In this document: positions 1 to 64,000 of the stretch, piece after piece
Layout of the letters: every line of letters begins with the position of its first letter
How positions within the stretch are numbered: the first letter of the stretch is position 1
From: Ignavibacteriota bacterium
Lineage (GTDB): Bacteria; Bacteroidota; Ignavibacteria; UBA10030
Length of the DNA: 64,000 nt
NCBI GenBank assembly: GCA_963701295.1
Contig: OY969585.1
Coordinates: 3,232,001 to 3,296,000, forward strand
Direction: 5' to 3'
Translations under genes and position numbers: made by a program
Notes under the pieces: generated by a model
Seen by the model: only the letters and a program-made list of their open reading frames with translations
The model's database searches: none
What the model was told of the DNA's origin: nothing

Positions 1-614
1 ATCCGATAACTCCCAAAAGGAATATGATGGAGAAAAAAGTCTCCGCTTTTACCAGTCTGTGTAATAAAATCCGGTTTTGCTGTCATAGGTTTCAACGTGT
101 CGGGATTCAACCCTTCCAGCTGGTACGCAAAAATCATGACACCAGCCGCTGCGTCTCCCTTTTTCATTGGAAAAACAATTCCCTCTAATCCTCCGCGGTC
201 AATATCTGGTCCGGTTGAAAAAGCCAGTGTGTACGCCTTAGCCATGTGCGCTTGTCCGCGAAAACGATCTCTGACATCCGTTCCGATATTTACAACGTAC
301 GTCGTATTACGACGAAGCTTTTCTGAAAATGCAATTTCTACTTCGGTACCACTCCAGTTGAATTCCAATGTCCCAATATACGGCGAGATAAAAATGGATT
401 CTTCGAGTGTTCGTTCTTCGACATATCGGTCGAATTCTAATCTTAATTTATTGTCGTTGAAATTCAGCTTGTTGCTATCCGGATATGTCGAAATGATTAC
501 TGGAGCAGTCATATCTACCGGCCCGCCCTCTGGTGGTTGCTGGTTTGCACATCCTAAAAGCATGACGACAGAAATAAAAAAAATGCTAAATAAAAAAATG
601 TTGGGATATTTCAT
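1..614 (-). CDS. Ig-like (Big_5-type) domain lipoprotein, truncated by the window start
   Basis: Not in the ORF track because its stop lies outside the window. The minus strand reads MKYPNIFLFSIFFISVVMLLGC-ANQQPPEGGPVDMTAP...LEFDRYVE...YVVNIG...AFSTG. It has a lipobox (LLGC) and the CAxxxxPxGGPxD motif typical of FCB-group Ig-like lipoproteins. An alternative in-frame ATG lies at 632. Confidence 0.75.
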   Translation of the reverse strand, partial: MKYPNIFLFSIFFISVVMLLGCANQQPPEGGPVDMTAPVIISTYPDSNKLNFNDNKLRLEFDRYVEERTLEESIFISPYIGTLEFNWSGTEVEIAFSEKLRRNTTYVVNIGTDVRDRFRGQAHMAKAYTLAFSTGPDIDRGGLEGIVFPMKKGDAAAGVMIFAYQLEGLNPDTLKPMTAKPDFITQTGKSGDFFLHHIPFGSYR

Positions 615-642
615 ACAATGGTACAGTTCCATGGCTTTCAAA

Positions 643-1677
643 TCACTTACTTGATAATTGTTTCAGTTCTCGTTTCGTGTGATGATACATACGAATGTTT
701 TTTTGATGATCGTTGTAATTTTTTGCAAACCGATGTCCGCCTATGCCTGTTGCAACAAAGAACAAATAGTCATGTGGTTCAGGATACAGTGTAGCTAGGA
801 TCGAAAGCTTTCCGGGATTATTAATTGGTCCTGGAGGAAGTCCTGTATGGCGATATGTATTGTACGGCGATTCTAAATCCAAGTCCAGATACCTCAACCT
901 TCTTCCTTCGCCAAGTGCATATTGCACGGTCGGATCTGCTTCCAGACGCATATGTTTCTTCAATCGATTCCAATAGACACCCGCAACCCTTGGACGCTCT
1001 TCATCAACATTCGATTCTGCCTCTACTATAGATGCAAGCGTGAGAATCTCTGACTGTGTTTTGCCGAGTTCCTCCTGTTTCTTCGTCAGACTATCATTGT
1101 AGAAATGCTTGAATCCATTCAGTATGCGTGTAAGAATTTCTTGTTCATCCGTCTGCCAGTAGAACGAGTATGTATCAGGGAGTAAATATCCTTCTATAGA
1201 CTTTGTGTTTATTCCTTGATCATGAATAAATTTTTCGTTTTGGCAGAGCGAAAGAAATAGTTTTTCATCGATTCCGAGATCATGTTCAAAACGATGCGCA
1301 ATTTTATCGAGCGGCCACCCTTCTGGTATTGTAACTGGAATGATGAGTCGCGATTTTCCATAACTAATGTCCCGCAAGATACTAAAATTGGATTGGCCGG
1401 AAACAAAAAGATATTTTCCAACTTTGATGGACTTCGTATAGCCAAGTATTCTACCAGCAAGTTCAAATGACCATGTGTTTCGGATTGCACCTGTGGTCAC
1501 AAGCGAGTCCGCAACCATCCGAAACGATGCCCCGCGTGAAATAGTGACGAGTTCGCCCTTCGGGTCATTATAATAATTCGGTAGCAGAAATATATAATAC
1601 GCACAAACAAGAACCACCGCAGCTACAGCACCCAATCCTATGAAAACCATTTTTTTCATCCTGATCGGCATCATCAT
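643..1677 (-). CDS. mltG: endolytic transglycosylase MltG
   Basis: N-terminal TM helix; VTIPEG, EGYLLPDTY, LASIVEAE, LEADPTVQY, SPYNTY..GLPPGPINNPG motifs. Confidence 0.95.
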   Translation of the reverse strand: MMMPIRMKKMVFIGLGAVAAVVLVCAYYIFLLPNYYNDPKGELVTISRGASFRMVADSLVTTGAIRNTWSFELAGRILGYTKSIKVGKYLFVSGQSNFSILRDISYGKSRLIIPVTIPEGWPLDKIAHRFEHDLGIDEKLFLSLCQNEKFIHDQGINTKSIEGYLLPDTYSFYWQTDEQEILTRILNGFKHFYNDSLTKKQEELGKTQSEILTLASIVEAESNVDEERPRVAGVYWNRLKKHMRLEADPTVQYALGEGRRLRYLDLDLESPYNTYRHTGLPPGPINNPGKLSILATLYPEPHDYLFFVATGIGGHRFAKNYNDHQKNIRMYHHTKRELKQLSSK

Positions 1678-1976
1678 TTTCTATTTCTAGGTTTCTTTTG
1701 TAGTTTCACATGTTCAAAATTTCGTGATTCGTGGACAATACACGAAAATATTTTACGAATAGCTCTGCGGGAAAATGGTCCGAGATTTATCGCCGAAACA
1801 TTTTGAAGGACTTCTTTCTCACGCTTCGGTGAATAGACATTAATGCCAGCCTGTTTTTTGATCCGTCCGATTTTGTCTACACATTGCGCCCGTTTGTTGA
1901 GCAGTTGAACTACTTTTTGATCGATGTTGTCGATACGACTGCGCCAACGGTAGATTTCTTTCTTCATATCGCCCAT
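1674..1976 (-). CDS. stand-alone AroQ-type chorismate mutase
   Basis: RSRIDNIDQKVVQLLNKRA...IGRIK...VYSPKREKEVL pattern of the CM_2 family; overlaps the mltG start. Confidence 0.85.
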   Translation of the reverse strand: MGDMKKEIYRWRSRIDNIDQKVVQLLNKRAQCVDKIGRIKKQAGINVYSPKREKEVLQNVSAINLGPFSRRAIRKIFSCIVHESRNFEHVKLQKKPRNRK

Positions 1977-1978
1977 TG

Positions 1979-2989
1979 TTATCGTAATTGAAGGTTCGGT
2001 TCTGCTGTGAGTTCAAAAGATGATTTAAATCCATGACGTAAACGTTCGTATCCTGCAGCTGCAACCATCGCACCATTATCGGTGCAAAAATCAAGTTTGG
2101 GGATAAAGAGATTCAAATGATTAATTTTTGTTTCAGCTTCTAAACGGCGGCGCAGTTCGGAATTTGCCGATACTCCTCCCGATACCGTAACATCTTTCAC
2201 ATTATACTTTTTCGCTGCTATCAAAAGTTTATCAATTAACACGTCTACAATCGCAGCTTGAAAACTTGCACAGACATCTGCAATAAATTGTTTGTTTCTG
2301 TTTATCGTCTTATCAAATCCAACTTTGCGAAGATAGTACAGCACTGATGTCTTTATTCCACTGAAGCTAAATTCATGCGAACCTTCTTCGAGATACGGGC
2401 GGGGAAAGTTGACGGCCTTCGCATTCCCATTTACCGCTGACTTGTCGACTAACGGTCCACCCGGATAGCCTATGCCCAGCATCTTCGCTACCTTATCGAA
2501 TGCTTCGCCGGCAGCATCATCTATAGTTTCGCCCAATAACTGGTATTGAAAATAATTCTTCACAAGAACAAGCTGTGTGTGACCGCCGGAGACAGTCAAG
2601 TTGACAAATGGAAACGACGGTTTTGGATCATCAATTAGGTTGGAAAAAATGTGCGCTTCCATATGATTGATGCCAATGAATGGAATGCCAAGCCCCATCG
2701 CCATCGCCTTGCCGAAACTTAGACCAACCAAAATCGAACCAATGAGTCCAGGACCATGGACAGCGGCAACGGCATCCAGATTGGCTTTATCCACCGAAGC
2801 TTTCCGAAGCGCGTCATCCACAATCGGCACAATGAGTTTTAGGTGCGCGCGCGAAGCCAATTCTGGTACTACACCGCCATGCTCGGAATGAAACAGCTGC
2901 ACAACTGTAACATTCGAAAGGAGCTTTCCGTCCCGAACGATAGCCGCAGATGTTTCATCACATGATGTTTCAATTCCAAGGATTATCAT
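1979..2989 (-). CDS. tsaD: tRNA t6A37 threonylcarbamoyltransferase TsaD
   Basis: ILGIETSCDET, GGVVPELASRAH, HMEAH, VSGGHT, DDAAGEAFDK, CTDNGAM. Confidence 0.97.
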   Translation of the reverse strand: MIILGIETSCDETSAAIVRDGKLLSNVTVVQLFHSEHGGVVPELASRAHLKLIVPIVDDALRKASVDKANLDAVAAVHGPGLIGSILVGLSFGKAMAMGLGIPFIGINHMEAHIFSNLIDDPKPSFPFVNLTVSGGHTQLVLVKNYFQYQLLGETIDDAAGEAFDKVAKMLGIGYPGGPLVDKSAVNGNAKAVNFPRPYLEEGSHEFSFSGIKTSVLYYLRKVGFDKTINRNKQFIADVCASFQAAIVDVLIDKLLIAAKKYNVKDVTVSGGVSANSELRRRLEAETKINHLNLFIPKLDFCTDNGAMVAAAGYERLRHGFKSSFELTAEPNLQLR

Positions 2990-3000
2990 AAATCAACTCA

Positions 3001-3029
3001 ATGATAATCAAAATTGACAAGCAGTGCAA
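3001..3029 (-). promoter_or_regulatory. sigma70-like promoter of the tsaD operon (TTGCAC-17-TATCAT)
   Basis: Minus strand TTGCAC TGCTTGTCAATTTTGAT TATCAT, ending 11 nt before the tsaD ATG; near-identical copy at 10075-10105. Confidence 0.7.
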
Positions 3030-3202
3030 ACTGGATATAAAATTTGAGGAGAAGGATAAAAATACTTTGTTTTATGCACTTCTCTCTGTGATCGTTCTCG
3101 ATTTAAAACCGCGTGAGCTATGGAGTGGCAATTGTTAGTTCTTCTCCCTATCTTTTTCGGAAATAATTATCTCCCTAGCAAATAGCTGATCAAGGCATTG
3201 CG

Positions 3203-6200
3203 ATGAGAAAACATTTTCTGAAACCCATACTCCTTTTTATCAGTTTATTTCTGACAGTCGCTGCAGTCACTTTCGGCAAAACTGTTATTTTCTTCGAGAA
3301 GAATTTCCCGACCATTGAGAACAGCGAAATCAGCCGTACAGCACTTGAGCATGCATTCGCATCTTTGAAACCTCGCTTCATCAACCTCGCTGAGCTACAG
3401 AAGAAAGATATATTGGCAGAGGGCGATCTGCTTGTATTGCCGTACGGATCAGCACTTCCCGCAGATGCATGGGAAACAATTCATCGCCATCTCAATCAAG
3501 GACATCTGCTTGTGTTGGGCGGCAGACCCTTCTTTGTACCTGTGTACCGAAAAGAAAACGATTGGCGAATTGACTATCCCCAGAATACATATGCCCGTTC
3601 TTTAGGCATTGAACATTCGTATGAGGCACCGCAGCATGGACCATGGAATATGCAGTGGGACGAAGATGCACCTTGGTTTCACAACACCAATTTACATGCT
3701 CGGCGAGTTTTTGTGAATGCAGGATTTGGGGAAAGATATCGAGGACTTTGTTTTCTTGTGAATGATCACGGCGATCGTCTTGCCGCTCCTGTTGTCGCTG
3801 AAGATTTTCTGGGCCTTAATCAATTACCGAGGCGTCGCGTGTACCTCAGTTTCGATGCGGAAGCTGAATTCTGGAATTCTCAAAACGGCATCGAATTGAT
3901 GCTGAAAGCAGCCATCTATGCATCTCTTGGCGGCAACAGGTTATGGCTCAATCTCCAGCAGCTTACAGTGGATCAGGGTGGATACATCTCTGGTTCCGTA
4001 GATGTTCTTCGCAATGGAAGACTTGCAAAAGTAACTCTTGAATTGCTTTCTGGATCAAAGATTCTCACGGTAAGAACCATGAACTGTGGTAATTCATTAC
4101 AAGAAAAAATCAATCTCGTGATACCATTGAATGATCCCGGACTCTATAAAATACGCGCTTCCTTATCTATCGGTGATACACTTTTTGAACGATATACATC
4201 GGGCGTTTTTGTACGCGATTCCACATTGCTGCGAACAGGGGAACGACTGGAAGCTGGACGAGACTATTTCCGGCTTAGTGGTAAGCCATACTTACCTGTT
4301 GGAGCAAATTATTTCGGTACTGATCCTTACACTCCAGGATTTTTCTACGGCGGCAGCCTTGGTGGAAACGCGTGGGTATGGGAAAAAGATTTTGCCGAAA
4401 TGGAACAACAAGGATTTACGATCGTTCGTACTGGAATCTGGCTTAACCGTGCATCGTACTTAAGTTGGGTAAGCGGTGCTCCGGATGAACGTTTATTAAA
4501 TGCTCTCGAAGCATACCTCATTGCAGCCGCGCATCATCATATGCAAGTCATTTTTACTTTTTTTGCATTTGATCCACAAACTGAGATGCAGGGACAAGGT
4601 CAAGATGGATCTCGATTGGGACCGGGATCAAATCCATACCTAGATCCGGTGGCAATTGAAGCACAGCTTCTCTATATTCGTGCAATCACCTCCCGTTTTC
4701 GGGATGTGCCATTTTTAAGTTTCGATATTATCAATGAACCAAGTTTTTCCAATCCAAAACGTATTTGGAAAGGTAATTCACCTAATGGAGATCCAGCAGA
4801 ACTTGCTGCATGGCAAAAGTGGCTTAAGAAGCGTTACAATACTATCGACGAACTTGCTCACGCATGGCGAACTACTCCTGTAGAATTAGCTTCATTCGAG
4901 AAAGTACCGCTTCCGTCTTTTTCTGATCTGGAATCATCTCGCTCTGGTAATCCGCAAAATGTTCGAGCAGTTGACTATAACCTTTTCGCACAGGACGCTT
5001 TTATACAATGGGTCAACACTATCATTCAAGGAATTCGGAGTACAGGAGCGCAGCAAGCGATTACCGTCGGTCAGGATGAGGGTGGTATTGCAGATAGAGT
5101 GCTCAATCAATTTTGGGCAAATTCCCAAGTCACGTATACTGTGAATCATAGCTGGTGGCGCGATGATGCGCTCCTCTGGAGTTCAATAGCAGCGAAAACT
5201 TTGAATAAGCCAAACCTTATCGGCGAAACAGGCCCTCAGCCGGCATCATCGATAGATGGTTCTTGGCGTTGGGATGATGTACAAGGAATGGCACTTCTTG
5301 AAAGAAAACTCGCCCTTGGTTTTGCATGTGCAAATGCAGGAGTTCTTCATTGGGATTGGTCACGCACAGATAATTTTGGAATCTTACGCCGTGACGGTTC
5401 ACAGAAGCAATGGATGGACGTTTTGAGAGGAGTAGCGGCATTTGCAGGCAATGCACAAACATATGCCACAGAAGCACAATTGCCTGAAATTGCATTGGTA
5501 CTGCCGCAGTCTCTTCAGCTCTCTGTCCTTTCAGGATGGGCTGTTGCAACACAGCAATATGCAGTACGAACATTGTACAATCAGGCTCGCGGAACTGCGT
5601 TCGTAATTGGCGAGTATCAACTTTCGCAAATGCCTGATGCCAAATTGATTATTGTTCCCTCCCCTTGGGTAATAAGTCAGGATGCATGGAATATATTGAT
5701 GACAAAGGTAAAAGCTGGCGCAATCCTTCTTATTTCTGGAAGAATAGATGCCGATGAACACTGGGCACCGATTCCTAAGCGTGTACGCGACTGGAATGTG
5801 GATTACAAATCTGCACCACTCACAACCCGTGAGGTAACGTTAGATTGGCCGGAAGGTACTGCGCATCTAAGTTATTCGGGCGACAAAATAACCTATGCTG
5901 AACGAGGTGTGCTCGGAAATAATAAGACCTTCCTTGATCTTCAGCTTGGAAAAGGCAGGATACTATATTTTGCACTGCCGCTTGAATTTGCGGATCAATT
6001 AAATGAAGTAGGACGCATCTACAAGTTTGCTATGAAACGCGCAGGAGTGAGCGCTGCGTACGAGACTAAGTGTGAAGATCCCGGTATCCTCATTTGTCCA
6101 ACTCAATTACCGGATGCTACTTTATATGTTTTGACATCTGAAAGTGCAGGTTCTGCCTCTGTTATATTTACGGATAAGAAAAGCGGTGCAGATTTTCAAC

Positions 6201-6280
6201 TAAACATTGCACCCGGAAGAGCGGCTCTGCTACTTATAGGCAAGGATGGAAAAATCATTGCTTCCTATAATGTCCATTGA
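3203..6280 (+). CDS. secreted clan GH-A glycoside hydrolase (GH42/GH5-like, beta-galactosidase/mannanase-like)
   Basis: Signal peptide; acid/base motif DIINEP; probable nucleophile IGETG; GH42-like WLKKRYNTIDELAHAW segment; C-terminal trimerisation-like domain. Confidence 0.7.
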   Translation: MRKHFLKPILLFISLFLTVAAVTFGKTVIFFEKNFPTIENSEISRTALEHAFASLKPRFINLAELQKKDILAEGDLLVLPYGSALPADAWETIHRHLNQGHLLVLGGRPFFVPVYRKENDWRIDYPQNTYARSLGIEHSYEAPQHGPWNMQWDEDAPWFHNTNLHARRVFVNAGFGERYRGLCFLVNDHGDRLAAPVVAEDFLGLNQLPRRRVYLSFDAEAEFWNSQNGIELMLKAAIYASLGGNRLWLNLQQLTVDQGGYISGSVDVLRNGRLAKVTLELLSGSKILTVRTMNCGNSLQEKINLVIPLNDPGLYKIRASLSIGDTLFERYTSGVFVRDSTLLRTGERLEAGRDYFRLSGKPYLPVGANYFGTDPYTPGFFYGGSLGGNAWVWEKDFAEMEQQGFTIVRTGIWLNRASYLSWVSGAPDERLLNALEAYLIAAAHHHMQVIFTFFAFDPQTEMQGQGQDGSRLGPGSNPYLDPVAIEAQLLYIRAITSRFRDVPFLSFDIINEPSFSNPKRIWKGNSPNGDPAELAAWQKWLKKRYNTIDELAHAWRTTPVELASFEKVPLPSFSDLESSRSGNPQNVRAVDYNLFAQDAFIQWVNTIIQGIRSTGAQQAITVGQDEGGIADRVLNQFWANSQVTYTVNHSWWRDDALLWSSIAAKTLNKPNLIGETGPQPASSIDGSWRWDDVQGMALLERKLALGFACANAGVLHWDWSRTDNFGILRRDGSQKQWMDVLRGVAAFAGNAQTYATEAQLPEIALVLPQSLQLSVLSGWAVATQQYAVRTLYNQARGTAFVIGEYQLSQMPDAKLIIVPSPWVISQDAWNILMTKVKAGAILLISGRIDADEHWAPIPKRVRDWNVDYKSAPLTTREVTLDWPEGTAHLSYSGDKITYAERGVLGNNKTFLDLQLGKGRILYFALPLEFADQLNEVGRIYKFAMKRAGVSAAYETKCEDPGILICPTQLPDATLYVLTSESAGSASVIFTDKKSGADFQLNIAPGRAALLLIGKDGKIIASYNVH

Positions 6281-6399
6281 GCTTTTTATAGAATAAAAAT
6301 CTTTTGCGACTATACAAGATCCATCGAAAGGCATAGACAGAAATGAAATTTTTCATCGAGGGATAACAATCTGAATAAATAAATTCTCTACGTTTCACA

Positions 6400-7557
6400 T
6401 CACCCAATATAGACTCTCGGCACACGCGAACTGATGCTGCAAAGAAACTCATAGGAAACGGTCCCAATTTTATCGCAGAGGGATTCAAGAGGGATAGTGT
6501 TGCCATCCATTTCACCGAAGAGCAGAACATCATCCCCATTGTATGCTGTTCCATCCATCCCGATATCGACCATACATTGATCCATACATATCGTCCCCAC
6601 AACCGGATATTTTTTTCCGCGAACAACAACTTCGCCTTTATTTGAAAGCTGACGAAAATATCCGTCGCCATATCCGATAGGTAAAGTCACAATGCGTGTT
6701 TGCTTGCCTGGGGCATAGGTATGGTCATAGCTTATTCCGGTTTGGGCAGGTACTACTTTGAAATAAGCGACCTTCGTCTTCAGTGTCATGACGGGCTTCA
6801 GTTTCTTATCGCCAAACCTAACATCAGGCAAATATCCGTTCGGATTATATCCGTAAAGCATAATTCCAGGCCGCACCATGGTATAATGTGAATTCTTATA
6901 ATTCATGATTCCGGCCGAGTTGGCAATGTGAATAAGTTCAGGCAGGAGCCTCTTTTTTTCTATCATATTCAATACCGACTCAAAACGATTCAATTGTTGG
7001 TTTGTAAAATCGGGACCCGTCTCGGCTTTTGCGAAGTGTGAGCATATTCCTTTAATGGTCATGGATTTGCATTGATAGGATGTTTCAATAAAGCGCTCTG
7101 CATGATTCCAATGGACACCAATACGTTCCATGCCTGTATCGATCTTTAAATGAACTTTTGCCTCTTTCCCCATGTCCTTTGCGGCAGTTGCTATGGCAGC
7201 AGATTTATCAATGGAAGAACTTGTAATTTCGATATCATGTTGTATGAATTCTGCAATTTGATCGGTATTAATAGCACCGAGCACAACAATAGGAGCTGTG
7301 ATTCCACATTTTCTTAAATAGACTCCTTCTTCAAGAAATGCCACACCAAGATACTCGACACCTTGTTTCAAAAGTTCGCTTGATATTTCATACAGCCCAT
7401 GTCCGTACGCATTCGCTTTGACCATCGCCATAATTTTTACATCATTGTGAATGAATGACCTGACGATAGAAAGATTATTACGCAAGTTGTCGAACGATAT
7501 TTCTGCGCGAGTAGGCCGGTTTTTATAGGTTTCAACTCTTGCAATCATTTCGGTCAC
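6400..7557 (-). CDS. alr: alanine racemase
   Basis: MVKANAYGHG (PLP lysine), HLKIDTGMERIG, VRPGIMLYG, GYGDGY, ICMDQ. Confidence 0.93.
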   Translation of the reverse strand: MTEMIARVETYKNRPTRAEISFDNLRNNLSIVRSFIHNDVKIMAMVKANAYGHGLYEISSELLKQGVEYLGVAFLEEGVYLRKCGITAPIVVLGAINTDQIAEFIQHDIEITSSSIDKSAAIATAAKDMGKEAKVHLKIDTGMERIGVHWNHAERFIETSYQCKSMTIKGICSHFAKAETGPDFTNQQLNRFESVLNMIEKKRLLPELIHIANSAGIMNYKNSHYTMVRPGIMLYGYNPNGYLPDVRFGDKKLKPVMTLKTKVAYFKVVPAQTGISYDHTYAPGKQTRIVTLPIGYGDGYFRQLSNKGEVVVRGKKYPVVGTICMDQCMVDIGMDGTAYNGDDVLLFGEMDGNTIPLESLCDKIGTVSYEFLCSISSRVPRVYIG

Positions 7558-7639
7558 CTATGATTAATCTTATGCGCTGAAGAGTATGTTGATCACATTC
7601 AATAAAAATACCTGCAATCGATTTTTTTAGATTGTAAAA

Positions 7640-8797
7640 CTATTTTTCTTCTGGATCAGATAAGTTTTTGTGTATAATTTTCGCCCCATCGAAACCATTG
7701 AACGTGGTTGATGACGCAGTGCTATAAGCACCGATGTTTTCCGTATATAGAAAATCGCCTACTTCTAGATTTCCCGGCAATTCTGCTGAGAGAGTAATTT
7801 TATCGAAGCTGTCGCAGGTAGGCCCGACAACCGCACAAACTTCTTTCTCACCTTCTTTGAACGCAGTAAAGTTCGGAATCCAATGATCGTAGACCACGCC
7901 GGAAAATGTATGGTACACACCATCATTAATGTGGTAGAAGATTTTGCTGTCCCTTCGTGCTTTTCCGATGATTTCTGAAACCAGCGTGGCTGCTGTTGCA
8001 ACAATGAATCGCCCGGGTTCAGCAAGAATTTCTATGTCATCCGGAAAGAGGCGCTTGAATTCTGAGTTTAACAATACTGCCAATTGTTTAAATTCTGGCA
8101 CTTGAGGATCGTACGGAACCGGAAATCCGCCGCCAATATCCACTAAATTCAAATTGAATCCTTTTTTGCGAGCGTTGTGGAATATCTCCGAAGTAAACGC
8201 AAGCGCCGAAGTATAATTATCAAAGTTTGTGCACTGGCTTCCCACGTGGAAACTGATGCCTTCCACTTTTAATCCCATGTCAAATGCTTGGTGTATCAGT
8301 TTCTCTGCATCTGCGAGTTCGGCTCCGAATTTCGAGCTCATCTCTACTTGCGAACCTGTGTCCGGAACTTTCAGCCGTATGACTAATCCTGCTGTATCGC
8401 AATAGTCCTTCAACTTTTTCAGTTCAGCAGCATTATCATAGGTCACCAGAGGTTTATATTGTTTGATCTTCTGTAGTGTTGCACGATCTTTGATTGTGTT
8501 GGAAAAAATGATTTTGTCCCATATAAAATGCTTTTTTTCTTTCGTTTCGAAGTGCCTAATATATTGATACACCTGCATGAATTCGTTGTACGAGGCAACA
8601 TCAAAGCTCGATCCCTCTTTGAACAACGTCTCGACGATTTGCTGTGTAGAATTCGCTTTCACCGCATAATAACACTGAACACGCGGCAGGTGTTTTTTGA
8701 ATGTCCTGTAGTTCTCCCGAATCTTGTTGTGATCCAGTATGAACAATGGTGTACCGTGTTGTACTACTAATTTTAAGAGATCATCTTTCATGGTCAA
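7640..8797 (-). CDS. fold-type III PLP ornithine (lysine/ornithine) decarboxylase
   Basis: YAVKAN, SKFG, FHVGSQ, DIGGGF, EPGR, YDH specificity element, GPTCDSFD, GAY. Confidence 0.88.
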   Translation of the reverse strand: MTMKDDLLKLVVQHGTPLFILDHNKIRENYRTFKKHLPRVQCYYAVKANSTQQIVETLFKEGSSFDVASYNEFMQVYQYIRHFETKEKKHFIWDKIIFSNTIKDRATLQKIKQYKPLVTYDNAAELKKLKDYCDTAGLVIRLKVPDTGSQVEMSSKFGAELADAEKLIHQAFDMGLKVEGISFHVGSQCTNFDNYTSALAFTSEIFHNARKKGFNLNLVDIGGGFPVPYDPQVPEFKQLAVLLNSEFKRLFPDDIEILAEPGRFIVATAATLVSEIIGKARRDSKIFYHINDGVYHTFSGVVYDHWIPNFTAFKEGEKEVCAVVGPTCDSFDKITLSAELPGNLEVGDFLYTENIGAYSTASSTTFNGFDGAKIIHKNLSDPEEK

Positions 8798-8837
8798 TTC
8801 TCACGTCAATCAATTTATCATAGTCGTTGCATTCACA

Positions 8838-10028
8838 TTATGCAGACAATTTTCTTATTAGTTCTTTGAGTTCCTCAATTTCCTTATTGTTCTCAAGATA
8901 TGATTTAATCAACTTTTCTCGTAATTCTTGTCCACGATCATACAATCGTTTTGGCTTCTTTGGTTTCGTCGTTTGCAAAACATATGCGGCCATCAGTGGA
9001 AATGCTACTGTCACATCAACATAGGCAGTAACCGTCTCTTCAATTTTCGTCGGATCGATTTTTCCCCAACTTGCAGCTTCGCTCGGCGGTGCGCCGGAAA
9101 GTCCGCCGGTATCGGGACGTGCATCGGTAATGTTAATATCATAATCCTGCCCGGCTTCTGGAATCATCAGCACTTCTTGTATCTGCGGCTCGGTTTGCAG
9201 CATAAAGTTCTTGGGACTTCCGCCCCCGATGAGAATCACGCCGGTCTTTCCTTTTTCGTATTGCTTGGCGTTCAAGATGATTGCTGTCGAATCATTGACA
9301 TCGATACTCGGATTGATCTTCAATTTAAACTTATCCAATAAACCTGATGCCTCAGCTAAGAGTTCCACTCCAGCAATATTCATCCCGATTGTGGAATCAC
9401 CCGGCGATGAAGTGAAAACCGGAATGCCGTTGCGAAACGCTGCAGCAAGAACACTCACCTGTCCGATGTTGCTCTGTTGTTCAATGTCATTAAGGACTTT
9501 GCCGAGGTGATGATAGAATTCTCGTGTTCCCATTTCTTTTTGAAATTCCGGACGCAGCATAATCTTCCGCAGGATTTTATCCGTTTCCATCAATACATCT
9601 TGATAATCAAAAAGGATGTCATAAATTCTTGTCACACCTTTTTCGCGCAGATCGGCATCATCCACATTATGACTGCCCCGGTAGAGCGGCATGTTCAATG
9701 CAAAGTGCATATCGTGATACATATTGGCGCCGGTGGCGGTCAGCCAATCTACAAAACCATGATTCATCAACGGAATAATAGTTGATGGCCCTAAACCTGC
9801 TGGAGTTAATGCGCCAGCGATGCTGAGACCAATCGTGACATCTTCCTGAGAATATTTATCCCGCAATAATTGACAGGCAGCTCGAAGCCTTCCACCGTTG
9901 TATGCATCCATATTATCTATGACGGCGGCAAGATTGCTGTCTTTTGAGATGGGCTGAGGAAGCACTCTCTTTCCATTGAGATATTTATCTTTACCCGGAC
10001 AATCCTTTTTATGGTGTTCCATGAACAT
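8838..10028 (-). CDS. speY: deoxyhypusine synthase-like protein (probable homospermidine synthase, SpeY-type)
   Basis: AGALTPAGLG, TGANMYHD, GDSTIG, GGGSPKN, DTGGLSGA, catalytic EAASWGK. Confidence 0.85.
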   Translation of the reverse strand: MFMEHHKKDCPGKDKYLNGKRVLPQPISKDSNLAAVIDNMDAYNGGRLRAACQLLRDKYSQEDVTIGLSIAGALTPAGLGPSTIIPLMNHGFVDWLTATGANMYHDMHFALNMPLYRGSHNVDDADLREKGVTRIYDILFDYQDVLMETDKILRKIMLRPEFQKEMGTREFYHHLGKVLNDIEQQSNIGQVSVLAAAFRNGIPVFTSSPGDSTIGMNIAGVELLAEASGLLDKFKLKINPSIDVNDSTAIILNAKQYEKGKTGVILIGGGSPKNFMLQTEPQIQEVLMIPEAGQDYDINITDARPDTGGLSGAPPSEAASWGKIDPTKIEETVTAYVDVTVAFPLMAAYVLQTTKPKKPKRLYDRGQELREKLIKSYLENNKEIEELKELIRKLSA

Positions 10029-10074
10029 TCCTTTCTGCGAATACCATTAGGTTTGTTTACTTTTCTTGGGCTTT

Positions 10075-10103
10075 ATGATAACCAAAAATGGCAAGCAGTG
10101 CAA
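10075..10103 (-). promoter_or_regulatory. sigma70-like promoter of the DHS-ODC-alr operon (TTGCAC-17-TATCAT)
   Basis: Minus strand TTGCAC TGCTTGCCATTTTTGGT TATCAT; 28/31 identical to the tsaD promoter region. Confidence 0.7.
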
Positions 10104-10264
10104 ACAAGAGAGACCATGGAGACCTATTCTGCGAAATCTTTCATCCCTCTTCTTCAATATCTTTTCTATTCTCTTTTCTGCTTTTTCACCCCTCTTTATT
10201 GATTTTCTTTTTAGACATCGGTCTCTACAATAAAAACATTCTTCGTCTTTTGTCATTTTCTTCC

Positions 10265-10293
10265 TTGCCTCCCTTCGCTTTTTTGGCTATATT
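10265..10293 (+). promoter_or_regulatory. sigma70-like promoter of rpmB (TTGCCT-17-TATATT)
   Basis: TTGCCT CCCTTCGCTTTTTTGGC TATATT, followed by a GGAG RBS at 10321. Confidence 0.65.
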
Positions 10294-10330
10294 AAAGTGT
10301 TCAAAATCAAATTTTCAATTGGAGTGGCAC

Positions 10331-10525
10331 ATGGCAAGAATTTGTGAAGTGTGTGGCAAGAAACCTATGGCAGGAAATAATGTCAGCCACGCACATAATC
10401 GAAGTCCGAGGCGTTTTCTTCCTAATCTTCAAAACGCACGTGTGAAATTGGAATCCGGTGAGGTGAAAAAAATTCAAGTGTGTACCAACTGTATCAAATC
10501 CGGGAAGATTAAGAAAGCAGCCTAA
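10331..10525 (+). CDS. rpmB: 50S ribosomal protein L28 (Zn-binding type)
   Basis: [34 protein letters not shown]...VCTNCIKSG; real start at 10331 after GGAG (the ORF-track extension is spurious). Confidence 0.97.
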
Positions 10526-10551
10526 TTTTTTTCGTTCAATGTTGTGAACGT

Positions 10552-10581
10552 AAAAAATCCCGCCACTCAGCGGGATTTTTT
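10552..10581 (+). terminator. intrinsic terminator after rpmB
   Basis: AAAAAATCCCGC-CACTCA-GCGGGATTTTTT. Confidence 0.85.
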
Positions 10582-10661
10582 GTCAGTCGCCATGAGACAA
10601 TGACCGTTATCGGCGTGTTTCGAAATATCTTTGAACTCATCAGGAATCTCGAAATTAAACG

Positions 10662-11285
10662 ATGAAATTCTTTTCTCCACCAAACCAATTGACATTTCTG
10701 AGAATTTTGCTCACACCGGTGTTCCTTGTCTTTTTGTTCTCTCCATATCCAATAATACGTCAGTGGTCGCTTGTTGTGTTCATCCTTGCTGCCATCACCG
10801 ATTGGTACGACGGATGGGTCGCGCGACGCTGGGGATACGTAACGCGCTGGGGCACATTCTTTGACCCGCTTGCAGATAAAGTAGTCACTTCAGCGGCTCT
10901 CATTGCATATATCTATCTCGGTTTAGTTGCAGGATGGATGGTATGGATTATCGTCATTCGCGATGCCATCATTACACTTCTCCGTTCCTATGCAGAATAC
11001 AAAGGCAAACCGGTCGAGACATCTAAGCTTGCCAAAATAAAAACGTTCGTGCAGTTCGTTATCATCTGCTATTTACTCATCCTGTACGTTGCCCAGAATA
11101 CACAATCGCTCCGCGAGAACTATGGTGAACTCATTCATACCCTTCTCAATTATTCACTTATCTATTCAATGATGATCATTGTTACAACTCTCACGCTTTG
11201 GACCGGTATCTCCCATATCATTGTTAATTGGAAAACTATCCAGGAACTCTATGGTTCGTCTGATAAAGCCACGCAAACAGATTAG
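10662..11285 (+). CDS. pgsA: CDP-diacylglycerol--glycerol-3-phosphate 3-phosphatidyltransferase
   Basis: PNQLTFLR, DWYDGWVAR...G.FFDPLADK CDP-alcohol phosphatidyltransferase motif. Confidence 0.92.
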   Translation: MKFFSPPNQLTFLRILLTPVFLVFLFSPYPIIRQWSLVVFILAAITDWYDGWVARRWGYVTRWGTFFDPLADKVVTSAALIAYIYLGLVAGWMVWIIVIRDAIITLLRSYAEYKGKPVETSKLAKIKTFVQFVIICYLLILYVAQNTQSLRENYGELIHTLLNYSLIYSMMIIVTTLTLWTGISHIIVNWKTIQELYGSSDKATQTD

Positions 11286-11772
11286 TTCTTCATCGGGCCC
11301 CGAACCCTCGCTGCCGATAAAATTGTTTGCATCCGGATTATATACCGGGTATGTTCCTGCCGCTTCCGGTACTCTCGGCAGCGCGATAGCAGTAGCGTTC
11401 TACTTCATCCCTGGATTCGAGTCACCGCTCATCCTCAGTTTCGTTCTCCTCCTTGTGTTTGGATTAGGCATCAGAGCTTCATCGATTATGGAAAAACGGT
11501 ACGGACACGACCCCGCTGAAGTGACCATCGATGAAGTAGTGGGGATGTGGATAACGCTTTTCGTTCTTCCAAAAGCACTATTGGTTGTACTTGCCGCTTT
11601 TTTTGTTTTTCGCTTCTTCGATATTATCAAACCCATCCCTGCTCGCAAGTTTGACACTATGCATGGCGGGTTTGGCATTATGATGGACGATGTCGTTGCT
11701 GGCATCTATGCAAATATAACAATGCAGCTTCTATTGCTTATTCCGTTTATCAAAAAACTTCTTTTGAGGTAG
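11251..11772 (+). CDS. pgpA: phosphatidylglycerophosphatase A
   Basis: G..PAASGTLGS, DPAEVTIDEVVG, FRFFDIIKP, GIMMDDVVAG. Confidence 0.92.
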   Translation: MVRLIKPRKQISSSSGPEPSLPIKLFASGLYTGYVPAASGTLGSAIAVAFYFIPGFESPLILSFVLLLVFGLGIRASSIMEKRYGHDPAEVTIDEVVGMWITLFVLPKALLVVLAAFFVFRFFDIIKPIPARKFDTMHGGFGIMMDDVVAGIYANITMQLLLLIPFIKKLLLR

Positions 11773-11778
11773 AATACT

Positions 11779-13035
11779 TTGAAAGCGGAAATCATTTCTA
11801 TCGGCGATGAACTCCTTATTGGGCAAGTCATAAATTCCAATCAAGCCTTCATCGCTGAAAAACTGAATTCCGTCGGCGTCTTTGCCGACCGAATGACGAC
11901 GGTGGGAGACGATGAAAAAGAAATTCTTGACGCATTCCAAAAAGCATTCACAACACATGATGTCGTTACCGTTACCGGCGGACTTGGCCCTACACACGAC
12001 GACATCACTCGCGCGGTTACTTGCAAGTTCTTCAATACCGATCTTGTGCTCAACGATGAAGCGCTCGAGAATGTGAAACGAATCTTTGCCCGGCTCAGCG
12101 CGCCGCCGCGGAAAGTAAACGAAGATCAAGCACTCGTACCTCGCGGTTGTATTGTCATCCAAAACCGCCTTGGCACTGCACCAGGGTACTTCTTCGATCG
12201 TGATGGCAAATTCTTTTTTATCATGCCTGGTGTTCCCTATGAAATGAAGGCGATGATGGGCGACTATGTCCTCCCGTTTCTCAAAAAACAAAATACGGGA
12301 CTGGTCATTCGTCACCTCACTTTAAAAACTACGGGTATTGCAGAATCATTTCTTGCTGAACAAATTGGAGATGTGAAAAATCTTTTCGCAGAGGATTCCG
12401 GCATTACTCTCGCGTTTCTGCCAAGTCCGCTTGGTGTGCGTCTGCGCATTACGGCTAAAGCGAAATCTGTTGATGAAGTTGAACAGAATATTCGGGATGT
12501 CGAGTCAAAACTGCGCAGCAAAGCAGGGAAGTATATCTACGCAAGCGGCGATAAAGAGTTAGAAAAGGTCGTCGGCACATTATTGAAAGAACAAAAGTTC
12601 ACACTCGCCGTCGCGGAATCATGCACCGGCGGGTTGATGGCCGACCGAATAACAAATATTTCCGGAAGTTCAGAGTATTTCGAACGCGGAATGATCACTT
12701 ACAGCAACAAATCCAAAATACAGGAACTCGGTGTTCCATCCGACTTCATCAAACAATATGGTGCTGTAAGCCGTCAAGTTGCTGAGGCGATGGCGTTTGG
12801 CATTCGCACAAAATCTAATGCTGACATCGGAATTTCTACAACCGGCATCGCAGGTCCAACAGGCGCCTCTGCAAAAAAACCCGTCGGACTTGTGTGGATT
12901 GGATATTCGGATAAAAATGAAACATTCGCGCTACAGTTCAATTTTGGCGGAGAACGCAGAATCATCAAAGAACGAGCTGCACAAGCTGCATTGGAGTTAG
13001 TAAGACGGAAAATATTGAGAATCTCCGAGCAATAA
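11779..13035 (+). CDS. cinA: competence/damage-inducible protein CinA (MoCF-like domain + PncC NMN deamidase)
   Basis: IGDELLIG, GGLGPTHDDIT, AESCTGG, GAVS, TGIAGP; TTG start. Confidence 0.95.
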   Translation: MKAEIISIGDELLIGQVINSNQAFIAEKLNSVGVFADRMTTVGDDEKEILDAFQKAFTTHDVVTVTGGLGPTHDDITRAVTCKFFNTDLVLNDEALENVKRIFARLSAPPRKVNEDQALVPRGCIVIQNRLGTAPGYFFDRDGKFFFIMPGVPYEMKAMMGDYVLPFLKKQNTGLVIRHLTLKTTGIAESFLAEQIGDVKNLFAEDSGITLAFLPSPLGVRLRITAKAKSVDEVEQNIRDVESKLRSKAGKYIYASGDKELEKVVGTLLKEQKFTLAVAESCTGGLMADRITNISGSSEYFERGMITYSNKSKIQELGVPSDFIKQYGAVSRQVAEAMAFGIRTKSNADIGISTTGIAGPTGASAKKPVGLVWIGYSDKNETFALQFNFGGERRIIKERAAQAALELVRRKILRISEQ

Positions 13036-13036
13036 C

Positions 13037-13600
13037 ATGTCTGCCATCCGCACATTCATTGCCCTCCCCGCTTCAAGTGATGTTCAACAGCAAATGACGG
13101 TTGTGCAATCCGAGCTGAAAGCATCACAAGCAGATGTGAAGTGGGAGCTGCAGGATAAATTTCATATTACTTTAAAATTTTTAGGGAGTGTTGAACTGTC
13201 GAACATCGAATCACTCTCGTCGGCACTCGCAGGTATGGTAAAGCAAATTCCGGCTTTCGAACTCATGTATAATTCACTCGGCGTTTTTCCAAATCTTCAT
13301 AATCCACGCGTGATTTGGATTGGCACGAAATCCAATCAGGTGGTGCTCGATCTGCAATCGAGCGTAGAGCGAGTGTGCTCGGATTTCGGCTTCCAGAAAG
13401 AAGAACGCGCTTTTCATCCGCATATTACATTTGGCAGAGTGAAAGGAACACGCAATCTTACACGCTTGACTGAAGCGATAAAAACCGTTACTTTTGAACC
13501 AATGCAATCACGATGTTCTGAATTGTTGTTGATGAAAAGCGACCTTCGACCGAGCGGTTCCATCTATACAATTTTGAAATCATTTCCTCTTCAACCTTAA
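13037..13600 (+). CDS. thpR: RNA 2',3'-cyclic phosphodiesterase (2H family)
   Basis: Two HxT motifs ([18 protein letters not shown]); classic cinA-thpR-recA synteny. Confidence 0.92.
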
Positions 13601-13613
13601 AAGGGAGAGCTCT

Positions 13614-14696
13614 ATGTCTGAAAACAATAAAGAAGCAAAACTGGCAGCACTTAAAATTGCCATCGACCAAATCGAGAAACAGCACGGCAAAGGATCCATC
13701 ATGCGATTGAATGAAGGGCCGATTGCCAAAATTGATGCGATCTCCACAGGTTCCATTTCATTGGATGCCGCATTGGGTATCGGCGGTGTGCCGCGCGGAC
13801 GGGTGATTGAAATCTACGGCCCGGAATCTTCCGGTAAAACGACCATCTGTTTGCACATCATTGCCGAAGCACAGAAGTCCGGCGGCTTAGCGGCATTCAT
13901 CGACACCGAGCATGCGATGGACATTGCTTATGCCAAGAAGTTAGGCGTTGATGTGAACAATCTCCTTCTCTCCCAACCCGAGTTTGGCGAGCAAGCGCTC
14001 GAAATTGTAGAGACGTTAGTTCGCAGCAATGCAATCGATATCATCGTTATTGATTCAGTTGCTGCGTTGACACCGCGTGCTGAAATTGAAGGCGAGATGG
14101 GTGATCCTACAATGGGTGTTCAAGCGCGGTTAATGTCGCAGGCGCTGCGTAAACTCACATCCGCAATCAGCAAATCCAAAACATCAGTGATGTTTACAAA
14201 TCAACTCCGCCAGAAAATCGGCGTGATGTTCGGGAATCCTGAGACCACGACCGGCGGCAATGCATTGAAATTCTATGCGTCCGTGCGATTGGATATCCGC
14301 CGCATCGAAGCGATTAAAGATGGAACCAATGTCATCGGCAATCGCACGCGTGTAAAAGTAGTCAAGAACAAAGTGGCGCCGCCATTCAAGGAAGCGCAAT
14401 TTGATATTCTGTACAATGAAGGCATTTCCAAACTCGGCGATTTGATTGACACTGCTGTCGAACTCAATGTCATAGTAAAAAGCGGCTCGTGGTTCTCCTA
14501 TAAAGATGACCGCATCGGACAAGGGCGCGATTCGGTTAAAACGTTCCTTCAAGCCAATCCGAATATTGCGAAAGAAATTGATACTGAACTTCGCAGGAAA
14601 CTCGGACTCTTGCCCGCGGAACCGACTCCCGCTCATGTAAAAGCAGATAAAGCGGAAAAGGCAGAAGGACCAGCGCCAGCAATGAAGAAAAAGTAA
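13614..14696 (+). CDS. recA: recombinase RecA
   Basis: [40 protein letters not shown]. Confidence 0.99.
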
Positions 14697-14712
14697 AAGG
14701 GAGTCGCAAACT

Positions 14713-14731
14713 TCCGCCAAAAAAAGGCGGA
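14713..14731. repeat. short TCCGCC-A7-GGCGGA palindrome at the recA/islet junction
   Basis: Perfect 6-bp stem; no U-tract on +, so more REP-like than terminator-like. Confidence 0.4.
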
Positions 14732-14835
14732 CAAGTTAGCTTGTGGTTTTGGCATATTTCAAAACTATTTTGGACAGCGGTGAAAATTTATCTCAAATGA
14801 CAAAATGAAATAATTCTGAAGAAAGAAGGTAAATA

Positions 14836-15357
14836 GTGAACATATTTGGAAAAAAGGAAATTGATAATAAGAAAGATGAATTATACGAAGCCGTAGAGAA
14901 TAACGATATTGATAAAATTAAACAGTTATTAAGTAAGGGTGCTGATATAAATAAAAAATATATCATGGGAGAAACTGTTGTAACTGTTTTAAAAATTGCA
15001 GCAAATAAGGGTAATTTTGAAATAGTACAATTATTAATTGAAAATGGTGTTGATATAAATGCTGAAACGGGTAAAGGTGAGTCTGCATTAGCGAGATCAG
15101 TAAATATGAAAAATTATAACGTTACAGAATTGCTAATTAATAATGGCGCTGATATAAATATTAAAAGCAGTTCTGGTTCAACCCTATTAATGGATGCAGC
15201 AAGAAATGGAGATTTAAATACTGTTAAATTATTAGTAGAAAAAGGTATCGAAATAAATACAAGACAAGAACAAGGATTTACAGCGTTAAGATGGGCAAAA
15301 GGAATGAACAGATATGATGTGATTGATTATTTGCAATCTAAAGGAGCTATTATCTAA
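14836..15357 (+). CDS. ankyrin-repeat protein (about 4 repeats), AT-rich
   Basis: Repeated A..G....V.LLIE.GADIN units; GTG start after AGAAGG. Confidence 0.9.
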   Translation: MNIFGKKEIDNKKDELYEAVENNDIDKIKQLLSKGADINKKYIMGETVVTVLKIAANKGNFEIVQLLIENGVDINAETGKGESALARSVNMKNYNVTELLINNGADINIKSSSGSTLLMDAARNGDLNTVKLLVEKGIEINTRQEQGFTALRWAKGMNRYDVIDYLQSKGAII

Positions 15358-15391
15358 TACTACTAACTTAATTATAGGGGAGGAAACTAAA

Positions 15392-15652
15392 ATGAACATT
15401 TTCAGCAGTTTATTCGGTAGAAATAGAAATACGAGTAGGGATATTTCTAATTCTGATAATTCCAGAGAAATAGAATTTGTTATTCCTTGTGGAATTTGTG
15501 GTTATAAAACGAATGTAAGAGTTGTAATTGATTGGGTAGGTAATATTTTATCGGGAGAAGGTAAGAATCACAGATTTCTTTGTCTCAATTGTAATAAGTA
15601 TTTTTTAGTTGATAAGGAATCGTTGAAGCAGTATACAAATAGATTTGTTTAA
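15392..15652 (+). CDS. small putative zinc-ribbon protein (CxxC...CxxC), AT-rich
   Basis: Strong RBS GGGGAGG before ATG 15392; IPCGICG and FLCLNCN. Confidence 0.7.
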   Translation: MNIFSSLFGRNRNTSRDISNSDNSREIEFVIPCGICGYKTNVRVVIDWVGNILSGEGKNHRFLCLNCNKYFLVDKESLKQYTNRFV

Positions 15653-15698
15653 AGAATTGCTGAAAAGAATATTGAGATAATATTACTGATTTACTACT

Positions 15699-16337
15699 TT
15701 GATCATTACAAAAATTCAACGGATACGTGGGAAGCGTGCACAGTACGGTGTGTACCTTGATGGATCGCTCGCATTACAGTTGAGTGACTGGACGATCGGG
15801 AAGTTTGGCATGCGCACTGGCGATGATCTGGATGAGCAGACGGTCGATACACTCAAGTCGGCAGAAGCAGAATCACGGGCAAAGAATATCGCCATCAACT
15901 ATTTATCGTATCGGCCGAGAAGCTCGAAAGAAATCACTTTCCATTTGACGAAGAAAGGATTTAAGCACGAGTGCGCTGAAAACGTGACCCGGTATCTTCA
16001 ATCGATAAAAATGATCGACGATAACAAATTTGCGCACGCCTTCGTGCGAGACAGCTTGAAAAGAAAGCCGACGGGTCAGGCTCTGCTGCGTCAGCAGTTA
16101 TTGGCAAAAGGAATTTCGTCTGCAATGGCGGATACGGTTCTTGCAGAACTTGTTTCACCGCAGAGCCAGCAGGCATCGGCACTTCAGGCGGCAAAACGAA
16201 AAATACAATTGACGCAGCATGTAACAAAAAAGATTGACACAGAAAAACGAAAGAAACGCATTCTCGACTTCCTCCTGCGCCGGGGTTTTTCGTATGAAAT
16301 TGCATTAAAAACTATTCACACCACACTGGATCACTAA
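15699..16337 (+). CDS. recX: regulatory protein RecX
   Basis: AINYLSYRPRSSKEI, IDDNKFA, LLAKGIS, FLLRRGFS. Confidence 0.92.
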   Translation: MIITKIQRIRGKRAQYGVYLDGSLALQLSDWTIGKFGMRTGDDLDEQTVDTLKSAEAESRAKNIAINYLSYRPRSSKEITFHLTKKGFKHECAENVTRYLQSIKMIDDNKFAHAFVRDSLKRKPTGQALLRQQLLAKGISSAMADTVLAELVSPQSQQASALQAAKRKIQLTQHVTKKIDTEKRKKRILDFLLRRGFSYEIALKTIHTTLDH

Positions 16338-16340
16338 CCG

Positions 16341-17390
16341 ATGCAACTGTCTCATTCAATTTCCAACAAACCGTTTATAAAAGTTGTTGTTATTGTCGGG
16401 TTGATTATTCTTGGCTTCTGGATTGCATCTTTCTTCCCCGACCTCGTTCTCACACTCATCGTCTCAACTCTTACAGCGTTCATTTTAAAACCACTCGTCC
16501 GGTTTCTGGAATTTCGATTTGGTCTAAAGCGCTGGTTCGCCATCACAGTGGTTTTTTTACTAGTCGGCGGAATGGCCCTATTCATACTCATAGAGACTAT
16601 TCCCCTCTTACTAAGTCGTATCCGCTTGATGTATGAACAGCTGAAAAATTTCCCCTTTGAGGCAAAACTCACTCTCATGGCAAAGGAAATGTCAGCTCAT
16701 ATTCCGTTTGTAGATCCCTCAACCATTGGATATAAAGTTCATACATTTGTGCAACAGTTGCTTGATTCTCTTGGCGAAACGACCGAAACTGTGGCTTCCT
16801 ATCTGGTGAATCTTCTCATTATTCCCTTCATCACTTATTTCATCCTTGCAGAGGGAGACATCGGATTAAAAAAATTTGTGGAAAGAATCCCCAATAAGTA
16901 TTTTGAGATGTCGCTCAATATCATGGATAAATTACAACGAGAGCTTGTTTCGTACTTACGGGGATTGATCCTTGAATGCAGCATCGTCGGCGGACTGTCT
17001 ATGATTGGATTTATGATTATTGGTGTTCCGTACGCTATCGTTATTGGAGTACTTACAGGAATCGCGAATCTCGTTCCGTATCTGGGTTTCATTACTGGTG
17101 CAGGCATTGCCCTTATCGCATCATTGACACAGACAGGCGATTTCCGCATGCTGGTTCCGATTGTCATTCTTACTGCGGTCGTCCGACTCATCGACGATCT
17201 TATTTTGCAGCCCCTCTGTTTTGGTAAATCTTTAGATATGCATCCGGTGGCTGTTGTGCTTACACTTATTATCGGCCATCAACTGATGGGAGTTGCAGGA
17301 ATGGTCATCTCTATTCCCATTGCAACGATTCTCCGCGTCTCTGCAAAAGAAACATATTGGGGATTGAAGCACTACACCATTTCGGCATAA
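16341..17390 (+). CDS. AI-2E family transporter
   Basis: AFILKPLV, NLVPYLG, LQPL.FGKSLDMHP, G.AGMVISIP. Confidence 0.9.
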   Translation: MQLSHSISNKPFIKVVVIVGLIILGFWIASFFPDLVLTLIVSTLTAFILKPLVRFLEFRFGLKRWFAITVVFLLVGGMALFILIETIPLLLSRIRLMYEQLKNFPFEAKLTLMAKEMSAHIPFVDPSTIGYKVHTFVQQLLDSLGETTETVASYLVNLLIIPFITYFILAEGDIGLKKFVERIPNKYFEMSLNIMDKLQRELVSYLRGLILECSIVGGLSMIGFMIIGVPYAIVIGVLTGIANLVPYLGFITGAGIALIASLTQTGDFRMLVPIVILTAVVRLIDDLILQPLCFGKSLDMHPVAVVLTLIIGHQLMGVAGMVISIPIATILRVSAKETYWGLKHYTISA

Positions 17391-17396
17391 GGCATC

Positions 17397-18464
17397 ATGT
17401 CCACTGTATCCATGCAACTGACAAAGACGAAATCCAACCGACCGTTGGTGAAGGTTCTCTTCCTTCTGAGCATCATTGTTGCTGCGTTTTGGATCGCTTC
17501 CTTCTTTCCAGATCTTATTCTTACACTCATCCTCTCTCTCTTCTTAGCATTCATTCTTCGCCCGTACGTTTTTTTTCTTGAGTTCCGGCTCGGTATCCGC
17601 AGAATGTATTCTGTCGTCATTATCTTCCTTCTCATTGGCGGGATATTGGTTCTTGGCGGTGTCGTGCTCGTACCGATTGCCATCGAACGGTTGAAAGTGC
17701 TGTATGACAGTTTCAAGAATTTTCCCCTCGACCAAAAGCTGAACGAAGCCGCTATGAATATAACATCCGGTATTCCGTTCTTAAACCCAGAGATCGTTAC
17801 AAGGAAAGTTCACGAATTTATTCAAAGCGGATTGCAATCGCTCAACGATATACTGGCTTCTGCCGCCGGATTTCTTGTGAATCTCGTCATCATTCCCTTC
17901 CTTACATTTTTTATTCTTGCGGAAGGCGACACGGCATTTAAGAGAACCATCGAGCGTATACCGAATAAATATTTTGAAATGACTCTGAACGTACTGCATA
18001 AAATTCAATTGGAGCTTGTCGGATATTTACGTGGTTGGATTCTTGATTCCCTTATTGTCGGCATGCTGAATATCATCGGGTTCTACATCATCGGCGTCCA
18101 TTACGCAATCCTTCTCGGTATTTTTGCGGGAATATGTAATCTCATCCCCTATGTCGGGCCGTTCTTCGGCGTGGTTCCTGCACTTCTGATTTCCCTGACA
18201 CAATATGGAGATTTTAGGCAGGCATTTTTAATTCTCGCGGTAACATTGATGCTTGTACAACTGCTCGATAACGTTCTTATTCAACCTCTTTGCTTTTCGA
18301 AGACGGTCGATATGCATCCCGTCACCGTGATCATCGTATTGATTATTGGGAATTCTTTAATGGGAATTTCCGGAATGCTGCTCGCTATTCCTCTTGCGAC
18401 GATTCTTATGGTGTCCGCTGTTGAAACGTATTGGGGATTGAAGAATTATCAGATCACCGCATAA
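17397..18464 (+). CDS. AI-2E family transporter (tandem paralogue)
   Basis: Same motifs (NLIPYVGP, IQPL.F...DMHP); clear paralogue of the upstream gene. Confidence 0.9.
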   Translation: MSTVSMQLTKTKSNRPLVKVLFLLSIIVAAFWIASFFPDLILTLILSLFLAFILRPYVFFLEFRLGIRRMYSVVIIFLLIGGILVLGGVVLVPIAIERLKVLYDSFKNFPLDQKLNEAAMNITSGIPFLNPEIVTRKVHEFIQSGLQSLNDILASAAGFLVNLVIIPFLTFFILAEGDTAFKRTIERIPNKYFEMTLNVLHKIQLELVGYLRGWILDSLIVGMLNIIGFYIIGVHYAILLGIFAGICNLIPYVGPFFGVVPALLISLTQYGDFRQAFLILAVTLMLVQLLDNVLIQPLCFSKTVDMHPVTVIIVLIIGNSLMGISGMLLAIPLATILMVSAVETYWGLKNYQITA

Positions 18465-18484
18465 CCATTTTATCGGAGGGACCT

Positions 18485-19153
18485 ATGGCAAAGGTTGTTT
18501 TTGATATTGAAACGCTTGGATATCCGCTTGAGTCTTTTGATGAAGCACAGCAAAAATATCTTCTCAAGTTTTCAGAAACGGAAGCCGAGCGCGAAGAAGC
18601 GATTCAGAAACTCAGCCTCTATCCTACCACAGCACAGGTCATCGCCATTGGATTATTGAACCCGGAAACTGGCCGCGGAAAAATTCTTTTTCAGGCAAAC
18701 GAGCCTTTGAATTATTCATCCGATGATGGTGCAATTCAATTTGTGACGGGAACTGAAAAGGAAATCCTTGAACAATTCTGGCAAAATATTGCGCATTACG
18801 ATCAATTCATTACATTTAACGGGCGCGGATTTGATTGCCCATTTTTGATGCTTCGCTCAGCTATCCTGCAAGTGCAGCCCACACGCAACCTGATGCCCTA
18901 CCGTTATGACGCTTCCATTCACTGCGATTTGTTAGAACAGTTCACATTCTATAATGCCTTTCGCAAGTTTAATTTAGATTTTTATTGCAAGTCTTTCGGT
19001 ATTGAAAGCCCAAAAGCACACGGCATTACAGGACTGGATATGAAACAGTTGTTTGAAGAAAAAAAATATCGCGAAATTGCGGAATATAATCTTGGCGACT
19101 TAAAAGCTACAACGGAACTATTTAAAAGATGGGAGAAGTTTTTAAATGTTTAA
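18485..19153 (+). CDS. PolB-exonuclease-like stand-alone 3'-5' exonuclease (RNase H-like, DEDDy)
   Basis: FDIET, FNGRGFD, YNLGD motifs; GGAGG RBS before ATG 18485. Confidence 0.85.
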   Translation: MAKVVFDIETLGYPLESFDEAQQKYLLKFSETEAEREEAIQKLSLYPTTAQVIAIGLLNPETGRGKILFQANEPLNYSSDDGAIQFVTGTEKEILEQFWQNIAHYDQFITFNGRGFDCPFLMLRSAILQVQPTRNLMPYRYDASIHCDLLEQFTFYNAFRKFNLDFYCKSFGIESPKAHGITGLDMKQLFEEKKYREIAEYNLGDLKATTELFKRWEKFLNV

Positions 19154-19195
19154 ATCCTACGCAACATACTCTATCACTATCTCACGAGGAAAATA

Positions 19196-20650
19196 ATGAA
19201 AAACATCTTGATAACATTTGCAGCCATTTTGCTTCTTGCACCAGCATCACGTGCGCAGTGGACTAATTGGCAGTCAGCGGAGTTTGAAATAGGACAACCA
19301 GATTTCACAACTGCTACTCCTGCCCGCTCAGCAACTGGTATGTGTAGTCCCTATTCGGTCGCCATTGACCTGCAACATTCAAAAATATATGTTGGTGATG
19401 TGGGCAATAATTGTATTCTCAGGTTTGCATACCCCATCACAGGGAATCAGCCGACAGCCGAATTAGTCTTCGGTCAACCAAATTTCACATCCGACAGCGC
19501 ACAGGATTATTATATGAGGTGGGGGTGGTGGCCTAACCCGACGGCAAGGCAAATTCTGGGTCCAAGTGCAATGGTTGTTTATAATGGAGATCTCTGGGTG
19601 TTAGATAATGATAATAACCGCGTCGTAAGGTTCTCTCAAGCATACAGCATAGCAGGTAATAACCCCAGTGCCGATCTCGTTATTGGACAAACGACTTTTA
19701 CCACCAATAGCTCTGCTTGTACAAGAAATTCATTCTACGGGCCGTTGGGAATGACTATCGATGGTAATGGAAATCTCTGGGTCGCCGATGCAGGCAACGG
19801 CAGGATATTGCTCTTCAATAATGCTTCTGGCCTTTCCGACGGCGCCGATGCCAGCAGTGTTCTCGGGCAGGCTGATTTCATTACGGGTACTGTAACATCT
19901 TCCCCAACACAAAGTCAGTTTTGCAGCCCTTCTTCCATTTGTTTCGACGGAACGACTCTGTGGGTGTGCGACAAGCAGTTCAATAGAATTATGCGGTTCG
20001 ACAGCGCAGCGACAAAGCCTTATGGTGCAAACGCAGATGCTGTGTTGGGACAGAGCGATTTTATCAGCAGTACTACCGGAACGACTATGAGCACCTTCAA
20101 TCGCCCCTTTGGTGTTTGTGCGGATGGAAAAGGCAACCTCTATGTGACTGATCAGTCGAATAGCCGTACACTTATCTTTCTGAATGCGGCAGCCAAGTCG
20201 AACGGCGCCAATGCCGACAATGTCCTTCAGGAAGAAAGTTATAACGCAGCGAATCTCGCAGTTGATAATCCCAATGGAAAGCTATTCATCGCCGACCCCA
20301 TGGATTGCAGAGTTGTAGAGTTTGCAGCTTCAGGCGCACTACTGACAGACGTTGAACACAACGAGACACCGGCATTTTCCGGCGTGCCAAAGCAATTCCG
20401 GTTGTCCAACTATCCTAACCCTTTCAATCCTTCAACCACTATCTCGCTCTTTATTCCATACAGAAGTTCAGTGGTTGTAGAAGTATTTGATTTATTTGGA
20501 AGAACGATCAGGACTCTGATGAAGAAAGAAATGTCTCCAGGTAGTTGTGATGTGAAATTCGATGGAACATCTCTCCCAAGCGGTGTGTACTATTGCCGTC
20601 TGAAGGCAGGAAGTGTTGTCCAAACGCGGAAGCTTGTTCTTCTAAAATGA
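19196..20650 (+). CDS. NHL/beta-propeller repeat protein with T9SS type-A C-terminal sorting domain
   Basis: Signal peptide; five GQxxF repeats; NHL-like LWVAD.GNGRIL units; C-terminal NYPNPFNPSTTI...LPSGVYYCRL...KLVLLK. Confidence 0.88.
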   Translation: MKNILITFAAILLLAPASRAQWTNWQSAEFEIGQPDFTTATPARSATGMCSPYSVAIDLQHSKIYVGDVGNNCILRFAYPITGNQPTAELVFGQPNFTSDSAQDYYMRWGWWPNPTARQILGPSAMVVYNGDLWVLDNDNNRVVRFSQAYSIAGNNPSADLVIGQTTFTTNSSACTRNSFYGPLGMTIDGNGNLWVADAGNGRILLFNNASGLSDGADASSVLGQADFITGTVTSSPTQSQFCSPSSICFDGTTLWVCDKQFNRIMRFDSAATKPYGANADAVLGQSDFISSTTGTTMSTFNRPFGVCADGKGNLYVTDQSNSRTLIFLNAAAKSNGANADNVLQEESYNAANLAVDNPNGKLFIADPMDCRVVEFAASGALLTDVEHNETPAFSGVPKQFRLSNYPNPFNPSTTISLFIPYRSSVVVEVFDLFGRTIRTLMKKEMSPGSCDVKFDGTSLPSGVYYCRLKAGSVVQTRKLVLLK

Positions 20651-20684
20651 GAATATTCCAGGAAGCCCGATGAGCGTTCGCCGG

Positions 20685-20882
20685 GCATTCCGTAAATTCA
20701 ATTTGGATTTCTACTGCAAGTCGTTCGGTATTGAAAGTCCGAAACAACATGGCATAACCGGATTGGATATGAAACAGTTGTACGAAGAAAAACGGTTTTG
20801 TGAAATTGCGAAATATAATCTTGGTGACTTGAAAGCAACCGCCGAGTTGTTCAGAAGATGGGAAAAGTTTTTGAGCGTTTGA
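20685..20882 (+). pseudogene. orphan 3' fragment of the exonuclease gene (second allele of 18956-19153)
   Basis: 65 codons align without gaps to the exonuclease C-terminus; 56/65 residues identical by manual alignment; no 5' part present. Confidence 0.9.
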
Positions 20883-20892
20883 ATATTTTCCT

Positions 20893-21012
20893 GTCATTGC
20901 GAACCTTTCTCAGTGAAGCAATCTGCACAACAAAGTATTCCAACGGTTCTCCGGTCTTTGCAGATTGCTTCGTCAGTTCCCTCACTTCGTTCGGGACAAG
21001 CCTCGCAATGAC
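20893..21012. repeat. nested palindromic REP/RPE-like element (GTCATTGCGA...TCGCAATGAC)
   Basis: Outer 10-bp IR 20893-20902/21003-21012; inner 13-bp IR GAAGCAATCTGCA/TGCAGATTGCTTC; lies between convergent genes and is followed by a T-run. Confidence 0.8.
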
Positions 21013-21067
21013 GGTTCCTTTTTTTTCATTTCGCAGAGAACATCGCTTCAAAAATATTTCATTTGCC

Positions 21068-21862
21068 TTAATTATTAAAACGCCAAGCAAGCCCAAATGC
21101 TACAAAGGAATCTGGCGCGATAGTATTCAAACCGACACCTGCAGAAATATCAATTTGCACATCGTCGTTGATCAAATAGGCGCAGCCCATATCGGCGCGA
21201 TAATCGGAAACGGAATTCTCTGTAGAAAATCCGTAAAACTCTGCGAAGACACTCAAACCTTCCATTACTGTCAGAGAAGGAGATATACTGTATACCGCAG
21301 TTGCGTTCGGCTGCTCGCCATCCCATTGAACTCCAAGATTATAACCAAGCGAAAGTTCCTCGCTCAGCGTGTTTTGCATCAAAAGGAAAAACGAGGGCGC
21401 TAAAAACGACGGCCTAAATTCTTTTCTTCCGATATACGGCAGTGTAAAAGCAACATTCATTGCAGTCTGCGGAACAATTCCTTTTTCAGGACATATCGCG
21501 ATTTTTGCTCCGACCGAAACAGGATTGAACCCTTGCATTGCGGACGATTGAAACCCGCTGTCGGTGCGTGTGCCGGCATATTCGACAACCACCCGCAGTT
21601 CGCAGTTTGTCATTAAGCCAACTCGCACCAGCGACGTATTGTAAAGCTCATTGATTGTTTGGACGCCGCCTGCGTTTTTGGTTTCCCGCGAGAACCCGGT
21701 TTCGAGTTGAACGGTACCTGAAGCAACAACATTGGGCGGATTCGTTTGTCCCGGCCTATCAGGCACTATCGGTCCGGGTGGTTGTAGTATTATCTGAAGG
21801 TATTGTGAATATACATCAACAGGCGCAAATAGTACAGCCGCAAGGAAACACAAGATTTTCAT
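21068..21862 (-). CDS. outer-membrane beta-barrel transporter (phenol/MetA-pathway-like family)
   Basis: Signal peptide; DRPGQT...V..G.VQLETG N-terminal motif; amphipathic strands; C-terminal GLAWRF. Confidence 0.75.
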   Translation of the reverse strand: MKILCFLAAVLFAPVDVYSQYLQIILQPPGPIVPDRPGQTNPPNVVASGTVQLETGFSRETKNAGGVQTINELYNTSLVRVGLMTNCELRVVVEYAGTRTDSGFQSSAMQGFNPVSVGAKIAICPEKGIVPQTAMNVAFTLPYIGRKEFRPSFLAPSFFLLMQNTLSEELSLGYNLGVQWDGEQPNATAVYSISPSLTVMEGLSVFAEFYGFSTENSVSDYRADMGCAYLINDDVQIDISAGVGLNTIAPDSFVAFGLAWRFNN

Positions 21863-22158
21863 TCATCACTCGAGAATTGTTCGTTGTCTTCTAAATACTC
21901 CTAGGGATTTTCATAGTGCACTCTACTACCAGCAGCTGATAAATCTTTTCCCGTAATTACTCCATCATTCCAGATGTTTTTTCGAACAATATTTGAAAGA
22001 GCTGAAATAAAAGATGATCCCTTTTATTTAGTTTTAGCATCGGCATAGAAAAAGTGGCTTTGAAATCTGACGATAGCGGAGAGGGCATGCTCAAATCTCC
22101 AATACACTTCTCGCAAAAATAGTAGCGAGTTATCAGGCAAGAATCAAGGGAAAATATT

Positions 22159-22188
22159 TGTAGATACGTTTAATGAAACGTCCCTACA
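22159..22188. repeat. GTAG-type REP-like palindrome
   Basis: TGTAGATACGTTTAATGAAACGTCCCTACA, an imperfect hairpin with TGTAG/CTACA ends. Confidence 0.6.
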
Positions 22189-22198
22189 AAGACAATTC

Positions 22199-22297
22199 GC
22201 CATTGCAAAACATCCATAACATTTCTGAAGTAACTCACTTTTAGCAGATTGCCACGTCTCCCGATCGACTTCGTCGTTCGGAATCCTCGCAATGACA
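22199..22297. repeat. degenerate second copy of the GTCATTGCGA...TCGCAATGAC element
   Basis: GCCATTGCAA left arm; GCAGATTGCCACGTC...CCTCGCAATGACA right arm matching 20960-21012. Confidence 0.7.
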
Positions 22298-22324
22298 TTT
22301 GCTTTTTTTTGCCTATCTTTTAGA

Positions 22325-22861
22325 ATGAGAAAATTTACACATGCTGAAATTTCCGAAAGAAGAATCCCGACAGAACATATCGAAAGTGCTTCCCGCATTC
22401 CGCTTGTAGTCCTGGTAGATAATATCCGGAGTCTATACAATGTCGGTTCCATATTTCGCACATCGGACGGCGTGATGATCGAGAAGCTCATTCTTGCCGG
22501 TTTCACACCTCACCCGCCTCGGAAAGAAATAGAAAAGACTGCGCTCGGCTCCACGAAAAGTGTTCCGTGGGAATATATAAAGCATCCAGTCGAAGCTATT
22601 CAAACTTTAAAAGAACGCGGCTATAAAATTTGCTGTTTAGAGTTGACGGATAAAAGCATTTCTCATTACGACATCAGAAAATCAGATTTTCCAATGTGCC
22701 TTGTTATCGGAAATGAAATCACCGGCGTGGCAAAAGAAGTGATTGAGTTATGCGACGTAGGGATTGAGATTCCGATGTTCGGAACGAAGCAGTCATTGAA
22801 TGTGGCGGTAGCATACGGGATTGCGGCGTTTGAGTTGGCGAAGATTTGGCGTAAAAGTTAA
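22325..22861 (+). CDS. TrmH/SpoU family RNA 2'-O-methyltransferase
   Basis: DNIRSLYNVGSIFRTSD, IGNEITGV, IPMFGTKQSLNVAVA. Confidence 0.92.
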   Translation: MRKFTHAEISERRIPTEHIESASRIPLVVLVDNIRSLYNVGSIFRTSDGVMIEKLILAGFTPHPPRKEIEKTALGSTKSVPWEYIKHPVEAIQTLKERGYKICCLELTDKSISHYDIRKSDFPMCLVIGNEITGVAKEVIELCDVGIEIPMFGTKQSLNVAVAYGIAAFELAKIWRKS

Positions 22862-22863
22862 GT

Positions 22864-22909
22864 AACCTTGTCAAGGTTTCTCAGTTCAAACACAGCGACC
22901 TTGACAAGG
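22864..22909. repeat. REP-like doublet AACCTTGTCAAGGTT...ACCTTGACAAGG
   Basis: Each unit is self-palindromic; the two form a perfect 12-bp inverted repeat right after the trmH-family stop. Confidence 0.7.
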
Positions 22910-23057
22910 AACAGAAGTGCAGTAACGGTCATCTAATGAAATGTTCTCGTGTGATAATCTTCTTTCTCGTGCTTATGGAATTGCCGTATTCGAGCTGGAT
23001 AAATTCGCCTAATGGTGGGTTGGCTATTTTCGTCTTCAACTGATAGAGGAGAGTTCT

Positions 23058-23780
23058 ATGATCATCATAGGTATCGGAGCAGCGGCACTTGCCGCAACAC
23101 TTCTCGGAGGGCTCTTTGCTCTCAAATTCAAAGACAAACTGCACCTTATCACAGGATTCAGTGCTGGAGCAATCATCGGAGTTGCATTCTTCGATCTTCT
23201 ACCGGAAGCCATTGCGCTGCGAAATGATTATCAGGATATTTCCTTCATTGCGCTTATGATCAGCGCTGGTTTCCTGCTTTACATGATTTTAGACCGGATG
23301 ATCATTTTACATTCTCACCTTGACAACAATTGTGAAAATATCCGTCATCGCGGTAATCTCGGCGCTGGAAGTCTCTCGCTGCACAGTTTTCTTGATGGTG
23401 TGCTCATCGGTCTCGCGTTTCAGGTTTCCATGCCGCTTGGAGTGATTATTACCAGTGCTGTTCTCACGCATGATTTCTCCGACGGTATCAATACGGTTAC
23501 GATGATTATGAGAAGTGGCGGCGAGCGCCGTCAAGCAGGACGGTGGCTGGCTATTGATGCAGTCGCACCTGTAATCGGAATTACCACTACGCTTTTTTAT
23601 TCTGTTTCGAAGAGTACGCTCGGAACTGTTCTAGGAATCTTTTGCGGAAGTTTTCTCTATATCGGTGCAAGCGATTTGCTCCCGGAAAGTCACCATGCGC
23701 ATCCTAAATATTTAACAACTCTCCTGACTATACTCGGCATGGCACTGATGTATTTCGTTATTCAAGTTGCAAAGTTATAA
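23058..23780 (+). CDS. ZIP family metal (Zn/Fe/Mn) transporter
   Basis: FFDLLPEA, LHSFLDG, HDFSDG, LYIGASDLLPESH; GAGGAG RBS. Confidence 0.9.
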   Translation: MIIIGIGAAALAATLLGGLFALKFKDKLHLITGFSAGAIIGVAFFDLLPEAIALRNDYQDISFIALMISAGFLLYMILDRMIILHSHLDNNCENIRHRGNLGAGSLSLHSFLDGVLIGLAFQVSMPLGVIITSAVLTHDFSDGINTVTMIMRSGGERRQAGRWLAIDAVAPVIGITTTLFYSVSKSTLGTVLGIFCGSFLYIGASDLLPESHHAHPKYLTTLLTILGMALMYFVIQVAKL

Positions 23781-23948
23781 ACGAAAACTATTTTGATTTT
23801 TTCGGTTATTATTGTTTCGTTCCATTTGTATCCCGGAACAATGCTATTAAATTCATCCTTCCGCTGGGAGATGATATTCTCCATACCGATCCACAATCTA
23901 AATTACTCATAAGGTGAAGAATAAACACATGGCAGTGATAGTCGTACT

Positions 23949-24599
23949 TTAAAACGCTCTTGTGTAATAATCCTCTTTCTCGTGCGTGTGAATCCGTAGC
24001 ACTCCAGCGCGCACAAGTTGAATGAGCGAACGTGAAGCGCGTCGATGGGAAACGTTCACCAACTTCATATACTGCTTTACGGTGATGCGTTCGTTCTCAT
24101 CTAAGAAATCAAACATGCGACGTTCATTATCGCCGATGGCAATGCGCAGAGGCGGCGCATCAGGATTTTCCGCCTGAAGAATATGCACAACTTCTTTGCT
24201 TGCTTCGACCGTCTTATCATTCACGCGAATGTAGACGCGCGTTCCTCCATTCTCTTCACCTTCGTCAACATTAAGATAGTGCGGTTTCTTATCGCTTTCT
24301 TCTACTGTCACAACAACTACGTCTCTTCCTTTGTAGGGAACGGTATCAATGTCTGGTTCTAATGGAGGATCACAATAGTAGCTTGCCGCTGTTTGAATCA
24401 TCTCCATTTGTTCCTTCTCGCTGCCGACTCCGACAATCGTCCGGTCATCATCAACACCGAAGAGCACAATTCCCCCTTTAGTGTTGGCAAACGACATCAA
24501 CGTCTTCGCAACTTTGATTGGAGTAGAGACTTTGCGCTTGAATTCCAATTCAAACCCTTCGCCTTCTTCTATCAATATTTTTAAGTCGTTCAATTTCAT
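23949..24599 (-). CDS. Schlafen/AlbA_2-domain protein with C-terminal winged HTH
   Basis: EGEGFELEFKR, SFANTKGGIVLFGVDD, YIRVND; wHTH-like ITVKQYMKLVNVSHRRASRSLIQLV. Confidence 0.85.
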   Translation of the reverse strand: MKLNDLKILIEEGEGFELEFKRKVSTPIKVAKTLMSFANTKGGIVLFGVDDDRTIVGVGSEKEQMEMIQTAASYYCDPPLEPDIDTVPYKGRDVVVVTVEESDKKPHYLNVDEGEENGGTRVYIRVNDKTVEASKEVVHILQAENPDAPPLRIAIGDNERRMFDFLDENERITVKQYMKLVNVSHRRASRSLIQLVRAGVLRIHTHEKEDYYTRAF

Positions 24600-24612
24600 A
24601 GTTTTGTACTCA

Positions 24613-25380
24613 CTACATTCCACGCGCTTCCATGCGATCAAGAATGAGCTTCGAGCGGCGAAGCACGTATTGAGAATCAACATCTGCACGGTGTTTGCGC
24701 GGGCTCGGAATGATCGCCGCTAAACGAGTGCATTCATCCTTGTTCAAATCGGAGGCACGTTTATCAAAATAATATTGCGATGCCGCTTCGATTCCATAGA
24801 CGCCATCACCCCATTCAATAACATTAAAATAAATTTCGAGGATACGTGATTTGCTCAACTGCTGTTCCATATACCATGTCAAAATCCATTCCTTTAACTT
24901 CCGTAACGGATTTTTTGATGATGACAGGTACAGATTTTTCACAAGTTGTTGCGTAATAGTACTTGCTCCTCGCGCCGCCCGCCCTTCTTCAAAATTCCTC
25001 TCGACGGATTCCTTGAACTCAAACCAGTCGAATCCATCATGCCACCAAAAAGTTCCATCCTCCGCCACAATGACGGCATCAACAGCATCCTGTGGAATCG
25101 ATTTGAGTGAAATCCAATTCTGCTTCCTGTGGAATGGCCGGTTTTCTTTTTTTGCCCGAGCTGCATACTCGCGCATGAATGCTGTCTCCCCAGGGTTCTT
25201 TATCTTCAACTGCTTTATATCACCATAAGGCAAAGAAATAATTTGAAGAAGAATAATGGCTACCAGCAGAATGACCGGCGATTTTATTGGATTGCGCTTA
25301 AGAAACTGAATGAAATCCGCAGTTAAGATACGTAAGCGTGATGCTGGTTGAACAGCCGGTTGTTGATTTATTTCTTCCAT
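24613..25380 (-). CDS. mtgA: monofunctional peptidoglycan transglycosylase
   Basis: AEDGTFWWHDGFD, GASTITQQLVKNL, RKLKE, KSRILEIYFN..EWG. Confidence 0.93.
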   Translation of the reverse strand: MEEINQQPAVQPASRLRILTADFIQFLKRNPIKSPVILLVAIILLQIISLPYGDIKQLKIKNPGETAFMREYAARAKKENRPFHRKQNWISLKSIPQDAVDAVIVAEDGTFWWHDGFDWFEFKESVERNFEEGRAARGASTITQQLVKNLYLSSSKNPLRKLKEWILTWYMEQQLSKSRILEIYFNVIEWGDGVYGIEAASQYYFDKRASDLNKDECTRLAAIIPSPRKHRADVDSQYVLRRSKLILDRMEARGM

Positions 25381-25381
25381 A

Positions 25382-25831
25382 TTATGAGGAACGAGAATGC
25401 TTGATACTGTCTAAATATCCCTGCAGCATCACAGCTGCCGCCATCGAATCGATACGGCCATCCTTCTTCTGCCGTTCTTTCTTTTTCGTCCCCATAGTAT
25501 GCATTGTTTGATTGGCAATGGTGGTCGTGAAGCGTTCGTCCCACGTGAGTATTCCTATGCCGAGTTCTTCCTTTAAACGCCCGATGAACTTCTGCACCTC
25601 TTCTGCCTTCTGTGCTTTTTGTCCTTTGAGATTAAAGGGCATCCCAACAATGATCAGTGTAACATTCTCCCTTGCGGATACATGCTTGAGATTGGCAAAA
25701 AGTGATCCGTCATTTTTGAATGCTTCAATGGGCTGCGCAATGAGACCGAGCGGATCGCTTACTGATAAACCTACACGAACTGAACCGTAGTCGATACCGA
25801 GAATGCGCTGATACGATTTTATATCTTCCAC
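25382..25831 (-). CDS. ruvX: Holliday junction resolvase-like / pre-16S rRNA nuclease RuvX (YqgF)
   Basis: LGIDYGSVRVGLSVSD, IVGMP, WDERFTT, IDSMAAAVMLQGYL. Confidence 0.95.
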   Translation of the reverse strand: MEDIKSYQRILGIDYGSVRVGLSVSDPLGLIAQPIEAFKNDGSLFANLKHVSARENVTLIIVGMPFNLKGQKAQKAEEVQKFIGRLKEELGIGILTWDERFTTTIANQTMHTMGTKKKERQKKDGRIDSMAAAVMLQGYLDSIKHSRSS

Positions 25832-25845
25832 GTTGCTGCTTTCTC

Positions 25846-28029
25846 CTATCCTGAAAACCGTTCGACACTTTGGATGCCCGGGATACGCTTGATCTTTTCT
25901 ATGATCCGCGCAAGATGATCGGTGTCTTTTACATACAGGATAACTTTCCCATCAAAAAGCGAACCTCTTGAATCCATATTGACACTTCGAATATTTGTGT
26001 TTTGATATGTGGAAATGACATGCGTGATATCGCTCAAGAGTGCCGGACGATCTTCGCCTCCTATATGAATGCCTGTAATAAAATCTGCTCCGTTCGCCGG
26101 AGGCCAGCCAACATCCACCATGCGTGCGCTTTCTGCGAGCCGCAGCGAGATAATATTCTTGCAGTCTTTCCGGTGGATCTTAATACCCTCACCTGTCGTT
26201 ACAAAGCCGATGATATCATCACCAGGAATCGGATTGCAGCATTTCGCATATTGATGCATGAAGTTATCATTCATTCCTAAGATAGAAATGCCGCTGGTAA
26301 TATCCCGCGCCGTGTTGATGAATTTTGTGAAGAGCGTATCCGAATCCGGCACTTGTCCCGCATCTTCCGCTGCCGGATGTTTCAATCGAACAACATATTG
26401 CTCTACTACTGTATCGACATCGATATTCTGATGAGCGATTGCCAGATAAAATTCTTGTGCATCATTGAACTTGAGGGCATGAATAAATTTATCAAATTCC
26501 TCATTACTGATACTGATCTTTCGGCGTTTGATTTTTTTCTCCCACGTATCCCTTCCTTCGTCGGATTTTTTCCGGGATTCTTCACGAAAGAAACGGCGGA
26601 TATGAGATTTCGCTTTATGGGTAACGGCAAATTGCTCCCAATCCGGATTGGGTGTTTGATTCTTGGAAGAAATAATTTCGACTTGATCTCCGCTTCGTAA
26701 TTCGGTATTCAACGGAACAATACGCCCGTTCACTTTTGCACCAATGCAATGGTACCCAACACTGGAGTGAATTTCGAATGCAAAATCAATAGGAGTGGAA
26801 CTGCGTGGAAGGATTTTTAAATCACCTTTAGGAGTAAATACATAAATCTCATCCTGATACAGGTTCAGTTTGAAACTCTCCAATAATTCTTTTGGAGTTT
26901 CATCATTCTTTTGTTCGAAGATCTCTCGTACCCAATTGGTCCAGCTTTCTAAATCCTTATCAAAGGATGCATTACTTTCTTTATAGATCCAATGTGCGGC
27001 AACTCCTCGTTCAGCAATTTCATGCATTGCTTTTGTCCGGATCTGCACTTCTACCATTCTGCCATCCGGACCAATTACCGTAGTATGAATGGATTGGTAT
27101 CCGTTTTTTTTGGGAACTGAGATATAATCCTTGAATCGTTCAGGAATTGGTTTGTACAATTCTGTCACAATGCTATAGGCAATGAAACAATCGCTATTAT
27201 CCGTTGTATCGATAATAATGCGAACAGCAAATAAATCATAAATTTCTTCAATTGGTTTATTCCGCTTTAACATTTTATTGTAGATGCTGAAAATGTGCTT
27301 TGGCCTGCCGGACACTTCAAACGTTAAACCTTCTTCAAGGAGACGCTTTTTGATTGGTTGAACAAAACGATTGATATAATGCTCCCGTTCGCGCCGTTTT
27401 GAACGCAGCTGCCGAGCAATCTTTTCATATTCCTCTACGTGTAAGTGCTTGAATGATAGATCTTCCAATTCCCATTTAATCTGTGCCAAACCAAACCTGT
27501 GGGCAAAGGGTGCGTAGATATCGAGAGTTTCTTTCGCAAGACGAAGGCGTTTTTCCGGAGGAAGATATTCAAGCGTGCGCATATTGTGGAGACGGTCGGC
27601 AAACTTTATGAGAATCACGCGAATATCGTTCACCATCGAGAGCAGCAGCTTACGATAGCTTTCAGCCTGTGTCACTTCATGACTTTCGAAGATGTCGGTA
27701 ATTTTGGTTGCACCATCGACGATATCTGCTATTGCATCACCGAACTCTGCCCGGATGTCCTTCAACTCAAAATCTGTGTCTTCCACAACATCATGCAGAA
27801 GTGCACTCGCAATAGATACATCATCCAAAGCGATTTCCTTTGCCACGACCATCGCCACTTCATACGGGTGCAAGAAATAAGGTTCGCCCGAAGCACGCAA
27901 GTTATTTTTGTGCGCTTCGAGGCTCAATGTAAACGCTCGTGTAATTAAATCCTCGTTTACCGAACGGAGATTTTTTCGGCAAACACTCAGGAGATCATCT
28001 AGTTTCTTTTTGTACCTGCTATCGATCAT
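25846..28029 (-). CDS. relA: bifunctional (p)ppGpp synthetase/hydrolase Rel (RelA/SpoT)
   Basis: Intact HD hydrolase (LLHDVVEDT), synthetase (YQSIHT, EVQIRT), TGS, CC (AKCCNPIPGD) and ACT domains. Confidence 0.96.
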   Translation of the reverse strand: MIDSRYKKKLDDLLSVCRKNLRSVNEDLITRAFTLSLEAHKNNLRASGEPYFLHPYEVAMVVAKEIALDDVSIASALLHDVVEDTDFELKDIRAEFGDAIADIVDGATKITDIFESHEVTQAESYRKLLLSMVNDIRVILIKFADRLHNMRTLEYLPPEKRLRLAKETLDIYAPFAHRFGLAQIKWELEDLSFKHLHVEEYEKIARQLRSKRREREHYINRFVQPIKKRLLEEGLTFEVSGRPKHIFSIYNKMLKRNKPIEEIYDLFAVRIIIDTTDNSDCFIAYSIVTELYKPIPERFKDYISVPKKNGYQSIHTTVIGPDGRMVEVQIRTKAMHEIAERGVAAHWIYKESNASFDKDLESWTNWVREIFEQKNDETPKELLESFKLNLYQDEIYVFTPKGDLKILPRSSTPIDFAFEIHSSVGYHCIGAKVNGRIVPLNTELRSGDQVEIISSKNQTPNPDWEQFAVTHKAKSHIRRFFREESRKKSDEGRDTWEKKIKRRKISISNEEFDKFIHALKFNDAQEFYLAIAHQNIDVDTVVEQYVVRLKHPAAEDAGQVPDSDTLFTKFINTARDITSGISILGMNDNFMHQYAKCCNPIPGDDIIGFVTTGEGIKIHRKDCKNIISLRLAESARMVDVGWPPANGADFITGIHIGGEDRPALLSDITHVISTYQNTNIRSVNMDSRGSLFDGKVILYVKDTDHLARIIEKIKRIPGIQSVERFSG

Positions 28030-28052
28030 ATACGATTTCTATACTACAAAAG

Positions 28053-28080
28053 AATATACGGATTCCCCGCCGAATGTCAA
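28053..28080 (-). promoter_or_regulatory. sigma70-like promoter of the rel operon (TTGACA-16-TATATT)
   Basis: Consensus -35 TTGACA and -10 TATATT upstream of the rel ATG. Confidence 0.65.
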
Positions 28081-28106
28081 GACTGAAAGAATGGATAGCA
28101 CCTGCT

Positions 28107-29138
28107 CTATTTTGCTGCAGCAAGCTTGTTTTCGATTGCAGAGAGCAGTAACCGAGTTTCTTCAAATTTTGCTTGAGCACGAGACCTAAGATTATCTGGA
28201 AATGAGATCTTCTCATAAGAAAGGATTTTACCGAGATGCTCTGTAAATATTGTCGTATCACCTACTGCAAGCATGGACTTGACAAGATTCAATCGGCAGA
28301 CTATCTCATTGTACGGGTGGGGTGCCTGAACATGCAAAATGTTCTCTAGAAGATTCGCATATGCTGGTACAGCATCAGAATATTTTTTCTGTCTATCGAG
28401 AGCTGTCGCAAGTCCCCACAAGAAGACTCTATTTTCCGGATAGGAGTTCAATCCGCGTCGTGACCATTCTTCTGCTTGTTGATAGTTTTCGGCATCGAGA
28501 TAAATGGACACCAGTGCGCTCATTGCAGTGAAGCGATTATATACTGAACGCTCTGCACCAACTCTCAACATTCTTATGCCAAGTTCACGATTGTCTTTGA
28601 CAAATGGCAGCCACCGAATAAACGCTGTCTTCCGGCTGCTCCAATAATCATATGTGCCGATACCGACATATGCATCATAGAATGAAGAGTCCTTTTCTAC
28701 TATTTCTTCAAACTCTGATACCGATGCCATGGCCTTCCGTACTCCGCCCAGCCAATCTCCGCTTTCTACTCGTTCGTATGCAACATAGCCATCCGCTGTA
28801 CTAAGGAAATATTCTCGCCATGGTGAAGACACACCAGATGCTGCATTTCTTCCGCATTCAAGCAGTGAATCAAATTTTTCTCTCTCTATGGGTACATCAA
28901 AATCGATTGCATAAGCCTGCATAACTGCTGCTCGGTAAAGAAAACCGACAGGATGATTGGGATAGCGATTGATAACATTACAAAATACAGAATCTGCTTT
29001 CCCATATTCCTGTTTCAAAATATAATCGATCCCTTTGACAACGGAGGAATCAAGCGAAAGTTCTAGTTTCCCTTGTGCGAGGGAATTCATCAAACCAAAA
29101 ATAAGTGTCAGTATACTGAAAGGAATTATTTTTTTCAA
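28107..29138 (-). CDS. secreted TPR-like protein
   Basis: Signal peptide; helical repeats; DAYVGIGTYDYW motif common in FCB TPR proteins. Confidence 0.65.
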   Translation of the reverse strand: MKKIIPFSILTLIFGLMNSLAQGKLELSLDSSVVKGIDYILKQEYGKADSVFCNVINRYPNHPVGFLYRAAVMQAYAIDFDVPIEREKFDSLLECGRNAASGVSSPWREYFLSTADGYVAYERVESGDWLGGVRKAMASVSEFEEIVEKDSSFYDAYVGIGTYDYWSSRKTAFIRWLPFVKDNRELGIRMLRVGAERSVYNRFTAMSALVSIYLDAENYQQAEEWSRRGLNSYPENRVFLWGLATALDRQKKYSDAVPAYANLLENILHVQAPHPYNEIVCRLNLVKSMLAVGDTTIFTEHLGKILSYEKISFPDNLRSRAQAKFEETRLLLSAIENKLAAAK

Positions 29139-29143
29139 ATCAT

Positions 29144-29319
29144 TTACTCCGTCCCGAACATTCTATCTCCTGCATCTCCAAGGTCCAGAAGAATGTTTCC
29201 GCGATTGTTGAGTTCGCGGTCAAGAGTACAACTAGAAGGTTCCTTGATGTTTTTTTATTCCGGAGTATTGTCAAATCACGTTTAACAAGAGGATGATCAA
29301 TAATAATTAAATTCTTCAT
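29144..29319 (-). pseudogene. upp: internally deleted uracil phosphoribosyltransferase remnant
   Basis: The start reads MKNLIIIDHPLVKRDLTILRNKKT (Upp N-terminus). A different frame ends CTLDRELNNRGNILLDLGDAGDRMFGTE* (Upp C-terminal GDAGDR.FGT). Only 176 nt remain. Confidence 0.88.
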
Positions 29320-29364
29320 AGATATTCCTTCACCATATCGTTTTCTTAACGAAAGGGCATTGCT

Positions 29365-30672
29365 TTATTTCTCTTTGAACACAACTCCCAATGGCACACC
29401 GATGAAGCCAAAGTGCTCACGCAATTTGTTCATCAAAAATCGCTTATATGATTCCTGCACGAGCTTCGGATGATTACAAAAGAAGGCAATCATTGGTGGA
29501 TTCGTTTTAATCTGCGTCGCGAATTTAATTTTTATTTCCTTCGGTGTCGATGATTTCGGCGGATTTTTTTCGATTTCTACCATCAGTGCCTTGTTGAGCG
29601 CGCTCGTGGAGATGCGCCGCGATTGCTGCTTGTGGACTTCCTTTGCTGTGTCGATCACTTTCGTGATTCGCTGCTTCGTGAGGGCTGAGACAAAAATCAC
29701 GGGAAGAAAATCGTATAAGCCGAGATTCCGTTCAATCGCCAGCTCATATTCGCGCGCGGTATTCGTTTCTTTCTCAACCAAGTCCCATTTATTCACCACA
29801 ATAACTGCAGATCGGTGGCGTTCCATGGTCGCATCAACAATCTGCAGATCCTGTTTGTCCACACCCTGCGTTGCATCAAAGAGAATAACAGCGACATCAC
29901 TGCGTTCGATGGCATGCAGTGTTCTGATCGTGCTGTAGAACTCAATGCTCTCTGTAATCTTGCTGCGCTTCCGAAGGCCTGCTGTATCAACAAGAATAAT
30001 TTCTTCATCCTGATACTCGAGGATGGTATCGATAGGATCGCGCGTTGTGCCAGGTAGAGCCGTGACCACTTGACGCGTCTTGCCGATGAGCGCATTGACT
30101 AATGACGATTTACCAACATTCGGTTTGCCGATGACTGCGAGACGAAGCCTTTTTTCTTTCTTTACTCTTGTTGCCTTCTTGATATCCGCCGTGATGAGGT
30201 CAAGGAAATCTCCAATTTGCCTTCCACCGAGAGCGGCAATGCCGATTGGTTCGCCAAGGCCAAGTGAATAGAATTCTGCCGTGGAATTCTCACGTTGTTC
30301 AGAATCAATTTTATTGACGACAAGGTGGATAGGTTTGTTCGAACGACGAAGAATAGCTGCGATTTCCCTATCGAGCGGCATTAAACCTTCGAGTGCGTCC
30401 ACGACAAATACAATGGAATCGGCTTCTTCAATGGCAATATTAGCTTGTTCGCGGATTGCTTTCTCAAATATATCATCGGATTCGGGAACGAATCCGCCTG
30501 TATCGATCATTGTAAACGATTTACCGGCCCATTCCGCTTCGGCATAACGACGGTCGCGAGTAACGCCAGGAGTATCAAAGACAATAGCTTCACGGGATCC
30601 GAAAATACGGTTAAAGAGTGTGGATTTCCCCACATTCGGACGGCCAACGATAGCGACAATGTGTAATGACAT
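29365..30672 (-). CDS. der: ribosome biogenesis GTPase Der
   Basis: Two GTPase domains (GRPNVGKS, GKPNVGKS; DTGG/DTAG; NKID/NKWD) plus KH-like C-terminus. Confidence 0.98.
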   Translation of the reverse strand: MSLHIVAIVGRPNVGKSTLFNRIFGSREAIVFDTPGVTRDRRYAEAEWAGKSFTMIDTGGFVPESDDIFEKAIREQANIAIEEADSIVFVVDALEGLMPLDREIAAILRRSNKPIHLVVNKIDSEQRENSTAEFYSLGLGEPIGIAALGGRQIGDFLDLITADIKKATRVKKEKRLRLAVIGKPNVGKSSLVNALIGKTRQVVTALPGTTRDPIDTILEYQDEEIILVDTAGLRKRSKITESIEFYSTIRTLHAIERSDVAVILFDATQGVDKQDLQIVDATMERHRSAVIVVNKWDLVEKETNTAREYELAIERNLGLYDFLPVIFVSALTKQRITKVIDTAKEVHKQQSRRISTSALNKALMVEIEKNPPKSSTPKEIKIKFATQIKTNPPMIAFFCNHPKLVQESYKRFLMNKLREHFGFIGVPLGVVFKEK

Positions 30673-30742
30673 AGGTTATAGTGTCTGGAAGGGATGATTT
30701 ATATGCTGATTTAGAAAAAACGCTGCTATTTAGTATTTCTTG

Positions 30743-30817
30743 TCGGGGCGGGGAGATTTGAACTCCCGACCTCTTGGTCCCGAACCAAGCGCGCTAGCCA
30801 GGCTACGCTACGCCCCG
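30743..30817 (-). tRNA. tRNA-Pro (anticodon CGG), CCA not encoded
   Basis: CGGGGCGTAGCGTAGCCTGGCTAGCGCG-CTTGG-TTCGGGA-CCAAG-AGGTC-GGGAG-TTCAAAT-CTCCC-CGCCCCG-A cloverleaf. Confidence 0.97.
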
Positions 30818-30836
30818 TTTACAACTTCTTTATCTT

Positions 30837-30865
30837 AATATAGCAAACAGATGCAGGAAAATCAA
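30837..30865 (-). promoter_or_regulatory. promoter of tRNA-Pro/der (TTGATT-17-TATATT)
   Basis: TTGATT TTCCTGCATCTGTTTGC TATATT, about 20 nt upstream of the tRNA. Confidence 0.6.
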
Positions 30866-30873
30866 TTTAGAGG

Positions 30874-31830
30874 CTAAGTGTCTTTTTGAGCATTTTGAAA
30901 TTCTTTTTGAATCATTTCCGCGATCTCATTCCAGTCCGTTTCCTCGCTCACTGGAATCCAACGGATTCGCTTATCAGCTCGAAACCATGTCAATTGACGC
31001 TTTGCAAATCGACGTGAATTTTGTTTGATGAGTCCAACCATCTCCTCTTTCGTCAGCTTTCCTTCGATGAAATCGAATGTTTCTTTATAGCCAACAGTGT
31101 TGAGCGCGTTCATGCCAAAGAGATATCCTCGAGTCTTCAATTCTTGAACTTCTTCTAGCAATCCCTTTTTTATCATCTCATCGATGCGATGATTGATATG
31201 GTCATAGAGAATTTTTCGTTCCCACTCAAGAGCATATTGCAGGACCTCAAATGGCGCTCTTGTCTCTTGAGTGAAATGTAAATCGGAAATCGGTTTCCCT
31301 GTCGTATAATATACTTCCAGTGCACGAATCACCCGCCGTACTTTTGATGCATCCATCTTCGCCGCGGAAACCGGATCAATTCTTTTCAATTTTTCGAATA
31401 ACATTTCAGAACCAAATCTTTTTGCTTCATGTTCAAGCTGTTCACGAATTTCAGAATCTTTCCCGGGCCCTTTAAAGAATCCATCTATGATTGCACGAAC
31501 ATATAACCCGGACCCTCCGACAATGATTGGCTGGATTTCCTGTTTCAACAGTTCTACAATTTTACTACGAGCCTGCTGCCCGAATTCAGCAGCATTGTAT
31601 TCTTGATCAGGATCGAGGATATTAATAAAATGATGAGGAACGCGATGGAGATCTTCAAGCGTTGGCTTTGCTGTACCGATGTTAAGAAACTTGTAAATTT
31701 GGCGCGAATCAGCAGAAATAATTTCACCACGAAGTTTTTCCGCAAGAAGAATTGAAAGGGTCGTCTTCCCCGATGCTGTCGGACCTACAATGGCAAGAAC
31801 GTGCGGCATCTTGGTATCTCTATTATCCAA
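30874..31830 (-). CDS. miaA: tRNA dimethylallyltransferase MiaA
   Basis: GPTASGKT, ISADSRQIY, IGTAKP, VGGSGLY, RVIRALEV, FAKRQLTW. Confidence 0.97.
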   Translation of the reverse strand: MDNRDTKMPHVLAIVGPTASGKTTLSILLAEKLRGEIISADSRQIYKFLNIGTAKPTLEDLHRVPHHFINILDPDQEYNAAEFGQQARSKIVELLKQEIQPIIVGGSGLYVRAIIDGFFKGPGKDSEIREQLEHEAKRFGSEMLFEKLKRIDPVSAAKMDASKVRRVIRALEVYYTTGKPISDLHFTQETRAPFEVLQYALEWERKILYDHINHRIDEMIKKGLLEEVQELKTRGYLFGMNALNTVGYKETFDFIEGKLTKEEMVGLIKQNSRRFAKRQLTWFRADKRIRWIPVSEETDWNEIAEMIQKEFQNAQKDT

Positions 31831-31851
31831 TCTCTGGTCTGTAATCCGATT

Positions 31852-32493
31852 TCATTTTTCATTCCACCCTTCTTTTCCGATGAGCGGAACAAACTTAAAT
31901 CCATGCGCGTCCATCGATTCAAATCGATCTCCTATGCGCGTTACTACTCGAATAGACTGCCCTTCTAAATCTCCTACAGGAATGACAAGCCTTCCACCGT
32001 CAGCTAGTTGATCAAGCAAAGGTTGTGGTACTTCCGGTGCCGCTGCAGTTACTACAATACCATCGTACGGGGCAAACTCATTCCATCCAACCGTTCCATC
32101 GCCACAACGAGTTGCTATGCGATAACCAAGTTTTTCCAGTAATTTTCTTGCTTGCAGATGCAATTCCATATGCCGTTCAATCGTGAATACGCGACATCCC
32201 ATCTCAGCAAGAACAGCAGCTTGATAACCGGAGCCAGTACCGATTTCCAATACTTTAGAATCTTTCCCCACTTGTAATTTTTCTGTTTGAAACGCAACTG
32301 TGTACGGTTGCGAAATTGTTTGCCCGTTTGCAATGGGCAGCGCGCTGTCATCGTAGGCGCGATTAACAAATGCAGTCAAGACAAACTGTTCCCGCTCTAC
32401 TCGCTGGAACGCCTTCAAGAGGAGTTCATCTTTAATTCCTCGCTGTTTCAACAACGCGATCATATCTGCTCGTTCATGTTCGAATCGAGTCAT
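31852..32493 (-). CDS. pcm: protein-L-isoaspartate O-methyltransferase
   Basis: QTISQPYTVA, LEIGTGSGYQAAVL, APYDGIVVTAA, FVPL. Confidence 0.96.
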   Translation of the reverse strand: MTRFEHERADMIALLKQRGIKDELLLKAFQRVEREQFVLTAFVNRAYDDSALPIANGQTISQPYTVAFQTEKLQVGKDSKVLEIGTGSGYQAAVLAEMGCRVFTIERHMELHLQARKLLEKLGYRIATRCGDGTVGWNEFAPYDGIVVTAAAPEVPQPLLDQLADGGRLVIPVGDLEGQSIRVVTRIGDRFESMDAHGFKFVPLIGKEGWNEK

Positions 32494-33173
32494 GAGTATT
32501 TCCGTAAAAGCACTTTGATAAAATTCATCGTTGTTACCCAATGTGTCATATAGCTCTTTTCATTGCCGTAAACAGTGTTTACCGGAACGAACTCTATTTT
32601 AAATTTAAGCCTCGCCGCTTTAATAAGTAATTCTGTCTCCGCTTCATAGCCGTGTGATTCGAGCTGAATATTTTCAAGAACTCTTTTTCGAATCAACCGG
32701 AAACCGCACTGGCTATCTCTAATCTTCATTCCCGTTTTTAGACTCACCAACGCAGATGTAAGCGTGTTGGATAGAATACGATGCAGAGGCATTTTTGTTC
32801 CTGCTCTTTCACGCCATCCAATAACAATATCTGCGCCGGTGTGTTGCTGTGTGATGAAAAACTTTTGAATATCCTCCGGCTGATGCTGTAAGTCCGCATC
32901 GAGCGTGAGAATAAATTCAACTTGGGCTTGTTTTTTAAGAAAATCAAAACCTGTCTGCAAAGCCGTTCCCTTGCCGCAATTCTTGTCATGTCGAAGAGCA
33001 GTCGCTCCAACCAAATGAGCAATCTCTGCTGTATTGTCTATGGAACCATCATCAACAACAATGACCTGCAAATCTCCAACCGAGCGGCGTAAACGGTTTA
33101 CTAATTCCTCCAATGAAGTTCCGGCATTATATGCCGGTATAAGTACGGAAGTCGAACGTACTATCGAATCCAT
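32490..33173 (-). CDS. GT2 glycosyltransferase (DPM-synthase-like)
   Basis: IPAYN, VVDDGSIDNT, GKGTAL, LDADLQH, DSQCGFR. Confidence 0.9.
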   Translation of the reverse strand: MDSIVRSTSVLIPAYNAGTSLEELVNRLRRSVGDLQVIVVDDGSIDNTAEIAHLVGATALRHDKNCGKGTALQTGFDFLKKQAQVEFILTLDADLQHQPEDIQKFFITQQHTGADIVIGWRERAGTKMPLHRILSNTLTSALVSLKTGMKIRDSQCGFRLIRKRVLENIQLESHGYEAETELLIKAARLKFKIEFVPVNTVYGNEKSYMTHWVTTMNFIKVLLRKYS

Positions 33174-33174
33174 C

Positions 33175-34032
33175 TTATGAAGCCACCTGGGTATTTTTAG
33201 ATTTCAATGCATCGGCCACCATCGCTACGCGTTTCATTTCCTTCACATCGTGTACACGGATAATGTTCGCGCCATTCAAAATGGCGCTTGTCACTACTGC
33301 CGCTGTGCCTTCTATTCTCTCGTTCGCCGGTAAATGAAGAATCGCTCCAAGAAATGCTTTACGCGATGGACCCGCCAGCAATGGGTATCCAAATGAAGTA
33401 AAAGATTTCAATTCCCGCAGAAGTTGAATGTTATGCTCGAACTTTTTTCCAAATCCGATTCCCGGATCAACTATCATCTGTTCGATTCCTGCCTCCTTCG
33501 CAGCGAACAATCGCTCAGAGAGGAATTGTTTAACTTCCTTCGTTACATTTTCATATACTGGATTTTCTTGCATCGTCTTTGGCGCACCTTTCATATGCAT
33601 AAGAATGATGCTTGCCCGATACTTTACTGCAACAGACGCCATCTTGGCATCGAATGTCATGGCACTGACGTCATTCACGATAACAGCTCCGGCCTGCAGT
33701 GCAGCATCTGCCACATCTGATTTATAGGTATCGATGGAGAGAGGGACATTCACCTTCTCCGACAAAGCTTTGATAACCGGAACGACTCTCCTAATCTCCT
33801 CTTCAACCAATACCGGTTCTGAACCAGGGCGTGTTGATTCACCACCAACATCGATAAAATCCGCACCATCTTCCGCAAGCTTCAATCCTTGCACTACAGC
33901 TTGTTCGAGGTCAAAATATTTGCCGCCATCGGAAAAGGAATCCGGAGTAACATTCAAAACTCCCATGACATATGTCCGAGAGGCTAAATCATATTCTTTT
34001 TCTCCAAACTTGTATTTCATCTTATGGTTCAC
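33175..34032 (-). CDS. folP: dihydropteroate synthase
   Basis: [39 protein letters not shown]. Confidence 0.97.
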
Positions 34033-34193
34033 TGCATGAATGATAGAAACCGCACTTTAGACAAACGAATTTACATTTTCTGTTCTCTATACACGTTCCA
34101 CAGTTTACACAGAACTGTCAGTAATAGTCAGAAGAATTTCGTGGCTTTGCTTTTGAGATTTTTCTGATATATTCTTTTCTTGTTCTTTCATAT

Positions 34194-35639
34194 TTATTGC
34201 CAAAGCAATCGAATAAGTGCAATGCCAACTGCATTTACACCCCATACCATATTCGCTGGTTCTTTATCTGTTGTCAATATCGGAATATCAAGTGACGAGT
34301 GATAGTACGGCGAATAATCAATGTTGACGGAATCGGGATGACCCTTCCACGCTTTCGAACGCCATCCTTGTGTTTGCTGCATTGACGTTGGTTCGTTCCA
34401 TGCTGCTGTGAAAACTGTGATCGATGGAATTTTTTCTTCCGATACATTTAAACTGCTTAGATATTCTGGCAGAAACACATACGAATCAGTTCCGCCTTGC
34501 GAAGGGTTTGTAGTCGCTTCTTTCCAGAATCCTTTTTTGTTCACATACTCCTCACCCACCCGCTCAAAAAGTTTCAATAAGTCGTGATTATGCGGGATAT
34601 CGTTCCCTTCAAAATAAATACAGTGCCTTGACTTTCTAAATCCAATTTCATCGAAGTTGATAACGCCCGCAATCTTCTCTAGACGATCAGAATGAAGTTT
34701 GACATAACTGCTCGCTGAATGATACTCCGTACCCCACACAATGAACTTGATGCTTTTCTTCGGCAAGTGCAGTGTTTTATTTTTCACCATTGAGTTTAAG
34801 ATACGCGCGACTTCTAAGACCCCTGACACACCCGAAGCGTTGTCATCTGCGCCGGGTCCGCCGGAATCGGAATCGCCATGTGCACCGAGAATATAATATT
34901 CATCTGTTTGACCCTTCAACGTGGCGATAATTGTCTTCGAACGCCCGTGTTGGATTGTCGTCTTTGCTGAATAGGTGATGACTATGCGCGTCCCTTTCTC
35001 CAATTCCTCTTGCAATCGTCGACCTGCATTATTTGAGATATTGAAGACTGGGATCTGATTCTTATCCGTTTCTTTGAGAGACGAGATCATTGCCCAGTTA
35101 GAATAGGCAGTCGAAATATCATTCTGGTAACTGATAATGCAACGCGCACCAGCGTCAACCAATTCTCCATACATTTTTTCCGAGGGATGCCGTTCTAGCG
35201 GTACTGCGCTGCTATCCATTGTTCTTGTATCTATATCTCGAATGGATCCAATAAAAGTGAGATGAACAGTATCTCTCCGAGCAGAAGGCGAAAATCCCGC
35301 TAGCCACTCGTGCTGAATGAGTCCACGCAGCCGCTTGGGTTGATCAATCTTCAACTGCCAGCCGTCGTTCGAATATGTAAGCTTTTGGGGATCTTTTATT
35401 ATTTCCGGTTTGAATCCATAGCTCTTAAATTTTTCAAATATGTACTGTGCAGCTTTATCGCCGGATTTTGTTCCACCAAGTCGGTTGCCAAACTTGACCA
35501 GTTCGCGTACATTTTTTTGTAAGTATTTCTGAGAAACCTTAGAAATGAATTTTGATTCGAGCGCTGATTGCGCTTGAAGCTGCAAGACAACGCACAGACA
35601 GAAAACGATCACACGATACAACCGGCATTGTTCTTTCAT
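34194..35639 (-). CDS. secreted M28 family metallopeptidase with PA-like insert
   Basis: Signal peptide; GAHGDS, GADDNASG, INFDEIG, YYHSSLD; the EE motif is altered to EY. Confidence 0.8.
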   Translation of the reverse strand: MKEQCRLYRVIVFCLCVVLQLQAQSALESKFISKVSQKYLQKNVRELVKFGNRLGGTKSGDKAAQYIFEKFKSYGFKPEIIKDPQKLTYSNDGWQLKIDQPKRLRGLIQHEWLAGFSPSARRDTVHLTFIGSIRDIDTRTMDSSAVPLERHPSEKMYGELVDAGARCIISYQNDISTAYSNWAMISSLKETDKNQIPVFNISNNAGRRLQEELEKGTRIVITYSAKTTIQHGRSKTIIATLKGQTDEYYILGAHGDSDSGGPGADDNASGVSGVLEVARILNSMVKNKTLHLPKKSIKFIVWGTEYHSASSYVKLHSDRLEKIAGVINFDEIGFRKSRHCIYFEGNDIPHNHDLLKLFERVGEEYVNKKGFWKEATTNPSQGGTDSYVFLPEYLSSLNVSEEKIPSITVFTAAWNEPTSMQQTQGWRSKAWKGHPDSVNIDYSPYYHSSLDIPILTTDKEPANMVWGVNAVGIALIRLLWQ

Positions 35640-35791
35640 TCAGGGAAAACCGAAGGTGACACATTTTCATTCATTTATTGTGATATAATACCAAATTCTT
35701 CTGAGAGGAGCAATTTCTGTACTCCGCTAGGGATGCTACCAAGGTTAACCTAAGATACCTTCCGAAGTTTCCTTGGCGAAGACTCATCTAT

Positions 35792-38700
35792 TCACTTACC
35801 ATCCAGCACTTCCCGAACTACCTTGAGGACTACTTTCGGATTATAGGGTTTGTAAATAAACTTTTGTACACCTGCTTTCAGTAATTCCGATCTCATTTCC
35901 GGATCCAGATACCCTGTTGCAACGATGATTCTAACATTCGGATTGAGTCGCTTGATCCGTTTAAACTCCTCCATACCGGTCAGCTTAGGTAATCCAAGGT
36001 CTGTTAGCACCAGCGCAATCTCTTTTTGTCTTTCTGCGTAGATCTTCACTGCAGTCAAGCCATCAAAAGCGGAAAGAACTGTATATCCTTTTCCTGTCAG
36101 TACAGCATCAAGGTTCTCATTCAATGCTTTCTCATCCTCTACGATCAATAATGTTTCTGAACCTCCGGGAATCTCTTCTATCGTTTCTTTCTTCGCTGGT
36201 TCTAAATGTTCTGTATTGTGCGAGACAGGCAAATATAACCGGAAGGTCGCCCCTTTACCAAGCTCACTTTCTACATCAATAAATCCGTGATGGGTTTGAA
36301 CAATACCGAACACTACGGCTAATCCCAATCCGGTTCCCTTCCCTTTTTCTTTCGTAGTGAAAAACGGCTCAAAGATTCTGTCCCGAACCTCTGCAGCCAC
36401 CCCTGTACCGGTATCGACAACTTCAATACAGATGTAACTATCAGCAACGGCATCAGGATGTCGATTGCGCATACTCGACCTAGCACGCACGCTCGTACTG
36501 ATGGTCAGAACGCCTCCACTCTGCATAGCATCACGTGCATTAACACATAGATTTAACATCGCTTGATGCAACTGCGAATGATCGGCATAGATAGAAGGGA
36601 TTTCTTTTTCGAGATTTTGTGAATACACAATAGTTTTGGGGAATGTTTCCATAATCATTCCCATGACTTCTTTTGCAACGTTATTAACATTCACCCAACG
36701 AAATTCTGTCTCCGTTTTTCTCGCAAAGGTTAGTATTTGCCTGACAAGCGTCGTTCCGCGTTCAACCGCCTTGGTAATGATCTCAATACTATGTTGTAGT
36801 TTTTCTGGATCATTTTTTACAATATTGATGCGTGAAATATATCCCAATATAATCCCAAGAATATTGTTAAAGTCATGAGCAATACCACCTGCAAGCGTTC
36901 CCAACCCTTCCAATTTTTGCATTCGGCGCAGCGGCTCTTCTAGCATCTTGCGCTGAGTGATATCCTGATAGATGACTTGAAACTGCTTTGTACCATTCCA
37001 AAAAACCTCCTTGCGGAAAACCTGAACGTGCCGCACTTCTCTATTTTTTCTTACAATGCTTATTTCATATTCAGATGGGCCAAACTCGCCCCGATCTCTT
37101 TGCTCTTTTCTTTTTCTGAACTCATCATAGCTTTCCGGTGTATAGCGTTCTTTAATAGGTGTTCTTTTCAACTCCTCATGGCTGCTGTACCCATAGATAT
37201 CCAGGATTGCTTTGTTCGCATACAATATTTCACCAGCTGATGATACTATTCGTACTCCCAGCGGTGAATCATCTAAGGAACGGCGAAAGTTCTCTTCTGC
37301 TCTGCGCAGAGCATCTTCCATTTCTACTCGTTCATTGATATCGATTGAAAAAATGAACATGCCTTGTACTTTTCCTTCTGCATCGATATCCGGGATATAT
37401 GTAGTAAGTTCATACGACACTTCGCCAACCGGCGTTTTGATCGGGTTCACAAATGTTACTTGCTCACCTGCTAACGTCTGTTTGATATAAGGCTCAACTT
37501 GCTTGAAAGTTTCATTGCCAAGAACTTCCCGCATTGTGAGGCCTACAACATCTACCGACAATATACCAAATATACGTTCATACCCGGCACTGGCAAACCG
37601 GTAGCGAAGATCTTTATCTATAGTGGATACAAGACCGGGAAAATTATCAGTAACTAACAAAAGCTGCTTTTCCCGTTCGCGTAATGCTTCCTCTGCTTCT
37701 TTTCGTTCTGTAATATCCCGAATAATTTCCTGATAATAAGTCTTTCCATCGATGGTAATGGTACGGCCGCTAATCTCCACGGGAAATACTGAACCATCTT
37801 TTCGTCGATGGTATGTTTCATATAACGTACCGCTTGGAGCCATCATCGACTTCAACCTTTCATCAAGATCAGAAGGCATTTTTGTCTGCCATATGTCTCT
37901 AATATATAAGCTCAGCAATTCCTCATGACTATATCCATAGGTATGCTCTGCTCGTTCATTCGCTTCGATGATGCGTTGTTCTTCATTGGAAAGAAAAATG
38001 ACATCGTTAGCATATCTCATGAGATAATCAAAATGTTGAATGAGCGCCTGTCGTTCTTGTTGCGATTCTATCAATACCTGATATTGCTTGACCTCCTGCT
38101 CTTTCCAGATCATGCGTATACCACTTGCAAGCAGCAGAAGAATAAGCGCTGTGACAGATGTGACCCCTATTGCGATGCGCGTATTCTCTGCAAGAACTTC
38201 ATCGACATCTGTCTTTGCTACCATATACCACGGGGAATTTGAGATTTGCCGTACCGCAGCTACGACCTCTTCTTGTCGATAATCTATTCCTTCTACCACC
38301 CCCTCGTACCCGCGTGCAGCAATCGCTGCGGGTAATTTATTTTCGTTTATTGACATTCTCAGAGTAAGTTTTTTTTCCTTTCGATGCCGTAATTCATTGA
38401 GATAGACGACCTCGTCCCCTTCTCTCCGAAGAATCAAAGTTTCCGACGTCTTGCTTATTACCGGCCATGATTGAATAAGTGGATAGAGAAACCGCCCTGG
38501 ATCAATACGCAAAAGCAGCGATCCTAACGCCATGGTATCCTTTTTGCCGATCTTAATAAGGGGTACAACAAGCCCCATATATACCCTTCCATCATCATGC
38601 ACATCGAGATCGGCAAACAAAATTTTTTTTGTACGAATTGCCTCTTTAAAGATTTCATTTTCGTACACACTGGCTTTGCAGGAATCATCGAGAATACAAA

Positions 38701-39022
38701 AGAGACGTCTGCCACTTATGCTGAAGAGGTCCATATTGACATACTGCCGGTTTTTGAACATTGGCATCATCCAACCGAGCATCGCATCGCATTCTTTTCG
38801 GCCATACGGTTTCTTAAGAAATTGTTCAAATTGCGAAGTAATTGCTTCACTATGAAAAATGAAACTCGCATCATTGAATCTCTCTTGGCGCCAATTCTCT
38901 ATCTGTCCACTTTTGAGCTTTGCAATAGATGACAGATTATCTTTTGCCAATTGCAGTAGTCTCTGTTTTTGCTGGTAGTAATAGAAATACCCCGCCAATG
39001 TAAGGCCGATGGCAAAGAGCAT
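35792..39022 (-). CDS. membrane hybrid histidine kinase (Cache-like sensor, 3 PAS, HisKA, HATPase, REC); true start probably 39072 across an A8 frameshift
   Basis: [11 protein letters not shown]-box, [27 protein letters not shown] ([14 protein letters not shown]). Confidence 0.92.
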
Positions 39023-39403
39023 AAAAATACTTATGAGGTAGGATGCATGAAGGCGACGAATTTTTTTTCCATACTCACACTCTTAACAATGCAGCATTCT
39101 CAATCTCTATATGAAATACAATATTGAGGATGGAAAGAAACTAGCAAAATACCATGTGTCTAATAGGGAAATGTTATCAGACAGCCGTCCGAAGTACCTT
39201 TTATACATGTGCATATTCTTTTATCTCATCCCTTTATAATACACAATGTTTCTATGCTAACTTGCACAAAAGAGTAACGAGTCTTTTAATAAAAATCAAG
39301 GTCTTGATACTATCAATTGTCGTAGTTTGCTTTCAGAGTTCTTTTTTGGTAGTATTCATTTAAATATATAGTATGCAATTAAGCAAGAAAGGAAATTACC
39401 GAA

Positions 39404-40231
39404 ATGGCAAACCGAGAGACGAAAGTTGTGGTCGCAGCACCGAACTTCGGATCGCCGTTACAAGTTGCAATTTCTGAACATCTCAAAAAGTGGCTTAAGC
39501 CGGAGGAGATTGCACGACGGTCTGTGACAGATGACTCTGACATGCAGAAGGAGCGCTTGAAGCAAGCACTTGTCCAAACAAATCCCACTGCCTTAATCGC
39601 TATTAGTGTGCGGCCGGATTCCGATACGATTGCTGCCTACTCCGCTGCCAATGTTCCCATCGTACTAATAGACGAGGAGACTGCCGGTGTGTCTACCATT
39701 ACCACGGACAACCGCTTGGGTGGACAAATAGCCGGTGAGTACATTATCGCGAAAGGTCGGAAGAAGATCGCCATCGTCTCTGGCAAGACTCAGGTGGAGG
39801 GTGGTTACAATGCGGAACAAAGGATCAAGGGGTTCCAACAGGCGCTCAGCGTTAGAAAGCTCTCCATATTGCCAGGATGCATGATCGAGGTGATCCACTA
39901 CTCTCGCGAGGACGGCATCTCTGTGATGCCGAAGTTGTTGCACGTTGGCGTGGATGCCATCTTTTGCGCGGCAGGCGATAATTGCGCACTAGGGTTGCTG
40001 ACTGTAGCCAGAGAGCAGGGAGTACGAATACCAGAGGATATCGCAATTGTGGGCTTCGATGACCTGCTTATAGCACAGCTATCAACCCCAAAACTTACTA
40101 CCATCAGACAACCTTTGATAGAAATGGCAGAGGCAGCGTACAAGATGGCTGTAATCCACAGAGATGAAATTCTTCGCAAACCTCAGAGGGTCGTATTCAA
40201 ACCTGAACTTATAGTTCGTCAATCAGCATGA
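39404..40231 (+). CDS. LacI-family ligand-binding-domain protein lacking the N-terminal HTH
   Basis: PIVLID, DNRLGG..A.EY, RIKGF, DAIFCA.D..ALG, IPEDIAIVGFDD, PKLTTIRQP, PELIVRQS; 275 aa; AAAGGAA RBS directly upstream. Confidence 0.85.
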   Translation: MANRETKVVVAAPNFGSPLQVAISEHLKKWLKPEEIARRSVTDDSDMQKERLKQALVQTNPTALIAISVRPDSDTIAAYSAANVPIVLIDEETAGVSTITTDNRLGGQIAGEYIIAKGRKKIAIVSGKTQVEGGYNAEQRIKGFQQALSVRKLSILPGCMIEVIHYSREDGISVMPKLLHVGVDAIFCAAGDNCALGLLTVAREQGVRIPEDIAIVGFDDLLIAQLSTPKLTTIRQPLIEMAEAAYKMAVIHRDEILRKPQRVVFKPELIVRQSA

Positions 40232-40423
40232 AATCTTGCACCCGAGGAGCAGCAGAGAAGTGTTCACGAATTGACCTATCTGAAGTGTACGTTCACTTGC
40301 GAGGTGGTATCGGGGCTATTGAAAATCCCGAGCGGGAATATTGCTTAGCGCATTGCATCAACTTACCTTCTGGACAGAAACAAGAGAGAATGATATTGGA
40401 ATTCTTAAGGGCACTCTAAAAAT

Positions 40424-40497
40424 ATCCCCTCCTCTCCCCTCCCCCGAGGGGGAGATTTACGCCAGAGGCAGATTTGCCTTTGGTGCAAAGAGGGGAT
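40424..40497. repeat. composite palindromic REP-like element between convergent genes
   Basis: Outer IR ATCCCCTC/GAGGGGAT; inner hairpins CTCCCCC-GA-GGGGGAG and GCCAGAGGCA-GATT-TGCCTTTGGT. Confidence 0.65.
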
Positions 40498-40601
40498 TAC
40501 AAAATACATTTTCAAAAATAGTTTATGTCATTACCTTTTGTTCTGTTTGAAACAATCTTCAACTAAAATCCGTAATACGTTCTTACATTTGATGAATGCA
40601 C

Positions 40602-41912
40602 TCATAATGCATACAGAACTTCTTTGATCTTTTGCAGAACATCTTCCTGTTTATATGGTTTTTGAATAAAGTCTTTGGCTCCGTCTTTTAGAAGTGCGGC
40701 TTTGATATCAGTAAAGATGCCGCTGGTAAAAATAACTTTCACATCTGGATTTATTTCCTTCAATTTCGCGAACACTTCCCTCCCATTAAGTCCAGGTAAT
40801 CCTATGTCTGTAAAAACAAGCGAGATTTTTTCTCGGTGCAGCCGGTACATTTCAACTGCTTCGATACCATCCTTTGCAGCAAGCACTGTATATCCTTTCG
40901 ATTCGAACATGATGCGCGCCAGGTCCAGAAGAGACTTCTCATCCTCCACGACAAGAATAGTTTCTGCACTACCGGCATTCTTCGACATTTTTATCTGCAA
41001 AGAATCATTACTTTTTTTGTTGCTGGCCATTACTGGAAAGTAAAGATAAAACGTACTTCCATGTCCAGGTTCACTTTCCAGATTGATGAATCCGTGATGC
41101 GCTTTTACAATGCCGTAAACAACCGAAAGCCCCAAACCTTTTCCTTTTTCTTTTGTAGTAAAGAATGGATCAAAGATCATATCTTTTGCCGTTTCTTCTA
41201 TCCCTGTACCTGTATCTGAGATACTGATACAGATATACCGATCATGGTCAACTGAAGGGAAGAGCACTTGAAGTTCTTGGCGTGTCGCGCTGTTCACTCG
41301 AATAGTTATAGTACCTCCCTCGGGCATAGCATCGCGGGCATTGATACAGAGATTCAATAACATCCGATGCATCTTGGTCTGGTCGGCGCTGATACAAGAA
41401 ATGTTTTGTTCTATCAATTTCTGAAATTTTATACTCTCTGGGAATGTTTGCTTGAGTTTAGAAAGAATATCGTTTATGAGATCAGGAACAGAGAGCGGTC
41501 TTAATGATACATCAGCCTTGCCAGTGAAGGCAAGAAGCTGGGTTACAAGTTCAGCGCCTCGTTCTACAGCATTGTTAATAGCCTTGAGGATATCAGCATG
41601 TTTCTCAGGACTTACCTTGTTCATCTCGAGGAGAGAAGAAGATGCCAGAATGATGCCGAAAATATTGTTAAAATCATGCGCAATATTGCCTGCAAATGTA
41701 CCTATGCTCTGCATCTTCAGTGTATGGAAAGATTGATTCTGGACTTTATTATGCTTTGCGTGATCCTGAAACACTTCAAACATTGCTTTTTTGTTTTGAT
41801 ACTGAACGCCTAAGTGATTCATTTGAAATACGTGACCCCCCAGAGCTTCTACTGTTTCATTCATATTCACCTTCTTTAATTCGTTTTCTTTCATCAAAAT
41901 CTCATCCTTCAA
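40602..41912 (-). CDS. soluble hybrid histidine kinase (HisKA-HATPase-REC) without a recognisable sensor domain
   Basis: AGNIAHDFNN at about residue 75; NLCINARDAM; FFTTK; REC with FTDIGLP and KPY. Confidence 0.9.
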   Translation of the reverse strand: MKDEILMKENELKKVNMNETVEALGGHVFQMNHLGVQYQNKKAMFEVFQDHAKHNKVQNQSFHTLKMQSIGTFAGNIAHDFNNIFGIILASSSLLEMNKVSPEKHADILKAINNAVERGAELVTQLLAFTGKADVSLRPLSVPDLINDILSKLKQTFPESIKFQKLIEQNISCISADQTKMHRMLLNLCINARDAMPEGGTITIRVNSATRQELQVLFPSVDHDRYICISISDTGTGIEETAKDMIFDPFFTTKEKGKGLGLSVVYGIVKAHHGFINLESEPGHGSTFYLYFPVMASNKKSNDSLQIKMSKNAGSAETILVVEDEKSLLDLARIMFESKGYTVLAAKDGIEAVEMYRLHREKISLVFTDIGLPGLNGREVFAKLKEINPDVKVIFTSGIFTDIKAALLKDGAKDFIQKPYKQEDVLQKIKEVLYAL

Positions 41913-42242
41913 CCGTTTAAGATATGGTTTACACTTTTATGTGGTTTTTAATGTTTTTCAAAAGCCCCTCTGATGCCGCACATGGAACTGTATACTTGCT
42001 TCTTCTTCCATCCGCAAATTCAGAGAATAGGCTCTCTTGAACAAATGCCATTCGTTCGTTCGAAGAGAGATGCCTACTATCAAGTTTTCAGCACACGTGC
42101 ATGAGCTTTTATACTCTTCTAAAAGAAATTATTTATTGTTATTGCAGAGGAGGACTATTGAAACTTCGAAATTAAACTAATACGAATCAATACCGAGAAC
42201 CCAGTATTTAAGCAAGGATGTAATTGTGAGGGGAAAATCGAT

Positions 42243-42917
42243 TTAGACCAACCGTTCTTTAATCGCTTTGGCAACCATCGCATGCCGATTGGATACATTG
42301 AGCTTATGAAAAATATTCTTGATATGCGTTTCCACCGTGTTATAAGTTATTGAAAGTTGTTGAGCAACCTCCGCACTGTTTAATCCCTGGGTAACCCAAC
42401 GGACGACTTCCCGTTCCCGAGCCGAGAGATTATACGATTCACTCTCAGGTTTTCCGGCGATGTAAGCATCCGTCATCCTTTGTGTAATCATTGGATCGAG
42501 AGGCGTTCCCCCTTTTTGCACTGTTTCAATTGCCCGGATAATGTCCAGAGGTTGGGAAGACTTGAGGAGATACCCCGCCGCACCCCTCTTGAGCGAGGTT
42601 CGTATGTCCATATCGAAATCGTACGACGTTAGCATAATGATATCTGTGGAGGGAGCAATCCGTTTGAGGAGAGCGATTGCATCCACACCTTTCATTCCGG
42701 GCATTTTGATGTCAAGCAAAATAACTTGTGGCGGATGGTTCTTGGTTTCAAGATATTCGATGGCCGACCGGCTGGAATGAAAATACTTTTCACAGATGAT
42801 CGTATTGCTGCGGTTCAATGCTTCCGACAATACGACACAGAAACTTTTATTGTCATCAACAATCAAAACGGAAATACGCTTTCTTCTTGCTTGTACGTTT
42901 TCTTGTAAGCTCATCAT
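42243..42917 (-). CDS. NarL/LuxR family response regulator
   Basis: IVDD, LLDIKMPG, GYLLK; LSAREREV...TVETHIKNIFHKL. Confidence 0.95.
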   Translation of the reverse strand: MMSLQENVQARRKRISVLIVDDNKSFCVVLSEALNRSNTIICEKYFHSSRSAIEYLETKNHPPQVILLDIKMPGMKGVDAIALLKRIAPSTDIIMLTSYDFDMDIRTSLKRGAAGYLLKSSQPLDIIRAIETVQKGGTPLDPMITQRMTDAYIAGKPESESYNLSAREREVVRWVTQGLNSAEVAQQLSITYNTVETHIKNIFHKLNVSNRHAMVAKAIKERLV

Positions 42918-42964
42918 ATGGTCTTTGTAAAGTATGTTTCTATCTCCAATAAGTCTGTAGTAAG

Positions 42965-45900
42965 TTAAGATTCAAGAGCCGGGAGATAGATTTTAAATTC
43001 CGTTCCTTGATCTACAACACTATGAACAGTAATGAAACCGGAATGACTTTTAATAATACCAAGCGCAATGGAAAGACCAAGACCGGTGCCGTTACCATTT
43101 GTCTTTGTCGTAAAAAATGGCTCAAATATTCTTTCGATATAGTCTTCAGAAATGCCAAAACCATTATCACGAATATTCACTAGTTGATATTTTCCTATCT
43201 GAGCTTCCGGATATCGATCGAGGGAATTCTCGTCGATATTAATTTTATCGATCCCAATGGTTATAATTCCACCATTTGGTATGGCATCACGTGCGTTGAC
43301 GACAATATTCAGAAATACTTGTTTTAATTGATTTGCATCACCGAGTACAATATAGTTCCTGCCTTTAGTCAGTTTCTCTATACTGATCGTGTCAGGAAGT
43401 GATTGTCGTACAATCGTAAGGATCGATTCGAGCAAATCTGATAGTTCAACTTTTACTCTTTCACCAGGAATCCCGTGTCCATAGGTAATGATATTTCTGA
43501 TAAGATCGAGACCACTCCGGGCACTTTCTTCAACGGCACCAAGAACTTTCAAGCTTGGACCATCGGTCAGTTTTTCCCGCAGGAGACCAATAGACATTGA
43601 GACGGGAGCAAGAACATTTTGGAGATCGTGGGCAATTCCACCTGTTAACAAAGCGATACTCTCCATTCTTTGCGCACGAAGTAACTGTATCTCCTGACGT
43701 TTCTTCTCCGTGATATCCGTGTTGACAATCAAGATTATCTTCTTGTTGGTTGATACACTCTCCACCTTCTTCCACATGCTTTGGATAAGCAGTTCCTTTC
43801 CCTCTTTGTTCACATGATACTGTTCTCCACTCCACTCGTTGAATTGAAGCATATCTTCCATTGCTAATTCATAATCCTTTGAATGTGCAGCATCAAAGAT
43901 GAGATCTCGAATAAAAGAACCGACAGCCTGTTTTCTCCCCCAACCATAAATGAGTTCTGCTCCATTGTTCCAGAATGTGATCCGTCCTTCAAAATCCATA
44001 ACCATAATGGCATCTTGCGCCTCATCCAAAAGCATTGCTTGTTCTAAAATTTTTTCTTGCGATACTTTCCGCTCAGTAATATCGACGACCACTCCATGGG
44101 CGAAGTGCTCTTCACCGATCATTTTTGCTGAGAAGAGAATCCATAATTCTATTCCATCGAGCCGGGTTGTTCTGATTTCATATTCCTGTATGAGATCGCT
44201 GCTCAGAAGTGAATGCTGAATATCTTGAATGCTTCGTGGTGGCAATGCCGAGAAACAACGCGCCAATTCCAGTTCGGATGCACATCTGAATATTTGTTTC
44301 ATCGCTTTATTTGAATCAAGAACATCCCATGTTTCTAACGAAAACTTCACTATTCCTGCAAGTGAGTTTTCGAATAAACTGCGGAACTTCCTTTCGCTTT
44401 TGGCAAGTTTTTCTAACTCACGCTGTTTGGCGACCATTTCTCGCCACTTGTAGATCCAGAAAGCACAACCAGCAATTATGGCTAACAGGATCATTCTAAA
44501 CCAGATAGTTTGCCAAAACGGGGGCGTGATGGTAACACGTATCGAAGTCCCCTCTTCATTCCAGACACCATCGCTATTTGATCCCTTCACCCGAAAAACG
44601 TACTCCCCGCTGCTCAGATTCGTGTACGTCGCAATCCGCCTGTCCGCATCCGTATGATTCCACTCCTCGTCAAATCCTTCCATCATATAAGCATATTGGT
44701 TGTTGTCGGGAGAGGCAAAATGAAGAGAAGCAAACTCAAAGAGAAAGACATTTTCTTTGTATGATAATTTTATTTCTTTGGTTTCTGTGATTGTTTTTTC
44801 TAATATCAAATGTCCGTCGATTCTGTTTCCTACAAGAACGGATTTATTGAATATCTGAAAATCTGTGATCACAATGGGAGGTATATATGGATTGCTTTTA
44901 ATACTGTCAGGATAAAAAACGTTAAATCCATTTATCCCACCAAAGTACAGCTTACCGCTTTGACTTTTGAAACAAGCATTCACACTGAATTCATTATTTT
45001 GAAGTCCGTTGCTTACTGTGAAGTTCCTCGTTCTTTTTGTACTGGGAGTAAATCTTGAGAGTCCATTTTGAGTTCCAAGCCATAGATTGCCATCATCATC
45101 TTCTAACATCGATTGAATTGTATTGCTTGGAAGTCCATCGGTTTTTCGGTAATGAGAAAAAAGCTTGTGAGCCCGATCAAATTTATTAAGGCCATCGGTA
45201 GTCCCTATCCAGAGCACTCCCGATCTATCTTCATGAAGACATAATATTTTATTGCTGGTTAAACTGTTTGGATCATTGGGATCAACTTTGTAATGGATAA
45301 ACTGATTTTTTTCTCTGTCAAATTGATTGAGGCCGCCGTTTGCCGTTCCAATCCATAACGTGCCATTTTTATCCTCACAAATCGACCAGATAAAATTATC
45401 ACTAATGCTATTCGGATTTTCAGGATCCGCTACGTAACGCGTAAATCCATTTTTCTTACGATCAAACAGATTGAGACCTCCCCCGTATGTTCCAATCCAG
45501 ATAAATCCAAACCTATCTTCGCATATAGAAAAAACAGTACTATTGCTCAAACTATTTGGATTATTGAGATCGGTGGTGTAACAAATAAACTTTCCTTTTT
45601 TTCGATCGAATTGACTGAGTCCGGTATTCGTTCCAATCCATAGCGTACCCGTTCGATCTTCAAGAAGAGCCCTGACGTGATTATCATTGATACTATTAGA
45701 ATTCTTTGGATCAGACTGAAAATGCGTGAAGAGATTTTTCCGACTATTATATTTATTCAGCCCTCCTCCCTCTGTAGCAATCCAAAGTATCTTTTCTCCT
45801 CCATCGTTGGTTTCATAAATTGAGGAGACAAGGTTGCTACTTAAGCTGTTGGAATTATTTGGTTTCTTTCTAAAATGCTCGAACTTTGTTGTTCCCCTAT

Positions 45901-46933
45901 CAAATTTATTGATGCCGCCATAATCGTTACCGACCCACAGTATACCTGACCGGTCCTCATAAATGCATAAAATTGTATTGTTGCTCAAACTAAAAGGGTC
46001 ATTGGGACTGTTTTTGTAACGGATAAACCGACCCGTTTTTCGATCAAATCGATTTAAGCCATCCTCCGTCCCTACCCAGAGAGAACCTGATCGGTCCTCG
46101 AAAATTGCTCGAACTCTATCGTCACTCAAACTAAACGGGCCATCGGACCTGTTTCTGAAATGAACAAACTGCTCTTTTTCTTTATCAAATCGATCAAGGC
46201 CGCCTCCAAAAATTCCAATCCAGAGAACCCCATACTGATCTTCATAAATTCTATACGTACCGTTTCCAATCAGACTATGTGGATTACCAGGATCGTGCTC
46301 GTAATGAATAAAACGATTTTTCTGACGATCAAATTTATTTAATCCGCCATTCGTTGCAACCCAAAGAGTCCCCGATCTATCGATATAAACGCAAGTAACC
46401 AAATTATTACTGATGCAATAAGAATCTTTGGGATTATATTGGTATCGAGTGAATTGCTTTTTCTCACGATCAAATCGATTGAGCCCCCCTGTAAATGTTC
46501 CTATCCAGAGTATACCTGATGTGTCTTCACATATCCATTGGACCATATTGGAGCTCAGACTGTTAGGATCATTCGGATCATATTGATAGTGAACAAACCT
46601 TTCTTTTTCCCGATCAAATTGATTCAATCCGCCGTCTGTGCCTATCCATAGAATTCCACTTCGATCTTCATAAATAAATCGAACTGTATTATTACTTAAG
46701 CTATAGGGATCACCGATTTCAGATTTGTAAACTTTAACTTTGTACCCATCAAACCTGTGCAGCCCATCATACGTACCAAACCACATAAATCCTTTACTAT
46801 CTTGCGATATACAAAGCACCGATTTCTGTGAAAGGCCCTCGTACCAATGTTCAAATTTGATATCATCCTTTTCGGAATAAAGATTGGCTGATAGTATGAC
46901 GATAATCATTAATAATTGAATGAATATTTTCAT
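42965..46933 (-). CDS. sensor histidine kinase: Reg_prop beta-propellers + Y_Y_Y + TM + 2 PAS + HisKA/HATPase
   Basis: Many repeats of SLS.N.V..I.ED.SG.LWIGT.GGLN.FD; YTNLSSGEYVFRVKG (Y_Y_Y); PPFWQT TM; GGIAHDLQN; AGGAG RBS before ATG 46933. Confidence 0.93.
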   Translation of the reverse strand: MKIFIQLLMIIVILSANLYSEKDDIKFEHWYEGLSQKSVLCISQDSKGFMWFGTYDGLHRFDGYKVKVYKSEIGDPYSLSNNTVRFIYEDRSGILWIGTDGGLNQFDREKERFVHYQYDPNDPNSLSSNMVQWICEDTSGILWIGTFTGGLNRFDREKKQFTRYQYNPKDSYCISNNLVTCVYIDRSGTLWVATNGGLNKFDRQKNRFIHYEHDPGNPHSLIGNGTYRIYEDQYGVLWIGIFGGGLDRFDKEKEQFVHFRNRSDGPFSLSDDRVRAIFEDRSGSLWVGTEDGLNRFDRKTGRFIRYKNSPNDPFSLSNNTILCIYEDRSGILWVGNDYGGINKFDRGTTKFEHFRKKPNNSNSLSSNLVSSIYETNDGGEKILWIATEGGGLNKYNSRKNLFTHFQSDPKNSNSINDNHVRALLEDRTGTLWIGTNTGLSQFDRKKGKFICYTTDLNNPNSLSNSTVFSICEDRFGFIWIGTYGGGLNLFDRKKNGFTRYVADPENPNSISDNFIWSICEDKNGTLWIGTANGGLNQFDREKNQFIHYKVDPNDPNSLTSNKILCLHEDRSGVLWIGTTDGLNKFDRAHKLFSHYRKTDGLPSNTIQSMLEDDDGNLWLGTQNGLSRFTPSTKRTRNFTVSNGLQNNEFSVNACFKSQSGKLYFGGINGFNVFYPDSIKSNPYIPPIVITDFQIFNKSVLVGNRIDGHLILEKTITETKEIKLSYKENVFLFEFASLHFASPDNNQYAYMMEGFDEEWNHTDADRRIATYTNLSSGEYVFRVKGSNSDGVWNEEGTSIRVTITPPFWQTIWFRMILLAIIAGCAFWIYKWREMVAKQRELEKLAKSERKFRSLFENSLAGIVKFSLETWDVLDSNKAMKQIFRCASELELARCFSALPPRSIQDIQHSLLSSDLIQEYEIRTTRLDGIELWILFSAKMIGEEHFAHGVVVDITERKVSQEKILEQAMLLDEAQDAIMVMDFEGRITFWNNGAELIYGWGRKQAVGSFIRDLIFDAAHSKDYELAMEDMLQFNEWSGEQYHVNKEGKELLIQSMWKKVESVSTNKKIILIVNTDITEKKRQEIQLLRAQRMESIALLTGGIAHDLQNVLAPVSMSIGLLREKLTDGPSLKVLGAVEESARSGLDLIRNIITYGHGIPGERVKVELSDLLESILTIVRQSLPDTISIEKLTKGRNYIVLGDANQLKQVFLNIVVNARDAIPNGGIITIGIDKINIDENSLDRYPEAQIGKYQLVNIRDNGFGISEDYIERIFEPFFTTKTNGNGTGLGLSIALGIIKSHSGFITVHSVVDQGTEFKIYLPALES

Positions 46934-47309
46934 TCTTTCACTCCTGATTTTGAGTGCTGTTTTGATCATAAGGATCAGTGTACAAAACCTAGAAACACAG
47001 CACTATCCATAAGACTACTCTAAGAGACTCTATCTTGGCATGATATAAAGTCCAAACCAATGTCTACAGAAAATCGCACCTATGCTGAAGCGCTTCTTCT
47101 ATGCACCTAGGATAAATGCATCGCTGAAACCGGATTGATACACAAGAAAAGGATATCAACTTTTGCATAACTATAGTGCGCAAACCCAATTCTGTTTGTT
47201 TCTTCTTTACCGAGAGAAAATGCTTCTCGATATAAAAGCCGATTACAATGACGCACAGAATATTATTGGTATACTAATAATTTGTTGATTAAAGGTACTT
47301 TATATCCTT

Positions 47310-47678
47310 GGCGAATACAAGTGTGAGATGCAACAGGTGAATGATTTTGTGAATTAGTAAAATATTCTCATGGTGATCCAAAATCTAAAGCGTTTCTTGG
47401 TAGAGTGTTAAGACGCCATTAAATAAAGACAACATCATCATTCAAGGTTGTTGCAAGGTCAGTTGACTTTGGAAAACATTTTCTGATCAGTCCATTTACG
47501 TTTTCATTGAGTCCATGCTTTCAGCTCCCATACGGATGTCAAAGAAAAGACCAAGTGTCACGAAGGGTAAAATGCTCCATCTGGTGACTCCATATTTGTG
47601 ACAATTTGGGGTAAGAGATAAGTGCTTTATCCTGTTTTATGTCCATTAAAACGTTGCATCTCCTTATTGAACTTAAGC
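47310..47678 (-). mobile_element. internally deleted, decayed IS30-family element (about 370 bp, both ends retained)
   Basis: The minus strand reads MEHFTLRDTWSFL*HPYGS*KHGLNENVNGLIRKCFPKSTDL...RLNTLPRNALDFGSP*, matching the IS30 C-terminus (HPYxSWERGxNENxNGLIRxxFPK, LNxRPR..L.F.TP). Imperfect terminal IRs share CAA....GAGATGCAAC (47310-47334; 47653-47678). Confidence 0.82.
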
Positions 47679-47719
47679 ATCATAAAATATCATACCGAAG
47701 ACCTGGTATTCATGTACAT

Positions 47720-47750
47720 AAAAAAGGGTTGAGCTTCCGCCCAACCCTTT
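47720..47750 (-). terminator. intrinsic terminator after sod
   Basis: Minus strand AAAGGGTTGGGC-GGAA-GCTCAACCCTTTTTT. Confidence 0.8.
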
Positions 47751-47780
47751 GCCATCTACCTTTTACCCTTTACATTCTCC

Positions 47781-48413
47781 TCACCTTCCAGCAACAAACT
47801 TCTTATACCGATCATTGATCCTTCCCCAATGCAAATTTGCAAGAAAGTTGTCGATGTACTTCGCACGGGCAGGCCCATCTTTATGATAATATGCATGCTC
47901 AAACACATCAAGTGCAATCAACGGCACACCGCCCCAGATTGCTCCGTATTGATGTTCGTCTACCGTTACGTTCAGTAATCTCCCTGAATAAAGCCGATCA
48001 AACACAAGCAATCCCCAGCCGCTTAACTTTGCCGATACCGCAGATGCTTTGAAATCTGCTTTCCATATATCGAATGAACCGAATTCTTTTTCAATAGCCG
48101 CTTTGATTTCTGGCCCTTTGCCCGGATCGCCATCGCCGCCAAGCACTTCCCAGTATAAATCATGTAGAAGTGCACCGGAGTGGTTCCATGTAAAACGGCG
48201 CTTCAACTCACCGATCTGACTAAAGTTGCCATTTGCCATTGTACGGTCGGCGGTCTCGAGAGCTTTTTCGATAGTATTTAGCGCAGTCACATATCCTTTA
48301 TGATGTGTATTATAATGCCAATCTGTCGTCTCAGGGCTAACAACATTTGCCAGCAGCTTTTTCGCTTCATCGTCCGAATAAGGACGGGTTTTAAACTTCC
48401 ATTCGTATGCCAT
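47781..48413 (-). CDS. sod: Fe/Mn superoxide dismutase
   Basis: HYNTHHKGYV, LHDLYW, SGWG, DVFEHAYY. Confidence 0.95.
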   Translation of the reverse strand: MAYEWKFKTRPYSDDEAKKLLANVVSPETTDWHYNTHHKGYVTALNTIEKALETADRTMANGNFSQIGELKRRFTWNHSGALLHDLYWEVLGGDGDPGKGPEIKAAIEKEFGSFDIWKADFKASAVSAKLSGWGLLVFDRLYSGRLLNVTVDEHQYGAIWGGVPLIALDVFEHAYYHKDGPARAKYIDNFLANLHWGRINDRYKKFVAGR

Positions 48414-48627
48414 ACTCTATTCCTCTTTCTCTAAATGTCTTATCAGTTCAGTTTCAATTCAAAGTATAGAACCATAGAAACATTAAAAGAGTTCCAGTTA
48501 AAATTTAAGATGTAAACAAAAACCGAACAAGCCCCCAACATTCAATTCTTGACTTCTTAAAATTTATTTGTCGATTGTATTTTTGAGATTTAGAATTTCT
48601 TTATAGCGCTTTTAATAATCTGCTGAA

Positions 48628-49023
48628 TCATCCCATATTCAATGTCAGCTTTGCTGCCTCTGACATCATTTCCGGATTCCAAATAGGATCAAAGACAAGC
48701 TCGACAAGCACATTGGTCACACCAGGAATTTGCTGCACGCGTCGCTTCACATCGGCCGCTATCATCGGTCCCATTCCGCAGCCGGGAGCGGTGAGTGTCA
48801 TTTGAATATAAATATTTGCTTCGCCAAGAGTTTCTTCTTCCACTTTTACTTCGTACACAAGTCCAAGGTCGACAATGTTCACCGGAATTTCGGGATCGTA
48901 GCATTCCTTCAATGTTTGCCATATACGTTCACTAGTGACAATACGCATCGGCGCCATTATCACTGTGTCCTTCATTCCATCCATGGTTATGGGCGATTCG
49001 TTTTTTTCATTCGCAATCATCAC
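48628..49023 (-). CDS. sufT: DUF59/SufT Fe-S assembly protein
   Basis: YDPEIPVNIVDLGLVY, MTLTAPGCGMG, LVFDP.W..EMMSEAAKL.L. Confidence 0.9.
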   Translation of the reverse strand: MMIANEKNESPITMDGMKDTVIMAPMRIVTSERIWQTLKECYDPEIPVNIVDLGLVYEVKVEEETLGEANIYIQMTLTAPGCGMGPMIAADVKRRVQQIPGVTNVLVELVFDPIWNPEMMSEAAKLTLNMG

Positions 49024-49029
49024 AACACC

Positions 49030-49432
49030 TTATTCATGATCACCGCAACTGCCGTCGCCGCATTCGCCATCACCGCATCCACATGACGGTGCCTTATTGG
49101 GATTATTGAATTTAAATCCTTTTCCCTGCGGACTATTAACATATTCCATTGTAGTCCCGGAAAGGCCTTCCAGACTTTCCTCAGTAATATATATTAAAAC
49201 ACCTTCGCTTTGAAAGACCTTATCTGTTGCTTCTATTTTTTCGTCAAATGCAAGCAAGTACCGAAGATCCGCAGCAACCGCCGCTTTGAATTCCTATCCG
49301 TAATCCATGCGTTTCAGGCACTTGATTTTCTCGACGGATGAGCCGAATTTGTTCTGCCGCTTCCGGGGTAAGTGTAATCTCCTGTGTGGTACCCTGTTCT
49401 TCTTGTGTTTCCTGCGCATCCATAACCGTCAT
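49030..49432 (-). pseudogene. A-type Fe-S carrier (IscA/SufA/HesB), split by an apparent +1 frameshift near 49261
   Basis: The N-part ITLTPEAAEQI...LRIGIQSGGCCGSS and the C-part YLLAFDE...FKFNNPN...SCGCG are in different frames; removing one G (TCG G TAC) fuses them. Confidence 0.85.
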
Positions 49433-49461
49433 CCTTTTGTTTGTGTCTTCTTGAATAACAT

Positions 49462-49914
49462 TTATTCTGTTGATACAGTTTCCTTCTTTTTTTCAATGGC
49501 ATTTTTCATTGTATGCCAGGGAAGAATAGCGCACTTCACTCGCGCAGGAAATTCACTAACACCGGAAAATGCCGCCAGCTTTCCTAATTCATCGATACCT
49601 GTTTCACCATTCATCTCGCCACGCACAAGATGATGAAACTTTTCAAACAACACCCCCGCTTCGGTTCGCGTTTTTCCTTTTAATACCATGCTCATTACAG
49701 AGGCAGATGCTTTTGAAATCGCACATCCAGATCCTTGAAAAGCAATTTCAGCAATGACTTCTCCATTCATTTTGAGAAAGACCGTATAATGGTCTCCACA
49801 TAATGGATTGTACCCTTCCACCGAACAATCAGCAGCTTCCAGCTTCTTGAAGTTGCGTGGATTCTTGTTATGATCGAGAATGACTTCCTGATATAACGCT
49901 TTGAGATCAGACAT
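49462..49914 (-). CDS. sufU: SufU/NifU-like scaffold (SufE2)
   Basis: LYQEVILDHNKNPRN, NPLCGD, GCAISKASAS, RVKCAILPW. Confidence 0.93.
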   Translation of the reverse strand: MSDLKALYQEVILDHNKNPRNFKKLEAADCSVEGYNPLCGDHYTVFLKMNGEVIAEIAFQGSGCAISKASASVMSMVLKGKTRTEAGVLFEKFHHLVRGEMNGETGIDELGKLAAFSGVSEFPARVKCAILPWHTMKNAIEKKKETVSTE

Positions 49915-51169
49915 ACTCAAAAACCTCTTTCACTTTTTGTATGCCGCGAACCAGTACCCGCACTTCTTCCCGCGTATTATAGAATGCAAACGATGCACGT
50001 GCTGTTGCCGGAATTCCAAACCGCTGCATCACCGGCTGCGCACAATGATGTCCTGTTCGAATCGCGATCCCTTCGCGATCAAGAATGGTTCCGATGTCGT
50101 GCGGATGAATTCCTTCCAATACGAAGGATATTACACCTGCCTTTTCTCTTGCTGTTCCAATAATTGTTAATCCGTCAATTGTAGAAATTTCTTCTTCTGC
50201 AAATCGTAGAAGTGCTTGTTCGTATTCCTGAATACGGTTCCAATCGAATAACTTTAAATAATCAATCGCCGCCCCCAACCCTATGGCACCTTCAATGTGC
50301 GGAGTACCCGCTTCAAATTTATAGGGGATATTATTGAAGATCGTCTTCTCGAACGTGACAGATTTTATCATATCACCGCCACCTTGATACGGAGGCATGG
50401 ATTCAAGAAGCTGTGTTTTTCCATACAATATTCCTATGCCTGTTGGGCCAAACATCTTGTGAGATGAGAAGACATAGAAATCAGCATCAAGATCGCGGAC
50501 ATCCACACGAAGGTGCGGAACAGCTTGTGCACCATCAATGAGCACGGGGACACCTTTCCGGTGTGCCATCTCGATCATTTGCTTTACAGGATTGACAGTG
50601 CCGAGTGCATTCGATACATGACTGATGGCTGTTATCTTCGTCTTTCCGGATAACAGGCGATTGAATTCGTCCAGAAGAATTTCGCCATTATTATCTATCG
50701 GTACAACGCGAAGATGCGCGCCCTTCTCTTCACAGATCATCTGCCATGGAACAATATTCGAATGATGCTCAAGTCCTGTAATCAACACTTCATCACCTGA
50801 CTTTAATTTTTCTTTCCCAAATGTCGCCGCAACAAGATTGATTGCTTCTGTAGCTCCACGAACAAAAATAATCTCTCGTTCGGAACCTGCATTCAAAAAA
50901 ATTTGAGCATTCACACGTGCAGCCTCGTACTTCTGTGTTGCCAACTCGCTCAGATAATGAACGCCGCGGTGAACATTCGAATGTTCTGTCGTATAGTAAT
51001 GTTGAATAGCCTCTATGACAGAAATCGGTTTTTGCGTAGATGCGGCATTATCAAGATAGATCAACGGTTTTCCATGAACTCCCAAAGCGAGGATGGGAAA
51101 ATCACGGCGAATCTTTTCGACAGGAAAAGTGTTAAGGATAGATTCAGTTATAATCGTTGAATTATTCAT
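49907..51169 (-). CDS. sufS: cysteine desulfurase SufS
   Basis: YLDNAASTQKP, SNVHRG, SSHKMFGPTGIG, RTGHHCAQP. Confidence 0.96.
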   Translation of the reverse strand: MNNSTIITESILNTFPVEKIRRDFPILALGVHGKPLIYLDNAASTQKPISVIEAIQHYYTTEHSNVHRGVHYLSELATQKYEAARVNAQIFLNAGSEREIIFVRGATEAINLVAATFGKEKLKSGDEVLITGLEHHSNIVPWQMICEEKGAHLRVVPIDNNGEILLDEFNRLLSGKTKITAISHVSNALGTVNPVKQMIEMAHRKGVPVLIDGAQAVPHLRVDVRDLDADFYVFSSHKMFGPTGIGILYGKTQLLESMPPYQGGGDMIKSVTFEKTIFNNIPYKFEAGTPHIEGAIGLGAAIDYLKLFDWNRIQEYEQALLRFAEEEISTIDGLTIIGTAREKAGVISFVLEGIHPHDIGTILDREGIAIRTGHHCAQPVMQRFGIPATARASFAFYNTREEVRVLVRGIQKVKEVFEYV

Positions 51170-52506
51170 TCCTCTAAAAGCCCTGTTTGTCTGACATCCA
51201 GTCTGTCGTGAATCATACTCTCTATTTGTTGGCATAACGGTTCGATGGTAATCCGGTTGATTACATCGCCTGCAAAAGCGAACGTGAGGATATCGCGTGC
51301 CGCCGCTAGATCAATTCCACGTGAACGAAGATAGAACAACTGCTCGTCGTCCAATTGACCGATGGCAGCACCATGTGTGCATTTCACATCATCTGCAAAA
51401 ATTTCTAATTGCGGTTTTGTATTAATTGTCGCACCATCGGAAAGCAGAAGCGTTTTGTTTGTCTGCTTTGCGTCAGTCTTCTGCGCATCTTTTCTTACAC
51501 ATATTTTTCCGTTAAACACTCCCTTCGACCCTCCATCGAGAATAGCTTTGTAGAGTTCATGACTATCGCAGTGAGGTTTTGCATGATCGATAGCAGTGTG
51601 ATTGTCAATGACCTGTGTACCGGTGCTCAAGGTCAATCCGTTGAGCGTACACTCAGAACCTTCCGCATCAAACACAGCGATGATGTTGTTTCGTACGAGA
51701 GAGCCGCCAAGCGAAATCGCATTCGATGTGAAGGTACTTGCCTCATTCATCTGGAGCCGAGTGGTTCCAATATGAAACGCATTCATATTTTCAATTTGAA
51801 GCTTATCATGTTCAAGACGAGCATTCTCTTCGAGCACTATCTCTGTAACCGTGTTCGTGAGATAGGTATTTTGAGCAAGCCCAACATATGTCTCAACGAC
51901 CTTACATTGGCTTTTGGCTCCAACAACAATGAGATTCCGAGGTTGTGCAGTATATGGTTGCTCATAATTGGACGCAATAAAAAGGAATTGTATTGGTCGA
52001 TCGATCACTATTTCATCCGGGATCAAAATAAAACCACCATCCCACATGAATGCAGTATTGAGCGCTGTGAAAGCACTCTCCTCACCCTTTACCAAACGGG
52101 CAATATATGGTTGAACTTCCTCCGGATATTTCTTCAATGTATCAGCTAAACTTCCAACCACTACTCCTTGAGGGAGTATTCCAATATCCGAAAGTTCCGA
52201 TGAAAACATTCCATTGATGAACACTGTTTGAACTGCTCCATTAACAAGATGTTTTCCGATATCGTTTCGTGTTATTCCATATAATTCAAATTGAAGAATT
52301 GGTTGAAACTCAATCTTTGTGATCGGAGAAATATTGGTGAATCGCCATTCTTCTTGCCGTGTTGTCGGGAAACCATTTTTGGAAAATCGACGAATAGCGT
52401 CGCGTCGCAATGTGTGCACGGGCGTTGACTTCTCACCATTCAAACTTTGTTCGAACGCTTCAAATCTCAATAGATACCATTGTATATTCTTGTCGGCAGA
52501 TTGCAT
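51166..52506 (-). CDS. sufD: Fe-S assembly protein SufD
   Basis: FPTTRQEEWRFT, AQKTDAKQ..K.LLL, TKPQLEIFADDVKCTHGA, LFYLRSRGI. Confidence 0.95.
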   Translation of the reverse strand: MQSADKNIQWYLLRFEAFEQSLNGEKSTPVHTLRRDAIRRFSKNGFPTTRQEEWRFTNISPITKIEFQPILQFELYGITRNDIGKHLVNGAVQTVFINGMFSSELSDIGILPQGVVVGSLADTLKKYPEEVQPYIARLVKGEESAFTALNTAFMWDGGFILIPDEIVIDRPIQFLFIASNYEQPYTAQPRNLIVVGAKSQCKVVETYVGLAQNTYLTNTVTEIVLEENARLEHDKLQIENMNAFHIGTTRLQMNEASTFTSNAISLGGSLVRNNIIAVFDAEGSECTLNGLTLSTGTQVIDNHTAIDHAKPHCDSHELYKAILDGGSKGVFNGKICVRKDAQKTDAKQTNKTLLLSDGATINTKPQLEIFADDVKCTHGAAIGQLDDEQLFYLRSRGIDLAAARDILTFAFAGDVINRITIEPLCQQIESMIHDRLDVRQTGLLEE

Positions 52507-52526
52507 GTTCTTTGATTCTCTTTCAA

Positions 52527-53292
52527 CTATATAACTTGCTCAACTTCTTCACGAACCCAGTCATATCCGAGTTCTTCAAGTTTGATTGCAAGTTCTTTTC
52601 CGCCTGATTTCACAATTTTACCATCGACCAGAACGTGTACATAATCCGGCACAATATAATTGAGCAGCCGCTGATAGTGCGTTACTATAATTGTTGCATT
52701 CTCTTTCGAACGAAGTTTGTTGACGCCTTCCGATACGGTTTTCAATGCATCAATATCCAGACCAGAATCCGTTTCATCCAGGATCGACAGCCTCGGTTCC
52801 AGTACCTGCCATATGAAATATTTCATTACGCTTCTTCTCACCTCCCGAGAATCCTTCATTCACAGGACGGTTTAGAAAGCTTTCATTCATTTCTACTAAT
52901 TTCGTTTTTTGCTTGAGAAGCGATAGGAAATCTATTGCATCAAGTTCTTCCAAACCCTTGTGTTTTCTGATTGCATTAAGCGCCGCTTTAAGGAAATACG
53001 AGTTGTTCACACCTGGAATTTCTACAGGATATTGAAATGCCAAGAATAATCCCTCTCGCGCTCTTTCTTCCGGATCCATTTCTAACAAATCTTTTCCTTG
53101 ATAGAGGGCTTGTCCTTCAGTAACGATATAGGCTTCTCGTCCTACGAGTACTCCAGCAAGAGTACTTTTTCCAGAACCATTAGGCCCCATGATCGCATGG
53201 ACTTCACCGATATTTACTTGAAGATTGATCCCATGGAGAATTTCGTTTCCGTTCACACTCGCATGCAAATTTATTACTTCTAACAAACTCAT
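52527..53292 (-). pseudogene. sufC: Fe-S assembly ATPase SufC, split by an apparent +1 frameshift near 52805
   Basis: GPNGSGKST...[15 protein letters not shown] lies in one frame and [21 protein letters not shown]...VTHYQRLL in the next; removing one G (GCA G GTA) fuses them; probably a sequencing error. Confidence 0.9.
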
Positions 53293-53328
53293 TTTATCTA
53301 TCCTTATTCATAAATATATAATAACTTT

Positions 53329-53385
53329 GTGATTTAGTGACTTGGTGATTTGATGTCGTCAATCACCAAATCGCAAATCGTAAAT
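53329..53385. repeat. inverted short tandem 7-8-mer repeats between sufB and sufC
   Basis: GTGATTTA GTGACTTG GTGATTTG ... AATCACCA AATCGCA AATCGTA AAT. Confidence 0.6.
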
Positions 53386-54831
53386 TTACCCAACGCTTCC
53401 TTCCAAGCTCACTCCCAGAAGTTTCTGTGCCTCGACTGCAAACTCCATCGGTAATTCATGGAAGACTTCCCTGCAAAACCCGTTCACAATCATATTCACT
53501 GCATCTTCTGTGGAAAGACCACGTTGCTTGCAGTAAAATATTTGATCTTCACCGATCTTTGATGTAGTTGCTTCGTGTTCGGCTTTCGAGGAAGTGTTTT
53601 TCACTTCGATGTATGGGAAGGTATGTGCGCCGCACTTGTCACCTAAAAGAAGTGAATCGCATTGAGAATAATTACGTGAATTGATGGCATTCTTTTTCAT
53701 TTCTACCAATCCCCGATAGGAGTTTTGTCCATGGCCTGCTGAAATGCCCTTCGATACAATCGTGCTTTTTGTATTTTTCCCAATGTGGGTCATTTTTGTC
53801 CCAGTATCTGCTTGCTGATAATTGTTTACAACAGCAACAGAATAGAACTCGCCAACTGAATTATCACCGATCAGCAGCACACTTGGATATTTCCATGTAA
53901 TAGCAGAACCCGTCTCAACCTGCGTCCATGAGATTTTGGAATTCACACCGGCACATTTTCCGCGTTTTGTGACAAAATTATAAATACCGCCGCGGCCCTC
54001 TTTATCACCGGGATACCAGTTTTGCACTGTCGAATATTTAATGCGTGCATTATCCAACGCAATTAATTCCACAACGGCAGCATGGAGTTGATTTTTATCA
54101 CGCATGGGGGCCGTACATCCTTCAAGGTAACTCACCTGCGCTCCCTCTTCCGCCACTATCAGAGTGCGCTCAAACTGTCCGGTATCTGCTGCATTAATAC
54201 GAAAGTACGTTGATAATTCCATCGGACAGCGAATACCCTTCGGAATAAAACAAAATGAGCCGTCACTAAATACAGCCGAATTCAGTGCGGCAAAATAATT
54301 GTCATTTGCCGGCACAACAGAACCGAGATATTTTCGCACGAGATCCGGGTGTTCTCGAACGGCTTCGGAAAATGAACAAAAAATGATCCCGAGTTCCTTT
54401 AATTTTTCTTTGAACGTTGTCGCAACAGAAACACTGTCGAATACAGCATCGACCGCAACACCTGCAAGCCATTCCTGTTCGCGCAGAGGAATGCCGAGTT
54501 TCTCATATGTCCGAAGCAACTCTGGATCGACCTCCGAAATATCTTTCAACTCGGTCTTTTTCCTAGGTGCCGAATAATACACAATAGTCTGATAGTCAAT
54601 TTGCGGATAATGAATGTTTGGCCACCGCGGCTCTTCCATCTTTTGCCAATGCCGGTACGATTTTAAACGCCATTCGAGCAGCCATCCCGGTTCCTGCTTC
54701 TTGGTAGAAATGAATCTGATAATGTCTTCATTCAAACCGGCAGGCGCGGAATCTGCTTCTATGTCCGTGATAAATCCATACTTGTATTCCTGAGCTGCAA
54801 ACTCTTCTATGGCATTCGTTTCAGTATTCAT
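53386..54831 (-). CDS. sufB: Fe-S assembly protein SufB
   Basis: [57 protein letters not shown]. Confidence 0.98.
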
Positions 54832-54855
54832 AATTTCTTTTACTCGACCAATCAT

Positions 54856-55260
54856 TCATACAATTTGTTCCAGTGTTGTGTTTTCAAAAAGTGCGTTGAG
54901 GTTATGTTGCATCTTGCCCAATGGCTTACGAATAATGCAAGCATCAAAAATTGAACAGCTCTCTCCACCATCGGCATAACATTCGGCTATTGTGGCTTTC
55001 TCTTCTTCAATTACGTTGATAATGTAAGAAACTTGAATTTGATCGGGTTTTTTTGCAAGAGAATATCCGCCCCGCATTCCCTGCGTTGAAACAACCACTC
55101 CGGATTTCGTAAGTTTCTGTAAAACCTTCGCTAGAAGTTCGTATGAAATATTATACTTAACTGCAATTTCTTTCGCCGTGAACACATGACCATGCGAATT
55201 CATCGCCATATGACGCAGCGCGATGAGAGCATATTCCACTTTTTTTGAAAGTTGAAGCAT
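54856..55260 (-). CDS. Rrf2 family transcriptional regulator (IscR/SufR-like) heading the suf operon
   Basis: LSKKVEYALIAL, L.KVLQKL..SG.V.STQGMRGGY; three Cys (ECYADGGESCSIFDAC). Confidence 0.92.
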   Translation of the reverse strand: MLQLSKKVEYALIALRHMAMNSHGHVFTAKEIAVKYNISYELLAKVLQKLTKSGVVVSTQGMRGGYSLAKKPDQIQVSYIINVIEEEKATIAECYADGGESCSIFDACIIRKPLGKMQHNLNALFENTTLEQIV

Positions 55261-55262
55261 AA

Positions 55263-55283
55263 ATACGACCGATCCGGTCTTAT
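55263..55283. promoter_or_regulatory. candidate Rrf2 autoregulatory operator
   Basis: ATACGACC-GATCC-GGTCTTAT inverted repeat directly upstream of the Rrf2 start codon. Confidence 0.55.
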
Positions 55284-55426
55284 ATTACTCCAAAAAATAA
55301 GAGTCTTCCAACATGACTCTTCCTGTTTAAATATCTAACTCTTTTCTTCTAAAATCAAGTACTTCTAAAATTTTCACACTCAATCATCTTTGAAGAGAGA
55401 ACATTATTCTCTATTTTATCTTTTGT

Positions 55427-56359
55427 ATGGAAGCACTTCAAACAGTCGATCTGACGAAGCATTATCGATCTGGCCTGTTCAAAAGAAAGAACATCATTGC
55501 GCTCGAAAAAGTTTCCCTTTCTATCGAACAAGGTGAAATTTTCGGATTGCTGGGTCCTAACGGAGCGGGAAAGACGACGTTTATCAAGCTCCTTCTTTCT
55601 ATAGCACATCCAACATCAGGTGCAGCCACAGTTCTCGGTCATCCGTTAGGACAGCGTGCGCTCAAAGAACAATGCGGATACCTGCCAGAGAGCCATCGAT
55701 ATCCAGGATTTCTAACTGCATTGGATACATTGATATTCTTTGGAAGACTGAATGGATTGCAAGAAAATAAATTGAAGGACAAAGCACATTTCTTACTCGA
55801 AATGGTAGGATTGAAAGAATGGACGAAAGTCAAAACAAAAAAGTTTTCAAAAGGAATGCTACAACGGCTCGGACTTGCACAGGCACTCGTCAATGATCCA
55901 AAATTATTATTTCTTGATGAACCGACAGACGGCGTTGATCCAATTGGCCGCAAAGAAATTCGCGATCTTCTTCTGCGGTTGAAAAGAGAAGGCACCACCA
56001 TTTTCTTGAACTCCCATTTGCTTTCTGAGATAGAAATGATTTGCGACCATATAGCAATTCTCAATAAAGGAAAAGTGGTACGCACCGGAATAATCTCAGA
56101 ATTAACGAGACAGAAGCTAGCGTACATTATTCAATTATCTGCACCGATATCCGAAGACCTTCGAGTACGTCTCAGCCAATCGCACTTTTCTCTTGAGTTT
56201 AAAGATACCTGTCTCACTGTTACAATAAAAGATAAATCGGAGCTCAATTCGATCATTGACACACTCCGTGCCGGTGGAATAGGAATTGAGGGCATGACAC
56301 AACAGAAAATATCGCTCGAAGATTACTTCATTCAGCTCATGAAAGGAGAAAACGAATAG
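55427..56359 (+). CDS. ABC transporter ATP-binding protein (ABC-2 type)
   Basis: GPNGAGKTT, FSKGMLQR, LFLDEPT, SHLL. Confidence 0.93.
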   Translation: MEALQTVDLTKHYRSGLFKRKNIIALEKVSLSIEQGEIFGLLGPNGAGKTTFIKLLLSIAHPTSGAATVLGHPLGQRALKEQCGYLPESHRYPGFLTALDTLIFFGRLNGLQENKLKDKAHFLLEMVGLKEWTKVKTKKFSKGMLQRLGLAQALVNDPKLLFLDEPTDGVDPIGRKEIRDLLLRLKREGTTIFLNSHLLSEIEMICDHIAILNKGKVVRTGIISELTRQKLAYIIQLSAPISEDLRVRLSQSHFSLEFKDTCLTVTIKDKSELNSIIDTLRAGGIGIEGMTQQKISLEDYFIQLMKGENE

Positions 56360-57198
56360 TGAGGTTCTTGGGCATGTTTCGGTTTACCATCGGAGAAGTA
56401 CTTCGCAAGGGAACGCTCATTTTCTATTTTAGCGTTGCTACCTGCTTTCTAATATTCTTTGCTTTAGGCATCAGCCATTCTCCCGACGATCCTGATATAG
56501 TGACAATCTTTGGTTCACCCTTTGCCCATCAATCTCAACCAGGATTGAATGTCATCGAATTCATTCTTCTCCAATTACATTCATCATCTGTTTTTTGGAT
56601 TATTCTTTTTGGTGTTTTCGGCGTCGCCGGGCTCATTCCGGGAATGTTAGAAAAAGGTACCATCGATCTTTTCCTCAGCAAACCACTTGCCCGCACTGAA
56701 TTGTTGATGGCGCGTGCTCTTGGCGCCGCATCCGGAATTGCCGTAAATCTCATCTACTTCTTCGTTGGTATTTGGCTTATTTTTGGTTTAAAAGCTGGGG
56801 TGTGGCACTGGGGATTTCTCTCATCTGTCATCTACGTTGTATATGCTTTCATTTGTTTCTTTTCCGTAGTCACTATCGCCGGATTGATCACGCGCAGTCC
56901 CGGATTTTCAATCATGATAGCATTTTCTTTCGCACTAATCTCCTGGGGACTTGAATTAAGAGAGAACGGACTCTATCGACTCTGGGATAATGTCGTCTAT
57001 CATCGATTGCTCGACGCGTTCTATTATCTCACTCCGCAGCTCAATGCGATGCTTGAAAATTCTTCGCGTGTGATCGGGAAAAATCCATTCATTCCATCTC
57101 CTGCAGAATTTACATTCATGCCGTTTCTCTACTCGTTCTTTTCTACATCTCTTCTCTACGGCCTTTCTGTTTGGTATTTTTCACGTCAGGATTATTGA
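56359..57198 (+). CDS. ABC-2 type permease
   Basis: About six TM helices; EKGTIDLFLSKPLAR; C-terminal FSRQDY; coupled to the ATPase gene. Confidence 0.88.
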   Translation: MRFLGMFRFTIGEVLRKGTLIFYFSVATCFLIFFALGISHSPDDPDIVTIFGSPFAHQSQPGLNVIEFILLQLHSSSVFWIILFGVFGVAGLIPGMLEKGTIDLFLSKPLARTELLMARALGAASGIAVNLIYFFVGIWLIFGLKAGVWHWGFLSSVIYVVYAFICFFSVVTIAGLITRSPGFSIMIAFSFALISWGLELRENGLYRLWDNVVYHRLLDAFYYLTPQLNAMLENSSRVIGKNPFIPSPAEFTFMPFLYSFFSTSLLYGLSVWYFSRQDY

Positions 57199-57287
57199 GA
57201 ATATTATACATTCTCGCATATCACTTCCCTCCCCCCGTTTGAATGTGACAAGATTTCTAACTACCTTTTTTAAATAATGAGGAAATT

Positions 57288-58424
57288 ATGAAAATCGGCA
57301 TTACATGTTACCCTACATACGGCGGCAGCGGGGTTGTTGCTACAGAGCTTGGTAAGGCTCTTGCCAAACGCGGACATTCTGTGCATTTTATCAGCTATGC
57401 GATGCCGATGCGCCTTAGCGGCTTTCAAGACAACATTGTGTACCATGAAGTTGAAATGTCAAGTTACCCGCTCTTCGACTTCCCGTTGTATACTTTAGCA
57501 CTCGCCAGCAAGATGGTGGAAGTAGCACGATATGAGAAACTCGATCTCTTCCATTGTCATTATGCTCTCCCTCACGCCACAAGTGCATATCTTGCTCGAC
57601 AGATATTGCAAGAGACAAACATCAAGATCATCACAACACTGCATGGAACAGACATCACGCTTGTCGGACTTGAGCCAAGCTTTCTTGCAATCATGAAATT
57701 CAGCATTGAACAGAGCGATGGCGTAACAGCGGTCTCACGGTTCCTCAAAGAAAAAACGTTAACGAACTACAATATCAACAAAGAGATTGAGGTCATTCCT
57801 AACTTCATCGACATTGAAAAATATCGAAGAAATCCTTCAACAAAATTTTGTGCCAACTGTGCACCGCATGGCGAGAAAGTTCTCGTCCACACTTCAAACT
57901 TCCGTCCGGTGAAGCGCGTACTCGATGTCATCAAAATTTTCAACGAAGTTCAGAAAAAAGTACCGAGCGTTCTCATCCTCATCGGTGACGGACCGGATCG
58001 TTCGCAGTGCGAAATGCTGTGCCACGAGCTTGGAATTCAAGAAAAAGTACGATTCCTTGGAAAGCAAGCCGAATTAGTTCCTATTCTTTCGACCGCCCAT
58101 TTATTCCTCATGCCAAGTCAATCAGAAAGTTTTGGATTATCCGCACTCGAAGCGATGGCTTGTGAAGTTCCTGTCATTTCCTCCAGCGTCGGCGGATTGC
58201 CTGAGCTTCAAGTACATGGTCAGACTGGCTTCATTGCTGAAATCGGCGACATTGATCGGATGGCACGCTATGCCATAGACCTGCTCACGAATCCACCAAA
58301 GCACGCACTGTTTGCAGAGGCAGCACGCAAACGAGCCATTGAATTTGAATCATCGAAGATCGTAACACAGTATGAACAGCACTACGAACGGATTCTCGCC
58401 AATGTCGGCAGCCCTGTAAAATAA
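57288..58424 (+). CDS. bshA: N-acetyl-alpha-D-glucosaminyl L-malate synthase BshA
   Basis: MKIGITCYPTYGGSGVVATELG, HCHYALPHA, TTLHGTDITLVG, SNFRPVKR, ESFGLSALEAM. Confidence 0.96.
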   Translation: MKIGITCYPTYGGSGVVATELGKALAKRGHSVHFISYAMPMRLSGFQDNIVYHEVEMSSYPLFDFPLYTLALASKMVEVARYEKLDLFHCHYALPHATSAYLARQILQETNIKIITTLHGTDITLVGLEPSFLAIMKFSIEQSDGVTAVSRFLKEKTLTNYNINKEIEVIPNFIDIEKYRRNPSTKFCANCAPHGEKVLVHTSNFRPVKRVLDVIKIFNEVQKKVPSVLILIGDGPDRSQCEMLCHELGIQEKVRFLGKQAELVPILSTAHLFLMPSQSESFGLSALEAMACEVPVISSSVGGLPELQVHGQTGFIAEIGDIDRMARYAIDLLTNPPKHALFAEAARKRAIEFESSKIVTQYEQHYERILANVGSPVK

Positions 58425-58459
58425 TCAAACCAACAACACGCTATGCATTCTTATGAAAA

Positions 58460-60694
58460 TCAAGCAGGACTGAGTTTTGCATATTTCACTATAAGATTCT
58501 TTCTACCATATTCATCAAATAGTACAATTGCTTTTTGGGTTTCCCCTTTCCCGTTTACTTCCACCACGCGACCGCGTCCGAACAATTCATGCTTAACAAT
58601 AATCCCACGCTTAATCTCGAAATGCTCCTGAGATTCTGCCTCATAATCCGGCATCGTATCGCCAAAATACGCTGATCCTTCTTTTGATTTCTGACGAACC
58701 GATCGTTTTGAAGTTGCTGTCGGTTTATCAAACTCGAACAGCGGCACACCTGGTGATTGATGTGGAATGCGTTTGCTAATTCGTTCAATATTTTCAGTAC
58801 CCAATTCAGAGAGGAATCGAGATTCACTTGGATAGGTAACATCGCCAAAACGATAGCGCAGGTTCGTGTAGGTAATATAGAGCTTTTGCTCCGCACGAGT
58901 AATACCGACATAAAAGAGCCGTCGTTCTTCTTCCACATCCGCGGATTCAAGCGTGCTCGAATAGAATGGAAGAAGTCCTTCCTCTAATCCTGCAATGATC
59001 ACAACTGGAAACTCAAGGCCTTTTGATGCATGCAACGTCATCAATGTGACAGAATTTTGTTCTCCCTCCCATGTGTCAATATCGGACACAAGCGCAACTT
59101 CTTCGAGAAATAATTCGAGTGTTGCATTTGGTTTCTCGTGACTGAATTCAGAGATGGCTGAAAGCAGCTCTTGCACGTTTTCCCACCTGCCCATCGATTC
59201 AGCAGTTTGTTCTTCTTTGAAAGCTGTCAGAATTCCCAACTCATCTACAAGTGAGCGGGCAAGCTCACTGAATGTCATCTGTGGACGCAGCATCTGATAT
59301 TTTTCGATAAGGGTTCTAAATTGTGCAAGGCTACTCTTTGCCCGATTCGTCAACTCCGTGATCTCTTCTATTCTCTTCAGCGAATCGAAAATCGATATAG
59401 AGTGTACGCCACTAAACGCACGAACGTGTTCTACGGTGACATCGCCAATTCCGCGTGCAGGATAATTGAGAATACGCAACAAACTTTCTTCGTCAGTAGG
59501 ATTGGCCAACAGCCGCAAGTATGCAAGTATATCTTTTATTTCCTTTCGTTCGTAAAACCGCGTACCTCCAACAATCTCATAGGGGATCGCGTTCTTTCTG
59601 AATGCCTCCTCCAGTGCACGGGACTGGGCATTTGTTCGATAGAGCACGGCAAAATCTTTCAGATCGAGTTTACGCTGTTGACCTTCTTGTTGGATAGCTC
59701 GGACAATCTTGCTTCCCTCCTCATGGTCATCTGCACACTGAACAAGTGTCACCGGCTCGCCCAATGGGTTTGCTGTCCACAGATTTTTCTTTAACTGTTC
59801 TTTGTTGAAGTGAATGAGCTGATCTGCGACAGAGATAATCGACTTTGTAGAGCGGTAGTTTTGCTCCAGGCGAAAGAGCTGACAATCTGAAAAGTCCTTT
59901 TGAAAATCAAGAATGTTACGAATATCGGCTCCGCGGAAAGAATAAATGCTCTGTGCATCATCGCCCACAACAGAAATATTGCGATACTTGGTCCCAAGCA
60001 ACTGAACAACCCGATATTGTGCACGATTTGTATCTTGAAACTCATCTACCAGAATAAATTTAAACCGATCTTGATATTTTTCCAACACCGCTTTCTTCTT
60101 CTCAAAGAGTTCAATCGGTTTTACCAAAAGATCGTCGAAATCCATAGCATTGCTTCGTTCGAGTGTCTTTTGATATTCAGCATAGACAAGTGCCGCCTTT
60201 TCATCAAAAAGGTCTCGTGCAAGTTCGGCATACCTGCCGGGTGAAAGATATTGATTCTTTGCCATGCTCATACGCGAACGAATCGCGATTGGATTGAATT
60301 GCTGTGTTGGCAGATTTAATTTCGTCATCACTTTTTTGATGGCACTGAGCGAATCATCAGAATCATAAATGGTGAAAGCAGGTGTGAACTTCAGGTGCAT
60401 ACATTCTTTGCGGAGAATCCGTGCGAACATGGAATGGAATGTACCCATCCAGAGATTGCCCGCTTCATCACCCTTGAGCTTGATGATGCGGTTCTTCATC
60501 TCATTCGCTGCTTTGTTTGTGAACGTGAGTGCAAGAATTTGATACGAAGGCACACCGCATGCCATAAGATAAGCAATGCGATAGGTAAGCACGCGCGTTT
60601 TTCCGCTGCCGGCTCCGGCGATGATCATAACCGGGCCATTTGTGGCTTTCACTGCTTTAATTTGAGCTGGATTGAGATCTTCGAGAAATTTCAT
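58460..60694 (-). CDS. pcrA: ATP-dependent DNA helicase PcrA/UvrD
   Basis: AGAGSGKT, FTNKAA, VDEFQDTN, VGDDAQSIY.FRGA, LEQNYRS, TLHASKGLEF, EERRLFYV.ITRA; C-terminal Tudor-like domain. Confidence 0.96.
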   Translation of the reverse strand: MKFLEDLNPAQIKAVKATNGPVMIIAGAGSGKTRVLTYRIAYLMACGVPSYQILALTFTNKAANEMKNRIIKLKGDEAGNLWMGTFHSMFARILRKECMHLKFTPAFTIYDSDDSLSAIKKVMTKLNLPTQQFNPIAIRSRMSMAKNQYLSPGRYAELARDLFDEKAALVYAEYQKTLERSNAMDFDDLLVKPIELFEKKKAVLEKYQDRFKFILVDEFQDTNRAQYRVVQLLGTKYRNISVVGDDAQSIYSFRGADIRNILDFQKDFSDCQLFRLEQNYRSTKSIISVADQLIHFNKEQLKKNLWTANPLGEPVTLVQCADDHEEGSKIVRAIQQEGQQRKLDLKDFAVLYRTNAQSRALEEAFRKNAIPYEIVGGTRFYERKEIKDILAYLRLLANPTDEESLLRILNYPARGIGDVTVEHVRAFSGVHSISIFDSLKRIEEITELTNRAKSSLAQFRTLIEKYQMLRPQMTFSELARSLVDELGILTAFKEEQTAESMGRWENVQELLSAISEFSHEKPNATLELFLEEVALVSDIDTWEGEQNSVTLMTLHASKGLEFPVVIIAGLEEGLLPFYSSTLESADVEEERRLFYVGITRAEQKLYITYTNLRYRFGDVTYPSESRFLSELGTENIERISKRIPHQSPGVPLFEFDKPTATSKRSVRQKSKEGSAYFGDTMPDYEAESQEHFEIKRGIIVKHELFGRGRVVEVNGKGETQKAIVLFDEYGRKNLIVKYAKLSPA

Positions 60695-60719
60695 CAACAT
60701 ATGAATTCTATGAGGTAAA

Positions 60720-60748
60720 ATGGTAAGGATAAATTACACGGAGGGCAA
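60720..60748 (-). promoter_or_regulatory. promoter of pcrA (TTGCCC-17-TACCAT)
   Basis: 17-nt spacing; -10 about 25 nt upstream of the ATG. Confidence 0.5.
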
Positions 60749-60825
60749 GAAAACTATAAAGATTTCTTCAACCGGTTTTCAACAATGAGCTATGAGGAAC
60801 ATCTAAGAAAAATGGCCGCCGCGCG

Positions 60826-61335
60826 TCATACAGGCAGTGCACCTTCAAGTCGAAGAAGAAATTCCTTAGTCTTCAATCCTGCCGCGTAGCCGATAAGTCT
60901 TGAGTTCGATCCGATGACTCGATGACATGGAACAACAATGGGAAGCGGATTCGAACCATTGGCTTTTCCCACCGCTTGAAACCCGCGCTGTACTCCCACT
61001 CGCTTTGCAAGTTCCTTATAGGAAATTGTTTTTCCATACCGGATTCTTTTTAATTCCAACCACACACGACGCTGGAATTCCGTCCCCACCGGATCGAGAT
61101 GGCTATGGAATTTCACAAGCCGTCGGTCGAAGTAGCGATTCAATTCATCGATAATCTGGCGATTCTTTGTTGATGTTTCGATAAGTTCAGCATCTGCAAA
61201 TTTCTTCTGCAACCATGCAAGGAATTCCTTTTTCGTTTGAGCAGGAATACTGATCTTGCAAACACCCAATGTTGTGGAGGCAACGTGGATTGTGCCGATC
61301 TTTGAGTTGAAGGAGGTATAGTAAATTTTCGTCAT
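60826..61335 (-). CDS. ogt: methylated-DNA--protein-cysteine methyltransferase
   Basis: GTEFQRRVW, ISYKELA, AVGKANGSNP, VPCHRVI. Confidence 0.95.
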   Translation of the reverse strand: MTKIYYTSFNSKIGTIHVASTTLGVCKISIPAQTKKEFLAWLQKKFADAELIETSTKNRQIIDELNRYFDRRLVKFHSHLDPVGTEFQRRVWLELKRIRYGKTISYKELAKRVGVQRGFQAVGKANGSNPLPIVVPCHRVIGSNSRLIGYAAGLKTKEFLLRLEGALPV

Positions 61336-61454
61336 TGTTCTGATAGATTTCCCCAAACAGGTTCTACTTTTAATTCACATTTCTTCTTTATACTTGACCT
61401 GATACTGATTTTTTATTGATTTATCATGAAAAGAAGCCAGCCGAAAGCCGAAAA

Positions 61455-61483
61455 AGTATAACCAAAAGGTAGCTGAAAGGCAA
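61455..61483 (-). promoter_or_regulatory. promoter of ogt (TTGCCT-17-TATACT)
   Basis: TTGCCT TTCAGCTACCTTTTGGT TATACT. Confidence 0.6.
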
Positions 61484-61533
61484 GCACTCTCGTCCATCTG
61501 TAGGTTTTTTTTAAGAAAATATCTTGACAAAAC

Positions 61534-64000
61534 TTAGAAAAATGCCTTTGCTTCCATCCGCGCAAAATGAACTGGTGTGTGCCCTCCTTCACTCCGCCCA
61601 TTATAATTAATCGATAATTGCAGATTACTGCTAATACGAAAATCGAATATCAATTGCCAGAGATAGCTTTGCCCGATGACTTTCCCTTCAGTAAATTCAT
61701 ACGGTAAGGAAAGGGTTGGATCTTTGACATTAGCTAGAACGACTTCTTCACGGTTCACTTCCGCTTGCAATTGTCCTTCACCTGGAAACGATTGGACAAT
61801 CCTGATACCTTCTACATTGATATTCGCAGTCGCATTTATCCCGGCGAAACTATTTACTATTTCTGTTACACCAAAATTAAAGCCAACTTCCCAATTCAAC
61901 GCCGGTTTATAAGAAAAATCAGATAACAGGGCATTTGAAACCAAATCGCGCTCACTCGTTGATGCTGGGAATGCGGTTAATCGATCCGTTTTATTGATGA
62001 AATCTGTTTGATTGCCGATTTCTTGCACCAGTTGTGAACGCACTCGAATAGACTTCTCCTGCGTATAACTTTCTTCTACTCCTGAGACAAATTGTGACAG
62101 CCCGTACTGCTCGTTGTAACGAAATCGGAACGACAGATCTGAGTTATTCTCAAAAAGAAAAACATCTTGTGTAATTTGTTGTGAACCAGCAATGGTCGTT
62201 TGATCGTTCAAGAAGCGCGAGAAGTTGAGCAAATAAATTTGTTTCGTGTCTGTTTCTTTGCTTTTTTCATCCACACGTAAATATGTTTCAGTTGAAATCG
62301 ACCGGAGTACTTTATTAAACCATTCGGAAGAAGCCGGAATAAGACGTGCAGGTTGCAACCGCAAGCGAATACTCGCTTTGAGATCTGCGACCGGATATAA
62401 TTGATCACTTGGCAGGTAGACAACAATATAGTCACCATCGAATCGGGTAAGTTCAAAATCATCTTCATCAACAACACCGTTACCATTCTTATCACCCAGA
62501 TACCGGTAGTTACCGCTCCCCGGTGTAACCCGGACAAATATTCTCTCCAATTGTGCAGAGCGCTGATTGGAAAATTCATAATAGAGATCGGTTTCTATGG
62601 CTCGCTGGAAAGGTGTAAAACGTGTTTGGGATCGAACGAGAACGGCATCTGAATTAAGATTTCCATGCGACTTGAATTCGTCAGTGAACTCAACGTTGCG
62701 AAGGTTCAATGCAAGTGAACTCGAAAGCAACTGGTTATCGTTCAATTGCCATGTGTACAGTTGCGTGACTGACTGCGATGCACGATGGAGAGCTCCAACA
62801 GCGGCACTGTCTTCTGTTCGAAACTGGAGTTCGAATGATGCGGTCATCTTAGCATATTCAGCAGTGGTGAGCCGTGGCGCAATCTCTAGAAAGCGGAAAC
62901 TACCCAGACTCATCGAATCCAGTCCAGTCGGCATGGCAATACGTTCTTCGGATTCAATGCGAAATCCAGGACGCCATTTGGCAATCTCATACTCTGCAAT
63001 GCCATGCTGGCGAGTCCAATGTGATCCATCGTGCAAAAGTGTGTTCGAAGTATTTATCATTTCTATCTGGTACTGAGCTGTCGCCAGATTCGAGTCTGCA
63101 ATTCCAAGGTCGATCTGCGTTCTTGTTGATTGTACTTCACCGGGCCGACTGAGCGCACCGTATGACGCTACGCCACTTACACTTCGCGTAGGACGATAGG
63201 CGAAGGAGAATTCCTGTATATCCTCGTCGGCAGTTGCCACTTCCGTAAGATTCCATTTACGATTGAACTCTACTTCATTTACACGATCCATCGCAAGAAA
63301 GCGCCGATCCACAAACCGATCGGAAATATGCGCATCCACTTCACCGATATTCGATCCTCCAATAATCAACCGTTTTGGATTGTACCGAGCAGCAAACATG
63401 AACGCACCGCCTTTCATGCTAGATGTATCATCTATAGAAAATCGATTTTGATCAAAACGGCTCATCGCGTATTCGCCGGAGAGCGAGAAATCTGAACCGA
63501 GCGATGCTTGTCCGTTCACGTCAATCACTTGATGAAGTTGCGGCATCGGCAAAAATTGCACGGGAATGTAACTCCCCTCTCCGATCCCTTTGAAATGAAA
63601 TTCACCCGTTGCAACACGATCGTATCCGGCAGAATCAGCAGGCACACTCTCCACAGGCGAGAAATACGCCGTATAGCGAGCCAGCGAATCGCCGGGCGAA
63701 TACTCAAGAATCGAATAATGCCTGCCATTGATTACTGTGTCCTGCAAAATATACTGACCCTTACCGGTATCCACCTTGGCAATTCCAGATACAGATGCTT
63801 TCATACGATCGCCACCGCTTTGCCGAAGGATAGCACGAGTTGAGTCATTTAACGAAAAATCTATCGGTGAATCAGGATCGTCCGCTTCCTGTGCAAATGA
63901 AACATTCAATTTTAATCCATGACCGAACGCACTCTCGCTTAGGCTTCCTGCAATAAGATTGCGAACGAATTGTTGGTCGGAATATTCAAAATCGATCGTG
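61534..64000 (-). CDS. large conserved hypothetical outer-membrane protein, 5' end outside the window
   Basis: The frame stays open to 64000 (...TIDFEYSDQQFVRNL...); beta-strand periodicity; DKNGNGVVDEDD Ca-loop-like motif; ends ...EAKAFF. Confidence 0.7.
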   Translation of the reverse strand, partial: TIDFEYSDQQFVRNLIAGSLSESAFGHGLKLNVSFAQEADDPDSPIDFSLNDSTRAILRQSGGDRMKASVSGIAKVDTGKGQYILQDTVINGRHYSILEYSPGDSLARYTAYFSPVESVPADSAGYDRVATGEFHFKGIGEGSYIPVQFLPMPQLHQVIDVNGQASLGSDFSLSGEYAMSRFDQNRFSIDDTSSMKGGAFMFAARYNPKRLIIGGSNIGEVDAHISDRFVDRRFLAMDRVNEVEFNRKWNLTEVATADEDIQEFSFAYRPTRSVSGVASYGALSRPGEVQSTRTQIDLGIADSNLATAQYQIEMINTSNTLLHDGSHWTRQHGIAEYEIAKWRPGFRIESEERIAMPTGLDSMSLGSFRFLEIAPRLTTAEYAKMTASFELQFRTEDSAAVGALHRASQSVTQLYTWQLNDNQLLSSSLALNLRNVEFTDEFKSHGNLNSDAVLVRSQTRFTPFQRAIETDLYYEFSNQRSAQLERIFVRVTPGSGNYRYLGDKNGNGVVDEDDFELTRFDGDYIVVYLPSDQLYPVADLKASIRLRLQPARLIPASSEWFNKVLRSISTETYLRVDEKSKETDTKQIYLLNFSRFLNDQTTIAGSQQITQDVFLFENNSDLSFRFRYNEQYGLSQFVSGVEESYTQEKSIRVRSQLVQEIGNQTDFINKTDRLTAFPASTSERDLVSNALLSDFSYKPALNWEVGFNFGVTEIVNSFAGINATANINVEGIRIVQSFPGEGQLQAEVNREEVVLANVKDPTLSLPYEFTEGKVIGQSYLWQLIFDFRISSNLQLSINYNGRSEGGHTPVHFARMEAKAFF

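Follow-up and report, generated by a model that had tools for sequence, protein, structure and literature searches.

We describe a direct repeat of 31 bases that is most likely the scar of ordinary recombination in which a promoter was copied, rather than the trace of a new mobile element or regulatory system. The two copies of the repeat lie 7074 nt apart in the window (the whole 64,000-nt stretch of contig OY969585.1 that was analysed) and, to judge from their sequence, are likely to be two copies of the housekeeping promoter of tsaD, an essential tRNA-modification gene. The account that we favour, with slightly better than even confidence, is that host recombination without an integrase duplicated the tsaD promoter, that hss carried the copy, and that hss was later relocated to the tsaD-rpmB interval on the stem of the clade that carries the block. 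The locus is a well-documented promoter capture, which is a known kind of event, and points neither to a new element nor to a regulon joining t6A and polyamine synthesis. The features of the locus, in window coordinates, are the following.

643..1976, minus strand: chorismate mutase (1674-1976) and mltG (643-1677), downstream of tsaD and in the same direction
1979..2989, minus strand: tsaD, t6A tRNA-modification enzyme, left flank of the block (TIGR03723, 416 bits, cut-off 296)
3001..3031, minus strand: left repeat copy, predicted sigma-70-type promoter of tsaD-chorismate mutase-mltG (-35 box TTGCAC at 3024-3029, -10 box TATCAT at 3001-3006)
3014..3043, plus strand: TTGACA-18-TAAAAT consensus match (11/12 consensus matches) overlapping the left copy on the opposite strand, of doubtful function
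3126..3154, plus strand: conserved promoter-shaped site TGGCAA-17-TATCTT upstream of the glycoside-hydrolase-like (GH) gene, probably its own promoter, kept in 5/5 GH-adjacent genomes
3203..6280, plus strand: glycoside-hydrolase-like protein of 1025 aa with a predicted signal peptide and weak matches to PF02449 (GH42) and PF00150 (GH5)
6400..7557, minus strand: alr, the only alanine racemase match of the genome (TIGR00492, over cut-off)
7640..8797, minus strand: PLP-dependent decarboxylase of the Orn/DAP/Arg family ("ODC"; PF02784, PF00278; below the lysA cut-off)
8838..10028, minus strand: hss, deoxyhypusine-synthase-like (SpeY-like) homospermidine biosynthesis protein (PRK00770, 463.7 bits, cut-off 450)
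10075..10105, minus strand: right repeat copy, predicted promoter of hss-ODC-alr (-35 box at 10098-10103, -10 box at 10075-10080)
10265..10293, plus strand: predicted rpmB promoter TTGCCT-17-TATATT, used as a control for promoter conservation
10331..10525, plus strand: rpmB (L28), right flank of the block (TIGR00009)

An earlier reading of the locus, made from the sequence alone, had named tsaD, alr and rpmB, and these calls hold with the family models listed. Its "DHS" is indeed deoxyhypusine-synthase-like but passes the cut-off of PRK00770, the model for a homospermidine biosynthesis protein; the conserved start of this gene is probably the second ATG, at 10022, as indicated by the starts of its relatives. 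Its "ODC" is secure as a PLP decarboxylase of the family named above, and ornithine decarboxylase is the likely activity by context. The same reading remarked that no integrase is nearby, and a search with PF00589 found no tyrosine recombinase in the window, the nearest of the 14 matches in the genome being more than 100 kb outside. The block has a GC content of 0.42-0.45, which is like that of the flanks, as is its GC3, so that neither measure detects a foreign composition. No Rfam family matches positions 1-16000.

The two copies are identical at 28/31 positions, and the three mismatches (repeat positions 8, 14 and 17) all lie inside the spacer of a TTGCAC-17-TATCAT promoter on the minus strand; repeat and promoter shape, both reported in the sequence-only reading, are confirmed in each copy. 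Chance is a poor explanation for the resemblance, the best 31-nt direct repeat being 22-23/31 in 20/20 Markov resamples of positions 2001-11000. The repeat occurs as two copies only in the 3.64-Mb genome, where a search returned no further site with up to 8 mismatches to either copy, and short sub-motifs of it have just 2-42 occurrences.

The pattern TTG-N20-TAnnnT, with a 17-nt spacer, is the dominant upstream pattern of the genome (449 observed vs 132 +/- 7 in shuffles), other spacings are not enriched, and both copies fit this class, within the top 8-13% of best sites. Both are predicted to act as promoters. The left -10 box is only 11 nt from the tsaD ATG, and a nearly leaderless tsaD mRNA is therefore predicted. 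Across the family, relatives have a single-copy ortholog of the element upstream of tsaD, and at most 1 of 17 motif positions is mismatched in 35/43 tsaD loci. Among orthologs the spacers are 0.94-0.96 identical vs 0.42-0.51 for the upstream flanks, the rpmB spacer giving 0.89 as the control; the hss-side spacer is 0.96 identical among 7 carriers of the block vs 0.51 for its upstream flank. Selection probably maintains each promoter core as the flanks drift, which would explain why the repeat stops at the -35 and -10 boxes, and the length of 31 bp likely reflects this selection rather than an att site.

A separate observation concerns the plus-strand site that overlaps the left copy. Two of the three repeat mismatches fall in its TTGACA, which is present in 5/5 GH-adjacent genomes and lost in the sisters G001 and G009. 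Its role as the GH promoter is doubtful, since the GH gene has a conserved site of its own and matches of this type are common (24 found vs 20.4 expected).

Comparison with relatives shows that copy number tracks the block in all 16 genomes of the genus, as the sequence-only reading had proposed to check: 8 carry the block and two repeat copies, and the 8 without the block have one copy. The empty site that it predicted, with tsaD beside rpmB and a single copy, is found in 12/21 loci examined in relatives, and tsaD adjoins rpmB on one contig in 7 of the 8 non-carriers of the genus. The carriers form one clade with support 100/100 (RpoB+RpoC). The description of the block as accessory fares less well. 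Because each of the 16 genomes has one copy of hss and one of alr, residing at other loci in non-carriers (alr behind atpD-atpC in 7 of them), the block is not one accessory unit. The term suits only the GH gene, which is at this site in 5/8 carriers and absent from it in 3/8; it is a separate, exchangeable passenger and the sole truly accessory slot of the block.

The gene contexts indicate which gene acquired the promoter. The motif is kept at tsaD in all 16 genomes of the genus, while in 8/8 non-carriers hss lies about 30 nt behind a TPR gene and has no motif (6-7 of 17 positions mismatched). Wherever a genome of the family has two copies, the second lies before hss. Both copies are tsaD promoter-like, and therefore hss has captured a duplicate. 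The link between the TPR gene and an MFS gene, where hss-ODC sits in non-carriers, is present in 5/5 outgroups and broken in 6/6 carriers examined. In a metagenome scan 41/42 hits precede tsaD or hss; second strict matches or odd matches occur in G035, G060, G217 and G218, those of G035 and G060 lying before other genes.

The evidence on the order of events comes largely from the sister genome G082, where hss has a tsaD-type copy before it but lies elsewhere, following the terminator of an etfB-etfA-nuclease-TPR operon, and the tsaD-rpmB interval is empty. This hss motif matches the tsaD promoters of both G007 and G015 at 27/29 positions. Because of the G082 arrangement, the promoter copy probably travels with hss and is older than the present arrangement, and the arrival of the block at this site probably did not create the repeat afresh, contrary to the sequence-only reading. 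The direction proposed in that reading, with entry at tsaD first, is tenable only for an older event, or under a tree that is not the preferred one but is not rejected. The argument for an older copy comes from one assembled genome, as the metagenome scan returned no second case like G082, and G082 is the exception among 27 hss loci from other genera, none of the rest having a copy before hss. In maximum-likelihood trees, both of 2 and of 11 proteins, the carriers fall within lineages that have hss at the TPR site. An AU test did not reject the grouping of G082, G007 and the other non-carriers as one clade (p-AU 0.116 and 0.313), and the state with the block at tsaD could therefore be ancestral.

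On the favoured account, host recombination without an integrase would have copied the tsaD promoter onto an otherwise promoterless hss-ODC, and the copy would have stayed attached to hss, as in G082. Recombination at these two similar promoters, or between them, would then have brought hss-ODC together with a PurF-like gene and alr into the tsaD-rpmB spacer on the stem of the 8-genome clade and left one copy at each end. The GH gene would have joined as a passenger, and selection would have kept the promoter cores as the flanks drifted. Two further cases are in line with this account: the younger duplication described below, and G010, where foreign DNA is joined at the first codons of tsaD and the tsaD promoter has been replaced. 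This account has a cost: the two carrier copies share a 7-nt spacer tract that is absent from the hss copy of G082 (23/29), which requires gene conversion or a fresh partial duplication. Ongoing homogenisation between the copies was not significant in a permutation test of 7 carriers (p 0.15-0.48), which left out G010, where the tsaD promoter has been replaced. The carrier spacer type was also considered as the ancestral one and rejected, G049 being just 24/29 identical, no closer than G015 or G061. The block junctions have decayed, and the recombination route is therefore unreadable from the sequence.

The ancestral state allowed by the AU test leads to a different history, which is possible but which we hold to be clearly less probable. 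Here the hss-ODC-purF-like-alr cassette would have entered once at the tsaD promoter in the ancestor of both genera, duplicating the promoter; carriers would keep that state, and elsewhere recombination between the repeats would have excised the block and brought back the empty site, a piece with one copy being reinserted behind the TPR gene. The promoter-hss unit of G082 has the expected look of such a piece. The intact four-gene cassette is found only in the carriers G003, G008 and G013, with fragments of its order elsewhere (ODC and the PurF-like gene in G015 and G006, the PurF-like gene and alr in G082), and the 72-91% type of alr was seen only in this genus and G082, vs 40-43% in 4 other family members. 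Against this, the maximum-likelihood trees would require the site to have received two or three independent insertions, and the broken TPR-MFS link of the carriers would be a coincidence. A shared dedicated promoter or operator, kept alike for translation-linked co-regulation of tsaD and the polyamine genes, was the alternative offered by the sequence-only reading and is unlikely. Both copies, spacer included, are indeed kept across genomes whose TsaD proteins are 82-93% identical, and a copy is kept before hss even at the unlinked locus of G082. However, neither the genome nor the metagenome hits, nearly all of them at tsaD or hss, yield a third target; hss has no copy in half of the genus or, G082 aside, in the other genera; the spacer tract differs between lineages; the rpmB spacer is nearly as conserved; and the element's score is ordinary for the main promoter class.

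The geometry of direct repeats around a block, with an empty site in relatives, would also be produced if the 31-mer were an attachment-site core and the block an integrase-less remnant of an integrative element targeting the tsaD promoter. The tsaD-rpmB spacer does frequently take up unrelated DNA (G003, G010, G018, G025, G028 and G036), and the genomic PF00589 matches could act in trans. We nevertheless regard this origin as very unlikely: no recombinase is among the block ORFs in any of the 8 carriers, a Y1 transposase-like ORF in G003 being a private insert; the cargo genes are resident and single-copy, and for the carrier clade their trees agree with the species tree, with one origin in one clade and flank-like composition; the unrelated insertion in G018 is accompanied by a single repeat copy; and the repeat ends coincide with the promoter boxes, as selection predicts. 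Least credible of all is convergence of two unrelated promoters on the same sequence. T-rich spacers are common to the promoters of this genome, and identities of 24-28/29 also occur in other promoter-shaped pairs whose flanks are unrelated, but only 58 of 478,731 pairs of intergenic promoter-shaped sites reach at least 26/29, 40 of the 58 being identical and mostly in longer repeats, and the second copy lies before hss in each two-copy genome of the family.

This genome contains other local promoter pairs. At G000:722,865/725,392 a younger, integrase-free case has 191 nt (a kinase promoter and gene start, 87%) duplicated around a gene, and G001 has a single copy and no such gene. At G000:287,924/289,440 a second promoter pair brackets a gene that was not found at E<=1e-60 in 5/5 relatives. 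Tentatively, and with well under even confidence, we propose that unusually well-conserved promoter cores serve as portable recombination targets in this Ignavibacteria-like lineage, such that a copied promoter rides with a cassette and later steers it to the parent promoter, reshuffling core genes such as alr and hss without a mobile-element enzyme. If true, relocation guided by promoters would repeatedly reshape gene order here, and short promoter homology would provide a route for such change whose instances could be tallied throughout the family. As a natural promoter capture the locus is clean: relatives supply the allele without the block and a copy at a displaced position, and this genome itself supplies a younger analogue. 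It also cautions against reading every short direct repeat that brackets a block as an att site, since the repeat can be what selection has preserved of a duplicated promoter, and it shows that an accessory-looking block can consist of relocated core genes. Searches of openly accessible articles gave no paper that deals with this locus or with the promoters of the group.

Several known systems invite comparison. Genomic islands and cis-mobilizable elements flanked by att sites occupy a conserved site, are bounded by direct repeats and leave an empty allele in relatives that lack them. The present locus shares the direct repeats of the target and the empty site; unlike such islands, it has no recombinase (PF00589 in the window, block ORFs of the 8 carriers), it targets a promoter and neither a tRNA nor the end of a gene, and its cargo is single-copy and resident, of one origin and host-like composition. 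In homology-facilitated illegitimate recombination (HFIR) and in single-crossover insertion-duplication, insertion is anchored by one-sided homology. HFIR usually couples insertion with deletion and leaves 3-10 bp of microhomology at the illegitimate joint (PMC3240628). The shape of these events is seen at the younger kinase-promoter duplication and at the tsaD junction of G010, whereas the joints of the block have decayed and any microhomology is unreadable. With regard to the cargo, SpeY of Anabaena is a deoxyhypusine synthase homologue in homospermidine synthesis (PMC10385936, in a passage citing Burnat et al. 2018). Here, too, such a homologue is assigned to homospermidine, beside a putative putrescine-forming decarboxylase, although the predicted source of putrescine is an ODC-type enzyme in place of the SpeA/SpeB of that passage. 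The closest counterpart is promoter capture itself, such as that of citT in the long-term evolution experiment with E. coli (cited in PMC6614815) and further events (PMC6614815; bioRxiv 10.1101/2023.11.15.567300). As in those cases, a rearrangement that involves no dedicated recombinase places a gene under a pre-existing promoter, of which the original gene retains a copy. Unlike them, the capture described here is natural and old and has become fixed in a clade; it drew on an essential gene's promoter, of which a core of 29-31 nt alone survives; and it involved resident genes, whose chromosomal address changed as well.

At this locus the tsaD promoter has been duplicated, and the copies flank resident genes that have been relocated, together with one variable slot; the duplication is real and well supported. 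The features concerned are the following (positions in the window).

2981-3009: 9-nt inverted repeat, GATTATCAT - 11 nt - ATGATAATC, with one arm at the tsaD start and the other at the -10 end of the left copy
2990-3000: the mere 11 nt between the -10 box and the tsaD start codon
3001-3031, minus strand: left copy of the repeat, upstream of tsaD
10075-10105, minus strand: right copy, upstream of hss, which is followed by a decarboxylase gene (ODC) and alr
14836-15652: AT-rich insert (GC ~0.34) between recA and a recX-like gene, containing an ankyrin-repeat gene and a small cysteine-motif ORF

The two copies are identical at 28 of 31 positions, and each reads TTGCAC-17-TATCAT on the minus strand; the three mismatches are confined to the spacer, just as the sequence-only reading had described. 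The best repeat in 20 Markov resamples of window 2001-11000 reached 22-23 of 31 positions, and the complete 3.64-Mb genome that contains the window (G000; other G numbers are related genomes) holds no third site within 8 mismatches of either copy. The 9-nt inverted repeat is probably due to chance, as it is not conserved in most carriers (the eight of 16 genus genomes with the hss-ODC-alr block between tsaD and rpmB). The product of the gene first called DHS scores above the curated threshold for homospermidine biosynthesis protein, and SpeY of Anabaena is described in a review as an enzyme of this kind (PMC10385936).

In the 1621 upstream regions of G000, the pattern TTG-N3-spacer-TA-N3-T with a 17-nt spacer occurs 449 times vs 132 ± 7 in shuffles, with no enrichment for spacers of 15, 16, 18 or 19 nt, and both copies rank within the top 8-13% of best sites. 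Among seven carriers, spacer identity is 0.96 for the hss copy and 0.94 for the tsaD copy, whereas the 30 nt upstream fall to 0.51 and 0.42, respectively; the spacer of the rpmB promoter, used as a control, gives a comparable 0.89. Because the spacers are kept so much better than their flanks, conservation of both copies appears promoter-like, and promoter activity is predicted. A longer duplication worn down to a promoter core kept by selection would have sharp ends like those of the repeat. In 35 of 43 loci of the family and order, the region upstream of tsaD matches a 17-position motif with one mismatch or none. The distance from the -10 box to the tsaD start is 9-11 nt in many relatives and 70-140 nt in others, where hairpins sometimes occur; given the 11-nt gap in the window, the tsaD mRNA is expected to be almost without a leader.

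Relatives were expected, if the block had been inserted, to have tsaD directly divergent from rpmB with a single 31-mer. This arrangement, with gaps of 150-655 nt, was found in 12 of 21 loci examined; hss-ODC-alr occupies eight, and G018 has an unrelated 7-kb insertion. Six of the eight non-carriers of the genus contribute empty sites to the 21 loci; G014 has an empty site as well, on a short contig, and G007 has a contig break there. The motif is present twice in all eight carriers and once in all eight non-carriers, and the carriers form one clade with support 100/100 in the RpoB+RpoC tree. The main prediction is thus borne out. The tsaD-rpmB spacer behaves as an insertion hotspot. Unrelated genes, including ABC transporters, a Y1 transposase-like ORF and beta-propeller-like proteins, also lie in or beside it in G003, G018, G025, G028 and G036 and at loci L338, L352, L356, L357 and L359.

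The block is not the single accessory unit first proposed, as hss and alr are matched in all 16 genus genomes, at one locus each. In all eight non-carriers hss-ODC follows the TPR gene of an etfB-etfA-nuclease-TPR operon at a distance of ~30 nt, without the motif, and alr lies behind atpD-atpC in seven and elsewhere in G007. The glycoside-hydrolase-like gene (GH) is at the site in five of eight carriers; a homologue (69%) is present at another locus in G001 and G009, and in G010 a different gene occupies the slot. A PurF-like gene stands between ODC and alr in three of eight carriers; this cassette member, lost from G000, encodes 468 aa starting MSGFFG and lacking an N-terminal cysteine (L039:8052-9458), with homologues in G008, G013, G006, G015 and G082. 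GC and GC3 of the block resemble those of its flanks. The cassette was probably acquired at a deeper level, because the close alr type turned up only in the genus and its sister genome G082 (40-43% in four other family members) and the close hss type is patchy within the family.

The alternative that tsaD and polyamine synthesis form a regulon finds little in these searches. Besides the missing third copy in G000, a stricter motif matched 42 loci in metagenomes, 29 before tsaD, 12 before hss and one before other genes next to GH. Two of the 41 tsaD/hss assignments are based on incomplete genes at the ends of contigs, and the loci are not independent counts, some contigs deriving from the same genomes as the G-numbered set. 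Motif-bearing GTDB assemblies (24 loci) carry the names Ignavibacteria or Bacteroidota. In other genera the motif precedes hss in one of 28 loci, that of G082. Nothing points to a regulon beyond these genes.

G082 is also the only one of 70 other family genomes with two strict motif matches. Its tsaD-rpmB site is empty, and the second copy is at the TPR locus, between the TPR terminator and hss. This copy shares 27/29 positions with the tsaD promoters of both G007 and G015, 24/29 with G082's own tsaD promoter and 23/29 with the copy before hss in G000. The link between the TPR gene and an MFS gene is present in 5/5 outgroups and broken in 6/6 carriers examined. On the preferred tree, the simplest reading is that hss-ODC stood at the TPR site already with a tsaD-type promoter, that non-carriers would have lost this promoter when the genes fused to the operon before them, and that on the carrier stem hss-ODC moved into the tsaD spacer. 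Against this reading, the argument for the older copy comes from a single assembled genome, the AU test does not reject a clade joining G082, G007 and the non-carriers (p-AU 0.116 with two proteins, 0.313 with 11), and the four-gene cassette was seen intact only in carriers. A serious rival is the reverse order, in which the block entered at tsaD and left later through recombination between the repeats. Under either order the tsaD promoter was the source from which the second copy was duplicated. That part of the original proposal stands, and entry at tsaD first belongs to the rival order only.

The block, whose joints have decayed, may have been built by one-sided homologous insertion or by a single crossover between two promoter copies. 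Tested in carriers, the two copies gave no evidence of continuing homogenisation, and the 64-kb window has no tyrosine recombinase, consistent with the earlier remark that no integrase was nearby. A younger analogue of the duplication is found at G000:C1:722,865 and 725,392 (L408), where a 191-nt stretch, 87% identical and comprising the promoter and ~50 codons of a histidine kinase gene, brackets a 639-aa gene. The stretch is single-copy within 1.5 kb upstream of the kinase in 5/5 relatives; G001 has one copy without the 639-aa gene, and in G013 that gene stands immediately before the kinase. In G010 (L032 / L003), ~1.3 kb of foreign DNA, encoding a 350-aa protein that belongs to no Pfam family, abuts the first codons of tsaD, and the tsaD promoter is replaced by a G007-like version with a 70-nt leader. 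These two younger events of the lineage illustrate how such repeats arise, their shape being that of one-sided homologous insertion, as reported for HFIR (PMC3240628).

Other promoter-shaped repeats occur in G000. At C1:1,134,396-1,164,317, at least five similar 29-mers (24-25/29), whose flanks are unrelated, stand one after another before different accessory genes, with attC-like pairs nearby, and about 12 further pairs genome-wide (26-29/29 identity, flanks matching poorly) stand mostly before accessory genes, e.g. 3,401,472/3,457,070 and 287,924/289,440. The idea that gene relocation in this lineage is steered by promoter cores is speculative, and we consider it rather unlikely.

Literature searches listed no paper about this locus. 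It differs from an integrative element in two defining respects, with no tyrosine recombinase in the window and no foreign cargo. It works like the promoter capture by duplication reported in experimental E. coli (PMC6614815; bioRxiv 10.1101/2023.11.15.567300), and it belongs to this already known kind.
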